Positions 1-47,657 of a DNA stretch of 47,657 nucleotides are shown piece by piece. The DNA comes from a virus (Duplodnaviria; Caudoviricetes). The notes below the pieces were generated by a model. That model was not told where the DNA came from. It did not search any database and saw only the letters and a list, made by a program, of their open reading frames with translations. Numbering within the stretch: the first letter of the stretch is position 1; each line of letters begins with the position of its first letter. The DNA lies in the IMG/VR virus record IMGVR_UViG_3300043416_000191, positions 1-47,657 of that record; one strand, written 5' to 3'. Both the position numbers and the translations under genes were made by a program.

Positions 1-127
1 AAGTCTTTAACACTAACCGTATCGTTAAGCTTAGACGCTACTGTACGAGCAACTGCACCTGTGCCAGAAGTAATAGTACCAACTAAGGTCGAGCCTGTGG
101 ATGCTGATAATTGCGGTAATGTACAAT
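1..127. repeat. Terminal direct repeat (identical to 47531-47657); circular-assembly overlap
   Basis: The first 127 nt are identical to the last 127 nt, and an ORF reads through the join. 127 is a common assembler k-mer length. Confidence 0.95.
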
Positions 128-497
128 TAGTTAAAGTGCCTGAAGTTGGAGTGCCTAATATTGGAGTAACAAAGGATGGTGACGTACTTAAAACCGTACT
201 GCCTGTTCCAGTGCTTGTAGTTACACCAGTGCCTCCATTTCCTACACCAACAACACCAGTTACAGATGATGCTGTGCCGGTAGTATTCTGATTTAAAATA
301 GGGAAAGTACAGTTTACTAAATCACCAGTTGGAGTGCCTAAATTAGCGCCCGATAATGTTAAACCTGTAATGGTGCTTGCAATTTCTCCTAATATTATAG
401 GGGTACTACCAATTGTTATTGGGGTTGCAAAATTACTATCTAATTGAGATAACGGAATTTGCCCAGATTGATTTGCAAAAGTAGTTAAAGTTGTCAT
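1..497 (-). CDS. Tailspike/depolymerase, N-terminal part (continues at 47530 down to 45949; 692 aa in total)
   Basis: ATG at 497 (MTTLTTFANQSGQIPLSQLDSNF...) stays open to base 1 and joins in frame ...ARTVASKLNDTVSVKDFGAVGNGVADDTPAIQAAIN. 497+1582=2079 nt = 693 codons. Confidence 0.85.
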   Translation of the reverse strand, partial: MTTLTTFANQSGQIPLSQLDSNFATPITIGSTPIILGEIASTITGLTLSGANLGTPTGDLVNCTFPILNQNTTGTASSVTGVVGVGNGGTGVTTSTGTGSTVLSTSPSFVTPILGTPTSGTLTNCTLPQLSASTGSTLVGTITSGTGAVARTVASKLNDTVSVKD

Positions 498-509
498 GTA
501 TTTTTCCTG

Positions 510-1907
510 TTAAACCAATAATACCGTTATATTAGATGGAGCAAGAACAGGCAATTGGTCTATTCCATAATTTATCAATAGCGCATATTGTCTAGCTGTA
601 CCCGTACCTACACCAGCAGTTACCGCTTGAAAAAATGAACCTACTGCATAAGTAACCCCAGATGTACCTGCTATTGTATTCCATTGGGCATTTGTTGTGC
701 CTGGTAAAACTAATATCTGATAAAACTGACCAATAACAAAAGAGGTAGCAACAACAGAATTGGTAGTAGTCAGATAAACTTCAATAACATTTACATTAGG
801 GTTTATGGCGTTAATATTGCCATAATACCGACCAGAATAGGTAGATGCGCCAATTCCAACTGCTGGGCCATTTCCATCTAAGCCTTCAAATGACTGTACA
901 ACAGCATTTTGTGTTAATTGAATAATATTTGATGGCACTAAAGTGTTATTTGCTATTTTTACAACAAAAAAGGTATTGGTGCTACCTGCATTTAACCAAG
1001 TCACTGTATAAGGCACTGGAGGAATGTAATTACTATCTGTTACTACAGTTGTTCCCAGTGTGGCATAACTACCTGCTGTAGTTACATAGCCACAGCCTGG
1101 AGGTTTATTGTTCCAGATAGCCGTACCTATTTCAGATGCAGTACCACCAGCTACACTTACGCATACAGAATGTGCTGGAATAGGGTAGTTTGTTGCCCCA
1201 TAATTCTGTGTTGTTCCTAAAGGATTATCAACCACAAATACTTGCAAAATACCTGTTATAGAAGCTAATGCAGCATAAATTGATTGTATTGAGTTTACTG
1301 AATTAACAGCAACTGATGCGGATCTACGAGCTTCAAAAGCTTGTCTTGATTCAACATCATTACCTAATGCGCCAGCAGAAGGATTGGTAATTGTATCCCA
1401 GCCAGCAATGGCAGTAACAATTATGGTTAGAGCGCCAGGGTTACAAGCAATAGCTCCAGTTGTTTGATTCTGAAAAGGTATAGTAATAGAGCCAGTAGCT
1501 GGAATAACCCCAGATTCTGTTGAAGAATATAAATAACCTGTTGTATCCTGTGCCACAGTTCCAATTGGAATAACTGTATTCACTGCGCCCAAACAAGTAC
1601 AATTTACAACTGTGCCTTCTGCTTGAATACGAGTTATAAAGTAAATTTCACCAATAGCATCTTGCCAAATACCAGATGCCATACTTGGATTAACTTGGTT
1701 AGCAATGTAAGCTATTTGGCTATTCTTATCGCCAATAATTGCTGTTTCAGTTTGTGCCAATTGGCCTTGAGGGGTTTGCAGGGATGGGTTTACACCACCG
1801 CCAAACGCAGCATTTATATCAGCTTGAACTCCAGCTAATATAGCTTGTTCATTAGGAATTACTGGGCTTCCATTTTCCCATTGTATGGCAGGAACATTTG
1901 TACTCAT
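510..1907 (-). CDS. Baseplate J-like wedge protein
   Basis: 465 aa with TPQGQL, A.GIWQDAIG and G.DVESRQAFEARR motifs typical of gpJ/gp47; position in the baseplate cluster. Confidence 0.85.
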   Translation of the reverse strand: MSTNVPAIQWENGSPVIPNEQAILAGVQADINAAFGGGVNPSLQTPQGQLAQTETAIIGDKNSQIAYIANQVNPSMASGIWQDAIGEIYFITRIQAEGTVVNCTCLGAVNTVIPIGTVAQDTTGYLYSSTESGVIPATGSITIPFQNQTTGAIACNPGALTIIVTAIAGWDTITNPSAGALGNDVESRQAFEARRSASVAVNSVNSIQSIYAALASITGILQVFVVDNPLGTTQNYGATNYPIPAHSVCVSVAGGTASEIGTAIWNNKPPGCGYVTTAGSYATLGTTVVTDSNYIPPVPYTVTWLNAGSTNTFFVVKIANNTLVPSNIIQLTQNAVVQSFEGLDGNGPAVGIGASTYSGRYYGNINAINPNVNVIEVYLTTTNSVVATSFVIGQFYQILVLPGTTNAQWNTIAGTSGVTYAVGSFFQAVTAGVGTGTARQYALLINYGIDQLPVLAPSNITVLLV

Positions 1908-2276
1908 TTATCCTCCGAAAGGTACAATAGCAGGGTTACTGTCTGCATCAGTTATTAATATTACACCTTCTATAGCTCGATTAACAAAATTTACAATAGA
2001 AGCTTCTGCACTAATAATATTAGGGATGGTTAAGGCTTCTAAGCTTATCTGTTGTTCTATATACCCTATTGGGGGTAATTGACCTAATATTTGTTGCCAG
2101 TATGGTATTCCTAAATTTGTATTGTACCAACATTCGCCAAGGAATGTCCTAACTGCTGATGTTACATCTTGAGCATAGGAATAGGGAGTGCCAGCTAAAG
2201 CTATATTGCCATTTATATCTAGCACTAAATCCCAAGCTGACTGATCGAGTAACAAAGTATTTTGTATCGTTGTCAT
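1908..2276 (-). CDS. Baseplate wedge/sheath-initiator (gp25/gp46-like) protein
   Basis: WDLVLD.NGNIA and FLGECWYNT.LGIPY motifs; lies between the spike and gpJ. Confidence 0.7.
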   Translation of the reverse strand: MTTIQNTLLLDQSAWDLVLDINGNIALAGTPYSYAQDVTSAVRTFLGECWYNTNLGIPYWQQILGQLPPIGYIEQQISLEALTIPNIISAEASIVNFVNRAIEGVILITDADSNPAIVPFGG

Positions 2277-2929
2277 TAAGTTGGCGCTCCTGTATTTCCA
2301 GATCCTGTCGTTACATTACTATGCGTATGTGTAGAACCAACATTTTTAGTGTTATTCTTCAATGTGCCTGTTGTTTCAACATCGCCAACCACAGTAAGCT
2401 TACCATTAATATTTATGTTTGTAGCGTTGATTGTAACAGTAGTTGGCGATGTTATCGTTATTCCAGTTGAATTAAATTGCACATATTGAGTTGGGGTTGC
2501 ACCAATGATTGTTTGGATATAAATCATATCAGACATATCATGTTTACGAAGACTGCCGGGAGCTGAAACTTTACCTGTATTTTTTACAGTGCTTATATCC
2601 CTATCACACACAGTTGCAATACCTACATCGCCAATAGCAGGATCTAAGATAATACCATTAGCTCCACCTTGCACACGCATGTATGGTACATTATGGATAA
2701 TTCCATGAGGCCATAAATTGCCAGAGCCATCAACTGAGCTTACTAATGGCTGTACATTAACTGTTCCTACTGGTGATAATCCTCCGGCATTTGATACTGC
2801 AATAACTTTTACAGGAATAGCAGTTCGTATGCCAGCTAAAGCATTGTTAATAACAAACTGTAATCTGCCAATTTCTGATGAATAATCTGCTGTGACTAAA
2901 GAAGGTGTTGTATTAGTTCCTTGCGACAT
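2276..2929 (-). CDS. Baseplate central spike (gpV/Gp138-like)
   Basis: OB-fold-like N-terminus (GTVNVQPLV, P.IGDVG, DRDIS), beta-rich C-terminus and a terminal HTH metal-binding motif (THTHSNV..GSGNTGAP). Confidence 0.85.
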   Translation of the reverse strand: MSQGTNTTPSLVTADYSSEIGRLQFVINNALAGIRTAIPVKVIAVSNAGGLSPVGTVNVQPLVSSVDGSGNLWPHGIIHNVPYMRVQGGANGIILDPAIGDVGIATVCDRDISTVKNTGKVSAPGSLRKHDMSDMIYIQTIIGATPTQYVQFNSTGITITSPTTVTINATNININGKLTVVGDVETTGTLKNNTKNVGSTHTHSNVTTGSGNTGAPT

Positions 2930-3782
2930 AATCTGACCCTCCTCTGTTTAATATACAATTAGTAAACCAAGGCCCATCTGGTGTTACTGAGCTTAATTCA
3001 TGTGTTATTACATGAGCATCCCAAAGACCATTTGCTTTTATAATAGCAGTGGTCAAATTTATTTTTCTACCATTAGCGATAGCCGCATTAAATTGAGTTT
3101 TGATAGAAAACCCTGCTGGAATATATGCAGGATAACCGACTAACCCTTGTTGTGGAGTAATAGCTACTACTACGCCATCTACATTATTACCATTAGACCA
3201 AATAGATACAATATTGTTTTCTATTTTAATAGGTAAACAAGCTGCTTTAGCAACCGTCTGAATTTGCTGTATGACTGAACCACTTAAATATTGATTGGTA
3301 ACTATTGCATGGGCATTGTTATTATAATTTTGAAAAGCCCAAGTCTTCCCCATTGATTTAGTTAATGCTTCTATAATATCTTCTGCATTTTGAGAGCCTG
3401 GATAAGTATTAGGCGCAACAGGCGTTATTTTTTCTAAATAACCAGCAGCAGCAGAAACAACAAAAGATACATCTGGAACACTAGAAAAATCAATAAAACT
3501 ACTATAGATATGCCCACTAAACACCTGTAATAAAGGATTACCTTCATCCCCAACAACAACAGTTACTGAATAGTTTTGAGCTTGAACTAAATTAGCGCCT
3601 TCAGAGGAGTATTGATTCATATGCTCCAAACTCATGCCATATACTTTAAGTTGTATTTGAGCAATAGAGTTATCTCCACCAGGGTTAAATATAACCGCTT
3701 GGCATCGCATACCCTCCAAAACAACCGTTCCTTCCTGAGATCCGGAAAACTGTAAATTTATTTGGCGAGTAACAAAATTCAT
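2913..3782 (-). CDS. Baseplate hub protein
   Basis: 289 aa with GLVGYP and ITHELSS..PDGPW motifs; position upstream of the spike. Confidence 0.7.
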   Translation of the reverse strand: MNFVTRQINLQFSGSQEGTVVLEGMRCQAVIFNPGGDNSIAQIQLKVYGMSLEHMNQYSSEGANLVQAQNYSVTVVVGDEGNPLLQVFSGHIYSSFIDFSSVPDVSFVVSAAAGYLEKITPVAPNTYPGSQNAEDIIEALTKSMGKTWAFQNYNNNAHAIVTNQYLSGSVIQQIQTVAKAACLPIKIENNIVSIWSNGNNVDGVVVAITPQQGLVGYPAYIPAGFSIKTQFNAAIANGRKINLTTAIIKANGLWDAHVITHELSSVTPDGPWFTNCILNRGGSDYVARN

Positions 3783-4075
3783 GCTTGATAAAACAATTGG
3801 TATCGTGTGCCTAATCCCGAATAATCAGGATCATTAGTGCCTTGTGTATCATAAAAGAATAACTGACCAGTAAAGCCAAGATAAGCCTCTCTAACAAGCC
3901 CTACAAGATTAAGGCACAACATTGTACTAACTATAGGATTATTGTTTACTACAAGGTCGCAGTAAAGCCCTGTGGACAATTGATATACATTAATGGCGCA
4001 TTGTTGTGAACCAAGCAATACTGTAAAAGATTGTGCGCCAGTTTTAATTAAAGGTATTGTTTGATAAGATGCCAT
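3779..4075 (-). CDS. Small baseplate protein
   Basis: 98 aa with YLGF.G.L.F.DTQG..DP.Y.GLG.RYQL, as seen in this myovirus group. Confidence 0.6.
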   Translation of the reverse strand: MASYQTIPLIKTGAQSFTVLLGSQQCAINVYQLSTGLYCDLVVNNNPIVSTMLCLNLVGLVREAYLGFTGQLFFYDTQGTNDPDYSGLGTRYQLFYQA

Positions 4076-4076
4076 T

Positions 4077-4877
4077 TTAATTTACCAATAATTCATTAGT
4101 TGGAAGATTAGTGCCTATTGGAGTCATTTTTGGAAGCGGAGAAACCTGACCTAAAGCAAATGTTTGTGCCGCTTGTGGAGCAGCGACAGGTAAAGATGGG
4201 TTTGGAGCAATACGCACTTCTTGAAATGTTAATTCGGCAATTAATAAAACAGCGCCATTCCTAGCATCTTTTCTATAGTCAAAATTAACTAAACTTGCCG
4301 AATTATATACTTTATCTGGAGTGACTATACTAAGAAGCTTTGTGCTATTTAATAATACTAAAATTTGATTTATAAAAGCACTTATTTCAAAAATATTACT
4401 TTTAGTAACTATCAGTTTTATTTCATAAGGCAACGTAACTTTGTTATAGCTTTGAAAACTACCTTGTTCAACAGGGTAATTAGGTATCTTATGAATCTCT
4501 TTATATTCAAATTTAACAAAAGAATCTGGCTTTAAAGCATAAGTTCCTTTAATGCTAACATTTATTACTTGAGTTGTTCCTAAAGTAGCTGTATTTCCTA
4601 AAAATAAAGAAGTATTAATTGTTGCAGTATTTACTGAGTTTTGTGTTACTAAATATTCTGGATTGGTACTATCAAAACTATCTTCATATAAAATTCCCCA
4701 AATAGCATGTTGATTTGCTTGTTTAGGATAAATAGGAAGAGTATTTTTAAGTTTTTTATACAAAGCATATAGCTCTGCCGCCACAGCTAAACCTACAGCG
4801 ATTCCTTGGCTTGCGGATCTGCTAATAGGGGGAACGCCCGGTAATGGTGGTACGTCTGGATAAGGTATATTTGACAT
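4077..4877 (-). CDS. Tail tube initiator/Dit-like baseplate protein
   Basis: YPVEQGSFQSYNKV..P and LTFQEVR motifs; directly after the tape measure gene. Confidence 0.65.
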   Translation of the reverse strand: MSNIPYPDVPPLPGVPPISRSASQGIAVGLAVAAELYALYKKLKNTLPIYPKQANQHAIWGILYEDSFDSTNPEYLVTQNSVNTATINTSLFLGNTATLGTTQVINVSIKGTYALKPDSFVKFEYKEIHKIPNYPVEQGSFQSYNKVTLPYEIKLIVTKSNIFEISAFINQILVLLNSTKLLSIVTPDKVYNSASLVNFDYRKDARNGAVLLIAELTFQEVRIAPNPSLPVAAPQAAQTFALGQVSPLPKMTPIGTNLPTNELLVN

Positions 4878-6586
4878 TATTTAAGCGTTCCCCCTACTCC
4901 GTTGTAAACCATAGAATTATCTTTTATTGCTTGACCTAGATCACGAGCAATTCCATCACCATCAGTTGCTTTTGTATTAACAGTAACCCCATTAACAGTA
5001 ACTTGTGTATTGCTAGAATTGTTGTTGCTAGAACTCATAGGAGCGTTTGCCTTTGATCCTACCATAGTTCCTTCATTCATCATTACCCCTTGTCTGAGGG
5101 AAGATAATTGATCGATAGTAAGATGCTGATATTCTCCAAATCCAGTAGATTTTGTAACATTAGAAATAGCAGAAGGGGCGTCTTTTAAATCTTTTCCTCC
5201 TCCTAAATAACCTAATGTTTTCCCTTTTCCATAGTATAAATCATGAATAGTTTGCAATCCATGCTCATATTTTCTTTTTAATAATCTATCCATAGCTGCA
5301 TCACCTGCTTCTATAGATGGAAATATACCAAAACCACCTTGTCCTGATGTATCTTTATCTAATCCTGTTGCTCCTGCCGCTTGTGCAGAAGATAATGATT
5401 CATAATGTAGATTACCACGATTATTGTTTCTATTACCTCTAGTTGCCCCAGTATTTGTTATTGGGCCACCAGGGCCAGTATTACCATTAGAAACATTTTC
5501 TGCTTCTTCTCCAAATATTTGTTTATTTATAGCTTTAAAAAATGATGTGTTATGAAGATATTTTAAAGTTTTTTCATAAAGATTTGCCGTAGATTCAGAT
5601 GCTTTAGATAAAAGATCAATTAATTTAGTTAATGATGGAAACATTCCTTCACTAATTACATTCTTTAACCCAGTAAATGACTGAGATAAAGTAGCATTTG
5701 CTTTAGTATATTCGGTAGATAAGGCTATTAATTCTGGAGTTACATGCCCAATTTTTTTATATTCTTCACTTAATTCTTTTAACGCATCTCCACCAAGAAG
5801 CAATAATTTAAAAGTTGATTCATTATAACCAAATTGACCAGTAAACATTTTAGCCCTTTGAATGGCAGCAGTTTCGCCACCAGGCATTTTGTCTTTTGTG
5901 TCTTCTATGTATTTTTTTACTTTTTCAGCAACAACATCAAATTTATCAATATCTTTTGTATCTAATTGCAATATAGATGCAGAAACAATAGCGCCTTGGC
6001 TTCCACCCCAAGTAGCAAAATCAGTTAAAGCAGATTGTATTGATTGTAAAGAACCGATTACATCTTCTTCAGAACCACCAACTGCTTTTGCTAAGGCTCC
6101 CCAGCTTTGTAATTCTTCTGATGGAACGCCTAATATAATAGATTGACGACCTAGTTCTGCACTGTTTTTAGCAGTTTCAGAAACCATAGCATTTAAAGCT
6201 TTAATTCCTGCTAAACCAAGAAAGGCAGTTCCAAAACCAAGCAAGGCATCTTTGGCTTTATCAAAGCCATCAGCAGTCTTTTTGGTGTTTACATGGGTTT
6301 CTTTAGCAATTTTGTCGGATTGTTTGCCAGCTTTGTTTTCTTCTTCAGAGGCTTTCTTCTTTTCGACAGTGGTTTTTTTATCTTCAGTAGCAGATTTTTT
6401 CTTTTCTGCCCCTGTTTTTTTGGTAGCATCTTCTGCTTTTTTAGAACTTTCTACTTCTGCATTAGCTGTTTTTTCAGCTTCTTCTGATATTTTCTTTAAA
6501 TCAGCTACAATCTTCTTCTGTTCAGAATTAAATTTAGACGCATCAATGCCTAATTCTATAAGTAATGAGTCTATAACAGTAGCCAT
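4877..6586 (-). CDS. Tape measure protein with C-terminal lysozyme-like domain
   Basis: MATVIDSLLIELGID start, helical Ala/Lys-rich body, and RGNRNNNRGNL...GFGIFPS.EAG..AM..LL..KY lysozyme-like motif. Confidence 0.8.
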   Translation of the reverse strand: MATVIDSLLIELGIDASKFNSEQKKIVADLKKISEEAEKTANAEVESSKKAEDATKKTGAEKKKSATEDKKTTVEKKKASEEENKAGKQSDKIAKETHVNTKKTADGFDKAKDALLGFGTAFLGLAGIKALNAMVSETAKNSAELGRQSIILGVPSEELQSWGALAKAVGGSEEDVIGSLQSIQSALTDFATWGGSQGAIVSASILQLDTKDIDKFDVVAEKVKKYIEDTKDKMPGGETAAIQRAKMFTGQFGYNESTFKLLLLGGDALKELSEEYKKIGHVTPELIALSTEYTKANATLSQSFTGLKNVISEGMFPSLTKLIDLLSKASESTANLYEKTLKYLHNTSFFKAINKQIFGEEAENVSNGNTGPGGPITNTGATRGNRNNNRGNLHYESLSSAQAAGATGLDKDTSGQGGFGIFPSIEAGDAAMDRLLKRKYEHGLQTIHDLYYGKGKTLGYLGGGKDLKDAPSAISNVTKSTGFGEYQHLTIDQLSSLRQGVMMNEGTMVGSKANAPMSSSNNNSSNTQVTVNGVTVNTKATDGDGIARDLGQAIKDNSMVYNGVGGTLK

Positions 6587-6589
6587 TCT

Positions 6590-6808
6590 TTATCCCTTAT
6601 TCATTAAATAAGCATTGTGTCGATCAACTGAATTAATTTCTAAGAGTATCCACAAATCCTCAACTCCATAAACCGTGTCTAGTTCATGGAGAGTCGCCAA
6701 TCTTGACGACACAACAGTTGCTATCGTTTGGGGCGTGGCTTGATACTCAATGAGCTTAACTGGCTTACCTGCGTTTCTGACTCCGAAGTCGATTGGTTTT
6801 CGTTTAAA
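6590..6808 (-). CDS. Tail assembly chaperone, -1 frameshift extension (gpGT-like)
   Basis: Overlaps the upstream chaperone in the -1 frame at a T9-AAAC slippery site. Contains LATLHELDTVYGVEDLW. Confidence 0.7.
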   Translation of the reverse strand, partial: FKRKPIDFGVRNAGKPVKLIEYQATPQTIATVVSSRLATLHELDTVYGVEDLWILLEINSVDRHNAYLMNKG

Positions 6809-7182
6809 AAAAAATCCATATGCAGATTCCACACAGCTTTTCTTAATTTCAATCGAGTAATTGCTTCTTCAATGTCATCTTCAATCAAAGGTCGCTTAAT
6901 GTTGATAGAGGGGGCATATTGAATACACCCCATCATTTCTTCAAGAAGAGGGTGAGCCACTTCAAAAGGAATCTTTAGTAAGTTTTTATAACCCACTGCC
7001 AGCAAGCCAGCCATTCCTTGTGAAGCTAATTCTTCAGGAATTTCTATCCCAGCATTACCTACTGCTAAGATAGTCCTGATTGCCCAGTATTCAGCCTGTG
7101 AAGCTGACATTTCAGCAATAAGATAAGTTTTACCTTTATCACGCCCATCTTCAGCTACAAAGGTTGCCTCTTTACGAGCCAT
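6721..7182 (-). CDS. Tail assembly chaperone (gpG-like)
   Basis: Probable start MARKEATF at 7182 (TAATG overlap with the tube stop). GRDKGK.Y.I.EMSA.QAE.WA motif; lies between tube and tape measure. Confidence 0.75.
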   Translation of the reverse strand: MARKEATFVAEDGRDKGKTYLIAEMSASQAEYWAIRTILAVGNAGIEIPEELASQGMAGLLAVGYKNLLKIPFEVAHPLLEEMMGCIQYAPSINIKRPLIEDDIEEAITRLKLRKAVWNLHMDFFLNENQSTSESETQVSQLSSLSIKPRPKR

Positions 7183-7613
7183 TAGATTTGACCACCTACG
7201 ATACTTTGCCAAGTGATTTCATAAGTCAATGGAGTCAATGTTTTCTTAACTGCTGGAAAAGGCGTAGCAGAAGTCAGAAAGCCATTGTTCAATGTATATA
7301 ACATGCTTGTACCGGGCAGGTTAATAGACCCAAAAGCAGAGAATACATCAAGAGCTGCATTTTGAGCATTACGCCAAGCATCAAACAAAAATACACTTGG
7401 GGAATCAGCTTGAAGATGAATAGTCATTTTGTACGGTACGAATACTTTACCACCGGACAAAATACCATCAACACCCATCAATACTTCAGATTGTTGTACT
7501 GATTCTGATTCAAACGCATCATCAACGGCAAAGCCTTGGATAATTTGTGGCGTAGGGAAATACTGATTAATACCTAATGCCAGTATTGCATTTGCAGAAG
7601 TTATAGTGGCCAT
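7182..7613 (-). CDS. Tail tube protein
   Basis: 143 aa with TITSANA, MGVDG.LSGG and LQADSPS motifs; follows the sheath. Confidence 0.8.
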   Translation of the reverse strand: MATITSANAILALGINQYFPTPQIIQGFAVDDAFESESVQQSEVLMGVDGILSGGKVFVPYKMTIHLQADSPSVFLFDAWRNAQNAALDVFSAFGSINLPGTSMLYTLNNGFLTSATPFPAVKKTLTPLTYEITWQSIVGGQI

Positions 7614-7655
7614 TTTATTTATCCTATGTTTATTTAAAAATTTACTAAGTTAATG

Positions 7656-8234
7656 TTAAGGCATATCAGGCCAAACTCTATTACCTTTAGCTTGGTTTTC
7701 TTTAGCTGTAAGTATTTGTAAATTAGCTTCACAATGTAGGCCACAAACAAGTTTAGATTGTAATGGTACTATATGATCCACATGATAAATAATATTTGAG
7801 CTACTTAAATCAATTGCCTGTCTGTATATGTTATTTATTGCTTTTTCACATGCCCATAATGGCATACATCTTTTTTCTGTGATTCTTCTTTTTGAATCAT
7901 AAGACTTAACCTTGTCTTTATTGTCCTTTTTCCAATCTCTTGCTTTTAAGAGATTTTCTTCTAAATTTAAGTAATGGCTTTTTTGCCTATAATCTTTACA
8001 ATGCTCCTTATTTCTTTCTCTCCATTCTGTTCTATTTCTAGCAACTCTATCAGGATTATTTATCTTTGCTAATTTACTAGATTCTTTAGCTTTTTCAGGA
8101 TTTCTTTTTTTGTAATCTGCTGATCTTTTAGCTTCGCATGATTTACATCTATAAAATAATCCATCAAAATATCTTTTAGATTTAGGAAAATCGCTTAATA
8201 TTTTTATTTCATTACATTTAGAACAAGTTTTCAT
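7656..8234 (-). CDS. HNH homing endonuclease with N-terminal Zn-finger
   Basis: KTCSKC...CKSC at the N-terminus; YHVDHIVPLQ...VCGLHCEANLQILTA.EN..KGN at the C-terminus. Inserted between sheath and tube. Confidence 0.9.
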   Translation of the reverse strand: MKTCSKCNEIKILSDFPKSKRYFDGLFYRCKSCEAKRSADYKKRNPEKAKESSKLAKINNPDRVARNRTEWRERNKEHCKDYRQKSHYLNLEENLLKARDWKKDNKDKVKSYDSKRRITEKRCMPLWACEKAINNIYRQAIDLSSSNIIYHVDHIVPLQSKLVCGLHCEANLQILTAKENQAKGNRVWPDMP

Positions 8235-8240
8235 TATCTA

Positions 8241-8320
8241 CCCCTACAGTAAATCCCTAATAAAAAGTTGAGGTCAATCAGTTAGGGGCTGATTTTCGGA
8301 AGCGATCCTAGACCTCAAGT
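8241..8320 (-). ncRNA. Putative structured leader RNA (three-way junction plus pseudoknot) upstream of HNH gene
   Basis: Minus strand: UUGAGGUC-UA-GGA(ucgcu)UCC-GAA-AAUCAG(ccccuaa)CUGAUU-GACCUCAA. The loop is complementary to downstream UUAGGG and to the SD-region UAGGGG. Confidence 0.65.
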
Positions 8321-8322
8321 TT

Positions 8323-8328
8323 ATTATA
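8323..8328 (-). promoter_or_regulatory. -10 box (TATAAT) of the HNH cassette
   Basis: Perfect TATAAT just upstream of the structured leader. No clear -35. Confidence 0.5.
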
Positions 8329-8338
8329 TATCTATTCC

Positions 8339-9838
8339 TTATTGAATAGCTATGCTAGCAAGGGTTATAGATTGAATCGCTTCCCCATCTTGATAATATA
8401 ATGTAATCGGGGGAGAAGTTCTAGCAGCTCTAGTTATTGCAGTTGCAGGAAGTATTTGCAAGTAGAAACCTTGAGCAGCAATAGTTGGTGCAGCGTTAAA
8501 ACCTAAAGCATATTGTATCTGAGCAGCTTGTGAAGAAGACACATTAATACCAGCTCTGATTGCCCCAAAGTTTACAGCAGCATTGATTGGATCTAAAGCC
8601 GCAGCATTTATCAAGCCATTGCCAGCACTGTTATAAGGAATTGCGCCAACAGATAATAACAAATTAACCATTGCCAATTGCAAGTTTGCATTAAGCCAGA
8701 TTTGGTTTAGATAAGTGTCAGCCCATAACCATTCGCCCGATACAGAACCAGGAGTAAACCAGTTTTCATTATTAGCAGGGTTATTAGATCCAAAAGCTGC
8801 ATAAGCATTGTAACCATTACTAAGAACAGCATTGTAATCAGTAGCATTGCTAACTGAAGGAGTAAGACCAGATTGCATTTTGAAACACAAAGTTGATCTA
8901 CCATTCAATCGAGTAAAGTCTAATGAAGCCGCATAACCACATACAAAAGCCGCTAGAGAAGATTCCCCAGCATTTGAATATACAGGGCATGTTCCAACTA
9001 TCTGTAATTCTTGTAAATAGTTACCAAAAGTAACAGTGTTATTTGCAGTCAAAGCATTAACGTCTGAATCTTGACATACATACAAATAACGAGGAGAAAC
9101 AGAATTACTCCAATTAGCAAAAGCTTCTTTTTCAGCAAGCAATGATTCCCAAACTGTCATGAAAGTTGCCCAGTTTTGATTCTGGTTAATTATATCATTC
9201 ATAAAGGTTGCAACAACAGCAGCACCAGCGCCTTGAGAGGTTGTTGCTCCAGTTGCTTGAGTTAATGCTAAGTTAGCCGCCAATGCAGTTGCACCTGCAA
9301 AACTCATTGTTTGAGTTGCCCCAGGCGCAGTAGTAGTAAATATAAAAGCAGAATGAACTGAACTATAAGCAACTGTAAACCCTGGGGTTACAAAAGCAGC
9401 TTGAATAATAGTAGCCGCATTACTAAAACTTGTAGCGCCAGTTAAATTAATAGCACCTGACGTTTTCACAACGCCTGCTACAGTAATTGCTAAAGTACCC
9501 GTAAATGCTTGTAATTGACCTAAAGTAACAGCCTCTAATGAACCGCCTCTTAACCAGCCAGCAATCGCTGTTTCAGGATAACGAGTCATTAATAAAGCGC
9601 CTGGCAACTGAGTGCTTATTGAATAACTATTAAAATAGTTAGTAGCTAAAGTAGCTTCAGTTGATGTTGCCCCAAAATAAGAACTAACTCCAACAGCATC
9701 AGCAAATTGAAGAATAGTGCCATATGGCGCATAAGCGTTTTGTGTCAGCATTAGTCCGTTAAGATCAACAGCAATTCCACCAGCCGACAAAACGGAGGGA
9801 ACTACTGATACTACTTGTGAAAATGGAATGGTACTCAT
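8339..9838 (-). CDS. Tail sheath protein (DUF3383-like)
   Basis: 499 aa with IP.SQVVSVVPSVL.AGG start, W.D.Y.NQIWLNA.LQ and R..R.SPPI.L.Y.DG motifs. Confidence 0.88.
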   Translation of the reverse strand: MSTIPFSQVVSVVPSVLSAGGIAVDLNGLMLTQNAYAPYGTILQFADAVGVSSYFGATSTEATLATNYFNSYSISTQLPGALLMTRYPETAIAGWLRGGSLEAVTLGQLQAFTGTLAITVAGVVKTSGAINLTGATSFSNAATIIQAAFVTPGFTVAYSSVHSAFIFTTTAPGATQTMSFAGATALAANLALTQATGATTSQGAGAAVVATFMNDIINQNQNWATFMTVWESLLAEKEAFANWSNSVSPRYLYVCQDSDVNALTANNTVTFGNYLQELQIVGTCPVYSNAGESSLAAFVCGYAASLDFTRLNGRSTLCFKMQSGLTPSVSNATDYNAVLSNGYNAYAAFGSNNPANNENWFTPGSVSGEWLWADTYLNQIWLNANLQLAMVNLLLSVGAIPYNSAGNGLINAAALDPINAAVNFGAIRAGINVSSSQAAQIQYALGFNAAPTIAAQGFYLQILPATAITRAARTSPPITLYYQDGEAIQSITLASIAIQ

Positions 9839-9847
9839 AAAAATCCC

Positions 9848-10366
9848 CTATGGTGGAAAGGTTTGGTCTATCGGTGCAATTTCAATAACCGCAGCAAGCA
9901 TTGACTGCTGTATCATTGAAAGTATTGGGTTGTATTGTAAGCTAGCTATCAATTTCCATCGTTGCTCATATTGAGCTTCCCCATCAATTAAAGGAATTTG
10001 CATTGGATCATCTGCATACAATGGCTGAATATTTGACGGAAAAATCTCAGTCGCATATTCATCCCTAAATAATGAAACAGCTTCCGCACACCAGTTCTGG
10101 GCATCTTCTCCGTAAAAATCTAATTGGAGTGAATACCTAAATGGCGTGAGTATAGTTTTACCTTGCCCTATGGCTTGATAGTTATCAATATTAAAAGATA
10201 TACGATCCATGCCAACATTGTTCATAGCAACAAAACCTTTTTTCGGCATTGCTACTCGATTATCTTGAGCTTGTATAACTTCTGTATTTGCAGGAAGAAA
10301 ACTCAATAGAAAGGTTCTCATACTGCTAAAAATATCTTGGTCAATAATATCAATAGTTACTACCAT
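9848..10366 (-). CDS. Tail completion/terminator protein
   Basis: QLDFYG, PLYADDP.Q and QYEQRW motifs; directly upstream of the sheath. Confidence 0.65.
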   Translation of the reverse strand: MVVTIDIIDQDIFSSMRTFLLSFLPANTEVIQAQDNRVAMPKKGFVAMNNVGMDRISFNIDNYQAIGQGKTILTPFRYSLQLDFYGEDAQNWCAEAVSLFRDEYATEIFPSNIQPLYADDPMQIPLIDGEAQYEQRWKLIASLQYNPILSMIQQSMLAAVIEIAPIDQTFPP

Positions 10367-10750
10367 TTAATCTACCTGCAAAGAAACTATTACTTTGCAC
10401 CAGTCAGGCCAAGTTTCAACAACTTTAGTAATTAGCCAGTTCTTATTTGAACTATTGGGGATTTCTGGGAAGACTAAAATATCTCCACCAATATTATCCG
10501 CTCTAACTACTCCAGCCGCATTTCCATACAAGTATACAGTACGCATCACATTGGTGATGTTTAAACCGTCAGTATGTTCTAAATCGCTTGTGCTTAATGC
10601 TTGTATCTGCGCTTCTACTGATAAGGTTATAGAAGTTGGCGTTCTTCTTCCAGTATTGTCTGTAGTATATCCAGTTGACTGCACCCAATTAATACATACA
10701 TTTGGATTAGTTATCTGGGTATATTTATTAACCATGCCTCGTAGATTCAT
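10367..10750 (-). CDS. Head closure/neck protein
   Basis: AQIQALS..DL, GGD.LVF and WL...V.ETWPDWCKV motifs. Confidence 0.6.
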   Translation of the reverse strand: MNLRGMVNKYTQITNPNVCINWVQSTGYTTDNTGRRTPTSITLSVEAQIQALSTSDLEHTDGLNITNVMRTVYLYGNAAGVVRADNIGGDILVFPEIPNSSNKNWLITKVVETWPDWCKVIVSLQVD

Positions 10751-11325
10751 CTTTTAACCTTAAATGGCGCTCCAGCCTTATTAACAGCGTGATTAATAGA
10801 TTTAATCATATAACCTGTATCATTCAATGGTTTATTATTAGAGCCGGGGTCTACACCACGAGAAATAGCACTTCTAGCTTGATCTACTACAGAAGCATCA
10901 ATTTGCCTTCCAGCTTTACGCCATTTTCTAAGCAATACAGTAACAGGACTTAAAGCTGGAGAATAAATAGAAGCAACCATTGTTTTCATGTCTGCTGCTG
11001 CTTTCGTACCAACTGCATCTAATACATCAAATACAGTAGCCTTTCCCCTAATAGCCTTTTTAACTCCTCCAGCTATTATTTTACTCCAAGCTGATCTTTC
11101 TTTTTTAGCCGTAGGTATTATAAAAGGTCTAGCTGGTATTCCTGCCCCTGGTGCGCCAAACTCTTGTATAGCCGCAACAGTTGCTACAGTTACTCCACTT
11201 TCATATGTTTCCCCAATAGGAATACCCACTTGCGCCACCATGCCATCAAACTCTTTTGGTATTGCTTCTAGCTTGTATTGTATTCTAGCTAGAACTTTAT
11301 CAAAATTAGCTTTACTCACCACCAA
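10747..11325 (-). CDS. Neck/tail morphogenesis protein (HK97 gp10-like)
   Basis: A.IQEFGAP..GIPARPF and KPLNDTGYM motifs. Confidence 0.65.
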   Translation of the reverse strand: MVVSKANFDKVLARIQYKLEAIPKEFDGMVAQVGIPIGETYESGVTVATVAAIQEFGAPGAGIPARPFIIPTAKKERSAWSKIIAGGVKKAIRGKATVFDVLDAVGTKAAADMKTMVASIYSPALSPVTVLLRKWRKAGRQIDASVVDQARSAISRGVDPGSNNKPLNDTGYMIKSINHAVNKAGAPFKVKR

Positions 11326-11738
11326 CCTGCGCCAGTATTAATTCTAGGTACAAAAAGACCTAAATTTCCTACTATCCTTAATAACGCCCGTAATTGAGCG
11401 CCATAAGGTGTAGTGGCTAACCACCACCCATAAGCAGTCATTGTTGGTGGAGGTTGCATAGACACGGTTACAGTGCCTTCTGTACTACCCGTAACAACTA
11501 CTGTAGGAATACCAGCATTAATCAATGTAAATGAAGCCGCAAGATGAGCGCACATTAAATCAACAGCTAATTGTAATTGAGCTTCCCCCCAAAAATAGTT
11601 ATTATCAATATTAATGTACGCTGTTGCCATAGTCCACCACCCTTCTAGTTGTGCAGGTGGAAAAATAGTCGTGTTCTCAAAAGCTGGGAACTGATTCCTA
11701 AAATTCACATCATCATAAACTGGAATGGTAGAAGGCAT
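11316..11738 (-). CDS. Head-tail adaptor (DUF4054-like)
   Basis: FR.QFPAF, LMCAHL, S.TEGTVTVS and W...TPYGAQ motifs. Confidence 0.75.
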   Translation of the reverse strand: MPSTIPVYDDVNFRNQFPAFENTTIFPPAQLEGWWTMATAYINIDNNYFWGEAQLQLAVDLMCAHLAASFTLINAGIPTVVVTGSTEGTVTVSMQPPPTMTAYGWWLATTPYGAQLRALLRIVGNLGLFVPRINTGAGWW

Positions 11739-11740
11739 TA

Positions 11741-12106
11741 TTACATCACCGCATATTTAGGTGCTTCATCTTCTGAGGCATAATCAGCAGGGGTCATTGG
11801 TGCAGACTCATCCTTTAAATTCATATCAGAGGCTACTTTTTCAGTGTCTGATTTTTTATCTTTTACAACAATATACCCGTCTTTTTTATGCTCAAGAAAA
11901 CAAGGATTGTTATTCAATTCTTCTAAATCAAATTCAGTAACTTCTGTTGCAACACCTAATGGAGTAATCAAACGATTGTTTGCAACCCCTGTGCCGCCTT
12001 TAATAATAACAGAATGACCTTTTATTGGAACATCGCCACCGCCTTTTACCCAGTTGGTATAATTCTGGTCATTTGCAAGTGTTGAAAATACATAAACTTT
12101 AGCCAT
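11741..12106 (-). CDS. Conserved virion morphogenesis protein
   Basis: 121 aa with V.IKGGTGVAN.RLITP.GV.T; follows the capsid gene. Confidence 0.55.
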   Translation of the reverse strand: MAKVYVFSTLANDQNYTNWVKGGGDVPIKGHSVIIKGGTGVANNRLITPLGVATEVTEFDLEELNNNPCFLEHKKDGYIVVKDKKSDTEKVASDMNLKDESAPMTPADYASEDEAPKYAVM

Positions 12107-12129
12107 TTTAAATCCTTGGTAGGTTGATA

Positions 12130-12155
12130 GAAAGCGTGGATTTTTAAACCACGCT
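12130..12155 (-). terminator. Probable intrinsic terminator after the major capsid gene
   Basis: Minus strand AGCGTGG-N9-CCACGCT followed by a short TTCT tract. Confidence 0.5.
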
Positions 12156-12172
12156 AACTATCTTACACTAAA

Positions 12173-13276
12173 TTAGATACCTTGGTATCTTACTACAGCG
12201 TATGGACGTTTCAGCATCACACCAGCTGTTGCTGAAGTATAATCTTCAACGTAAGCTTTTGCTTGTCTTTCAACGCCTAATGCTTGGAACTTAGCAGGAA
12301 CAACTTGTACCCAAGTACGGCTGTCATCACTAGCGCCATCATCAACATGTTCTGCATACAAATACATAACATTTAATCCGCCATTTGCAAGATTCAACTG
12401 AGGAGCTGAAACTACACGCATTTTAGGATATGTTTTGCTAATCCAATCACGAACTGAAATACCAAAATCAGAAGTTACTGACAAGTATTGGTAAGAAGCC
12501 GTTGGCAATGCTAAAGTCAACTCAACATCTTCTGGATTGATGGTGTCTTGTGATTGAGTTTGTAGTTGAGCAGCGGCAACCCTGATGTCAGCTACAATCT
12601 GTAGGAATGTTTTATTTGACCATAAGGTCGAACTACCAGTTCCAGACGCAGCAACAGTAACATAAGCTGGTAAACTAGGATCGTTTAAAAAGCCGTAAGT
12701 TAAGTTGTTGCCACCGTTAAAACCAAAGAAACCAATAAGGTTGCGTTGAATTTCTAAAGCCAAAGCAGCAGATGAGCGTTTTTCAGCAGCGGTAGACACT
12801 CTGATACGAGCGGCTCTTGCTTCTTCTAACATACCTACTTTAATACCTTTTTCAAAACGAACTATAGTTCTGCGGATAAAGTTGGTGTTCCAAGATGCCA
12901 AAGGCACATTTGAGTAATCGCCATAAGGCACAGCGTTACCAATTGGCTCTAACAAGCCTTGAACAATTTCTTCATCTTCCCAAGAACCAGAAGTAGTAAT
13001 ACCAACCAACTCATCAATTTTACGAGCCGCTGTGATTACTTTAACAAAGCCTGGTAGCCAATTCTGTAAGAACTGAACAGGAGTTGTCATCGAAGCAGCA
13101 GCTACATCAGCTTGCTGGTCATCCATTGCAAAAGCTGCCATTTGACTAATTGCTTTAGCTGGAAAGTTAATGCCTAAGTCTTGTAGTGCTGCGTAGTCCG
13201 CAACATCGCTTGCAGACATTTGAACAGACGCAACTTGGCGAGCTGATAAATGGCTACGTTCTAATGATTTACTCAT
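12173..13276 (-). CDS. Major capsid protein (DUF2184-like)
   Basis: 367 aa with PVQFLQNWLPG, YGDY, YGFLNDP.LP and TAGVMLKRPYAV motifs. Confidence 0.9.
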   Translation of the reverse strand: MSKSLERSHLSARQVASVQMSASDVADYAALQDLGINFPAKAISQMAAFAMDDQQADVAAASMTTPVQFLQNWLPGFVKVITAARKIDELVGITTSGSWEDEEIVQGLLEPIGNAVPYGDYSNVPLASWNTNFIRRTIVRFEKGIKVGMLEEARAARIRVSTAAEKRSSAALALEIQRNLIGFFGFNGGNNLTYGFLNDPSLPAYVTVAASGTGSSTLWSNKTFLQIVADIRVAAAQLQTQSQDTINPEDVELTLALPTASYQYLSVTSDFGISVRDWISKTYPKMRVVSAPQLNLANGGLNVMYLYAEHVDDGASDDSRTWVQVVPAKFQALGVERQAKAYVEDYTSATAGVMLKRPYAVVRYQGI

Positions 13277-13293
13277 AATGAATATCCTTAATA

Positions 13294-13806
13294 TTAATTA
13301 GTAATGCGAATAGCAATTAAACCAGTTGCGGCTGTTGGATAGTTCCAAACTACGCAATTAGGAATAAATGTATTTCCAGCAGTTACAGTACCACCAGGTG
13401 TGACCGCAGAAAGTACGCCAGTAGTATTGTTGTATTGAATCAAATCGCCAATTTTGGCAGCTCCAACGCAGTTTACTACAATAGTACCCATAGTTAGGAA
13501 CTCACCCTGACTATAACCAGCCAAGAACATAGTAGGATCAAGTGGATTGCCACCCGATACACCATACGAGGCATATACTTTAGGATTGACCAAAATACCA
13601 GCAAATACACTTGTACCGGCAACAATAGTGCCACCTTGCGTAGCTACGTTAGTAGCGTTTGATTTAGTAAACGCTAGTCCGATAGTGCCACCTGTTGATG
13701 CTAATGTAAGAACATCAACACGTTGTGGGCCGTCTACGATTAATTCACCTGGGATACCAAAACCCAGACTGATATTAACCCCTGATTGAAAATTTGCAGC
13801 AGTCAT
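13294..13806 (-). CDS. Head decoration/cement protein
   Basis: FQ..V....GFGIPGE, FAGILVNPK and EFLTMG motifs; lies between protease and capsid. Confidence 0.7.
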   Translation of the reverse strand: MTAANFQSGVNISLGFGIPGELIVDGPQRVDVLTLASTGGTIGLAFTKSNATNVATQGGTIVAGTSVFAGILVNPKVYASYGVSGGNPLDPTMFLAGYSQGEFLTMGTIVVNCVGAAKIGDLIQYNNTTGVLSAVTPGGTVTAGNTFIPNCVVWNYPTAATGLIAIRITN

Positions 13807-13807
13807 A

Positions 13808-15409
13808 TTATTTACCTTTTAAATAGCGTTGAACAAAATTGCCTTTTTTAGCTGATGCCATATCCATAGCAGCAGTTTTGGAAGCGCCTTTACCAAGCAA
13901 ATAAGCTTCAAGGAATTGTACTCTTGATTCCTTTTCTACTTCTAAGCCAAGTTTTTTACAGCCATATTTAGCCAATTGATCCACATCCATATCGGAATGG
14001 TCAAATGCGCCAACCTGAGCAGACAATTTTTCATAAAGTTTAGATTTTTTAGCGATATTTTTTTGAATAAGTTTAGCTATTACAGCCTCATCCATACCCA
14101 TTTTATCGTCAGTTTTCTTTTCTTCTTCAGTATCTTCATCCTTAACCATATTTACATCATCTTCTTTTTCTTCATCGTCATCATAGACGGTATCATCTTT
14201 TTCTTCTTCGTCACAATGTGAATCTAATTCTTCAGATTGCTTGCCTGTTAATTCTTGAATTTTAGCTAATTTAGGCATGACTTCTTCAAGGAACTTATGC
14301 ACCTCTTCAAGCGTCATACTTGATTTTTCAGCTTCTTCATTATCTTTAGTCATTTGTTGAAACTCCTTTGAATCTATTGTAAAAGTTAAGTGATCTAAAA
14401 CTGCTACATCAGGCCCCATTCTGCCGTTTTCGACTAGAGCTAAATGATTGCCACGGATTTCTCGTTGCACATACTGATAAGGTTCTCCGTTATAATTCCC
14501 AGGAGCATATGCATATCTGCAACGATAACCACATGACAATTCTTTTTTTCCATTTGCAATGAGATTAGCCATAGCCTCTGAAAATACTTTGATATTCCCT
14601 TTCAATGTTGTTCCGTCAAAATATACATCTTGACCGATAACTCCCTGTACACCTTTTTGTTCAGAAGGTGTAAGACCAGCATCTTCACTGCCCAACATTA
14701 CATGGTCATCAATCCAAGGTATCAACTTGAATGAATCTATGCACTCTTGAGAAGATAACTCTGATTCTGGTCTATATACACCATAAAGATGATCTTGTAT
14801 ACATTCTGATGATATTGAACGCCCCATATAAGGATAAACCCCTACTGTAGACAAAGGATTGTCTTTTATTTCAAACCATCCGTTAGTATCATAATCCCTT
14901 TTGTCCATTGCGCTTGATTGTGCCGCTTCTGCTATTTCTTCCATTTCATCTTCTATCTTTTTAAATAAAGGTTCTGGAGCATCTTCTATAGTTGCCCATA
15001 AAAAAGCATCATGTTCATCATTTAAAGTAGGCTCAAAATAACCATCGTTGCAATTAAAAAGGCAAACATTTCCATCTTCAAATATTAAATTAATTCCAGT
15101 TTTAGGAATGTAGATTATCTCTTCCTTAGACTCTCGTATTGCCCCTTCTATTGGCGACTCACCTTCTTCTACATGCCCGCCTGGGAAACCCCATGTATTA
15201 TCTTTAGTTCTCCGTAACCAAAGTATCTTTTCATTATCTGTGTAGACAATAAAAGCCACACTATCAGAATCTTCTTGTTCATCCGTTGCGCTTTTACGAG
15301 CATTGGAATAAGCAGCCGCCATTGCTTGTTTTGGGTCATGACCAGCTGTAATCATTTCAGCAATGTTATATTGTATAACTTCTTTACTTGATCCTGATTT
15401 TAATGGCAT
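13808..15409 (-). CDS. Prohead protease/scaffold (DUF2213) fused to an N-terminal Nudix hydrolase
   Basis: Nudix box [26 protein letters not shown]; DUF2213 motifs [14 protein letters not shown] and [12 protein letters not shown]; acidic scaffold-like C-terminus. Confidence 0.85.
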
Positions 15410-15771
15410 TAAATTACCCTCCCAGTTTGAACGGGTATATCAGTCACATTTAACAAAACTGTTGCTTCTCTAATATTTCCTTCTGATGTTACAAATAAAG
15501 CTCGAATTGTATATAACTGATTAACTTGTGGCGTAGGAATTACACCACTTGATATTTGAGCAGAGATAACTTTAGCAGTTGCCGCTGTGACACCATCAGG
15601 AAAAGTAATTGGCCCAGTGCTTATAGCCTGCCCTGCAAATATTAGACCTGCTTGATCGGAGTCTATTGAAGTAATAGATGTTATTATTTCAGACACATTT
15701 AAAATATGTGTGCAATCTATATTATAAATTATAGATTCTGATGTTCTTTTTTCTAAAACATAACTATTCAT
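15409..15771 (-). CDS. Putative fibre-attachment/adaptor virion protein
   Basis: 120 aa, beta-rich, with K..SE...Y.ID and G..Y.I....VTS.G..RE motifs. Confidence 0.4.
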
Positions 15772-15786
15772 AAATCCGCCAATAAT

Positions 15787-16365
15787 CTATCTTGTTGGAA
15801 CAATCCAATAATCTAACCGTGTCATTGTATGTTGGTAATCTGCTCTAGGAGATACATGCCAAACATTTCCTGATACTTTAAAAATTGGGGTAACATAATA
15901 AACATCTACAGCATTACCATTTTCTATAACTGCGAGAATAACATAAGTTGCTTCAGATTGTGAATCTATTGCATTTCCAACTTCATTAATCTGTACTGCT
16001 ATTTTTAATAATTTAGTTGCTATATCTTGAGCATTAGCTATTTCAGTTATAAATACATTTGCTATCATTGTCTCGGAAAGCAAATCTTGTGCATTTCCAA
16101 ATTCGCTTATGGCTATTGCACTGCTCATTGTTTCAGAAACTGTATCTGATGCTAATCCAGATTCTACAATTGCTATTAAAGCTGATATTACGGAAGATTG
16201 AGTATTTAACGCAGAACCAGCTTCAACTATAGCTAATGATGCAGTTATTGCTTCAGAAACTACATCTACCGAACTTACAGCTTCAGTAATTGTAACTGTG
16301 TAAATAGTTGTTGTTGCTGGTATATCTGCAAACGGTACTTCAGCAAAGGCAGAAAACCCAAACAT
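15787..16365 (-). CDS. Repetitive putative virion fibre-associated protein
   Basis: MFGFSAFAE.PFA start and ~21-aa repeats (I.E.G.A.D..SE). Confidence 0.5.
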   Translation of the reverse strand: MFGFSAFAEVPFADIPATTTIYTVTITEAVSSVDVVSEAITASLAIVEAGSALNTQSSVISALIAIVESGLASDTVSETMSSAIAISEFGNAQDLLSETMIANVFITEIANAQDIATKLLKIAVQINEVGNAIDSQSEATYVILAVIENGNAVDVYYVTPIFKVSGNVWHVSPRADYQHTMTRLDYWIVPTR

Positions 16366-16369
16366 CAGG

Positions 16370-16660
16370 CTATACTGCTTGTGAGCCGAGCATATCTTCT
16401 TGTGCCATTACCCATTGATAGCACTTGGCTAGAAAAATGGTTGCTTCTTGGGCTTCAATTTCTTCAATCGGTGCAAAATAATTCCTATGATCCACATTTT
16501 TTGTTTCGTCATTTGGTACAGTTGCATAACCAATAGCATCAATACGTACAACAAATATTTTGCTACGCTGTCTTGATACGGTTGCACTTACTATCTGGAA
16601 ATATGCTCCAGTAAAAGGAATACCGAAGTTTGAAGCTTCTAAATCTAGTTGAATTGCCAT
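16370..16660 (-). CDS. Putative fibre assembly chaperone
   Basis: 96 aa directly after the fibre gene; ends in CYQWVMAQ.D..G..AV. Confidence 0.45.
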   Translation of the reverse strand: MAIQLDLEASNFGIPFTGAYFQIVSATVSRQRSKIFVVRIDAIGYATVPNDETKNVDHRNYFAPIEEIEAQEATIFLAKCYQWVMAQEDMLGSQAV

Positions 16661-16669
16661 TATTATTCC

Positions 16670-18385
16670 TTATGCGTAGTTAGCCAGTTCTGTCATTTGT
16701 AATTGACATAAAACTCTAATGTTTGTTGATGCTGCTCCCGTAAATGTCACATTAATTGCACCGTATGTAGTATCAGCAGACACTGCTATTGTCCACGCTG
16801 GTACATTGGATATAACAGTTACAGTTGACGTTACCATTGTTGTTGATGCAACTGTTCCTTCTTGTCTAATTAAACCCTCAATTACCCATGCTGCGGAAGC
16901 CGTACCATCCAAAGCTTTTTGTCTAGCAACTACTGTGCCTTTGAAATATACAGCACTATTTGGGTATATAGTAGGTAATCGGACAGCAGTAAGTCCCACT
17001 TCCGTTGATAGTTGGATTGGTGTTGCATCAGTGGTAATGGCTCTAATTGGCACCAGTCCTAACTGCCCTTCAGCGGTGGATGTACCGGTGAAACGCAATC
17101 CACTTAGGGCGGTTTTGTTATTAGTCGCTGCAAAAACTTGCGCTCCAAAGGCAAAACTGTTCTGAGCTGTAGACTTGCCTTGTCCGATCATAACTGACGC
17201 TGCCCCAGTAGCTTGTGCGTTTTCGCTACTAGAGCCACTACTTATTGCAACGGAGTAACTTCCTGTTGCTGTACCACGATACCCCATCGCTATGCTGTTT
17301 ACCCCTTGAGCACCATAAGCTGAAGTGTTATTAGAAATTGCAGCAGCAAAAGAGTCAGCACCAGAAGCATATGAAGCACCTAAAGCTACTGCACCAGTTC
17401 CCGGAGATGCGGTAGTTGCACCAGTTGTAAAAGCATTTCCACCCAATGCAACACTATAGTTAGCAGAAGCAGTAGTAAATGCCCCAATCGCTATAGTATA
17501 ATCTGCCGATGCAACACTCCCGTAGTTCCACGCAAAAGACCCAACGCCTGAAGCAGTAGCATTACGACCAAGTGCTAGAGCATTACTACCACTAGCTATT
17601 GGTCGCACATCTGAACTTGGTATGTTATCTGCATACCCTCGCATAGTTTTCTTTGCACCAGTTTCCCAGTTTGTACCATTACAAACGATTTGAGTACCTT
17701 CTCCCCTTCTTAATCGTAATGTGGCTAAACCATCAATAGTCTCTGTTAAATTAGGGTCTATAGTAATAATATCAGTAGAACTAGCCGAAGAATTCCAAAT
17801 CCAAACATTGAACCCAGTACCAAGCGTTGCAGCAGCAGTTAAAGTTGCTGTAAATGTACCTGAAGTCCAGTTTAGAATCGTGCCGTTATCACCAGCAATT
17901 ACTGTATAAGCAGCAGTTTTGTTGCTAATCGTTAAGGTTGAACTACCGCCACCAGCAGGAGTCGCCCACGTTGCATCACCTCGCCAAAATGTAGTTGCTG
18001 ATGCAGCTGTACCTGAATTAAGATTAGCGACAGGAATGTTGCCTAAGCCTTGAGCATTACCAGAAGCATCTCTGATAACAACTTTTCCGGCAGGGTAAGT
18101 AGATATAACCGTAGCCCCTGCTGCGACTGTAATCTTGGTTGTGCCTGAAACACCAGCAATTATTGAAGATGAAACAGTATCACGGCTTAACGTAGTACCA
18201 GCGGCTGTGTAAGTACCTAGTCCAACTTCAGAGTCATTGCCGCTCTTGATCTTGTAATAAGTAGTGTTAGCGTCACCAATAGCCGCAAAGGTTTGAAAGC
18301 CCGTAACAGCACCCGTAAGCGTCAGAGTTCCAACACCCGTTGTGCTAGTTGTTTCTTGAACTAAGTCAGCGAATACGAGTGCCAT
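16670..18385 (-). CDS. Fibre/adhesin protein with YadA-like head repeats
   Basis: MALV.ADLVQETT.TTG.GT.TL.GA start, TFWRGD.TWA knee, and ~14-aa repeats (ASGSNALALG, ASANYSVALG). Confidence 0.75.
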   Translation of the reverse strand: MALVFADLVQETTSTTGVGTLTLTGAVTGFQTFAAIGDANTTYYKIKSGNDSEVGLGTYTAAGTTLSRDTVSSSIIAGVSGTTKITVAAGATVISTYPAGKVVIRDASGNAQGLGNIPVANLNSGTAASATTFWRGDATWATPAGGGSSTLTISNKTAAYTVIAGDNGTILNWTSGTFTATLTAAATLGTGFNVWIWNSSASSTDIITIDPNLTETIDGLATLRLRRGEGTQIVCNGTNWETGAKKTMRGYADNIPSSDVRPIASGSNALALGRNATASGVGSFAWNYGSVASADYTIAIGAFTTASANYSVALGGNAFTTGATTASPGTGAVALGASYASGADSFAAAISNNTSAYGAQGVNSIAMGYRGTATGSYSVAISSGSSSENAQATGAASVMIGQGKSTAQNSFAFGAQVFAATNNKTALSGLRFTGTSTAEGQLGLVPIRAITTDATPIQLSTEVGLTAVRLPTIYPNSAVYFKGTVVARQKALDGTASAAWVIEGLIRQEGTVASTTMVTSTVTVISNVPAWTIAVSADTTYGAINVTFTGAASTNIRVLCQLQMTELANYA

Positions 18386-18404
18386 AACTAATCCTTATTT
18401 ATAA

Positions 18405-18599
18405 CTAAATTACTGGAGTTGCTATCAATTCATTTTGCTGAAAATACCGTTGTTGGTCATAGCCATCATTATTGGTAGTATATCCAACAAGAACTGTAAC
18501 CGCTCCAGTAATGGGATCAAAGCCAAAACCAAGGACAGTTCCAGAAATAGGCGATGGTAGAACTTGAGTTACTGCTTCACCTTGAACAAAATTTGTCAT
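18405..18599 (-). CDS. Hypothetical protein (small, SH3-like)
   Basis: 64-aa ORF within the operon. Confidence 0.5.
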   Translation of the reverse strand: MTNFVQGEAVTQVLPSPISGTVLGFGFDPITGAVTVLVGYTTNNDGYDQQRYFQQNELIATPVI

Positions 18600-18608
18600 A
18601 ATTAATTC

Positions 18609-19190
18609 CTATAGACTTAATGAGTACGATACTTGTACTACGTTACCAGAAGCAACAGGTTGCGCTCCACCAGTAAATGTTCCAGCAGATAACAATACTC
18701 CAGCTGTGGACATTAAAGTTACAGCTGCGCCAGTGCCATAAGCGATGAAAGCGCCTTGAAGAGTGCCAGCGCCCGTCATAGTAAATGATGTTGCAGCGGA
18801 CAAAGCAATTGCACCAGCAGTGGCAGTGCCAAAAGCAGGTGCTATTCTAGCTGCAAATGTTGGAGCATTGGTAGAGCCAGCTTCTGTCCAACCTGCGTGT
18901 GATGCCATTGTGTCAGCAGCTGCTACAGATGTAAAAGATACAGAGGAAATCATCCCCATGTATGGCCCAATTACTGTATATGCAGAACCAGTTAAGGCAG
19001 TTTGCAACATTAAGTTTTTACCTAATGTACATACTACGTTGTTGATCTTTTCTTCCCAAAGAAGCTTACCACCTTCATGTTCAAAACATTTAAAAGTATA
19101 AACACCTTCAGCATGAGCTTGTTCACCAAGTCCAGCAGATGACGCTATGCTCATAGTTGTGCCATCAACGGCATTTAATTTATCAATCAT
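18609..19190 (-). CDS. Putative virion structural protein
   Basis: 193 aa, Ala/Gly/Thr-rich, with N.V...GKN and AAADTMASHAGWTE motifs. Confidence 0.55.
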   Translation of the reverse strand: MIDKLNAVDGTTMSIASSAGLGEQAHAEGVYTFKCFEHEGGKLLWEEKINNVVCTLGKNLMLQTALTGSAYTVIGPYMGMISSVSFTSVAAADTMASHAGWTEAGSTNAPTFAARIAPAFGTATAGAIALSAATSFTMTGAGTLQGAFIAYGTGAAVTLMSTAGVLLSAGTFTGGAQPVASGNVVQVSYSLSL

Positions 19191-19192
19191 TT

Positions 19193-19975
19193 TTATTCCT
19201 CGTCAAAATTAATTATAGGCTTCAATATACAGCGGCAATTTGGAAGATCCGCTGGTAAACCGTATATCTTCTCGCCATACATCATTCCTATGTACGGTGG
19301 ATTATTTAAATCATACTCTTTACCGCTCATTTCTACATGTAATGGGCGTTGTGTCATTCCACCGCCAGAATGTATCCAAATAAACTTTTTAACGCCATAT
19401 GCCTTTAGGCGAGTTGTATTAACAGATTGATAGGCTTTACGAGATTGATCTAAAGCTGTATTTCTTGCTCGTTTAATATTCCCCTTATACTTTACTTTTA
19501 GAAAAGGTACAAGGTCATTCATTCCTTTGCCTGTAGTAATACTACGCATAACCGCCCCTTGCACTTCTGCAAGAGCCTGTTGTGGTATTAGCTTAATCAA
19601 ATTAGCCGCTTCTTCTGTGCTTGCTTTAATAACATCCTTTAAAACTTCATTACTATAAGTCATATCTATAGTAATTTCCTTGGCAATATCTTTTAAAGAC
19701 ATCCCTAGCGTTACACTACTGTTTTTAACGGTGCGGTTAATCATCTTGTCGGTGGACTCTTTTGCCACCTTATTGAATCTTTTTTGCCATTTTTTCAGCA
19801 AATAATTCAAAATAATGCGTGATTGACTGCTAATTGACGAATCTACACCATAACCATAAAAAGTTTTGGTTAATTCTTTCAATATGTCACGATACATCAA
19901 TTCAATAAGCCGTTCTGTAGGTTTGGCGTAATCTCTACCAATACCTACATTAGGCCGTAGGGATTTTCCTATCAT
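19193..19975 (-). CDS. Minor head protein (MuF/SPP1 gp7-like)
   Basis: RAR..A.DQ..K, F.W.HSGG...RP.H and P..LPNCRC motifs. Confidence 0.88.
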   Translation of the reverse strand: MIGKSLRPNVGIGRDYAKPTERLIELMYRDILKELTKTFYGYGVDSSISSQSRIILNYLLKKWQKRFNKVAKESTDKMINRTVKNSSVTLGMSLKDIAKEITIDMTYSNEVLKDVIKASTEEAANLIKLIPQQALAEVQGAVMRSITTGKGMNDLVPFLKVKYKGNIKRARNTALDQSRKAYQSVNTTRLKAYGVKKFIWIHSGGGMTQRPLHVEMSGKEYDLNNPPYIGMMYGEKIYGLPADLPNCRCILKPIINFDEE

Positions 19976-21462
19976 GTAGGTTCATCACCATCATTTTCAT
20001 CATTAAAATCATCTGGAATATCAATAGCACCTTCTAATCCCATTTCATTGTAGCCACTGGTTTTATCAGTTGCGATACGTTGGCGCTCTTCTTCACTAGA
20101 AATAATACCAGATTCAATAAGTATTGTTGCAGTCTGTGCTTTAGTTAAATTAACATTAGCAACTTCTTCCGCAGATTGGGTATCGAGTGGCAACCAGTTC
20201 AAAGTTGTTTCAATATCAAGCCCCGGAATAAATGACTTAATCACCAACATGTGGTGACGCTCTGCTAATGGCGTTAAATCATGGGATTGAATTGATTCTA
20301 AAGTTTCATGGTATGAATCTTCCTCGTATTGCCCAGATGCTCCAAATCCTTTGGGTGAAGTACCCAGCAGTTTAGTAGCTGGTACTCCTGCAATGGCAGA
20401 CACCAATTGGTATTGCGTCATAATTAACGCATCAAAGTCAGATAGAGAAGTATCAAACTGATTAAACTCATCTCCTTCCTTGTCACCCATTTTAATGCCA
20501 TAGTTATCACGATACTGCGCCCATTGTTGCAATCTATCAGTAGCAGCATTGGTATCACCCATAACCGCTTCCATATCGGTCAGCCAGACAGTCGTGCGTT
20601 TAGACATAGCCAATTGTGGTGCTTCATTAGACGTACGTTCAGCAGCATAGATACGTTCCATGATTTGTTGTGTTAAAGGTATCCCACCATAAATATATTG
20701 TGGCTTTAAAACGTCTACGGGTTCGGCATGTTTAAATATTATCAAGTGGGATCTGTGTATCTTTTTACCATTGATGAGCCACCAAGTCGGTTCATAGAAG
20801 TGCATAGTGTCCGGTTGGCTGGCAGAAGGCCCATCAAGCATTGGGGCAGTCCAGTAGGGGTCTACTTGCACCATGCCTTTATAACTACCGGGTGTTACGC
20901 CATCAATATTGAAAGGTTTCTCATAATACAATGGATCTGTAGAAATAACCTTGAACATAACGATACGAATACCAAAAATACGACCTTTGCGGATAAACTC
21001 ACGCATATTAAAGGTTAATCGCATAGCCCTATCATAATGCTTTAGTATTTTTATGGCTTTTGGATCAAGTTCCTCGCCATCCACAGAAACAATGTTATAG
21101 CCTTTTCTTATTGCATCATCACCAGGCATTGCACAAGCTTTATTAACTAACCAGTTTTGCGCTAATATCCCACAAAGCTGTGCGCCAATAAATCCTTGGT
21201 TACTGTACCAGAATATCAATTGGTCACTAATATTAGCTTGAGCAGAGGAGTATTGTTTAAAAGATGGATAACCATTGCTGGAATCATCCATCGCCACGCC
21301 TTCTGTAGTTGTTATGGCTGGATGATTCCTATAAATAGCAGATAAGGTATCATGTGCAACATTAAAATGCGGCTCATGGTCATTGTGCGTACTAAATAGG
21401 CTTTTTCGCTTTTTAGGAGCTGGTTCTTGTGGTACTGGTTTGCTTTTAAGCCAATTGAACAT
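19972..21462 (-). CDS. Portal protein (DUF1073-like)
   Basis: KAC.MP..DAIR.G, IH.S.L and A..A.VPATKLLGTSP.GF motifs; follows TerL. Confidence 0.88.
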   Translation of the reverse strand: MFNWLKSKPVPQEPAPKKRKSLFSTHNDHEPHFNVAHDTLSAIYRNHPAITTTEGVAMDDSSNGYPSFKQYSSAQANISDQLIFWYSNQGFIGAQLCGILAQNWLVNKACAMPGDDAIRKGYNIVSVDGEELDPKAIKILKHYDRAMRLTFNMREFIRKGRIFGIRIVMFKVISTDPLYYEKPFNIDGVTPGSYKGMVQVDPYWTAPMLDGPSASQPDTMHFYEPTWWLINGKKIHRSHLIIFKHAEPVDVLKPQYIYGGIPLTQQIMERIYAAERTSNEAPQLAMSKRTTVWLTDMEAVMGDTNAATDRLQQWAQYRDNYGIKMGDKEGDEFNQFDTSLSDFDALIMTQYQLVSAIAGVPATKLLGTSPKGFGASGQYEEDSYHETLESIQSHDLTPLAERHHMLVIKSFIPGLDIETTLNWLPLDTQSAEEVANVNLTKAQTATILIESGIISSEEERQRIATDKTSGYNEMGLEGAIDIPDDFNDENDGDEPT

Positions 21463-21467
21463 ATTTA

Positions 21468-22829
21468 TTACCCAAAAAATGATCGACGACGCATATCGCT
21501 GGACAGATTCGCCATAATAAAAGCGTCAGCAATGTTTGGTGAACTTATACCACGTTTTGCTAAATCTTTCTTAGATTCAACTTTTACACGCCCATTATTA
21601 TCATAATCTTGTAGTGGACTACACAATTCATCAATTAAAATATTAAGATGAGGCATAGTTGACTCAATAAATATCATTTCATCCTCACTAAAATCTTGTC
21701 CGTTGGTAATAGCATTAAACGTGTTACGAAAACGATCTGCCACCAAAAACCATGCTTGGCTCTTGATGTTGCAGAAGTAATTCTTGTTTTTTATTCCAGA
21801 TCTACTATATTGCGCCTCTGGTTTTGCCACACTACCGCCAGCAAAAAACTTCTGATGCTCTATCTTCAGTTTACTACCATTATTCAACTCATTAAACTTT
21901 GCACCCGAAGTAGCACCAACACCAATAGCATCATAAACAATTAAACTATTCTCAATCCTTGCTCTATTCCACACCCGTGTACACGATTTGAGCAACTGGT
22001 CATCTTTACTATGCCACATATCTGCCCATAGATTAACCGACCCATGCGCTTCAATCATAGCACAATCATCTTCCCCAGAATCGGCTACGTCAAATCCGAT
22101 TCTACGTGTACCTAGTGGCTCTATTCCTAACTTCTTATGCCCATCTATTGCCGCCATAATATGTGACCGTTTTATAATAGCGGCTTCATCATCATCTTTT
22201 GGCTCACCTAAATACACATGAGCAAAATCATCATCATGCTCTTTTGCTTCATTAATAACCCTCAACATAGTAGAAGACAGATACGGATTATCGGGGTAGT
22301 TCACCTGCCGTACAATACAATCATTTGGCGTATTAACCACAAACCGCTTATAAACAAAATCAGTCGCCAGTCTAGGATTAAACACAATAAATATCTTACT
22401 ATTCTCTGCACGAATGGTCGGCATAATAACACGCCACTGCTCTTCAGTTAGCCCTTCCGCTTCCTCGATCCATAGCACTTCAATTCCAGTCATCCCCTTT
22501 ATTTCGTTTAGATTTCGGTTGATCCCCAAAAAGGTAAAACTAGATCCCGTTGTTTTATGGCGTATCTCGTTAGCAATCACCACAAATTCATCCATCAGCC
22601 CTGCTATCTCTATACACTCCACAATAGTAGACATTACCGAATCAGATAACCTATTTTGAAACTGGCGTACACATAGAAACTTAACTGAATACGTTGCGGC
22701 TAGATAGACGCAGAACCCAGCCGTATGATAAGTCTTTCCGCTGGCACGTCCGCCATGCAGTACATAGTAACGGTAGTCGGGTGATTCATAAAACCCTTCT
22801 AGGTTGGGGTTTAGGATTGGTTTAGGCAT
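21468..22829 (-). CDS. terL: Terminase large subunit (PBSX family)
   Basis: Walker A HGGRASGKT, Walker B LWIEEAE, FNP coupling motif, and nuclease motifs GFDVAD and SPNIADAF. Confidence 0.95.
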   Translation of the reverse strand: MPKPILNPNLEGFYESPDYRYYVLHGGRASGKTYHTAGFCVYLAATYSVKFLCVRQFQNRLSDSVMSTIVECIEIAGLMDEFVVIANEIRHKTTGSSFTFLGINRNLNEIKGMTGIEVLWIEEAEGLTEEQWRVIMPTIRAENSKIFIVFNPRLATDFVYKRFVVNTPNDCIVRQVNYPDNPYLSSTMLRVINEAKEHDDDFAHVYLGEPKDDDEAAIIKRSHIMAAIDGHKKLGIEPLGTRRIGFDVADSGEDDCAMIEAHGSVNLWADMWHSKDDQLLKSCTRVWNRARIENSLIVYDAIGVGATSGAKFNELNNGSKLKIEHQKFFAGGSVAKPEAQYSRSGIKNKNYFCNIKSQAWFLVADRFRNTFNAITNGQDFSEDEMIFIESTMPHLNILIDELCSPLQDYDNNGRVKVESKKDLAKRGISSPNIADAFIMANLSSDMRRRSFFG

Positions 22830-23449
22830 TACTTATTATCCTTGTCTTGGTCATCCACCAAGGTAGGAATACCATAGAAGTCGGCTAAGGTCTTTTTGCC
22901 AATAATATCGCCAGTTTTGGTGAGTCTATCCACTGTCTGCTTGTTTATGTTAAGTAGATTCATGGACGGTGCGGCTGCTTCATTAGCGGTTTTGGTAATA
23001 GCACTGATAGCACCAAGGGTATTAATATCAATTCCATCGGCAAGCATACTTTCGGTCATTTCTTGAGCAAGTTTTGCCAGCTTAAAGAAATTCATCGCTC
23101 CGTACAAAGCACCTTCTGTTAAATTCTCACTAATAGAGATTAAATTCTTAGCCATATCCCATGCTTCTACTTGTAGCTTGGGGTGCATACCTTTTACGCC
23201 AGACTGAACATATTCATGGGCAATTACTATTTTACTAGCGGCTGTTTCTAGAGGTGATTCCTCTTGAAGGCCGACTCCCATCTTAGAATGAATAGATTGA
23301 CGGGTAATTCCGTATTCACGGGCGAGTGATGCTTTGGACTCTCCAAAACGTACCCTAGCGGCTATATTAGCCCATTGTAGAGGGGTTAGGCGCACCTGCA
23401 CCTTCTTGGCTAGTTTTTTAGGTTGTTTAGGTTGTTTATCTTCAAACAT
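22829..23449 (-). CDS. Terminase small subunit (putative, HTH)
   Basis: HTH GESKASLAREYGITRQSI; coupled directly upstream of terL. Confidence 0.7.
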   Translation of the reverse strand: MFEDKQPKQPKKLAKKVQVRLTPLQWANIAARVRFGESKASLAREYGITRQSIHSKMGVGLQEESPLETAASKIVIAHEYVQSGVKGMHPKLQVEAWDMAKNLISISENLTEGALYGAMNFFKLAKLAQEMTESMLADGIDINTLGAISAITKTANEAAAPSMNLLNINKQTVDRLTKTGDIIGKKTLADFYGIPTLVDDQDKDNK

Positions 23450-23695
23450 AAGTAAGGTTTCGTAATATTAAAGTAAAAAAATTACTGAGAAATATAACAC
23501 TAAATTGACCGAAAAGTGTAAAGTTTTTTATTTGACACTAGGGTGATTTTACGGGTTTTGTCAGGTTTTGGGGAAAGGCAGACACTTTTTGGGGGGTATC
23601 CACCCCTTTTGATTTCCAGTAACAGTGAAATCAGCTTACGCCACGGGAGCCGTGGCCTGTAGCCTATCAACGCCTGCAGGCCCCGGACCGTATGG

Positions 23696-23767
23696 CCTGA
23701 AGAGCTGCCTGGCCATTTAATTACACGGCTGGCGTACCTGAAGAGCTGCCAGGTTATTTAATGACAC
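23696..23767. repeat. 31-bp imperfect direct repeat, 2 copies 41 bp apart
   Basis: CCTGAAGAGCTGCC(T/A)GG(CC/TT)ATTTAAT(T/G)ACAC at 23696 and 23737. Confidence 0.85.
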
Positions 23768-23789
23768 TTGTTTACAGTTTGTTTACTTG

Positions 23790-23812
23790 TTACTTTCCTT
23801 ATAGGAAAGTAA
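23790..23812. repeat. Perfect 10-3-10 inverted repeat
   Basis: TTACTTTCCT-TAT-AGGAAAGTAA. Confidence 0.85.
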
Positions 23813-23824
23813 AGCTACCTTATT

Positions 23825-23837
23825 AATCAATAGCTTA
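23825..23837 (+). promoter_or_regulatory. IHF-consensus site
   Basis: AATCAATAGCTTA matches WATCAANNNNTTR. Confidence 0.4.
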
Positions 23838-23916
23838 GGTAATCAAAAGGGTAAATATAGGGTAATAAATGTTTTTTTTCTTTTTTGGCGTTCCAGAATC
23901 TTTATAAATTAATCTT

Positions 23917-23955
23917 TTACCACTTATACAAGTGATTAGTTGTATAAGGTGGTAA
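23917..23955. repeat. Long inverted repeat (one bulge)
   Basis: TTACCACTTATACAA-N8-TTGTATAAGGTGGTAA. Confidence 0.8.
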
Positions 23956-24022
23956 GGGTGTTTTGTTTGATTTTTTGAAGTTCCAGTATTTATTATCTAA
24001 TTAATTTATTTTATTTAAGCTA

Positions 24023-24050
24023 TTTACTTTTATTGTTTATGTTATATAAT
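24023..24050 (+). promoter_or_regulatory. Putative sigma70 early promoter
   Basis: TTTACT-16 nt-TATAAT with an AT-rich upstream element, ahead of the rightward small-gene operon. Confidence 0.5.
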
Positions 24051-24088
24051 TTAATCTCACTATCAACTTTAACTATATAAGAGACTTT

Positions 24089-24244
24089 ATGAAAACATTA
24101 ATTTTAACCTTAACGATATTAATAATATCGTTAATGCTGACAATGATTATTGTTTCATTGCCGCAAATGGTCGTTATTAACAGCATGATGCTTTTGCTAC
24201 TTGCAATAGTATCTTTTTTACCTTTATTTTTACTAAGAGCTTAA
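24089..24244 (+). CDS. Small hydrophobic membrane protein (51 aa, not in ORF track)
   Basis: MKTLILTLTILIISLMLTMIIVSLPQMVVINSMMLLLLAIVSFLPLFLLRA, preceded by AAGAGA. Confidence 0.5.
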   Translation: MKTLILTLTILIISLMLTMIIVSLPQMVVINSMMLLLLAIVSFLPLFLLRA

Positions 24245-24248
24245 AACT

Positions 24249-24359
24249 ATGAACGACCTACTTAACACAACTTATAAAATTTACATATTGGCAGGCCTTG
24301 CAAGTATTGCCTTTCTTGGCGGCATTCGTATCATTTGCTTAATTTTATCCCTTAACTAA
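24249..24359 (+). CDS. Small membrane peptide (36 aa, not in ORF track)
   Basis: MNDLLNTTYKIYILAGLASIAFLGGIRIICLILSLN, preceded by AAGAG. Confidence 0.45.
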   Translation: MNDLLNTTYKIYILAGLASIAFLGGIRIICLILSLN

Positions 24360-24373
24360 ACGAGAGAACTAAC

Positions 24374-24763
24374 ATGAAACATTGCAACAATGAAAATGAA
24401 CAAACAAAAATAATGGAAAAAAATAAAGCTTTTTTTGCTTTTAACAATGAACAGTTTATTAATGATTGCGATCTGTCACTAAATTATCAAAGCTTGGGTA
24501 ATGGTCTATATTGCCCTGCTTGTAATGTTAATGCATTAACTAAGGAGTTAAAGGAATCATGGGATTTTAAAATCCAGTGGGAATTATCAAACAATACTTT
24601 AAAAGATATTATTTGGTATGAGCTAGCAAATCACGAGTCACAAATAACTGGTGATTATAGTGACGCACTCGAAGCTTTAAAACCTTACAACATAAAGGAG
24701 GATGATATAAAAAAAGAATGGGGCAGCTACTATCGGGATTGCATCGATAAAGGTTATTTTTAA
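24374..24763 (+). CDS. Hypothetical early protein
   Basis: 129 aa with AFFAFNNEQF and IIWYELANHE motifs; RBS GAGAGA. Confidence 0.65.
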   Translation: MKHCNNENEQTKIMEKNKAFFAFNNEQFINDCDLSLNYQSLGNGLYCPACNVNALTKELKESWDFKIQWELSNNTLKDIIWYELANHESQITGDYSDALEALKPYNIKEDDIKKEWGSYYRDCIDKGYF

Positions 24764-24808
24764 CTCAGTATATAAAATCAATTTAACTAAACTAAAAGGT
24801 AAACTAAA

Positions 24809-25363
24809 ATGAAACTAAGCGACTTAAGACTAGCACTAAGCGCAACACCTAAAAAACCTGATATTCGTTACTATTTAAATGGCTTAAATATCACTAGAAC
24901 CCACGTTAGCGGCTCAAATGGCCATGTGTTATGCCATATCAATACTTACACCAATGATATTCCAGGCGATCATGAGAATATTATCGTTCCGGTCGAAACA
25001 ATAAAAGCGCTGCTGAAAAAAGTAGGTGCAAAACATGAAAACATGGAAGTCTGTATATTTTTAATTAATAACCAATACCAACTCCAATGTATGAATCAAG
25101 TCGAAGTGTTCACGCCTATAGATCATAAATATCCATCGTTTGAAAAGATAATTGCGCCTATCAAGTTAAATGAGCATGATAAAAATTTAAACGCTATACA
25201 ACATCAATTTGATTGGTCATATGTTGCACTTGCAAATGATGCTATTTGCAAATATTTTGGTAATACTACGCCTAAAAGATTATATAGTTTTGAGCTGGCG
25301 GGTTATTTTATGCCGGGCGATCACGATGCTATTATTTACGTAATTATGCCATGCAGGTTATAA
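24809..25363 (+). CDS. DNA polymerase III beta-clamp-like protein (single-domain homologue)
   Basis: DIRYYLNGL...GSNGH.L, IIVP.E.IK, ID.KYP.F.KII and VIMPCRL resemble DnaN middle-domain and C-terminal motifs. Confidence 0.65.
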   Translation: MKLSDLRLALSATPKKPDIRYYLNGLNITRTHVSGSNGHVLCHINTYTNDIPGDHENIIVPVETIKALLKKVGAKHENMEVCIFLINNQYQLQCMNQVEVFTPIDHKYPSFEKIIAPIKLNEHDKNLNAIQHQFDWSYVALANDAICKYFGNTTPKRLYSFELAGYFMPGDHDAIIYVIMPCRL

Positions 25364-25367
25364 GATT

Positions 25368-25541
25368 ATGACAAAACCAAAACAATATAAGCAGCCAGTA
25401 GGCCGGCCAACTATCCAAGCAGACCTTAAAAATAAAGGTGTTATGATTAGTTTGAGCGTTATATTAATAAACAGATTAAAACTTGAAAAGAATAAGTCTA
25501 GATTAATTCAAGAGCTATTGATTCAATACTATGATTTGTAA
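25368..25541 (+). CDS. Small DNA-binding protein (GRP motif plus RHH-like; 57 aa, not in ORF track)
   Basis: MTKPKQYKQPVGRPTIQADLKNKGVMISLS...NKSRLIQELLIQYYDL. Confidence 0.6.
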   Translation: MTKPKQYKQPVGRPTIQADLKNKGVMISLSVILINRLKLEKNKSRLIQELLIQYYDL

Positions 25542-25566
25542 CCACTAACAATCCCCATTACTCTAT

Positions 25567-25594
25567 AGGCCGCCTGACAAGCGGCCTTTTTTTT
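25567..25594 (+). terminator. Intrinsic terminator
   Basis: AGGCCGC-ctgacaa-GCGGCCT followed by a T tract. Confidence 0.9.
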
Positions 25595-25715
25595 GCCTTG
25601 AATATCTTAAATTATCCATTCTAAGCTATCTTTTAAGCTTACCCACTACAATAGTATTACTTCAATAAAATCGCCCTACTACCATGTTATTTAATACCTT
25701 TACACTATATAATTT

Positions 25716-25738
25716 TAATGCGACCTTGTGTCGCATTA
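25716..25738. repeat. 9-5-9 inverted repeat
   Basis: TAATGCGAC-cttgt-GTCGCATTA. Confidence 0.75.
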
Positions 25739-25896
25739 TATTATAGCCAGTACAAGCCTATAATCATTTCATCTTATTGATAATAATCAATAAACCTTTA
25801 AAATTGCGTTCTAAGGCATTTTTAACTTTTATTAGTATCCTAGTATAGGTTTTAATTTAAGCGCCTAGAATCAATCAGAATTAGATATAAAAAAAT

Positions 25897-26215
25897 GAGG
25901 TAAAATCCCTAAAAAGCTTTATTTTAGGTAAATTTTTGAGGTAAAATCCCTAAAAAATGACGTTTTAACTAATTTTTTGAGGTAAAATCCCTAATGAGAA
26001 CATTCTCATTTAAAAACCAAATGATACATTATAACATGTTTTTTCAGTTTTTTTTTGAGTTTTTATTTTATGAAAAAATGAAGTAAAATACCTAAAAAAT
26101 GACTTTTTAACTAATTTTTGAAGTAAAATCCCTAAAAAGCTTTATTTTAGGTAAATTTTTGAGGTAAAATCCCTTTTTTGGTCTAAATGAGAACATTCTC
26201 ATTTAAAAACCAAAT
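25897..26215. repeat. Two triplets of a 14-bp repeat with 40-41 bp period, each closed by an 18-bp palindrome
   Basis: GA(G/A)GTAAAAT(C/A)CCT at 25897, 25938, 25979, 26080, 26120 and 26161. AATGAGAACATTCTCATT at 25993 and 26186. Confidence 0.9.
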
Positions 26216-26280
26216 TCACCCTATTTCCAACTTTCCAGATATTCTAGCCATATCCTTTTTACCCACTCCATAACACCCCC

Positions 26281-26310
26281 TTTATCTCTTTATCTCTTTA
26301 TCTCTTTATC
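26281..26310. repeat. 8-bp tandem repeat (TTTATCTC x3.75)
   Basis: tttatctctttatctctttatctctttatc. Confidence 0.85.
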
Positions 26311-26333
26311 AACACAACTACAAACTACTCTTC

Positions 26334-26510
26334 CTAAGCTTCCCCTGCTTTAACTGCTATCTTATGCTTTTCAGCAGAACTAAGGACATTTGATCGAGCA
26401 TTGCCACCTTCTCTAGCAATAGCCACCTTCTCATTATGCGTTAATGCTTTAGCCCTAGCTTGTCCACCCAACGATTGTGGTGTCACCTTACTCTTCTCTT
26501 CTTCTGCCAT
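26334..26510 (-). CDS. 58-aa KGG-like repeat protein (not in ORF track)
   Basis: MAEEEKSKVTPQSLGGQARAKALTHNEKVAIAREGGNARSNVLSSAEKHKIAVKAGEA contains two GG.AR...L...EK..IA units. Confidence 0.65.
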   Translation of the reverse strand: MAEEEKSKVTPQSLGGQARAKALTHNEKVAIAREGGNARSNVLSSAEKHKIAVKAGEA

Positions 26511-26585
26511 TTCTATTCCCCTTTCATTAATAAATAACCCTTATGCCAGCAAGCATGTTCCCATCTCCAGCAAGCATGTTCCCCC

Positions 26586-26798
26586 TTAATATCTCAACAA
26601 AGAACTTCTATGCTCCCACTCCGCAGCACACTCTTTATCACAGAACCTCGATACAACGCCACCACGCTCCAATACTTTTTCACCGCAGTGTAGGCATGAC
26701 CCAGTACCATTTATATCCACCACCACGCCTCTTGCCGCTCTTATATGACCTTCTAACCACTTCTCTGCTTGCTCATTACCCGAATCTATCTCATCCAA
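26586..26798 (-). CDS. TraR/DksA-like C4 zinc-finger protein
   Basis: D.ID..NE at the N-terminus and CLHCGE...RFCDKEC. Confidence 0.65.
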   Translation of the reverse strand: MDEIDSGNEQAEKWLEGHIRAARGVVVDINGTGSCLHCGEKVLERGGVVSRFCDKECAAEWEHRSSLLRY

Positions 26799-27024
26799 TT
26801 AACTCATCCTCTCTGCACATATCTTGATACCTCTCCAACGTATCCATTGCCTCCTGCACATCTTGTTCCATATCCTTTGCCCCTCTACCTCCAGCACACA
26901 ACAACTTCTTTATTGCATGTTGCAAACACGGATCTGTAACTTCAAACAACTCCAATACTCTATACACATCAACTGCATCTAAATGCACTGTCTTTTTAAA
27001 ATAATGATTGTATGTATTTTTCAT
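26791..27024 (-). CDS. DUF3310-like phage protein
   Basis: HY.K...DVYRVL..F.V.DPCLQHAIKKLLCAG.RG.KD..QD..EA. Probable start MKNTY at 27024 overlaps the HNH stop. Confidence 0.65.
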   Translation of the reverse strand: MKNTYNHYFKKTVHLDAVDVYRVLELFEVTDPCLQHAIKKLLCAGGRGAKDMEQDVQEAMDTLERYQDMCREDELIG

Positions 27025-27518
27025 GCGGCTTTCTCTTCCCAAAATGGATGATACCTTCTTTTAGCAGCCAAATAAACTTCAGATGCTTCTTCTGGAGTAT
27101 TGTAAGAACCTAAAAATTTAGATTTTCCACTTATTTTTATTGTTGCTCTCCAGTTTTTATTTGGTTTACTCCAACTAACACCTTTAAACCCCGATGTGTT
27201 GTCTATATTTGGTTTTGATATATTTTGTGAATTTTGTTTTGCTGTAACTAATCTTAAATTAATTATACGATTATCATCTTTAATTTCATTAATATGATCT
27301 ATTTGTAAAATAGAAAAATAACCATACATATAAAACCAAGCCAACCTATGTGCAAAATAACGTTTATAATCAAAAGTTATCTGAATATACCCTTCAGGAC
27401 GTTTATAGCCAACAGCATCCCCAATTAAACCTCCACCACGTCTTTTCGTAAGATTGGTAAAAACACCAGTTTCTGGGTCGTAAGATAATAATTCTTTTAA
27501 ACGTTCTTGTGTAAGCAT
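27021..27518 (-). CDS. HNH endonuclease with C-terminal AP2 DNA-binding domain
   Basis: LTQERLKELLSYDPETG, AHRLAW.Y, IDHIN..KDDNR..NLR and NTSGFKGVSW...W.A.I...LG.Y motifs. Confidence 0.92.
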   Translation of the reverse strand: MLTQERLKELLSYDPETGVFTNLTKRRGGGLIGDAVGYKRPEGYIQITFDYKRYFAHRLAWFYMYGYFSILQIDHINEIKDDNRIINLRLVTAKQNSQNISKPNIDNTSGFKGVSWSKPNKNWRATIKISGKSKFLGSYNTPEEASEVYLAAKRRYHPFWEEKAA

Positions 27519-27612
27519 TTTGAAAATTCCTTTAGCATAGAATTATTAAGCGAAAAGTTATGTGGCAACCTTGCTTAAGGGTGTTCATCTTCGATTGACT
27601 AGCCACAACTTA
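27512..27612 (-). ncRNA. Putative structured leader RNA (three-way junction plus pseudoknot) upstream of HNH-AP2 gene
   Basis: Minus strand: AAGUUGUGGC-UAG-UCAAUC(gaa)GAUGA-ACAC-CCU(uaagca)AGG-UU-GCCACAUAACUU. The loop is complementary to downstream GCUUAA and to UGCUUA overlapping the AUG. Confidence 0.62.
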
Positions 27613-27621
27613 ATTATACCA
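27613..27621 (-). promoter_or_regulatory. Extended -10 promoter (TGgTATAAT) of the HNH-AP2 cassette
   Basis: Perfect TGnTATAAT immediately before the structured leader. Confidence 0.65.
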
Positions 27622-27627
27622 TATTTT

Positions 27628-27765
27628 TTACAGTTGCATTGCTTGTATAAATGCTTTAACTCTTATTGTATTTTTAACTAATTCAATAAATTTATCTAAT
27701 TCTTCATCACTAGGTTTTTTATTCATCTTCTCTGCCATTAAATAAAAGTATTCTTCATCAGTCAT
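27628..27765 (-). CDS. Hypothetical 45-aa protein (not in ORF track)
   Basis: MTDEEYFYLMAEKMNKKPSDEELDKFIELVKNTIRVKAFIQAMQL. Confidence 0.45.
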   Translation of the reverse strand: MTDEEYFYLMAEKMNKKPSDEELDKFIELVKNTIRVKAFIQAMQL

Positions 27766-27972
27766 TATCATCACCATTCACGATACATTTTATACCAAAT
27801 CCATGTCACTACAAAATACCCTATTCCAATCCAACCAATTATTTCCAAGACCACAAGCATTTTACAACCCCTATAAAAAATATAAACATTCCAATCACAA
27901 AAGCAATTGGCATTAAGTACCAGTTAGTCATCCTTCTTTTCATAATTCCTCATAAAATCATCATTTTTATGT

Positions 27973-28288
27973 TGTCTATACTATAACTTATTGATTTATA
28001 GTAATATTATTCATATATTCAGTAAATATAGACAGCAAATGCCATATAGACACCTTTTTTTCCAATACCCCTTAATACGTAAAACACGTTTTTTTATATC
28101 TGGCAGTTGTCTATTAATTTTATAAATAAATATGTGTTTCTCATGTAGGACGTTTTCCTTATTTATACTGTCTATACTGTCTATATTAAATAAAAGTAAA
28201 TAAATAAAAGAATAATAATAATAGAAATCAGTAACTTATATATAGACACCTTATAGACACCATTTTCAAAAATAGTGTCTAATAGACA
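27973..28288. other. Putative replication origin: TATAGACA iterons in both orientations
   Basis: TATAGACA/TGTCTAT(A/T) at 27973, 28027, 28045, 28108, 28169, 28178, 28241 and 28252, plus palindrome TGTCTAATAGACA at 28276. AT-rich, with an IHF consensus at 27984-27996; directly downstream of the primase gene. Confidence 0.65.
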
Positions 28289-28334
28289 GGGTTTTCACGG
28301 TCTTATGCTAAATAAATGCTTTTTATACCTCATT

Positions 28335-30800
28335 TTAAAATTCACACGTCTTATGAAATTCTTGAACTTCTAAAACATTACTAGCCATATTTTCAATATT
28401 TTTGATCCAGACATTATGTTTTTTATATTTTTGTTCTCCTTTTGCAATGTAAACTCTGTTAGTTATTTTTTGAAAATCCATACCTATTAATATATGTTGA
28501 ATCATTTTTGCAGATGGTAATAGACTATTATCCCCATCAAAATCCATCTTTATTAATGAAGTTAAATAAGTCAGATCAATAATATCATCATTAATAATGT
28601 CACATCTAAACTTATCAATTAGGTCATGAAAATGCTCAACTTCAGGATTAGCTGAATAACCTATCATGGAAGAACGTGCTTCAGTTAATGGCGCACGACC
28701 CTTATGCTTAAATTCAGGACTGATAGTTCTATTCATTAAATAAGAAGCTATTGCGTCAATCCTCCGCATACTTTCTTCAAATAGCGTACTAAAATACGTT
28801 TCAGCTTCTTCAGGACTACCTAAAACTCGATATAACTGCTCAACAGTCTGTATTGCCCCATAAATAATGCAATAACAACGCTCTTCATCGGTAATAGCTA
28901 AGGCATCTTTATAATTAGTAAAGAATAAATAACTAGCAAAATTAGGTACGTTACGTTGATCTCTACCTTTCTCTTCTATTTGGATTTGATTATCTCGTAC
29001 ATACCCTTTTATCTTATTCATTAAAGTGTATTTATCAGCACCACCCACATATATTTCTTCTACAATATTAAGAATTGACCCTATTGCCCATGCTGAGAAG
29101 TTACTTGTTATGGCTGTAGGACTAACTTTTTTAACATTATCTAATCCTAAAACTCCTTGCATAACATCCCCAAAGTATGATTTACCACAGCCTTGTAAAC
29201 CTTGCAAAAGCAATGCCCAATTCATACGTTTGCCAGGGTATTGAATAATATGACACATCCAATCCAACATGATTGTTCGTTCACGGACATTATTAAAAGT
29301 AATCTTGATATGTGCTAGGAACATGTCAACAATCTTCTGCCCATCGTCATCACCGTCTAAACTATCAAATGCAACAAGACCATTTTTATAGGTATTCACC
29401 ATAGGTTTGCCCTGATGGTAGATAAACTCATCTCCATTAGGCCAATACATAGTATCAACAACAGTCTTCATACGATGAGTAACGCACATTAATTGTGATG
29501 CAGTTACTTCCCCATTTTTACATTCAATTTCCCCACTGAACTTTTGATTAAAAGCTTCTCTGTTAATTCCATAGTTCAATACTCTATTATGATACTTACC
29601 TTTGGTTTCGATATACACCCAATCATTTGCCCACTCTGGACATTCGTCATCTTCTCTAATAACTTCCTTTTTTCTAGGCATCAACTCACGTTTAATAGTC
29701 GCCCTAGTTATGCCAACAGACTTACCCCAATCCTCATAAACTTGATTTGCTAACAACTGACGTTTGCTTTCCGGTAATACTTTGATAGGCGTTTTACTTA
29801 ATCGTTTGCGCAAAGCATCATAAGTAGCTACATCCACTACTTTATGCTCATCGTCCTCATCATCCATTATCTGTTCAAAGTAAATGGTTTCTTCCTGTTC
29901 CCTTAACCCACTTGCTTTTTCAATAACAGTAGCGAAAGTCAATGGCTTTTTACCTTTTAATCGTTTCTTAAAAGACTTCCATTTACGCTTCAGGTCCTTT
30001 TCATCAAAACGATCTACATCAAGTTCTGACCATGAGTGCCATAAGCTGTACCCTTGTGCATCACCTTCATATTGATGATACAAAGCCCTACCAACATTAA
30101 CCCAATCTTCATATTCATCAATGCCTTCAGCTTTATACAACTGCAAACAATCATTAACTTCTTCATCACTAACATCTAAAGGTTGATAATTTAAATAGTC
30201 TTCAAGATCACTACCTTCCCCATTTCCGTTAACAACTACAACATCTTCTCTATACTTCTCTATGTCAAAGTCATTAATATCTAAGAAATCACCTGTCTTT
30301 TTAAAAGTAAACCCATCATTAAGAGTTTCCATAGGTATAGTTGGCATATACATAGGTAATTCAGGTTTAAAAGCACAAGGATCAAAAGGAAATTCTTTAA
30401 ACTCATCAGCCAATGCTCTACACAAAGGTTCATAGTCTTGAGCAGGTATTTCTTGTAGCAAAGGGATAACGATTCTAAAACGAGGAGCATCAACAGTGCT
30501 GCTGAAGGTGGAGTAGGCGAGAAGGGTATAGGGAAAGGTATAGGTCAACTCACGTTCAACATCTTGCCTATTGCCATCGTACTTATCCACATCTATAGTC
30601 ACTAAACTTCTACTGAGCATGTTCTCAGCATTGCGGTAATTACCTTTGAACTCACCACCTACGAAATAACCATGTTGCCCCTTGCTATCAGCTACCTTGT
30701 GCAAAGTAAGTGCAGTAACAAGTTCAGACCAGGTAGGCGACTTAAGTTTACACTGTGTAGTGGTAATCTTATCCGCTCTTGATATTTTAAATGTTTGCAT
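28335..30800 (-). CDS. Primase-helicase (primase, PriCT-2 and SF3/DUF5906 ATPase domains)
   Basis: YSTFS....PRFRIVIPL; Y.DW..VG.AL...G...W..WS (PriCT-2); Walker A GLQGCGKS and Walker B IVEEI. Confidence 0.88.
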   Translation of the reverse strand: MQTFKISRADKITTTQCKLKSPTWSELVTALTLHKVADSKGQHGYFVGGEFKGNYRNAENMLSRSLVTIDVDKYDGNRQDVERELTYTFPYTLLAYSTFSSTVDAPRFRIVIPLLQEIPAQDYEPLCRALADEFKEFPFDPCAFKPELPMYMPTIPMETLNDGFTFKKTGDFLDINDFDIEKYREDVVVVNGNGEGSDLEDYLNYQPLDVSDEEVNDCLQLYKAEGIDEYEDWVNVGRALYHQYEGDAQGYSLWHSWSELDVDRFDEKDLKRKWKSFKKRLKGKKPLTFATVIEKASGLREQEETIYFEQIMDDEDDEHKVVDVATYDALRKRLSKTPIKVLPESKRQLLANQVYEDWGKSVGITRATIKRELMPRKKEVIREDDECPEWANDWVYIETKGKYHNRVLNYGINREAFNQKFSGEIECKNGEVTASQLMCVTHRMKTVVDTMYWPNGDEFIYHQGKPMVNTYKNGLVAFDSLDGDDDGQKIVDMFLAHIKITFNNVRERTIMLDWMCHIIQYPGKRMNWALLLQGLQGCGKSYFGDVMQGVLGLDNVKKVSPTAITSNFSAWAIGSILNIVEEIYVGGADKYTLMNKIKGYVRDNQIQIEEKGRDQRNVPNFASYLFFTNYKDALAITDEERCYCIIYGAIQTVEQLYRVLGSPEEAETYFSTLFEESMRRIDAIASYLMNRTISPEFKHKGRAPLTEARSSMIGYSANPEVEHFHDLIDKFRCDIINDDIIDLTYLTSLIKMDFDGDNSLLPSAKMIQHILIGMDFQKITNRVYIAKGEQKYKKHNVWIKNIENMASNVLEVQEFHKTCEF

Positions 30801-30801
30801 A

Positions 30802-30996
30802 TTAGCCCCGATGTTCTATGATAGGCATCTCAACAGCTTTCAGTTCTCCGTTCGTTATTTTCTCAATCTGAATGGCTCTATTAGCTGGAATAATTCCCAA
30901 TTTAAGCCATTCACCTACAGCTTGACGACTGACACCAAGCCGCAATGCCATCCTTCTCTGATTACCAAAGTGTTTAATAATTAATTCTGTATTCAT
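30802..30996 (-). CDS. Cro/YdaS-like HTH regulator
   Basis: HFGNQRRMALRLGVSRQAVGEW...IPANRAIQIEKIT.G. Confidence 0.85.
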   Translation of the reverse strand: MNTELIIKHFGNQRRMALRLGVSRQAVGEWLKLGIIPANRAIQIEKITNGELKAVEMPIIEHRG

Positions 30997-30998
30997 AG

Positions 30999-31032
30999 TT
31001 GTAATCTCTTTAGTGACAATGTAGACTTGACA
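30999..31032 (+). promoter_or_regulatory. Sigma70 promoter with overlapping operator
   Basis: TTGTAA-17-TAGACT; operator TGACAA-N7-TTGACA at 31014-31032. Confidence 0.55.
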
Positions 31033-31065
31033 CTCTACTTTATTTTAATGAAAGGCGCAAATAAA

Positions 31066-32187
31066 ATGACAGCACACGCAAAGTTATCGGCTTCAGGCTC
31101 CCACACTTGGTTAAAGTGTACGGGTAGTATAAAAGCGCAAGAGGCATATCCTAATACTTCAAGTGCCTTTGCTATAGAAGGCACTTACGCCCATGAGTTG
31201 GCTGAATGGTGTATGGTGAAACAGATTACTCCTTTCACCTTTGCTGGAAAGGCATTAAATGGCTCTGCTTTTCTTGTCACTGGAGAAATGTGTTCACATG
31301 TGCAAACCTATATTGACTTTGTTGATTCAATACCAGGTGATGTTCAGATTGAGCAACGAGTAGACTTTAGTGATTATGCACCTGAAGGTTTTGGCACAGC
31401 AGATTGTGTTATTTATGATTCAGACAACAATAAAATAACAATTGTTGATTTGAAATACGGAAAAGGGGTAAGAGTTGATGCCTATGATAATAGCCAATTG
31501 AAACTTTATGCTTTGGGTGCGCTATCTGATTACAACTTGGCGTATAAAATAAAAGAAGTAACATTAGTTATAGTGCAACCACGCTTAGACCATATAGATG
31601 AGTACACTATTAAAACAGATGACCTGTACCGATGGGGTGAGTTTGTTAAAATCCAAGCGGCTATTGCCCTATCGGATGATGCCCCTAGAACACCAGGTAA
31701 TGAACAATGCCGATGGTGCAGACACAAACCAAGATGCCCAGAGCTGTTACAACTGACAACAGATACTTTATTAAGTGGGTTTGATAATTGTGAAACAAAA
31801 GCTGTTAATAGATTAACAGATGACCAACTTACTCAAGCATTGGCAAATGCCCCATTGATTAAATCATGGCTGTCGGCTGTTGAAGACTATGTTAAAGATA
31901 AACTGGAAACGGGTGAAGGTTTTAAAGGGTATAAGTTAGTAGAAGGTAGAAGTAGCCGGGCATGGACTAGTGAAAATGATGCAATAACAGCGTTAAGTGG
32001 TGTATATCCTGACCATCAATTGTTTGAAAAGTCATTCATATCAGTACCCAAAGCAGAAAAGTTAGTGGGTAAAAAGAACATGCAGTTTATAGATGATCTT
32101 ATTATTAAACGACCAGGTAAACCCACCCTAGTGCCAGATTCAGATAACCGATCTTCTATTTCTGTATCGGCTGATGACTTTGATTAA
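31066..32187 (+). CDS. DUF2800/Cas4-like PD-(D/E)XK exonuclease
   Basis: AHAKLSASG...W.KC, FGTAD, IVDLKYGKG, QLKLYALG and C.WC..K..C motifs. Probable start ATG at 31066. Confidence 0.9.
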   Translation: MTAHAKLSASGSHTWLKCTGSIKAQEAYPNTSSAFAIEGTYAHELAEWCMVKQITPFTFAGKALNGSAFLVTGEMCSHVQTYIDFVDSIPGDVQIEQRVDFSDYAPEGFGTADCVIYDSDNNKITIVDLKYGKGVRVDAYDNSQLKLYALGALSDYNLAYKIKEVTLVIVQPRLDHIDEYTIKTDDLYRWGEFVKIQAAIALSDDAPRTPGNEQCRWCRHKPRCPELLQLTTDTLLSGFDNCETKAVNRLTDDQLTQALANAPLIKSWLSAVEDYVKDKLETGEGFKGYKLVEGRSSRAWTSENDAITALSGVYPDHQLFEKSFISVPKAEKLVGKKNMQFIDDLIIKRPGKPTLVPDSDNRSSISVSADDFD

Positions 32188-32193
32188 AATAGT

Positions 32194-32227
32194 TTGACAT
32201 ATAATAAATGTCAATGTAAGCTTTACA
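32194..32227 (+). promoter_or_regulatory. Sigma70 promoter with overlapping operator
   Basis: TTGACA-17-TAAGCT; operator TGTCAA-N7-TTTACA at 32209-32227. Confidence 0.65.
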
Positions 32228-32265
32228 AGCCAATTAAGGCAAACCTCAAAAAAGGATAAAATAAA

Positions 32266-32775
32266 ATGTCAAAAGTAACAATTCAAAATGTAAGATTATC
32301 ATTTCCATCAGTGTTTAAAAAAGCATTTTTTGATGGTAAAGAAACCAAATTTGAAGCTACCTTTTTGTTTGAAAAAAAATCAAAAACGCATAAACAAGTA
32401 GAAAAAGCGATTGATGATTTTATCAAAGAAAAGTTTGCAGATAAAGTGCCTAAAGGTTTAAAAATCACTTGCCTTAAAGATGGTGATGAAAAAGACACCA
32501 ATGGTTATGAAGGTATGATGGCTTTAAAAGCCGCTAGTATTAAACGCCCTATGGTGATTGATGCTGACAAAACTCCTTTAGCTGAAGAAGATGGCAAATT
32601 GTATCCAGGCTGTTACGTCAATGCCATATTTGAGTTTTGGTATTCAGAACATCCATTAGGTGGTAAACAACTTCTAGGTAGTTTATTAGCTCTTCAGTTT
32701 TACAGAGATGGCGAACCATTCTCTGATGGTACTTCAGCATCTATTGATGATTTTGAAGATGTGTCTGAGTTTTAA
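32266..32775 (+). CDS. DUF2815 ssDNA-binding protein
   Basis: NVRLSFP, LKDGD and YPGCYVNA motifs; acidic tail DDFEDVSEF. Confidence 0.88.
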   Translation: MSKVTIQNVRLSFPSVFKKAFFDGKETKFEATFLFEKKSKTHKQVEKAIDDFIKEKFADKVPKGLKITCLKDGDEKDTNGYEGMMALKAASIKRPMVIDADKTPLAEEDGKLYPGCYVNAIFEFWYSEHPLGGKQLLGSLLALQFYRDGEPFSDGTSASIDDFEDVSEF

Positions 32776-32797
32776 TTTAACTTAACACAAATCAATT

Positions 32798-32821
32798 AAG
32801 CCCCTTTATTGGGGCTTTTTT
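32798..32821 (+). terminator. Intrinsic terminator
   Basis: AAGCCCC-tttatt-GGGGCTT followed by TTTT. Confidence 0.85.
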
Positions 32822-32839
32822 ATCATCAGGGAGCAGAGC

Positions 32840-34615
32840 ATGGCATTATTTGTCGATGTGGAATGTTATAAAGATTACTTTTTAGTCTGCGCTAAAAATA
32901 GTAAAACAGGTAAGATTACTAAAATACCAAAGCACTCTGATTGCCTATTGGATAAAGTCTTATTGACTAAAATGATGACGCAAGAACTTATTACTTTCAA
33001 CGGCAATAGGTATGATATACCTATGATAAGTGCTGCATTAGCTGGATATGATTGTCAAAAGCTACATGATTTATCAAATGAAATAATCATGAGCGACATT
33101 CCTACTTATCAAATCCTAAAGAATAAAAACTTTAGTGTTGGAAACTACAATCATATTGACCTTATTGAAGTAGCCATTGGTGTTGCTTCCTTAAAGATAT
33201 ACGGTGGCAGACTGCATACGCAAAAGATGCAGGACTTGCCTATTGATCCACAAGCTTCTATTTCAGCAGAGCAACGTGAACTGTTAGAACGCTATTGCCA
33301 AAATGATTTAGAGTTGACTGAGTTACTCTACAAGAAATTACTACCTCAAATTGATCTCCGCAGAGAAATGAAGGCCACCTATGGAATGGATTTACGTTCC
33401 AAGTCTGATGCTCAAATAGCGGAAACGATTATCAAGTCAGAACTTAATACACTTACCAATAAAACCTATACACCTAAACAATATGAAGAGGGCTTTATTT
33501 TTAATTATAAAAATCCTTCAATTATTTCGTTTACCAATCCAGAATTACTTAACATTTATACTCAACTACTTGAGCAAGATTTTACCCTATCAGCTAAAGG
33601 GTCTGTACAAATGCCAGTATGGTTAGCCAGACAAAAGATTACGATAGGCACTACTGTTTATAAAATGGGCATTGGTGGCTTGCACAGTTGTGAGAAATCC
33701 CAATATGTAAAAGCAGGTAAAGGCTATTTGCTTAGTGACTTTGATGTAACTTCTTTTTACCCTAGTATCATACTTCAACAAGAATTAGCCCCTGAAAATA
33801 TGGGGAAAGACTTCTTAACTTTATACCAATCTATTGTAGATCGCAGAGTAGATGCTAAACGAGATAAGAATACTGTTGAAGCTGATGTACTTAAGATTGT
33901 ACTTAACGGTTCATACGGTAAGTTTGGTAGTCGTTTTAGTTCTTTGTATTCACCTGAACTATTGCTACAGACCACCATAACAGGGCAACTAAGTTTATTG
34001 ATGCTTATCGAGTCATTAGAGAGAAATGGTATAAAAGTAGTATCAGCTAATACTGATGGTATTGTCGTCTATTACCGAGCTGATGAAACAGAAGAGTTGC
34101 ATACTTTATTAACTAAATGGTCAGAAAAGACAACCTATAATCTTGAACAAACAGACTACAGGTTAATTGCTTCAAGAGATGTAAATAGTTACTTAGCTGT
34201 TAAAACAGATGGCAAGACTAAAGGTAAAGGTTGTTTTGCAGATCCATCTCTTTCTAAAAACCCTGATGGTCAAATCATCTTTGAAGCGGTCATTGCTAAA
34301 ATGGCATCAGGCCAACCTGTTGCTAAGACTATACGAACTTCCACTGACATTACTAAGTTTGTCACAGTACGCACAGTTAATGGTGGAGCAGTTTGGCAAG
34401 AGAGTTATTTAGGCAAAGCCATACGATTCTACCATACGTCAACACCAGAATTACAAGAGGCCACCATTAATTATGCTAAAAACGGTAATAAAGTACCTAA
34501 TAGTTTAGGTTGTAGGCCATTAATGGATTTACCTGATACTTTTCCTGATGATGTAGACCACAACTATTACATTGATAAAGCAAATGAATTATTAAAAGGG
34601 GTAGGTTATGCTTGA
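32840..34615 (+). CDS. Family B DNA polymerase with 3'-5' exonuclease
   Basis: Exo motifs DVECY, FNGNRYD and YCQND; polymerase motifs DFDVTSFYPS, KIVLNGSYGK and NTDG. Confidence 0.88.
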   Translation: MALFVDVECYKDYFLVCAKNSKTGKITKIPKHSDCLLDKVLLTKMMTQELITFNGNRYDIPMISAALAGYDCQKLHDLSNEIIMSDIPTYQILKNKNFSVGNYNHIDLIEVAIGVASLKIYGGRLHTQKMQDLPIDPQASISAEQRELLERYCQNDLELTELLYKKLLPQIDLRREMKATYGMDLRSKSDAQIAETIIKSELNTLTNKTYTPKQYEEGFIFNYKNPSIISFTNPELLNIYTQLLEQDFTLSAKGSVQMPVWLARQKITIGTTVYKMGIGGLHSCEKSQYVKAGKGYLLSDFDVTSFYPSIILQQELAPENMGKDFLTLYQSIVDRRVDAKRDKNTVEADVLKIVLNGSYGKFGSRFSSLYSPELLLQTTITGQLSLLMLIESLERNGIKVVSANTDGIVVYYRADETEELHTLLTKWSEKTTYNLEQTDYRLIASRDVNSYLAVKTDGKTKGKGCFADPSLSKNPDGQIIFEAVIAKMASGQPVAKTIRTSTDITKFVTVRTVNGGAVWQESYLGKAIRFYHTSTPELQEATINYAKNGNKVPNSLGCRPLMDLPDTFPDDVDHNYYIDKANELLKGVGYA

Positions 34616-34874
34616 AAAAACAATTGAACAGGCTTTATGTAAACGAGTTAAAGAATTAGGCGGTAGTTGTGATAAGTATAGTAGTCCTAGCAGAAGAGCT
34701 GTTCCTGACAGAATTGTTATGCTACCGAATAAAACTTTAATATTTGTAGAGTGCAAAGCACCAGGTAAAGCTCCAACTGATGCTCAGTACCGAGATCATG
34801 AACGCAGAAGGGCAATGGGCTTTGATGTACGAGTAATATCAACATTGGAACAAGTAAATGCCTTCCCGAATTGA
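34608..34874 (+). CDS. VRR-NUC nuclease
   Basis: LEK.IE, VPDRI and FVECKAPG..P...Q motifs. Confidence 0.9.
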   Translation: MLEKTIEQALCKRVKELGGSCDKYSSPSRRAVPDRIVMLPNKTLIFVECKAPGKAPTDAQYRDHERRRAMGFDVRVISTLEQVNAFPN

Positions 34875-36186
34875 TTTACATGATTACCAAAACAGAGCGG
34901 TTGCGTTCATAAAGGATAAACGTAGATCATTTTTGATGTTGGAGATGGGGCTTGGTAAAACAATTTCTACCCTAACCGCTATTACCGATTTGCTCCAAAC
35001 CAAATCAATCCGCAAAGTATTGGTCATTGCCCCATTGCGAGTAGCCAACTCCGTATGGGTACAAGAATCTTGCAAATGGCAACACACTAAACATTTGGTA
35101 ATCCATAGGGTGATAGGCGACCAAAAGACTCGCCTAAAGGCTTTACATCATGATAGTGAAGTCTATGTTATTAATAGAGAAAATGTTCAATGGCTAGTTA
35201 CCCACTACGGTAAGAAATGGCCTTTTGATATGGTAGTAGTAGATGAAAGCAGTTCTTTTAAGAACGCTACTAGCCAACGCTTTAAAGCAATGAAAAAAAT
35301 ATTACCTTTTGTTGAGTATATGGTATTGCTTACTGGTACACCGTCACCTAATGGCCTGTTGGATTTATGGTCACAATGTTATTTGGTGGACTATGGCAAT
35401 TCATTAGGCCGCACAATGAGTACCTATAAGCAACGCTTTTTTGAACAAGATTATATGGGCTATTCATTTACGCCCAGAAAAGGCGCTCAGGAATCAATAC
35501 ACACTTTGATGCAACCGTACACCTTATCTATGCAAACGGCTGACTATCTTGAGTTACCTGATCGTATAGATTTGATTGAAGATATTGAGTTAGAACCTAA
35601 AGTATTAACTGCGTATAAACTTTTTGAACGTAATCTCTTCATTGAGTTTGAAGGTCATCAGGTAGAAGCAATCAACGCTGCTGTATTAGCTAATAAGTTA
35701 TTACAATATTGCAATGGGGCAATGTACACCGATAAGTATAAGAACTGGGGAGAACTTCACACGGCTAAACTTGATGCGGTAGCTGAGTTGATAGAACAGA
35801 ATGATGAGAATATTCTGGTAGCGTATAACTATAGAAGTGATCTTGAACGCCTACAGGCACGTTTCCCTGATGCTGTGCGTTTAGACAAACGTGATGAAAC
35901 TATTCAAGCATGGAACAGAGGGGAGATTAAGTTATTACTAGCTCACCCCAAATCAGCAGGTCATGGGATCAATCTTTATGAAGGTGGGTGTATGACCATA
36001 TGGTTTTCCTTGTGTTGGTCATTAGAATATTACCAACAGTTCAATGCAAGATTACATCGACAAGGACAAACTAAACCTGTCCGCATTGTTCATTTGGTTG
36101 TAAAAGACGGCATTGATGAACGGGTAATGCGAGTTATAAATGAGAAAGATGCCACGCAGAATAGGCTATTGAGCGCATTGCGATAA
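34858..36186 (+). CDS. SNF2-family helicase
   Basis: MGLGKT, VVDESS, LTGTP.PN, AGHGINL and QFNARLHRQGQ motifs. Confidence 0.92.
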   Translation: MPSRIDLHDYQNRAVAFIKDKRRSFLMLEMGLGKTISTLTAITDLLQTKSIRKVLVIAPLRVANSVWVQESCKWQHTKHLVIHRVIGDQKTRLKALHHDSEVYVINRENVQWLVTHYGKKWPFDMVVVDESSSFKNATSQRFKAMKKILPFVEYMVLLTGTPSPNGLLDLWSQCYLVDYGNSLGRTMSTYKQRFFEQDYMGYSFTPRKGAQESIHTLMQPYTLSMQTADYLELPDRIDLIEDIELEPKVLTAYKLFERNLFIEFEGHQVEAINAAVLANKLLQYCNGAMYTDKYKNWGELHTAKLDAVAELIEQNDENILVAYNYRSDLERLQARFPDAVRLDKRDETIQAWNRGEIKLLLAHPKSAGHGINLYEGGCMTIWFSLCWSLEYYQQFNARLHRQGQTKPVRIVHLVVKDGIDERVMRVINEKDATQNRLLSALR

Positions 36187-36190
36187 ATAA

Positions 36191-36232
36191 TGTCAAGCTA
36201 GTATTGACATAAGTATTTCTTAGTTTTAAGAT
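36191..36232 (+). promoter_or_regulatory. Sigma70 promoter with overlapping operator
   Basis: TTGACA(36204)-17-TAAGAT; perfect operator TGTCAA-N7-TTGACA at 36191-36209. Confidence 0.7.
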
Positions 36233-36265
36233 AACCCCACCTTAACAACAACGAGAGAAACTAAA

Positions 36266-36484
36266 ATGAACAATAAACAAATAGCAATAATGATAATAAC
36301 AGCCCTTACATGTGGTTTTATAATTGGAACTACTTATGCCAAAGACAGCCATTCTGTCCAGATCCACAAGACTGATAGCGGAATGTTTATCATTGATAAC
36401 TCGCCCAAAGGTGAGCGTATTTATCAGGTTATTCAACTACCCACCAACGTACCATCGTTTGTAGCTCCAAGAGGTGACTTCTAA
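36266..36484 (+). CDS. Exported/membrane-anchored hypothetical protein
   Basis: N-terminal signal-like segment; RBS GAGAGA. Confidence 0.6.
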   Translation: MNNKQIAIMIITALTCGFIIGTTYAKDSHSVQIHKTDSGMFIIDNSPKGERIYQVIQLPTNVPSFVAPRGDF

Positions 36485-36678
36485 TGATAAGCATACAAAG
36501 TTTTTTTGATAATAGAATTGATACTTCAAATATGCCAAGTTTGAGAGATTACATGGCAGTGGAAGTTATGCGATCTCTTATAAGTGAGACTGAGTATAGG
36601 CAAAATCATAACAGCAGTGAATTAGCTGCTATATCTTACTGTTACGCAGATGCAATGATAAAGGCTAGGGGAATATAA
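36484..36678 (+). CDS. Small phage protein with SLRDY.A...M / Y..ADAM..AR domain
   Basis: PSLRDYMAVEVMRSLI...SYCYADAMIKAR. Confidence 0.65.
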   Translation: MISIQSFFDNRIDTSNMPSLRDYMAVEVMRSLISETEYRQNHNSSELAAISYCYADAMIKARGI

Positions 36679-36977
36679 TGATAGTTGAATACGACCACGA
36701 TGATGAGCAAGAAGAACTTGGTATGAAAGTCGACACCATTGTTGACGATATGATTACTGACCAAGAACTTGGCGGTATATTAGTAGCTCAGGCTTTCGTA
36801 GACTACTGCCAAGCATTGATTAACGCTGAAGTAATAGAAGAGGATGGTAGCATCTTCTTTGGTATCTTAGAGCGGTCTGTGAGCTGTCCTATACCAACCG
36901 AAAGACATTCCCCTATCAATACTATTATCCGTGATGCTATGAACTGGAAAGCTACCAAATTGGCTTTGGGGGAGTGA
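36678..36977 (+). CDS. Acidic hypothetical protein
   Basis: 99 aa, translationally coupled to neighbours. Confidence 0.55.
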   Translation: MIVEYDHDDEQEELGMKVDTIVDDMITDQELGGILVAQAFVDYCQALINAEVIEEDGSIFFGILERSVSCPIPTERHSPINTIIRDAMNWKATKLALGE

Positions 36978-37318
36978 TGGAAGAATTATTAACTAAAGTT
37001 CTTATTACTTTTAATCCGCAATCAGAAGATCAAATAAATCTATATCTTGATATTAAAAATTATTTAGAAAAATATAAACAGGTTGAATTTAAAATTAACC
37101 AAAGAATTCCTATTGGTTATCTTAGAAAATCTAACAATAAATATATATTTACTCTTAATTATCCAAATAAAAATTATAAATCAATCCCACTTTATACATC
37201 ACCTGCTAAAAGAAAACCTTTAACAGATAAAGAAATTGAAATTTTATGGAATGATTCAAATACTAAAAATATAGCAAGAGCTGTTGAATTTGCACATGGT
37301 ATTGGGGAAACACAATGA
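36974..37318 (+). CDS. Divergent member of the mosaic small-gene family
   Basis: PLYTSPAKRKPLTD.EI and ARAVEFAHGIG match boxes C and D of the 40-42.7 kb array. Confidence 0.6.
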   Translation: MMEELLTKVLITFNPQSEDQINLYLDIKNYLEKYKQVEFKINQRIPIGYLRKSNNKYIFTLNYPNKNYKSIPLYTSPAKRKPLTDKEIEILWNDSNTKNIARAVEFAHGIGETQ

Positions 37319-37479
37319 AAATCATATTATTAATAATGCTACTTACCATCAGCACTACTGCCCTTGCAGAATCAAAAAAGTGTGTAGAACTACAAAAAAA
37401 GTACAACAAAGCAGTAAGAACACATAGTCCGGCTAGACACCGCCTTGCAGAAAGGCTGTGGGTGGAGTGTGGGAAATGA
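37315..37479 (+). CDS. Small secreted protein (54 aa, not in ORF track)
   Basis: Signal peptide MKIILLIMLLTISTTALA and two Cys; ATGA overlaps on both sides. Confidence 0.6.
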   Translation: MKIILLIMLLTISTTALAESKKCVELQKKYNKAVRTHSPARHRLAERLWVECGK

Positions 37480-38939
37480 AGTTTGGTAGCATATGTAGTG
37501 GAATAGAAGCCGCAAGTGTAGCATGGAATAAATTAGGTTGGGAAGCATCATGGTTTGCAGAAATTGAGCAATTTCCATCAGCAGTATTAAATCACCATTA
37601 TCCAGAAGTACCTAATCTTGGGGACATGACCAAGTTACCAGAAAAGATTTTAAATCAAGAAATAGATGCTCCAGATATTCTTTGTGGTGGTACACCATGC
37701 CAAGCATTTAGTGTTGCTGGCAATAGACAATCCCTTGATGATGCAAGAGGAAATTTAACTTTAACATTTTGTGAGATAGCAGATGCCTTGGACACAGTCA
37801 GAGATATTCCAGCAATTATCTTTTGGGAAAACGTCCCAGGAGTCCTTAACACCAAAGACAATGCCTTTGGCTATTTCCTTGCTCGACTTGCCGGTGAAGA
37901 TAGCGAATTACAGCCGTCAGGGAAGCGATGGACAAACGCTGGTGTTGTGTTTGGACACAAAAGGACAGTCGCTTGGCGAGTCCTCGATGCCCAATATTTC
38001 GGATTGGCACAACGAAGAAAACGTGTGTTCGTTGTCGCAAGTGCTAGAGAAGGGTTCGATCCAGCCGAAGTTCTTTTTGAGTTCGAGGGCTTGCGAAGGG
38101 ATATTGCGCCGAGCAGAGGTGAGAGGAAAAATGCTACCTCCAGCATTGAAGATCGCTCTCCAGATGGCTGTCCAACCGTAGGTACATTAATGGCAAGAGA
38201 TTACAAAGGAATTGGTAATCAAGATTTAGAAGATGATAGAGGATTATGCTTTGAACCAAGATCAGCGGATGGTGTGCCTCGGATACATGATGACTTATCT
38301 CCTACATTGAACACTATGGGTGGTGGTCAACGTGAACCTTGTGTAGTTGTTGGAGCATTAGATACAGAATGTGGATGTTCAAAATTAACGCAACAATCTA
38401 TTAATAATGGACATTTAATTACTTATGGTATTCAAGGAAATATGATTGGACGTAAACCTGAAAATGGCCCACAAGGTTCTGGATACAGTGAAGATATAAG
38501 TTTTACTCAAACAAAAGCCGATGTACATGGCGTTGCTTATGGTTTTGAACCAGGCATAGCAAAACGTGAGGGTGAACCCAATCGTTTTATTGAAGAAATG
38601 ACTCCCACTATGCGTAGTGAGATGGGGGATAATCAGATTGCTGTTGCATCTATTGTTGCTCCAACATTAACAGCATCAAATGATCCAAGCAGAAGCCCAC
38701 AATCTACAGAAGTAACCAATCAAGTTTATTCTGTTTATCAATCATGTATGGCAGTACGCAGATTAACGCCAAGAGAATGTGAAAGACTGCAAGGTTTTCC
38801 AGATGATTATACAAAGATACCTTATCGCAATAAAGATTCTGAAAAATGCCCTGATGGCCCACGTTATAAAGCTTTAGGAAACAGTTGGGCAGTACCAGTA
38901 GTTAGATGGATTGGAGAAAGAATAGCAAAACAAATTTAA
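37476..38939 (+). CDS. DNA (cytosine-5) methyltransferase
   Basis: SICSGIEA (motif I variant), GGTPCQAFS (IV), ENVPG (VI), QRRKRVF (VIII), RRLTPRECERLQGFP and YKALGNS (IX/X). Probable start at 37476. Confidence 0.93.
   Translation: MKFGSICSGIEAASVAWNKLGWEASWFAEIEQFPSAVLNHHYPEVPNLGDMTKLPEKILNQEIDAPDILCGGTPCQAFSVAGNRQSLDDARGNLTLTFCEIADALDTVRDIPAIIFWENVPGVLNTKDNAFGYFLARLAGEDSELQPSGKRWTNAGVVFGHKRTVAWRVLDAQYFGLAQRRKRVFVVASAREGFDPAEVLFEFEGLRRDIAPSRGERKNATSSIEDRSPDGCPTVGTLMARDYKGIGNQDLEDDRGLCFEPRSADGVPRIHDDLSPTLNTMGGGQREPCVVVGALDTECGCSKLTQQSINNGHLITYGIQGNMIGRKPENGPQGSGYSEDISFTQTKADVHGVAYGFEPGIAKREGEPNRFIEEMTPTMRSEMGDNQIAVASIVAPTLTASNDPSRSPQSTEVTNQVYSVYQSCMAVRRLTPRECERLQGFPDDYTKIPYRNKDSEKCPDGPRYKALGNSWAVPVVRWIGERIAKQI
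37783..38181 (+). CDS. Nested alternative-frame ORF; putative MTase beta-type polypeptide
   Basis: 132-aa ORF in the +1 frame inside the MTase, ending in CSLSQVLE...PKFFLSSRACEGILRRA..RGK.LP..L..AL. Confidence 0.6.
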   Translation: MPWTQSEIFQQLSFGKTSQESLTPKTMPLAISLLDLPVKIANYSRQGSDGQTLVLCLDTKGQSLGESSMPNISDWHNEENVCSLSQVLEKGSIQPKFFLSSRACEGILRRAEVRGKMLPPALKIALQMAVQP

Positions 38940-39131
38940 GGCAGTGTAACCGCACTCTTTGTATAAAAAGGCATGGACGCAGTTAGGCTACGCTGGAGGC
39001 TTGAAAATTTATCAATGCTAATAACTATGTTCTGCCAATGTTTCTCGGCATAGTTGGAAGTGAAGGCTGGCGGTTTTTGATAGCGGCTCAATTGATAATC
39101 CAGCACATTTATATCTAATTTAGAGATAACT

Positions 39132-39599
39132 ATGATGACAGAAGAAGAACGTATTGAAAAAAGGCGTGAACATTATAGACGCTACCGGGAAGCTAATAGA
39201 GCATCAATTAATGCTCGTAAAAGAGCTAAAACATTGAGGTCAAAAATGCCCAATATGCCACTAATAAATGAACAGTTGAATATCACCAAAAAAGAAATTG
39301 CCAAATTAATTGGCGTTAAAATGCTGACACTTGAAAAGATTTTAAAAGATAAAAAATACAGTGCGCCACAACACATGGGCGTACATTTTGACGGTACTGT
39401 TCTTTATAACAGGGCGGCAATAATGGAGTGGATGCCTTACATAAGAGAAACATCTGTTTTTATTACCAGAGGCAAACCCATAAAACTTACAGGCATGGCG
39501 GCACAAATAGTTCAGTTTATGCACAGAAATAAAAAAGTAGAATTGTTTTGTAATGAACTAAGGCGTAAACAAATAGATTGGAGAATTAATAATGGATAG
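39132..39599 (+). CDS. Basic HTH-containing DNA-binding protein
   Basis: Arg-rich N-terminus and ITKKEIAKLIGV...TL HTH. Confidence 0.6.
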   Translation: MMTEEERIEKRREHYRRYREANRASINARKRAKTLRSKMPNMPLINEQLNITKKEIAKLIGVKMLTLEKILKDKKYSAPQHMGVHFDGTVLYNRAAIMEWMPYIRETSVFITRGKPIKLTGMAAQIVQFMHRNKKVELFCNELRRKQIDWRINNG

Positions 39600-39834
39600 G
39601 GATATTGATTTTGCATTAATGCTCCAAGTGCTACATGTAAGAGGTTTTAGCCTAGCAGACATAGCAAGAAAAACTAATAACTCTGCACATGAGTTATCAA
39701 AAGTTAAACAAGAAACATTAAGCCCACCAGCTGCTTGGAGTGAAGGTATAGCATTACTTGATTATTGGTTAAAAGCAATTGGTGAAAATCCTCCCCGTGT
39801 TGGAGATCATATTGATATGGAGTTAAAAAAATGA
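39592..39834 (+). CDS. HTH protein
   Basis: RGFSLADIARKT...P.W..G.ALL. Confidence 0.55.
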   Translation: MDRDIDFALMLQVLHVRGFSLADIARKTNNSAHELSKVKQETLSPPAAWSEGIALLDYWLKAIGENPPRVGDHIDMELKK

Positions 39835-40028
39835 AAATGAAATACCCCCTACTTACTGATACATCTAGGTGTGTAGGTAGTAAGTGCGATCAGAAGAACA
39901 TTTGCCAGCGATACCTGACCATTGAATTAGACTCATCACCCATGCAATGGTTTATGGACGCCAGTGTTGAGCTGACCTATACCAACGATGACGCCTGTGA
40001 TTTCCTTATACCGTTTGGAGGTGAGTGA
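39831..40028 (+). CDS. Small Cys-rich phage protein
   Basis: D.SRC.G..C.....CQRY...C.F. Confidence 0.6.
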   Translation: MKMKYPLLTDTSRCVGSKCDQKNICQRYLTIELDSSPMQWFMDASVELTYTNDDACDFLIPFGGE

Positions 40029-40354
40029 TGAGTAAAGAAAGAGAGTTGTTGGAAAGAGTTAAAGCTGAAGGGTATATTAGTTTTGGACTATACAAAGAAA
40101 TCGAAAAACTCCTCGCCCAACCTGAGCAAGAGCCTGAGCCTCTTTTAGCAGAAACAAAGATTGAATGGTATGGGAAAGGGTTTAGACAAGGGGTCAATGA
40201 GTTTGCACCACCCAAACCCTTAACAGAAGATGTTATATATGCTCTTGATAAAGAAGGGGTTGTTGAAAATATGGACGATCATCAAGTCAGATACGTCATT
40301 AGATGGATAAGAAGAGTAGAAAAAGCACATGGCATTGGAGGTGGTAATGAGTAA
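40028..40354 (+). CDS. Mosaic MSKERELL-family protein, cassette 1
   Basis: Boxes A (MSKERELL), B (LLAQPEQEP), C (APPKPLT) and D (EKAHGIG). Confidence 0.75.
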   Translation: MSKERELLERVKAEGYISFGLYKEIEKLLAQPEQEPEPLLAETKIEWYGKGFRQGVNEFAPPKPLTEDVIYALDKEGVVENMDDHQVRYVIRWIRRVEKAHGIGGGNE

Positions 40355-40763
40355 AGAAAGAGAGTTGTTGGTAAGGATTGTAGAGGCGAACATGGTGCAG
40401 TACATGGAACTAATGGATGAAGCTGAAGAACTCCTCGCCCAACCTGAACTGTCAACTGATAGCTATCAGTTGACTGAGCAAGCGCCTGTGGCTTGGATGT
40501 ATGACCATCATATAGCAGTTGGGCATGATAAATATACTGAATTCAATATTGTTGAAACTTGTGCAAGGAATTTAGAATCTGAAAATTGTATTAATGTTCG
40601 TCCACTTTACCTAGCACCACCAAAACGTGAGCAAAAGCCATTAACACGACAACAAATAAGCGAGGGTAATCAATCAATGCTTAATGTTACGAGAGATGCT
40701 TTTGTAAACGGTGCTAAGTGGGCTGAAAAAGCACACGGTATAACTGGAGAGAATGATGAATAA
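40347..40763 (+). CDS. Mosaic MSKERELL-family protein, cassette 2
   Basis: Start at 40347 after GGAGGTGG. Boxes A, B (LLAQPE...EQAPVAW), C (PLYLAPPKRE) and D (EKAHGITG). Confidence 0.75.
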   Translation: MSKERELLVRIVEANMVQYMELMDEAEELLAQPELSTDSYQLTEQAPVAWMYDHHIAVGHDKYTEFNIVETCARNLESENCINVRPLYLAPPKREQKPLTRQQISEGNQSMLNVTRDAFVNGAKWAEKAHGITGENDE

Positions 40764-41163
40764 AGAAAGAGAGTTACTAATAAGAGCACGAGATGTATTG
40801 CGCGGACTAAAAGAAACCCATTATCACTTATATTGGGACATACAGACTGCACTAGACCAACCTGAGCAAGAGCCTGTTGGTATTGTAATAACTATTGGAG
40901 GCTACCCAGACGACTCTGAGCATACAGTTAAATTAACATGTAGACATAGAGACTTAAAGGATGGGGATTTGCTCTACACAGCACCACCTAAACAAGAACC
41001 TATCAACTTTGATTTAGAACGGATGAAGCTGGCTGTGGCACCTGTGTCAGATGTTACGGTAGAGGGTTTAATAAATAAGGTTAAAAGTAATAGAGTATTT
41101 TATCAAGAAGGCTATGCGCAAGCATTGGTAGATTTCAAAAAACAAAATCAGCACACGGTATAG
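40753..41163 (+). CDS. Mosaic MSKERELL-family protein, cassette 3
   Basis: MNKERELL, QPEQEPVG and LYTAPPKQEP. Box D is present in the DNA but out of frame. Confidence 0.72.
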   Translation: MMNKERELLIRARDVLRGLKETHYHLYWDIQTALDQPEQEPVGIVITIGGYPDDSEHTVKLTCRHRDLKDGDLLYTAPPKQEPINFDLERMKLAVAPVSDVTVEGLINKVKSNRVFYQEGYAQALVDFKKQNQHTV

Positions 41164-41169
41164 GGGTAG

Positions 41170-41334
41170 ATGATGAATGATGCAGAAAAGTTAACATATG
41201 ACGCACTTTTGACGGCGTTGAGACTGTCAGAGACGAGCGCAAAAGGGTATCACCTAGATAAGCTAGAAAAGTTTGTAGGGGTGGTTAACATTAGAATCCA
41301 TAAAGCCATACCAGAAGGATGGGAGATACCATGA
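41170..41334 (+). CDS. Hypothetical 54-aa protein (not in ORF track)
   Basis: MMNDAEKLTYDALLTALRLSETSAKGYHLDKLEKFVGVVNIRIHKAIPEGWEIP. The second copy differs mainly at synonymous sites, which supports coding. Confidence 0.65.
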   Translation: MMNDAEKLTYDALLTALRLSETSAKGYHLDKLEKFVGVVNIRIHKAIPEGWEIP

Positions 41335-41498
41335 CTGACGAGCAATTACTAGAATATCGTAATACACAACTACTTGGATTACGAGAAGAAAATAGAAAGT
41401 TACGAGAAGATTTACGAGAAGGTTTACGAGAAGAAATATCCTTACGTGACGCAACGAACGATGGCTTAATTACTTCTGCTGATGCATCTAAAACGTGA
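41331..41498 (+). pseudogene. Small gene apparently truncated at its SLRD motif by the captured insert
   Basis: MTDEQLLEY...LREENRKLREDLREGLREEISLRD then runs into foreign sequence. TTACGAGAAG repeats at 41379, 41400, 41412 and 41424. Confidence 0.5.
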
Positions 41499-41596
41499 TT
41501 TTGAAAGAGGGAAAATAGATCAAGCCACTTGTAAGGTGATTTTCTTAGTAGGCCATAGTAAAGGTTATAACCATCAACATAAACAATTGTACGCAT
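41465..41596 (-). pseudogene. 5' fragment (~44 codons) of a NYN/LabA-DUF88 PIN-like RNase gene
   Basis: MRTIVYVDGYNLYYGLL..SPYKWLDL is the NYN N-terminal signature. Similarity ends near SAEVIK, where the frame runs into antisense phage sequence. Confidence 0.8.
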
Positions 41597-41615
41597 TTAC
41601 TTTGTTAGATACCTA

Positions 41616-41693
41616 AAATGACAAAGCCGCCCGAAGGCGGCCTGTCGCCCCAAGAGCGAACCGGAAATCCGGACGGTCAAGGGGGGAGTCGTG
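41616..41693 (-). ncRNA. Putative structured small RNA ending in a terminator-like hairpin, upstream of the NYN fragment
   Basis: GC-rich. CCCC/GGGG stem, CCGGA-UU-UCCGG inverted repeat, then GACAGGCCGCC-UUCG-GGCGGCUUUGUC-AUUUU. Confidence 0.6.
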
Positions 41694-41698
41694 GCTAT

Positions 41699-41727
41699 AG
41701 TTTAGATAAAAATGTGATGACATGCAA
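41699..41727 (-). promoter_or_regulatory. Sigma70 promoter, antisense to the surrounding phage operon
   Basis: TTGCAT-17 nt-TAAACT on the minus strand. Confidence 0.65.
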
Positions 41728-41899
41728 GATAGAGGACTAAATTATCACTAGAGGACTTATGACTGTCAGAGACCAGCGCAAAAGGGTATCACCTAGATAA
41801 GCTAGAAAAGTTTGTAGGGGTGGTCAATATTAGACTCCATAAAGCACTGCCAAAAGGCTGGGAAATACCATGCGATTAATAACCCTTTTGGGGATGAAG

Positions 41900-42274
41900 A
41901 TGAGTAAAGAAAGAGAACTATTAAAAGAGTGTAGATTGATGCTTGCTAATCCTATCAATGGCACAGCAGGGATAAACTTGCAAATTAGGATAACTGAACT
42001 AATTGCCCAGCCTGAGCATATTGTTGATGTTACCGATAAGGTAGAGCCTGTTGCAAATATACTAGAGCATGAAATATTTATAGAAAGGGTTTTAACTAGA
42101 GCAATGGGTAAAAATACTATATCCCTGCTTGACCACTTTGCTGGCTTGGCTATGCAGTCCTTGTTGACAAAAGTATCTACTACAGTGGGATCAGATTCAG
42201 TTGCTATGGCTGCATACCACGTGGCACATCAAATGTTAAAGGAAAGAAGTAGGGGGGAGAAAAGAGATGAGTAA
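41900..42274 (+). CDS. Mosaic MSKERELL-family protein, cassette 4
   Basis: Boxes A and B (IAQPEH...EPVA) fused to the SLLDHFAGLAMQ...AY.VA..ML.ER domain. Confidence 0.72.
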   Translation: MSKERELLKECRLMLANPINGTAGINLQIRITELIAQPEHIVDVTDKVEPVANILEHEIFIERVLTRAMGKNTISLLDHFAGLAMQSLLTKVSTTVGSDSVAMAAYHVAHQMLKERSRGEKRDE

Positions 42275-42506
42275 AGAAAGAGAGCTGTTACAAAGGCTAG
42301 TTAGTGCAGAGTTGAACGATATTTTTGATTTGTTAGTTGAAGCACAACAACTACTTGCCCAACCTGAGCAAGAGCCTTTTGCGGTTGTAGCAAACAATTC
42401 AGTTGGTTTTGATGTATCACGCTCACCACAGGGTATGCCATTGGTTTGGCTAGGTAAACTGGAGTACGGAGATAAACTTTATAGAGTGAGGGCTAGAGAT
42501 GAATAA
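42267..42506 (+). CDS. Mosaic MSKERELL-family protein, cassette 5
   Basis: MSKERELL, LLAQPEQEP and G.KLY. Confidence 0.75.
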   Translation: MSKERELLQRLVSAELNDIFDLLVEAQQLLAQPEQEPFAVVANNSVGFDVSRSPQGMPLVWLGKLEYGDKLYRVRARDE

Positions 42507-42759
42507 AGACCAGCAAAAAACAGTAAATGAAATGCTTGACGCTATGGAGTTAGATACCTATGGTGAGAAAGGCTTAAAAGAAATAATAAGGCAACTGGTT
42601 GTTGAAATGGTAAAGCAGTCAGCACCACCAAAACGTGCGCCTATATTTAATTACATATCTCCTGACTATATCACAGGCGAATATTTAGAAGCTTACGATT
42701 TAGGGTTTAGTGATGCAGAAAAAGCTCACGGTATAACTGGAGTAGATGATGATAATTAG
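42499..42759 (+). CDS. Mosaic family protein, cassette 6
   Basis: ATGAATAAAGA start, SAPPKRAP and AEKAHGITGVDD. Confidence 0.7.
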   Translation: MNKDQQKTVNEMLDAMELDTYGEKGLKEIIRQLVVEMVKQSAPPKRAPIFNYISPDYITGEYLEAYDLGFSDAEKAHGITGVDDDN

Positions 42760-42985
42760 TAGTCTTGATGAAATGAAAGCGCATCTTGCGGTAATAAAAT
42801 CTCAAGCAAGCTCATGGGCATCTTCTTCAGATGGAAGTTATGAAGCTTGTTTACATGACAATGGATACTATCTTCTATACAATAATATAAAAATTATTGA
42901 AGAACTAGAGCAAATTGAAGATTCAATGTCAGAACTTAAAGGAAAACGAACGATCTTGATAGATAAATTATATGGGGAAGGCTAA
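42746..42985 (+). CDS. Hypothetical protein
   Basis: 79 aa, coupled to the previous gene. Confidence 0.55.
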   Translation: MMIISSLDEMKAHLAVIKSQASSWASSSDGSYEACLHDNGYYLLYNNIKIIEELEQIEDSMSELKGKRTILIDKLYGEG

Positions 42986-43071
42986 TGAACTTTGCTTTAC
43001 ACACAACGGTAATAATGATTCTTGCGCTTACAAATGTAGTATTATTTACTATATTAGTTTTGGTTTGTTGA

Positions 43072-43506
43072 CTACAAAAGTAGCAGGGTTGCTTCTTTAT
43101 TTCTTCTAACAGTTAATCCTTTTAACACTTTACCTCCGCACTTATTCCACCTCTGGATCTCGGTGAAGGCTTCTGACCATCGACCTTCATCAACTTTTTT
43201 CTTTAGCGTAGATGATTTGTAATTGCCAATACCCAAATTATAGATAAAATCGGCAATGGCTGCTTGTTTTGATGGGGAAGCTGTTTTTAATATAGGACTA
43301 GCGTTTAGGGCATAATCAATAGTTTTCATGGCGATTACCAATAAACATTCGTCAGCCTTTTCCTGCGTCCATACAAGTCCTTTCTTTATATCGTTACCAG
43401 TATATCCCCAACCAATTGTCCACACCCCAGCAGGGCATTGGTATGCAGTAAGTTCACATCCCTCACTATCTCTAATTAGTTTAACAAGTATCTCTAAAGC
43501 TGGCAT
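43072..43506 (-). CDS. Endolysin, GH24 lysozyme
   Basis: EGC.L.AYQCPAGVWTIGWG.T, F.YNLG.G.Y..STL and W....GKVL.GL..RR..E motifs. Confidence 0.92.
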   Translation of the reverse strand: MPALEILVKLIRDSEGCELTAYQCPAGVWTIGWGYTGNDIKKGLVWTQEKADECLLVIAMKTIDYALNASPILKTASPSKQAAIADFIYNLGIGNYKSSTLKKKVDEGRWSEAFTEIQRWNKCGGKVLKGLTVRRNKEATLLLL

Positions 43507-43694
43507 TAGTGTTTAATTAATTCAATCACTTTATCAATTCCAAATAAAGTTACTAAGGCAATGGTGACGGCAAGGAAAGCTTTGGCTGTTCTGGACATTT
43601 GTGCTATCTTTTTTAGTTCACGAAGTTCATCAAGAGTTAGTGATTCGCTAGTATCAATAAGGTGAAGATGCTGTCTTTGCTCATCTTCACTCAT
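43506..43694 (-). CDS. Small protein with C-terminal TM helix (possible holin/antiholin)
   Basis: AFLAVTIALVTLFGI hydrophobic segment; coupled to the endolysin. Confidence 0.5.
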   Translation of the reverse strand: MSEDEQRQHLHLIDTSESLTLDELRELKKIAQMSRTAKAFLAVTIALVTLFGIDKVIELIKH

Positions 43695-43797
43695 GATTCA
43701 AGCTCTTTAAAAAAGTGGTTAAAGTATTCATCGTGTCATCCTGAAAGCTACAATATACAGCTTTCAGTTATAACACATTCTGATAAAAATAGTACAG

Positions 43798-44022
43798 TTA
43801 TTGCACTTTTGTAATTGCAGAAGATTCCTTAACAAAAAACCCTAATGCACCAAAAACAACTGTTCCAGTATTTAGCCAATCTTGAACTATACCAGGGTCT
43901 AATTTATAACCAACCAAAGCTAGTACCGATGCAATAGATGCAAAGGTACTTGGCTCACGCAATCTGCCTTTAAGAAAAATAAATACAGCTAATAATTTAC
44001 CCATTATAAATATTTTACACAA
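43798..44022 (-). CDS. Putative holin
   Basis: RLREPSTFA plus two hydrophobic helices. Probable start MGKLL at 44004. Confidence 0.55.
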   Translation of the reverse strand: MCKIFIMGKLLAVFIFLKGRLREPSTFASIASVLALVGYKLDPGIVQDWLNTGTVVFGALGFFVKESSAITKVQ

Positions 44023-45185
44023 AATAGAATTGCAGACCCAGCGCCAAAGTTAGCTGCTCCACCTGTTGAGCCTGTGTTTGAAGTTCCACCAGCCGCAGAC
44101 GCCCCACCACTATCCGCAGGACTGTTATAAACAGAAACACCGCCTGTGTGTAAATGCGCTATAACAGCACCAACAGATGTTGTACCAACTACCCCAGCAA
44201 TAGCTGAATAGCCTGATGGAAAATACGGCAAACCAAAAGTAGTTGATCCATTACCAATCCCCCAAGTTGTACCTATGGCGGCAAACAAAGCAGCATAAGT
44301 AGTCCGGCTTATATTTGTAAGAGTTGTAGGACAAGCCAAATAACCAGTAGGTGCAGCTGCTCCAGCAAATTGAATAATAGTTCCAACTGGAGGGCCATAG
44401 TTAGCTGGATTAGTCGCATTATAGGGCGCATACCCCAATGCAGTTGTAACGTCAGTAGCATTTAAAGTAACTGTGCCTGTTCGAGTATTAAAACTTTGTA
44501 CGCCAACAGAACTGGCAAAATAAATATTAGTACCATTACCATATAAATAAGTAGACTGACCTTGTGTAGCTACAACACCTGTACCGGCAGCCGTTTTAAC
44601 AGTTAAAGTAAAAGCACCCGTAGTGTTATTTTGAATAATCCATTGTCCAACTACAGCAGGTAAAATTAAACTTCTTGCTCCTGTTAAAGCACCAGAAATA
44701 ACTAATATTGGATAAGCTGATTGAAGCTGAGTCACCGTTACATTAGCTGTTGTTACGGTTATTGCTTGCAATCCTTTAAATACTAAAGAAGTCCACCCTG
44801 CTCCACCTGTATCTGGATTAGTTGTATTGCCATTAGTAGTATTTAACCAAAATCCTTGGTAATTTGCCGCTTGAATAATTGCGCCTACCGGATAGCCACT
44901 TATTGCCGTTGAAAAAGTAGAGTCATACGGGAAAAACCCACCAGCTTGTTGCCATTGGGTAATGGATGTTATCTCATTTAAGATACCATTAAAATCAGCT
45001 CCAAAAGGAGGTACACCACCTGTTGAAATAGGAATAAATGTATCTGGTGGAAAACCATCATGCAATGACGCTCGACCATTTACTATGCCAATTTGTGAGG
45101 CAGTAGGAATAGGTGTAGTAATTTGTCCGCCAGCAGCAGCATAGCCAAAAGGAACTGGAATTTTTGTAGGTATGGTAATGCTCAT
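44004..45185 (-). CDS. Tail fibre with collar domain
   Basis: AS...GFPP.TF.P...GGVPP.G.DFNGIL N-terminus; collar motif PVGTIIQFAG...PTGYL.C...ISRTTYAALFA.IGT.WG.G.GSTTF.LP. Confidence 0.88.
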   Translation of the reverse strand: MSITIPTKIPVPFGYAAAGGQITTPIPTASQIGIVNGRASLHDGFPPDTFIPISTGGVPPFGADFNGILNEITSITQWQQAGGFFPYDSTFSTAISGYPVGAIIQAANYQGFWLNTTNGNTTNPDTGGAGWTSLVFKGLQAITVTTANVTVTQLQSAYPILVISGALTGARSLILPAVVGQWIIQNNTTGAFTLTVKTAAGTGVVATQGQSTYLYGNGTNIYFASSVGVQSFNTRTGTVTLNATDVTTALGYAPYNATNPANYGPPVGTIIQFAGAAAPTGYLACPTTLTNISRTTYAALFAAIGTTWGIGNGSTTFGLPYFPSGYSAIAGVVGTTSVGAVIAHLHTGGVSVYNSPADSGGASAAGGTSNTGSTGGAANFGAGSAILFCVKYL

Positions 45186-45194
45186 AAGATAACC

Positions 45195-45908
45195 TTATAA
45201 ATGGGTTAAGATTAATTGTACGCCAGCTGGTCTGGGAAATACGCCAGAATTAGTAATAATAGCAATTTGAGCCTCATTAGGTATAAATTCTAAATAATAA
45301 GTTAATGACATATTTAAATTATCAATAACCCATGCTTGTCCATAAGGATCATTAGTACCTTCCGGGGGCGTTCCAAATTCTATTCTTAACAATTCATTGA
45401 TGGAAGGAACTGTATTATTTGAAATATTAAAACCTGCTTTAACCAAAATTAATCGTCTATATTGACTATCAGTTAAAACATAAGTAGTTGTAGATGTTTT
45501 TCCAACATAAAAAGGCGCTTGGTTAAATGGTTGAGATCCAGTTGTTCCTGAAGCCGCTTCTTCAAAACCAAAATAGTAACCAGATGTATTGGTGTTTAAA
45601 AGTCTTGATACACCAACAATATTGCCCCATATGTCTAAACCATTACCTACAGCCGTTGCAACATTCCAGATGTTATTATAGAAATTAAGAATATCTACTG
45701 ATGGTTCAACAGCATCATTATATGAACTTAACAAACTATTAATAGTTGGTGAATCTACATACTGACTCAACAAAGTCTGCGTCCATGTAAACCCTGTTGG
45801 AGAAAGTTGATTATTGGATAACCAACCAACATAATCCCCAAGCGCATTAACCCAAGGAACTATTGCTCCTGCATTATTACTCCATTCAGATTGTTGATAA
45901 ATAGCCAT
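45195..45908 (-). CDS. Baseplate wedge protein (DUF2612-like)
   Basis: SQY..SP, TA.G.GLDIWG.IVGV.R, L.D..YR.LI..K and P.PAGV motifs. Confidence 0.82.
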   Translation of the reverse strand: MAIYQQSEWSNNAGAIVPWVNALGDYVGWLSNNQLSPTGFTWTQTLLSQYVDSPTINSLLSSYNDAVEPSVDILNFYNNIWNVATAVGNGLDIWGNIVGVSRLLNTNTSGYYFGFEEAASGTTGSQPFNQAPFYVGKTSTTTYVLTDSQYRRLILVKAGFNISNNTVPSINELLRIEFGTPPEGTNDPYGQAWVIDNLNMSLTYYLEFIPNEAQIAIITNSGVFPRPAGVQLILTHL

Positions 45909-45948
45909 TATTAATTGTCTTTAGTTAATGCTTCAGACCATTCTATTT

Positions 45949-47657
45949 TCATAAAGAATACCAATTAGCTGTACCATCGCAAATATAAGTTTTACCTGTT
46001 GTTACAGCTAATGTTTCTGCTGTAGTTACACCATTCAGCTTATCAGTAGTGCCTTGTCTTTGAACAGTAACGGTGTTACCTGTTATTGCATCAATTCTGC
46101 GTATTTGAATAGCTGGAGAAACACTTGTGCCGTAAGATGCAGCAAGCGGCAGAGTAATCACACGATTTCCAGAGGTTGCATCTACAAGAACAACGGCATT
46201 CATATTTGTTAGCGTGACTGCTGCATCAGTAATGGTCACACTATATTGAGCTATAGATGATGCAACCTCAAGACAACCGGTTCCTGTTATTTTAGAAACT
46301 TTTAAATTTTGACCCACAGAACCAACCGCTCCAATAACAGCCAACGCCCATTCGCCCTCTATTGCACTATTATCTGCTGAAGGACGAGCAATGCGAAGGC
46401 CGTTGCTACTTCTATTTTCAAGCCGTAAAGTTTCAGTTCCTACTCGCTTACGAGCTTCCAACGCCATATCTGAAGCATTAGAAATTGCAGCCGCATAAGA
46501 GAATACACCCGACACTTGATTTGGATAAAAACCAACACCATCGGTACGCATCGTTACATAACATAACGCAGCTGTTTCTATTGTTGGAAAGGGCGTATTG
46601 TTGCTATCATCCAGCATTGTAAAAATATTTTTGTAGCTTGGATATGCATAACTTGTGGTGCCTTTTGCAATTATTTCATTGCCTCCAGAAAACCCAAAAA
46701 ATACATTTTTACGAGCTACAAAAGCAGCGTCTGAAGCGATAGTGCCTGGCGTTTCATTAGTGTTTCGTTGGTTGCTACCTTGAAACACAATACCTTGTCC
46801 AGTGCCAGTAGCAATTCGGTTTGCACGGCAATTAATAAAAAAATTGTGATCTGAATTTTTTATGTTAAAAGCAATACCGTTAAAAAACTGTGCGCCACAA
46901 TTCTCAAACTGATTAAGACTAACGTTTGCCAGAGTGTAAGTGCCACCGCTACCGCTACCGGAATACATAACTGTATCACCTTCCAACAGAAACAATCCTC
47001 CTGATTGATTAACAAAGTTTCTTGACCAACAATTAATAAAACGGTTGTGCTGTGGGTCTCTTGCATCCCATAATTCAGTTACACACCCGACTCGTATACC
47101 GTTGGTTTGAAATTCTCGAAACATTACATTTTCAAAAACGCCTTCATTAAAGGAAACTAAGTCGATACCGTATGATGCCCCCGTGCCGTTGGTAGTACAA
47201 CCAGAATCAAAATAAATACTACGGACACCCCCTCCAGAATATTTAATGTTATTAACACCATTAACAGAACCAATATTTAACATTGTTCCAGCAGCTACAC
47301 CAGCCCATACTAATTTGGTTGCGGCTGCTGCCCCTTGCGTTCCTATGTTATGTGGTTCATCAGACCCCTCACCCACAAACAATATGTTTGGGTACAAACA
47401 AGATAAAGTTGAAGTAATTTTGTATGAGCCAGCAGGAAGTAATATAGTTCCTCCTAATTTACTGCCGGTGTAATTTATTGCAGCTTGAATTGCTGGAGTA
47501 TCATCCGCAACCCCATTGCCTACAGCACCAAAGTCTTTAACACTAACCGTATCGTTAAGCTTAGACGCTACTGTACGAGCAACTGCACCTGTGCCAGAAG
47601 TAATAGTACCAACTAAGGTCGAGCCTGTGGATGCTGATAATTGCGGTAATGTACAAT
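45949..47657 (-). CDS. Tailspike/depolymerase, C-terminal part (pectate-lyase-like beta-helix); gene starts at 497 across the join
   Basis: VSVKDFGAVGNGVADDT.AIQAAIN...LP.G.Y motif, beta-helix-like repeats, and C-terminal VDATSG...ITLP.A domain. Confidence 0.85.
   Translation of the reverse strand, partial: CTLPQLSASTGSTLVGTITSGTGAVARTVASKLNDTVSVKDFGAVGNGVADDTPAIQAAINYTGSKLGGTILLPAGSYKITSTLSCLYPNILFVGEGSDEPHNIGTQGAAAATKLVWAGVAAGTMLNIGSVNGVNNIKYSGGGVRSIYFDSGCTTNGTGASYGIDLVSFNEGVFENVMFREFQTNGIRVGCVTELWDARDPQHNRFINCWSRNFVNQSGGLFLLEGDTVMYSGSGSGGTYTLANVSLNQFENCGAQFFNGIAFNIKNSDHNFFINCRANRIATGTGQGIVFQGSNQRNTNETPGTIASDAAFVARKNVFFGFSGGNEIIAKGTTSYAYPSYKNIFTMLDDSNNTPFPTIETAALCYVTMRTDGVGFYPNQVSGVFSYAAAISNASDMALEARKRVGTETLRLENRSSNGLRIARPSADNSAIEGEWALAVIGAVGSVGQNLKVSKITGTGCLEVASSIAQYSVTITDAAVTLTNMNAVVLVDATSGNRVITLPLAASYGTSVSPAIQIRRIDAITGNTVTVQRQGTTDKLNGVTTAETLAVTTGKTYICDGTANWYSL
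47531..47657. repeat. Terminal direct repeat (identical to 1-127)
   Basis: Exact sequence identity. Confidence 0.95.

What the first reader, a model, noticed from the sequence alone, without database searches (positions are those of the whole stretch)
27510..27625. HNH-AP2 cassette 2 has the same RNA architecture with a different loop and matching different targets
Seen (minus strand): extended -10 TGgTATAAT, then P1 (AAGU)UGUGGC/GCCACA(UAACUU), UAG, P2 UCAAUC-gaa-GAUGA, and P3 CCU/AGG around (U)UAAGCA. The loop is complementary to GCUUAA just 3' of P1 (27551-27546) and to UGCUUA overlapping the start codon (27517-27512). Loop and both targets all differ from cassette 1, yet complementarity is retained. 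The shared core is P1-CUAG-P2-GAA-P3-UUG-P1'. Both -10 boxes lie about 10 nt after the stop codon of the upstream gene. The two proteins are different HNH subtypes, so the RNA module is not a simple duplication. Inference: a conserved cis-regulatory RNA family of phage nuclease cassettes, possibly undescribed.
Basis: partly seen in the sequence, partly recalled or inferred. Interest (0 to 1): 0.76.

Follow-up and report, generated by a model that had tools for sequence, protein, structure and literature searches.

The report
Mobile nuclease's two-target leader RNA
A small RNA leader, a divergent relative of a catalogued but unexplained phage RNA family (int-alpA), is present or absent together with the DNA-cutting gene behind it, and its loop matches two downstream sites, one over the ribosome-binding site, so it likely limits how much nuclease is made.

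Summary
The element is real but is not an undescribed family. Cassette 1 scores above the Rfam int-alpA cut-off (39.9 vs 35.8 bits). Cassette 2 does not (no hit). Its siblings with the same P1 core and P3 but another P2 score significantly below the cut-off, so it is a divergent int-alpA relative.

One correction: the conserved second target lies over the Shine-Dalgarno (27537-27529), not at the start codon, where the match is at background level family-wide (7 of 58).

Promoter, RNA and HNH gene come and go as a unit: 32 related loci have the empty junction, and the RNA never appeared without a nuclease gene. The family is not nuclease-specific (20 of 59 downstream genes). The likely mechanism is a loop that pairs either with a decoy site or with the ribosome-binding site; this is untested. 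The scan noted this family and the loop idea before on other DNA (three reports).

The parts
27628..27777 (-). upstream gene A (49 aa, unknown function); in relatives without the cassette its stop overlaps the start of gene B
27613..27621 (-). extended -10 promoter-like box, part of the cassette; predicts +1 at about 27606, the first G of P1
   Evidence: sequence; a -10 at this spacing in 29 of 63 leaders vs 2-9 in control windows; activity untested; not listed by the -35/-10 scanner
27561..27607 (-). three-way-junction core, divergent int-alpA relative: P1 27607-27602 with 27566-27561, UA, P2 27599-27587, GAACA 27586-27582, P3 and loop 27581-27569, UU
27569..27581 (-). P3 and its loop, the specificity arm; predicted to close to a 4-bp stem with a 4-nt loop that a target would have to invade
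27546..27551 (-). target T1 (proximal, decoy-like site), 15 nt from the junction G of P1'; perfect 6-bp match, -6.3 kcal/mol; unchanged in all 8 leader variants with this P3
27529..27537 (-). target T2 over the Shine-Dalgarno; 8 of 9 pairs here (-9.3 kcal/mol if P3 opens), 9 of 9 in L001 (-13.4)
27021..27518 (-). HNH endonuclease gene with AP2-like C-terminal domain, 165 aa, intact frame
   Evidence: Pfam HNH_3 E 2.6e-14, AP2 E 3.9e-5 below cut-off; phrog_99 E 1.9e-68
26791..27024 (-). downstream gene B (phrog_2452, unknown function), start overlapping the HNH stop
8255..8318 (-). cassette 1 leader, Rfam int-alpA RF02996; -10 at 8328-8323, T1 8260-8255, T2 8246-8241
   Evidence: 39.9 bits, cut-off 35.8, E 3.1e-7
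7656..8234 (-). cassette 1 endonuclease gene (endonuclease VII-like HNH), between the DUF3383 gene and the gp32-like gene

Best explanation
This is a promoter-leader-nuclease cassette that is present or absent as one unit, and its leader, a divergent int-alpA relative, likely throttles translation of the HNH gene by pairing one loop either with a nearby decoy site or with the ribosome-binding site. Shown from sequence: two complementary sites at fixed spacing, which use the same loop bases and change with the loop across the family; empty insertion sites lack both RNA and gene. Inferred: the transcript starts at P1; T1 is transcribed about 13 nt before T2 and would capture the loop first, leaving the Shine-Dalgarno open; refolding onto T2 (stronger in this subfamily, by displacing the 3' strand of P3) would close it. 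The net effect would be a capped amount of a potentially harmful protein per transcript. What tips the balance is unknown; the invariant CUAG and GAA(A/C)A junction bases may bind a factor.
For: Two WC sites of at least 5 nt in 48 of 64 leaders vs 3.9% of 3708 loop swaps, 11.9% of shuffles and 1 of 64 upstream. Duplex at or below -6 kcal/mol: T1 window 50 of 58, SD window 44 of 58, start and coding windows 7 of 58 each. T1 starts 13-17 nt from the junction in 47 of 55, with no correlation to P1 length; it is 15 nt in both cassettes here. T2 ends 7.3 +/- 2.9 nt before the ATG, and T1 and T2 share at least 4 loop bases in 35 of 37. P1 begins within 2 nt of the predicted +1 in 24 of 29 leaders with a -10. 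Core pairs hold in 93% of cells with many double changes (alignment fitted to the model). Empty sites: 32 loci join gene A to gene B by overlapping stop and start; all 10 loci with the RNA have the HNH gene right behind it, at three different positions; cassette 1 site empty in 77 of 79 informative loci. Hairpins that hide the RBS are an established way to restrain T4-type homing endonucleases (PMC2988022, passages).
Against: No expression or structure data. Cassette 2 folds no better than shuffles, and the family register is 4.2 kcal/mol above the predicted minimum. T2 has a central mismatch here and varies at that position among siblings. Family-wide, T2 is not stronger than T1 (25 vs 28, 10 ties), so a timer is not general. 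SD-window matches are partly generic (23.6% of swaps; cognate in the top 5% for only 27 of 58). T1 offset does not track P3 length (rho -0.14, p 0.32), so the geometry does not prove cis action, and fixed spacing could be inherited. Sequence alone cannot separate cis from trans.
Confidence: 0.6

Rival explanations
1. The core is released as a short RNA of about 50 nt (by termination or processing) and binds T1 and T2 in trans, like the C4 antisense RNA of phages P1 and P7, giving dose-dependent, loop-specific silencing of any incoming or resident cassette with the same targets.
For: Variable loops with matching targets recall C4, where loop changes set specificity (PMC5320573, passages). The Rfam consensus has a U-run after P1. 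Two near-identical sites could each bind one copy. The four co-resident pairs seen (window, L491, L328, L208) have different loops, and cross-pairing in this genome is weaker (-5.5 and -3.3 vs -9.3 and -10.1).
Against: Only 19 of 63 leaders have 5 or more U in the 8 nt after P1; no terminator was called here. C4 uses two loops on two different sites; here one loop has two copies of one site. With 51 loop types in 64 leaders, different loops in four pairs are expected by chance. No Rfam C4 hit.
Confidence: 0.2
2. The loop-T1 pseudoknot is the only functional pairing (a compact 5' cap that stabilises the mRNA or presents the RBS), and T2 is a leftover duplication of T1 that serves as Shine-Dalgarno.
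For: T1 is the more strictly kept partner (50 vs 44 of 58; unchanged in 8 of 8 variants while T2 varies). The RNA sits at the predicted 5' end of the transcript.
Against: T2 matches extend into loop-specific bases beyond the purine run and change with the loop; SD-window mean -8.1 vs -4.7 kcal/mol for swaps.
Confidence: 0.12
3. Cassette 2 is a decaying copy: the family is functional, but this leader no longer folds or regulates.
For: No Rfam hit; 9.4 and 14.4 bits with my models, E 2.3 and 0.14; P2 opens with a G-U pair; mismatch in T2.
Against: The same P2 variant is kept in L001, L438, L449 and L450 at three different loci. The leader is 99% identical between the window and L452 while the HNH proteins are 56% identical.
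Confidence: 0.08

Closest known systems
int-alpA RNA motif, Rfam RF02996 (attribution to Weinberg et al. 2017, PMC5737381, is recalled and given in earlier scan notes; the name is absent from the main text and the supplement could not be read)
   Same: P1-UA-P2-GAAAA-P3-YU-P1' architecture, invariant CUAG, U-rich tail; cassette 1 passes the cut-off; 14 hits over the cut-off in 13 of 20 relatives tested, among them L246 with a cassette-2-type loop.
   Different: Cassette 2 is below detection by the Rfam model: G-U-opened P2, GAACA, short P3. The Rfam structure line shows no loop-target pairing and the model ends before T2.
C4 antisense RNA of phages P1/P7 (listed as RF01695 in PMC2864571)
   Same: Small multi-stem phage RNA whose variable loop is complementary to targets that include a ribosome-binding site (PMC5320573, passages).
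   Different: C4 is about 77 nt, processed by RNase P, and uses two loops in trans; here one loop, two copies of one target in the same leader, and a 5' end likely set by the promoter. No score to C4 models.
RBS-sequestering hairpins of T4-type homing endonucleases (I-TevI, segB, mobE)
   Same: Translational restraint of a nuclease gene by hiding the Shine-Dalgarno, with a promoter just upstream (PMC2988022, passages).
   Different: Those are simple hairpins that form only on read-through transcripts. Here the whole core lies within the promoter's own predicted transcript, and P1 extends more than 2 nt upstream of +1 in only 4 of 29.
HEARO RNA (HNH endonuclease-associated RNA; features recalled, paper seen as a search listing only, PMC9755519)
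   Same: Structured RNA linked to an HNH gene.
   Different: No Rfam match to it at either cassette; this RNA is about 50 nt and mostly precedes non-nuclease genes.

Membership tests
int-alpA RNA (RF02996) | score at or above the gathering cut-off of 35.8 bits, cassette 2 | tested here: not met
   no int-alpA hit at E up to 10 in 251 nt; sibling L434 with the same P3 scores 25.8 bits, E 0.0011
int-alpA RNA (RF02996) | score at or above the gathering cut-off, cassette 1 | tested here: met
   39.9 bits, E 3.1e-7; missed by the fast filters
int-alpA RNA (RF02996) | three-way junction P1/P2/P3 with CUAG, GAA(A/C)A and YUG in register | tested here: met
   all present in cassette 2; aligned in register by model R2
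int-alpA RNA (RF02996) | significant homology by a model built without this sequence | tested here: inconclusive
   cassette 2 itself E 2.3 (R1) and 0.14 (R2, second hit in the window); siblings that differ mainly in P2: E 2.5e-4 (L176), 1e-3 (L434), 0.023 (L418)
C4 antisense RNA | match to the Rfam C4 models | tested here: not met
C4 antisense RNA | two loops that bind two different sites | tested here: not met
   one loop; T1 and T2 share at least 4 loop bases in 35 of 37
C4 antisense RNA | processed small RNA acting in trans | not testable with these tools
   needs RNA data
T4-type read-through hairpin control | the repressing structure needs sequence upstream of the proximal promoter's +1 | tested here: not met
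   P1 starts within 2 nt of the predicted +1 in 24 of 29; +1 is predicted, not mapped
HNH homing-type endonuclease (phrog_99 / HNH_3) | HNH_3 domain above cut-off; optional presence at a site that is empty in relatives | tested here: met
   cleavage activity not tested

The most novel reading that the evidence does not exclude
int-alpA RNAs are a widespread, reprogrammable class of phage translation switches: a fixed three-way-junction scaffold at the very 5' end of the message carries an interchangeable loop that toggles between a decoy at a fixed 15-nt register and the ribosome-binding site. Selfish nucleases of several unrelated families have captured it, with its promoter, as a portable expression module, and cassette 2 belongs to a subfamily that Rfam mostly misses and that works by strand displacement of P3.
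Probability: 0.45. Interest if true: 0.68.

Novelty: new variant of a known kind. Interest (0 to 1): 0.45.

Why it matters
If true, an orphan Rfam family gets a concrete and cheaply testable mechanism, and there is an answer to how free-standing nucleases outside T4-like phages limit their own expression wherever they insert: they bring a promoter and a built-in brake. A 50-nt scaffold whose specificity is set by a 5-9 nt loop is also a candidate for orthogonal translation switches. The family itself is catalogued and this scan has flagged the loop-target idea before, which lowers the surprise. What this locus adds is the low-scoring subfamily, the empty-site evidence that promoter, RNA and gene move together, the fixed register of T1, and the alignment of P1 with the predicted transcription start.

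Tried and rejected
Start codon as second target: rejected (7 of 58, the same as the coding control; absent from 7 of 7 sibling variants; the same hexamer near the start of 2 of 58 HNH relatives, L030 and L049, where no leader was seen).

Nuclease-specific family: rejected.

Read-through sensor by extension of P1 upstream of +1: rejected as a family rule (4 of 29).

Correlation of T1 distance with P3 length as proof of cis geometry: none. The strong linker-versus-P1 correlation in that call is arithmetic and is not used.

Orthogonal loops in co-resident copies: four pairs, not informative.

Whole-window Rfam scans missed even cassette 1, so their blanks carry no weight.

The genome contigs pattern scan gave 7 matches, none with a closing P1 by eye. 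The metagenome scan returned 120 of about 410 stretches; 5 looked like true leaders by eye (L323, L324, L328, L347, L418).

No RNA holder was listed. No close annotated phage covers the cassette. No earlier scan note on this genome or sequence.

Literature searches listed no paper on int-alpA RNA function. The two papers with the term use it in a table (PMC12370729, passages) or for a gene order (PMC13612085, passage). The Weinberg 2017 supplement could not be read and may already describe the loop-target pairing.

Full report
Setting. The window is a complete 47,657-base virus record with head, tail, primase, polymerase, helicase and endolysin genes. It has two optional nuclease genes on the minus strand: 7656-8234 (endonuclease VII-like) and 27021-27518 (HNH_3 with an AP2-like tail). 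They are not significantly similar.

Observation. Folding alone gives cassette 2 no support (z +0.42 and -0.46), while cassette 1 folds better than shuffles (z -2.37 for the 68-nt piece). Relatives fix the register: P1 (27607-27602 with 27566-27561), UA, P2 GUC/GAU, GAACA, P3, UU. Eight leader variants share this P3; they carry four different P2 stems in the same register.

Identity. A local Rfam scan scores cassette 1 as int-alpA, RF02996, at 39.9 bits against a cut-off of 35.8; whole-window scans missed it. Cassette 2 gives no int-alpA hit. Of 20 relatives picked by my descriptor, 13 had hits over the cut-off, 3 had hits under it and 4 had none; one of those 4 (L277) holds a copy of cassette 1, so the filters lose true members. 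L246, with a cassette-2-type loop, passes at 37.9 bits. L434, which differs from cassette 2 mainly in P2, scores 25.8 bits, E 0.0011. A model from 12 passing members (R1) scores cassette 2 at E 2.3 but its siblings L176, L434 and L418 at E 2.5e-4, 1e-3 and 0.023. A wider model without those siblings (R2) ranks cassette 2 second in the window at E 0.14. Cassette 2 is therefore a divergent relative that fails the formal threshold, and I do not file it as a by-score member.

Loop and targets. I collected leaders with patterns that fixed the core or the loop but never the targets (searches stopped at 120 of about 1300 and about 410 stretches), plus those found beside HNH relatives. After dropping two rows by hand as reverse-strand chance matches (L250, L289), 106 hits collapsed to 64 non-redundant leaders with 51 distinct loops. 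One further chance row (L299) stayed and was dropped. At least one site of 5 or more WC pairs lies in the 70 nt downstream in 59 of 64, and two sites in 48 of 64; controls gave 27.1% and 3.9% (swapped loops), 48.4% and 11.9% (shuffles), and 9 and 1 of 64 (upstream). These rows are related, so the counts are not independent events. Among 58 leaders with an assignable ATG, duplexes at or below -6 kcal/mol occur in the proximal window in 50, the SD window in 44, the start window in 7 and a coding control in 7; swaps gave 11.9%, 23.6% and 8.2% for the first three. In cassette 2 the conserved second site is 27537-27529, over the Shine-Dalgarno, with one central mismatch (-9.3 kcal/mol if P3 opens, -6.2 for the loop alone); L001 has the perfect site (-13.4) and no start-codon match.

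Geometry. T1 starts 13-17 nt from the junction in 47 of 55 leaders (search range 6-25), with no correlation to P1 or P3 length; it is 15 nt in both cassettes here. In 37 leaders with both sites, T2 starts 28.3 +/- 2.2 nt from the junction and ends 7.3 +/- 2.9 nt before the ATG, and the two sites share at least 4 loop bases in 35, so one loop cannot hold both. A -10-like hexamer lies 9-16 nt before the C of CUAG in 29 of 63 leaders, against 2, 4, 9 and 3 in control windows, and P1 begins within 2 nt of the predicted +1 in 24 of those 29. The +1 rule (7 nt after the hexamer) is general knowledge, not mapped here.

Mobility. Of 80 loci with gene B, 32 have gene A directly upstream with overlapping stop and start (24 distinct junctions), and 4 have A-RNA-HNH-B as in the window. 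In 6 more the RNA and HNH sit after B, at two other positions. All 10 loci with the RNA have the HNH gene right behind it. A model scan of the 32 joined loci plus L452 found the RNA only in the four loci with the cassette. For cassette 1, 77 of 79 informative loci are empty (17 distinct junctions), one has RNA and HNH, and one has an HNH gene without the motif. Many of these contigs are near-duplicates. The leader is better conserved than its gene: 99% DNA identity beside 55-56% protein identity. The same P3 heads a different nuclease type in L418, and related loops head phrog_314 homing endonucleases.

Against nuclease specificity. Of 59 downstream genes, 20 are nucleases, 7 replication or primosomal proteins, 4 Rha or antirepressor proteins, 1 each ParB, helicase and tail chaperone, 3 unknown families, and 22 without a hit at E 1e-8; the nuclease share is inflated by how I seeded the search. 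Only 5 of 61 scanned relatives of this HNH carry the leader.

Mechanism. The best reading is translational control in cis: T1 appears first and would capture the loop, leaving the RBS open; pairing with T2 would close it. In this subfamily T2 is the stronger site, but family-wide the two are even (25, 28, 10 ties), so a balance is as likely as a timer. A C4-like short RNA acting in trans is the main rival; U-runs are mostly weak (19 of 63) and no terminator was called. None of this has been tested at the bench.

Literature. PMC5737381: four passages seen, the name int-alpA absent from the main text, supplement unreadable; it may bear on novelty. PMC2988022, PMC5320573, PMC2864571, PMC12370729 and PMC13612085: passages only. 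Eight searches listed nothing on the function of this RNA; the library lacks most subscription papers. Three earlier scan reports reached the same family and the loop-RBS idea on other genomes; they are not independent support.

Verdict. Real feature, divergent variant of a known but unexplained family; interest 0.45.

Noticed in passing
L002, L003, L005, L008, L010, L012, L022, L032, L033, L042, L050, L068, L074, L076, about 100 nt upstream of the HNH match: A second, different leader recurs before HNH-AP2 relatives: a -10-like box, one long hairpin and a short conserved tail (14 loci by eye). No significant Rfam match for L022 (best E 0.57).
   Followed up: partly
L491:570-621 and L491:1892-1945; L473:2376-2428: One contig carries two leader-HNH cassettes with different loops and matching different targets; the second loop type also occurs in L473.
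   Followed up: partly
L328:89-140 (-): An int-alpA-like core with only a proximal target and no obvious gene start close behind, 800 nt from a complete leader.
   Followed up: no
L208:168-236 and L208:297-364: Two int-alpA copies in tandem, both over the Rfam cut-off, ahead of an antirepressor-like gene.
   Followed up: no
L593, junction upstream of 1301: An HNH gene like that of cassette 1 at the same junction without the RNA motif.
   Followed up: no
window 30869-30913: A self-complementary stretch that scores weakly on both strands with my RNA models; it lies within the 64-aa ORF 30802-30996 between the primase and exonuclease genes.
   Followed up: no
window 41291-41870: A reverse-oriented ORF whose first 35 residues match phrog_7929 and whose remainder looks out of frame, amid small early-type genes; possibly a broken insertion.
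   Followed up: no

Follow-up and report, generated by a model that had tools for sequence, protein, structure and literature searches.

The closest described relatives of the locus reported here are modules in which an RNA precedes a nuclease. ToxIN brings together a promoter, an RNA, a terminator and a nuclease in one unit, as here, and the account of phage phiTE-F describes a hijacked ToxI, the phage having gained the RNA part by recombination, also as here (PMC3475682). The closest architecture is that of RCd22-AbiF. As described in 10.1101/2025.04.15.648962, an RNA of about 100 nt with hairpins and with its own promoter and terminator lies before the nuclease, an arrangement again like ours; the two are co-transcribed by read-through, and the RNA acts in cis and in trans. 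The nuclease of our locus resembles HEC-09. The source for HEC-09 (10.1101/2024.01.29.577857) presents it as a single gene, and its main text contains the words 'non-coding' or 'noncoding' 0 times. The HEC-09 representative, cloned there with about 150 bp of upstream DNA, is described as failing to protect E. coli from any of the phages tried; the same account notes toxicity only for HEC-03 and HEC-04. Pfam NYN (PF01936) is also common to our proteins and the LabA/DUF88 NYN.COG1432 group, whose members are often labelled HspA monooxygenase. The description of that group in PMC5499597 doubts that the NYN domain does nicotine chemistry and gives it no RNA partner or toxin role. Our search of the open-licence PMC and bioRxiv literature found no description of an NYN-linked RNA antitoxin.

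The window, meaning the whole stretch of DNA analysed (47,657 bp), is a complete virus record from freshwater with direct terminal repeats. Its PHROGs matches are those of a contractile-tailed phage with a DNA polymerase, a primase, a helicase and a methyltransferase, and the polymerase is <50% identical to that of any GenBank phage. The phage is likely lytic, because no integrase was found among the two sets of window ORFs checked (55 and 13). No clear CRISPR spacer match to the 13.7 kb of phage used as query was found in 401 genomes. Phage-like contigs are present in three of these genomes; they give a hint of Methylococcales as the host, and only a hint because the scan covered one order with no control order. 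Elsewhere in the window, TGAGGTAAAATCCCT-like motifs recur in an AT-rich gene-free stretch (25890-26180) that is possibly a replication origin, and a 571-aa ORF with YadA head repeats lies amid head genes (16673-18385) and is possibly a capsid fibre or adhesin. A GC-rich intergenic patch with a repeated CCTGAAGAGCTGCC motif (23620-23760) separates the divergent late and early regions and has no Rfam match. The segment of interest sits among small genes that resemble one another and form a rightward array, highly mosaic across related phages. Many small genes at 40017-42752 have a common MSKERELL start and QPEQEP motifs, and they are shuffled across dozens of related phage contigs as a modular recombination cassette system.

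Positions 41469-41760 (292 bp, minus strand) are a recent capture from a bacterial locus that continues into an NYN gene. Contigs from X6 and X12, two public runs, align over precisely this span with 290 of 292 bases identical (differences at 41685 and 41700) and diverge at both ends, running at one end into further NYN codons (EVRYYTAPVK) and at the other into unrelated DNA. A contig from X18 diverges likewise at 41469. An earlier note, made from the letters alone, had proposed a foreign segment of about 270 bp; its foreign origin stands, and its size is revised to 292 bp. That the donor NYN is complete is inferred from the full-length protein P0002 and not read from the donor contigs. Both differences between phage and donor lie inside family variation or are neutral with respect to the consensus: the -10 reads TAAATT in the donor and TAAACT in the phage, each matching the consensus at 4/6 bases, and the A to C change at RNA position 8 is also present in homologues. 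The donor search that the earlier note called for was successful for the allele and not for the organism: matches in 12 of 401 genomes of the order of genome G001 reached 77-78% at best; the RNA model matched one of 64 family genomes.

Repeats flank the insert, and runs X6 and X12 hold both the phage and the donor allele, as might be expected if phage and bacterial reads had been joined in an assembly chimera. The probability of such an artefact, which the earlier note had raised against itself, is negligible. In X1, which may be related to the window's source sample, a 549-bp contig covers 41256-41804 with zero differences and spans both junctions at a depth of 19.9 (18.3 and 19.6 in the flanking phage contigs of 15 and 32 kb), and no joint skipping the insert was found in that run. 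X13 crosses the left junction with 41 letters, whereas crossings of just 30 letters in X6 and X12 were left uncounted, and the phage allele itself differs from the donor at two sites. These comparisons draw on 20 runs; half or more of the sampled words occur in 11 of them (from 8 studies), and 8 of the 20 were compared in detail. Three RNA libraries also yielded contigs (phage allele in X17, covering the insert only; donor allele in X18 and X19; depth ~3, unstranded). They reach upstream of the promoter, come from runs chosen for holding this stretch, and have unreadable strand and ends, so we do not count them as evidence of expression.

Beyond what the earlier note described, the insert also cuts a phage gene at 41450. 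The small gene at 41331-41450 (plus strand) stops there, whereas its relatives go on into ...DHFAGLAMQ; all seven related loci displayed extend beyond this point, and the broken gene has paralogues nearby. The left junction holds 18 nt of filler (41451-41468) with no match of at least 12 nt elsewhere in the window or in the loci compared. A 112-nt repeat lies on either side (both plus strand). Copy 1 (41222-41333) is the 3' part of a 54-aa gene (41170-41334), and copy 2 (41761-41872), 91% identical, is a 5'-truncated paralogue of that gene and abuts the insert. The 54-aa gene is present just once in a related X12 contig (joint 41228 to 41789). We considered a target-site duplication and rejected it, because the repeats are far more diverged from each other (9%) than the insert is from the donor (0.7%). 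Viral contigs gave no match to an exact 26-nt pattern drawn from the flanking repeat.

Of the nuclease gene, the capture includes just the first fifth. The fragment (41469-41596, minus strand, 128 bp) starts with an ATG at 41596 and comprises 42 codons plus 2 nt, slightly fewer than the roughly 44 codons first proposed, and its frame runs into phage DNA to give a 101-aa chimeric frame (41291-41596). Its identity as a truncated NYN gene is confirmed by P0002, a 217-aa NYN protein to which it is identical at 43 of 44 residues. The longer proteins that match the fragment number 367 (E <= 0.001), and the rest of the phage genome has no other NYN match. At E <= 0.001 the sole Pfam match of P0002 is PF01936. 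The PADLOC HEC-09 model matched 3/3 full-length proteins at E about 1e-31 to 1e-33 (P0002 at 1.7e-33, over its full length) and the window fragment at E 9e-9; NCBIfam matched none of four proteins, and a sequence search of the PDB gave no match. An AlphaFold model of P0002 (pLDDT 91.9), with VPA0982 and MARF1 NYN as its top Foldseek matches, supports a predicted NYN fold. Relatives are named LabA/DUF88 and HspA in databases, and the family is present on 449 plasmid records. Aligned proteins have D8 in 29/30 and D121, D146 and D148 in 30/30, residues presumed to be catalytic from what is generally understood about PIN/NYN active sites. Of these the fragment retains D8 and lacks the other three, so the nuclease is indeed cut before its other catalytic residues, as had been noticed at the outset.

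In front of the fragment lie a predicted -35 hexamer TTGCAT (41722-41727) and, after a spacer of 17 nt, a predicted -10 hexamer TAAACT (41699-41704) that ends 6 nt before the RNA, all on the minus strand. A simple consensus scan missed this promoter because just 8 of 12 bases match; it is nevertheless in register with its homologues, as TTG occurs at the matching place in 41/74 homologous loci and 69/74 non-duplicate loci have a TA...T hexamer whose end lies 5-7 nt upstream of the RNA (1-7 in control windows). The structured RNA itself (41615-41692, minus strand) is 78 nt long and consists of an unpaired conserved leader ACGACUC, an interrupted hairpin and a terminator hairpin. The earlier note had described both the promoter and a GC-rich folded RNA of about 75 nt ending in a hairpin, and these observations hold. 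The GC content of the RNA is 63% (37.5% for the genome), a richness reached by 0.08% of 78-nt windows, and the fold z is -3.76 for the RNA and -5.4 for the terminal hairpin. The first hairpin (P1/P2, 41648-41684, minus strand) has conserved internal loops and 10/14 pairs changed on both sides, and is the predicted protein-binding unit. The terminator hairpin (41620-41646, minus strand), with an interrupted U-rich tail, is paired in 99% of cells, shows double changes in 7/11 pairs and is the sole terminator-like site in 41200-42000. The RNA forms a single unit with no repeats and scores 89.7 bits with our covariance model, in whose training set the window is included.

The link between NYN genes and an upstream RNA, conjectured in the earlier note from this locus, recurs widely. 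We assembled 91 NYN loci (the best 80 of 127 bacterial loci and 11 viral ones) and detected the RNA upstream of 87 with the covariance model (E <= 0.1), five of these matches being weak or partial and 54 of the 91 loci having sat in the training alignment. Among the four loci with no model match, one has 22 nt upstream and three have other hairpin-plus-terminator leaders. The alignment comprises 57 sequences (54 loci, the window and two Thiothrix plasmid copies), with divergent leaders and exact duplicates excluded. Within it, 17 of 25 pairs are changed on both sides, a number that 0/500 shuffles reach, and pairing is 93.5% compared with 33-57% in slid controls. Relatedness of the sequences can inflate the shuffle test, yet covariation by chance is unlikely given the slid control and how many independent pair types occur. 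The unpaired leader is nearly invariant (columns 1, 4, 5 and 6 completely so across the 57 sequences), which suggests sequence-specific binding, and lengths of 77-79 nt speak against a coding role. Rfam holds no family for the insert region (two chance matches at E <= 5) or for the whole window, and NYN leaders in 14 loci matched only plasmid RNAI. No pseudoknot was found, as judged by helices of >=3 bp between unpaired columns at 85%. By these comparisons the RNA represents a new family, conserved and linked to NYN, whatever its mechanism.

The position of the RNA invites another reading, in which it is a cis-acting leader, an attenuator through which NYN, by binding or cutting it, restrains its own production. 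NYN would then be a mild RNA-processing enzyme and no toxin, and the phage copy would be inert or at most perturb NYN levels. In most loci the terminator lies about 12-20 nt ahead of the start codon. An alternative 6-bp helix between the first hairpin and the 3' strand of the terminator is possible in 96.8% of cells (double-sided in 5; 0/500 shuffles as high) and fits cis control equally well; its support, however, comes largely from a G opposite either C or U. Columns 3-5 were also tested for pairing with columns 75-77, as in a leader-to-terminator switch, which is unsupported because 86/500 shuffles score as high. The lack of defence described for HEC-09 (10.1101/2024.01.29.577857) and the gene context that, in the account of PMC5499597, ties bacterial NYN domains to tRNA or rRNA processing are both in line with a cis leader. 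Stand-alone promoter-RNA-terminator copies (L041, L045, L002) and a 120-aa gene inserted between RNA and NYN (L003), by contrast, lack a cis purpose, and NYN is often lost while the RNA is retained. Cis and trans action can also coexist, as described for RCd22-AbiF (10.1101/2025.04.15.648962). Overall, we regard a purely cis-acting leader as quite unlikely.

Gene loss and copy number at these loci fit an antitoxin, as far as genome comparison can indicate. Pattern scans gave 17 viral and at least 120 metagenome matches, of which 5 and 57, respectively, were dropped for short downstream DNA. Among the 63 metagenome matches listed with >=760 nt downstream, NYN is intact in 38 and not intact in 25 (broken full-length in 8, partial in 8, no trace in 9), and among 12 such viral RNAs it is intact in 6, broken in 2 and without trace in 4; some of the frameshifts may be assembly errors. 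Where enough upstream DNA was available, no locus showed the converse, an NYN with no leader. We note that a promoter-bearing leader would by itself tend to yield this asymmetry of RNA kept and NYN lost. The RNA is also multiplied. For instance, three separate promoter-RNA-terminator units stand ahead of NYN in one Duganella locus (L041:4519-4989), an extra RNA unit follows NYN in another (L045:5713-5796), and a 4.6-kb mobilisable plasmid (L372:1243-1400) has four tandem ACAAC-plus-hairpin units, then a terminator, then NYN. Several hairpins before NYN were also seen by eye in L373:460-690 and L377:280-420. One Thiothrix plasmid carries the RNA, the 120-aa gene and NYN in that order, and another the RNA with no annotated NYN within 3 kb. 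Five of nine plasmid or prophage loci matched the model at E < 1e-4 with a single-unit leader, while the RNA model gave no match in the Mycobacterium prophage L378.

Other features of these loci are recorded as side observations. Small enterobacterial plasmids carry NYN behind tandem leader-plus-hairpin units that resemble type III antitoxin arrays, and would be convenient test material. Genome G002, which also has an intact cassette, holds a second, NYN-less RNA copy (L331:1501-1579) beside GTGGCGACA repeats, next to a putatively KilA-N-like gene. At the 44 NYN loci whose surroundings were compared, housekeeping genes predominate and a handful of the loci adjoin Xre-RES, RelB, type I restriction, Fic or conjugation genes, a pattern that counts against the decoy reading given below.

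A second phage lineage, with holin and small terminase matches in L198, carries an NYN-less RNA. Contigs L198 and L227 share an 847-bp segment with the promoter and the RNA (L198:472-550, L227:1964-2042) and hold only 550-670 nt after it; the RNA also adjoins a run of GCGCCCT repeats. This RNA is 97% identical to that of Agitococcus (L017), whereas the flanks are 45-47% identical, and the two differences between the RNAs form one compensatory pair. Five other NYN-less copies (L194, L196, L201, L204, L268) occupy a primase / ParB-methyltransferase slot that carries the whole cassette in L005, L085 and L088-L092, and they look like loss in place and not capture. The slot is prophage-like and holds cargo, sometimes with a MazE-like or other small gene. 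Two further candidates were rejected, L205 because it is the same contig as L095 with the NYN start at the contig end, and L381 because its NYN is decayed in a context that does not look like phage. GenBank phages contain three NYN genes and, with four RNA variants as queries, no NYN-less RNA; RNA patterns of the distant clades gave 1, 1 and 0 matches in viral contigs. The orientation of the copies raises the question whether the phage uses the fragment for its own regulation, with the antisense promoter damping the rightward operon and the RNA sequence incidental. The promoter in the window does point against the operon, and the L198 copy likewise lies on the strand opposite the phage operon. 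We nevertheless hold this to be very improbable: the terminator would end most antisense transcripts after 78 nt, the hairpin read on the plus strand is without a U tract, and the L198 promoter is divergent from its operon and not convergent with it.

A more serious alternative accepts a real RNA-antitoxin module and treats the capture as a neutral passenger, brought by illegitimate recombination into a mosaic accessory region. Purging would remove any fragment whose nuclease was intact, and a survivor would look like this one without needing to aid the phage. The capture is very recent (290/292), and the RNA is absent from all 80 related loci searched with the covariance model. The surrounding gene array is highly mosaic and tolerates junk, which counts against a decoy, and the gene that the insert broke has paralogues close by. 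The 63 metagenome matches listed include eight partial NYN remnants behind intact RNAs, and RNAs with a truncated NYN, or with none, occur commonly both in bacterial DNA and in prophages. The layout of the window alone is thus no proof of a decoy, as decay alone can give it, and the capture, just 2 changes away from its donor, is too recent to carry a signal of selection. Against a neutral passenger, the 292 bp run from promoter to terminator with merely 33 bp to spare upstream, the insert stands at full phage depth in X1 despite the flanking repeats and its junction recurs in X13, and the L198/L227 phage retains its NYN-less RNA under apparent constraint. We consider a neutral passenger rather unlikely.

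The reading that we prefer is that the phage carries the RNA as a decoy. A bacterial sigma-70 promoter would yield abundant short RNA, and a small amount of nuclease mRNA would arise from transcripts that pass the leaky terminator. The leader-plus-hairpin unit would bind NYN and keep the nuclease inactive, as in type III toxin-antitoxin or AbiF modules, until infection depletes the RNA and frees the nuclease. The host-type promoter in the phage would then supply extra RNA with no nuclease, and this supply would be the reason why the fragment was kept. That the RNA is an NYN-binding antitoxin in a new type-III-like RNA-NYN module is in our judgement probable, and if it is, a decoy role for the phage copy is somewhat favoured. 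The complete model, capture of promoter and RNA as a decoy against an NYN nuclease, remains tentative, with the arguments on both sides nearly in balance. The earlier note had arrived at the same decoy, which is still the best single reading and is partly supported, through its structural and evolutionary steps. We put forward with somewhat greater reserve the wider view that HEC-09/LabA-type NYN proteins constitute a widespread, undescribed RNA-antitoxin class that defends against phages, and that wild phages repeatedly stole its promoter and RNA. With the same reserve, the PIN-like fold in such a class might be held in check by one or several leader-plus-hairpin units.

If the decoy model is true, a PIN-like nuclease fold joins the RNA-antitoxin systems, and a plasmid-borne family annotated as 'NYN domain protein' or monooxygenase gains a function and a regulator. 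It would also offer a possible reason for the negative result of HEC-09 cloned together with its upstream DNA, although that result fits a neutralised toxin and a harmless enzyme equally. Finally, it would provide a natural case of the antitoxin theft known from lab-selected phiTE-F, with the donor allele in the same samples.

Compared with known systems, the locus has the unit of promoter, RNA, terminator and nuclease that led the earlier note to invoke a type III layout, and it is not ToxIN. ToxIN has a ToxN-family toxin, whereas the nuclease here has a NYN/PIN-like fold and P0002 has no ToxN match. The antitoxin of ToxIN consists of tandem repeats; here there is a single unit in the window and the main clade, with arrays in distant homologues such as L372. 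ToxI is pseudoknotted, which we did not find for this RNA, and the RNA has neither a ToxI nor any other Rfam match. AbiF, as described, is an Abi_2 family protein of Bacillota and Pseudomonadota with an RNA in Rfam RF03085 (10.1101/2025.04.15.648962), and neither matches here. The RNA-NYN module would thus work like a type III or AbiF module and yet belong to neither ToxIN nor AbiF. With HEC-09 it shares the protein family, given the full-length match of P0002 to the PADLOC model and its predicted MARF1-like NYN fold. The phiTE-F case, in the account of PMC3475682, was selected in the laboratory and relied on homologous recombination with a pseudo-ToxI, whereas the capture in the window is natural, includes the host promoter and shows no homology of that kind. 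The orphan antitoxins that phages are described as carrying against DarTG (PMC11825919, 10.1101/2023.12.14.571748) are alike in being an antidote with no toxin; those antidotes are proteins, and the one proposed here would be an RNA.
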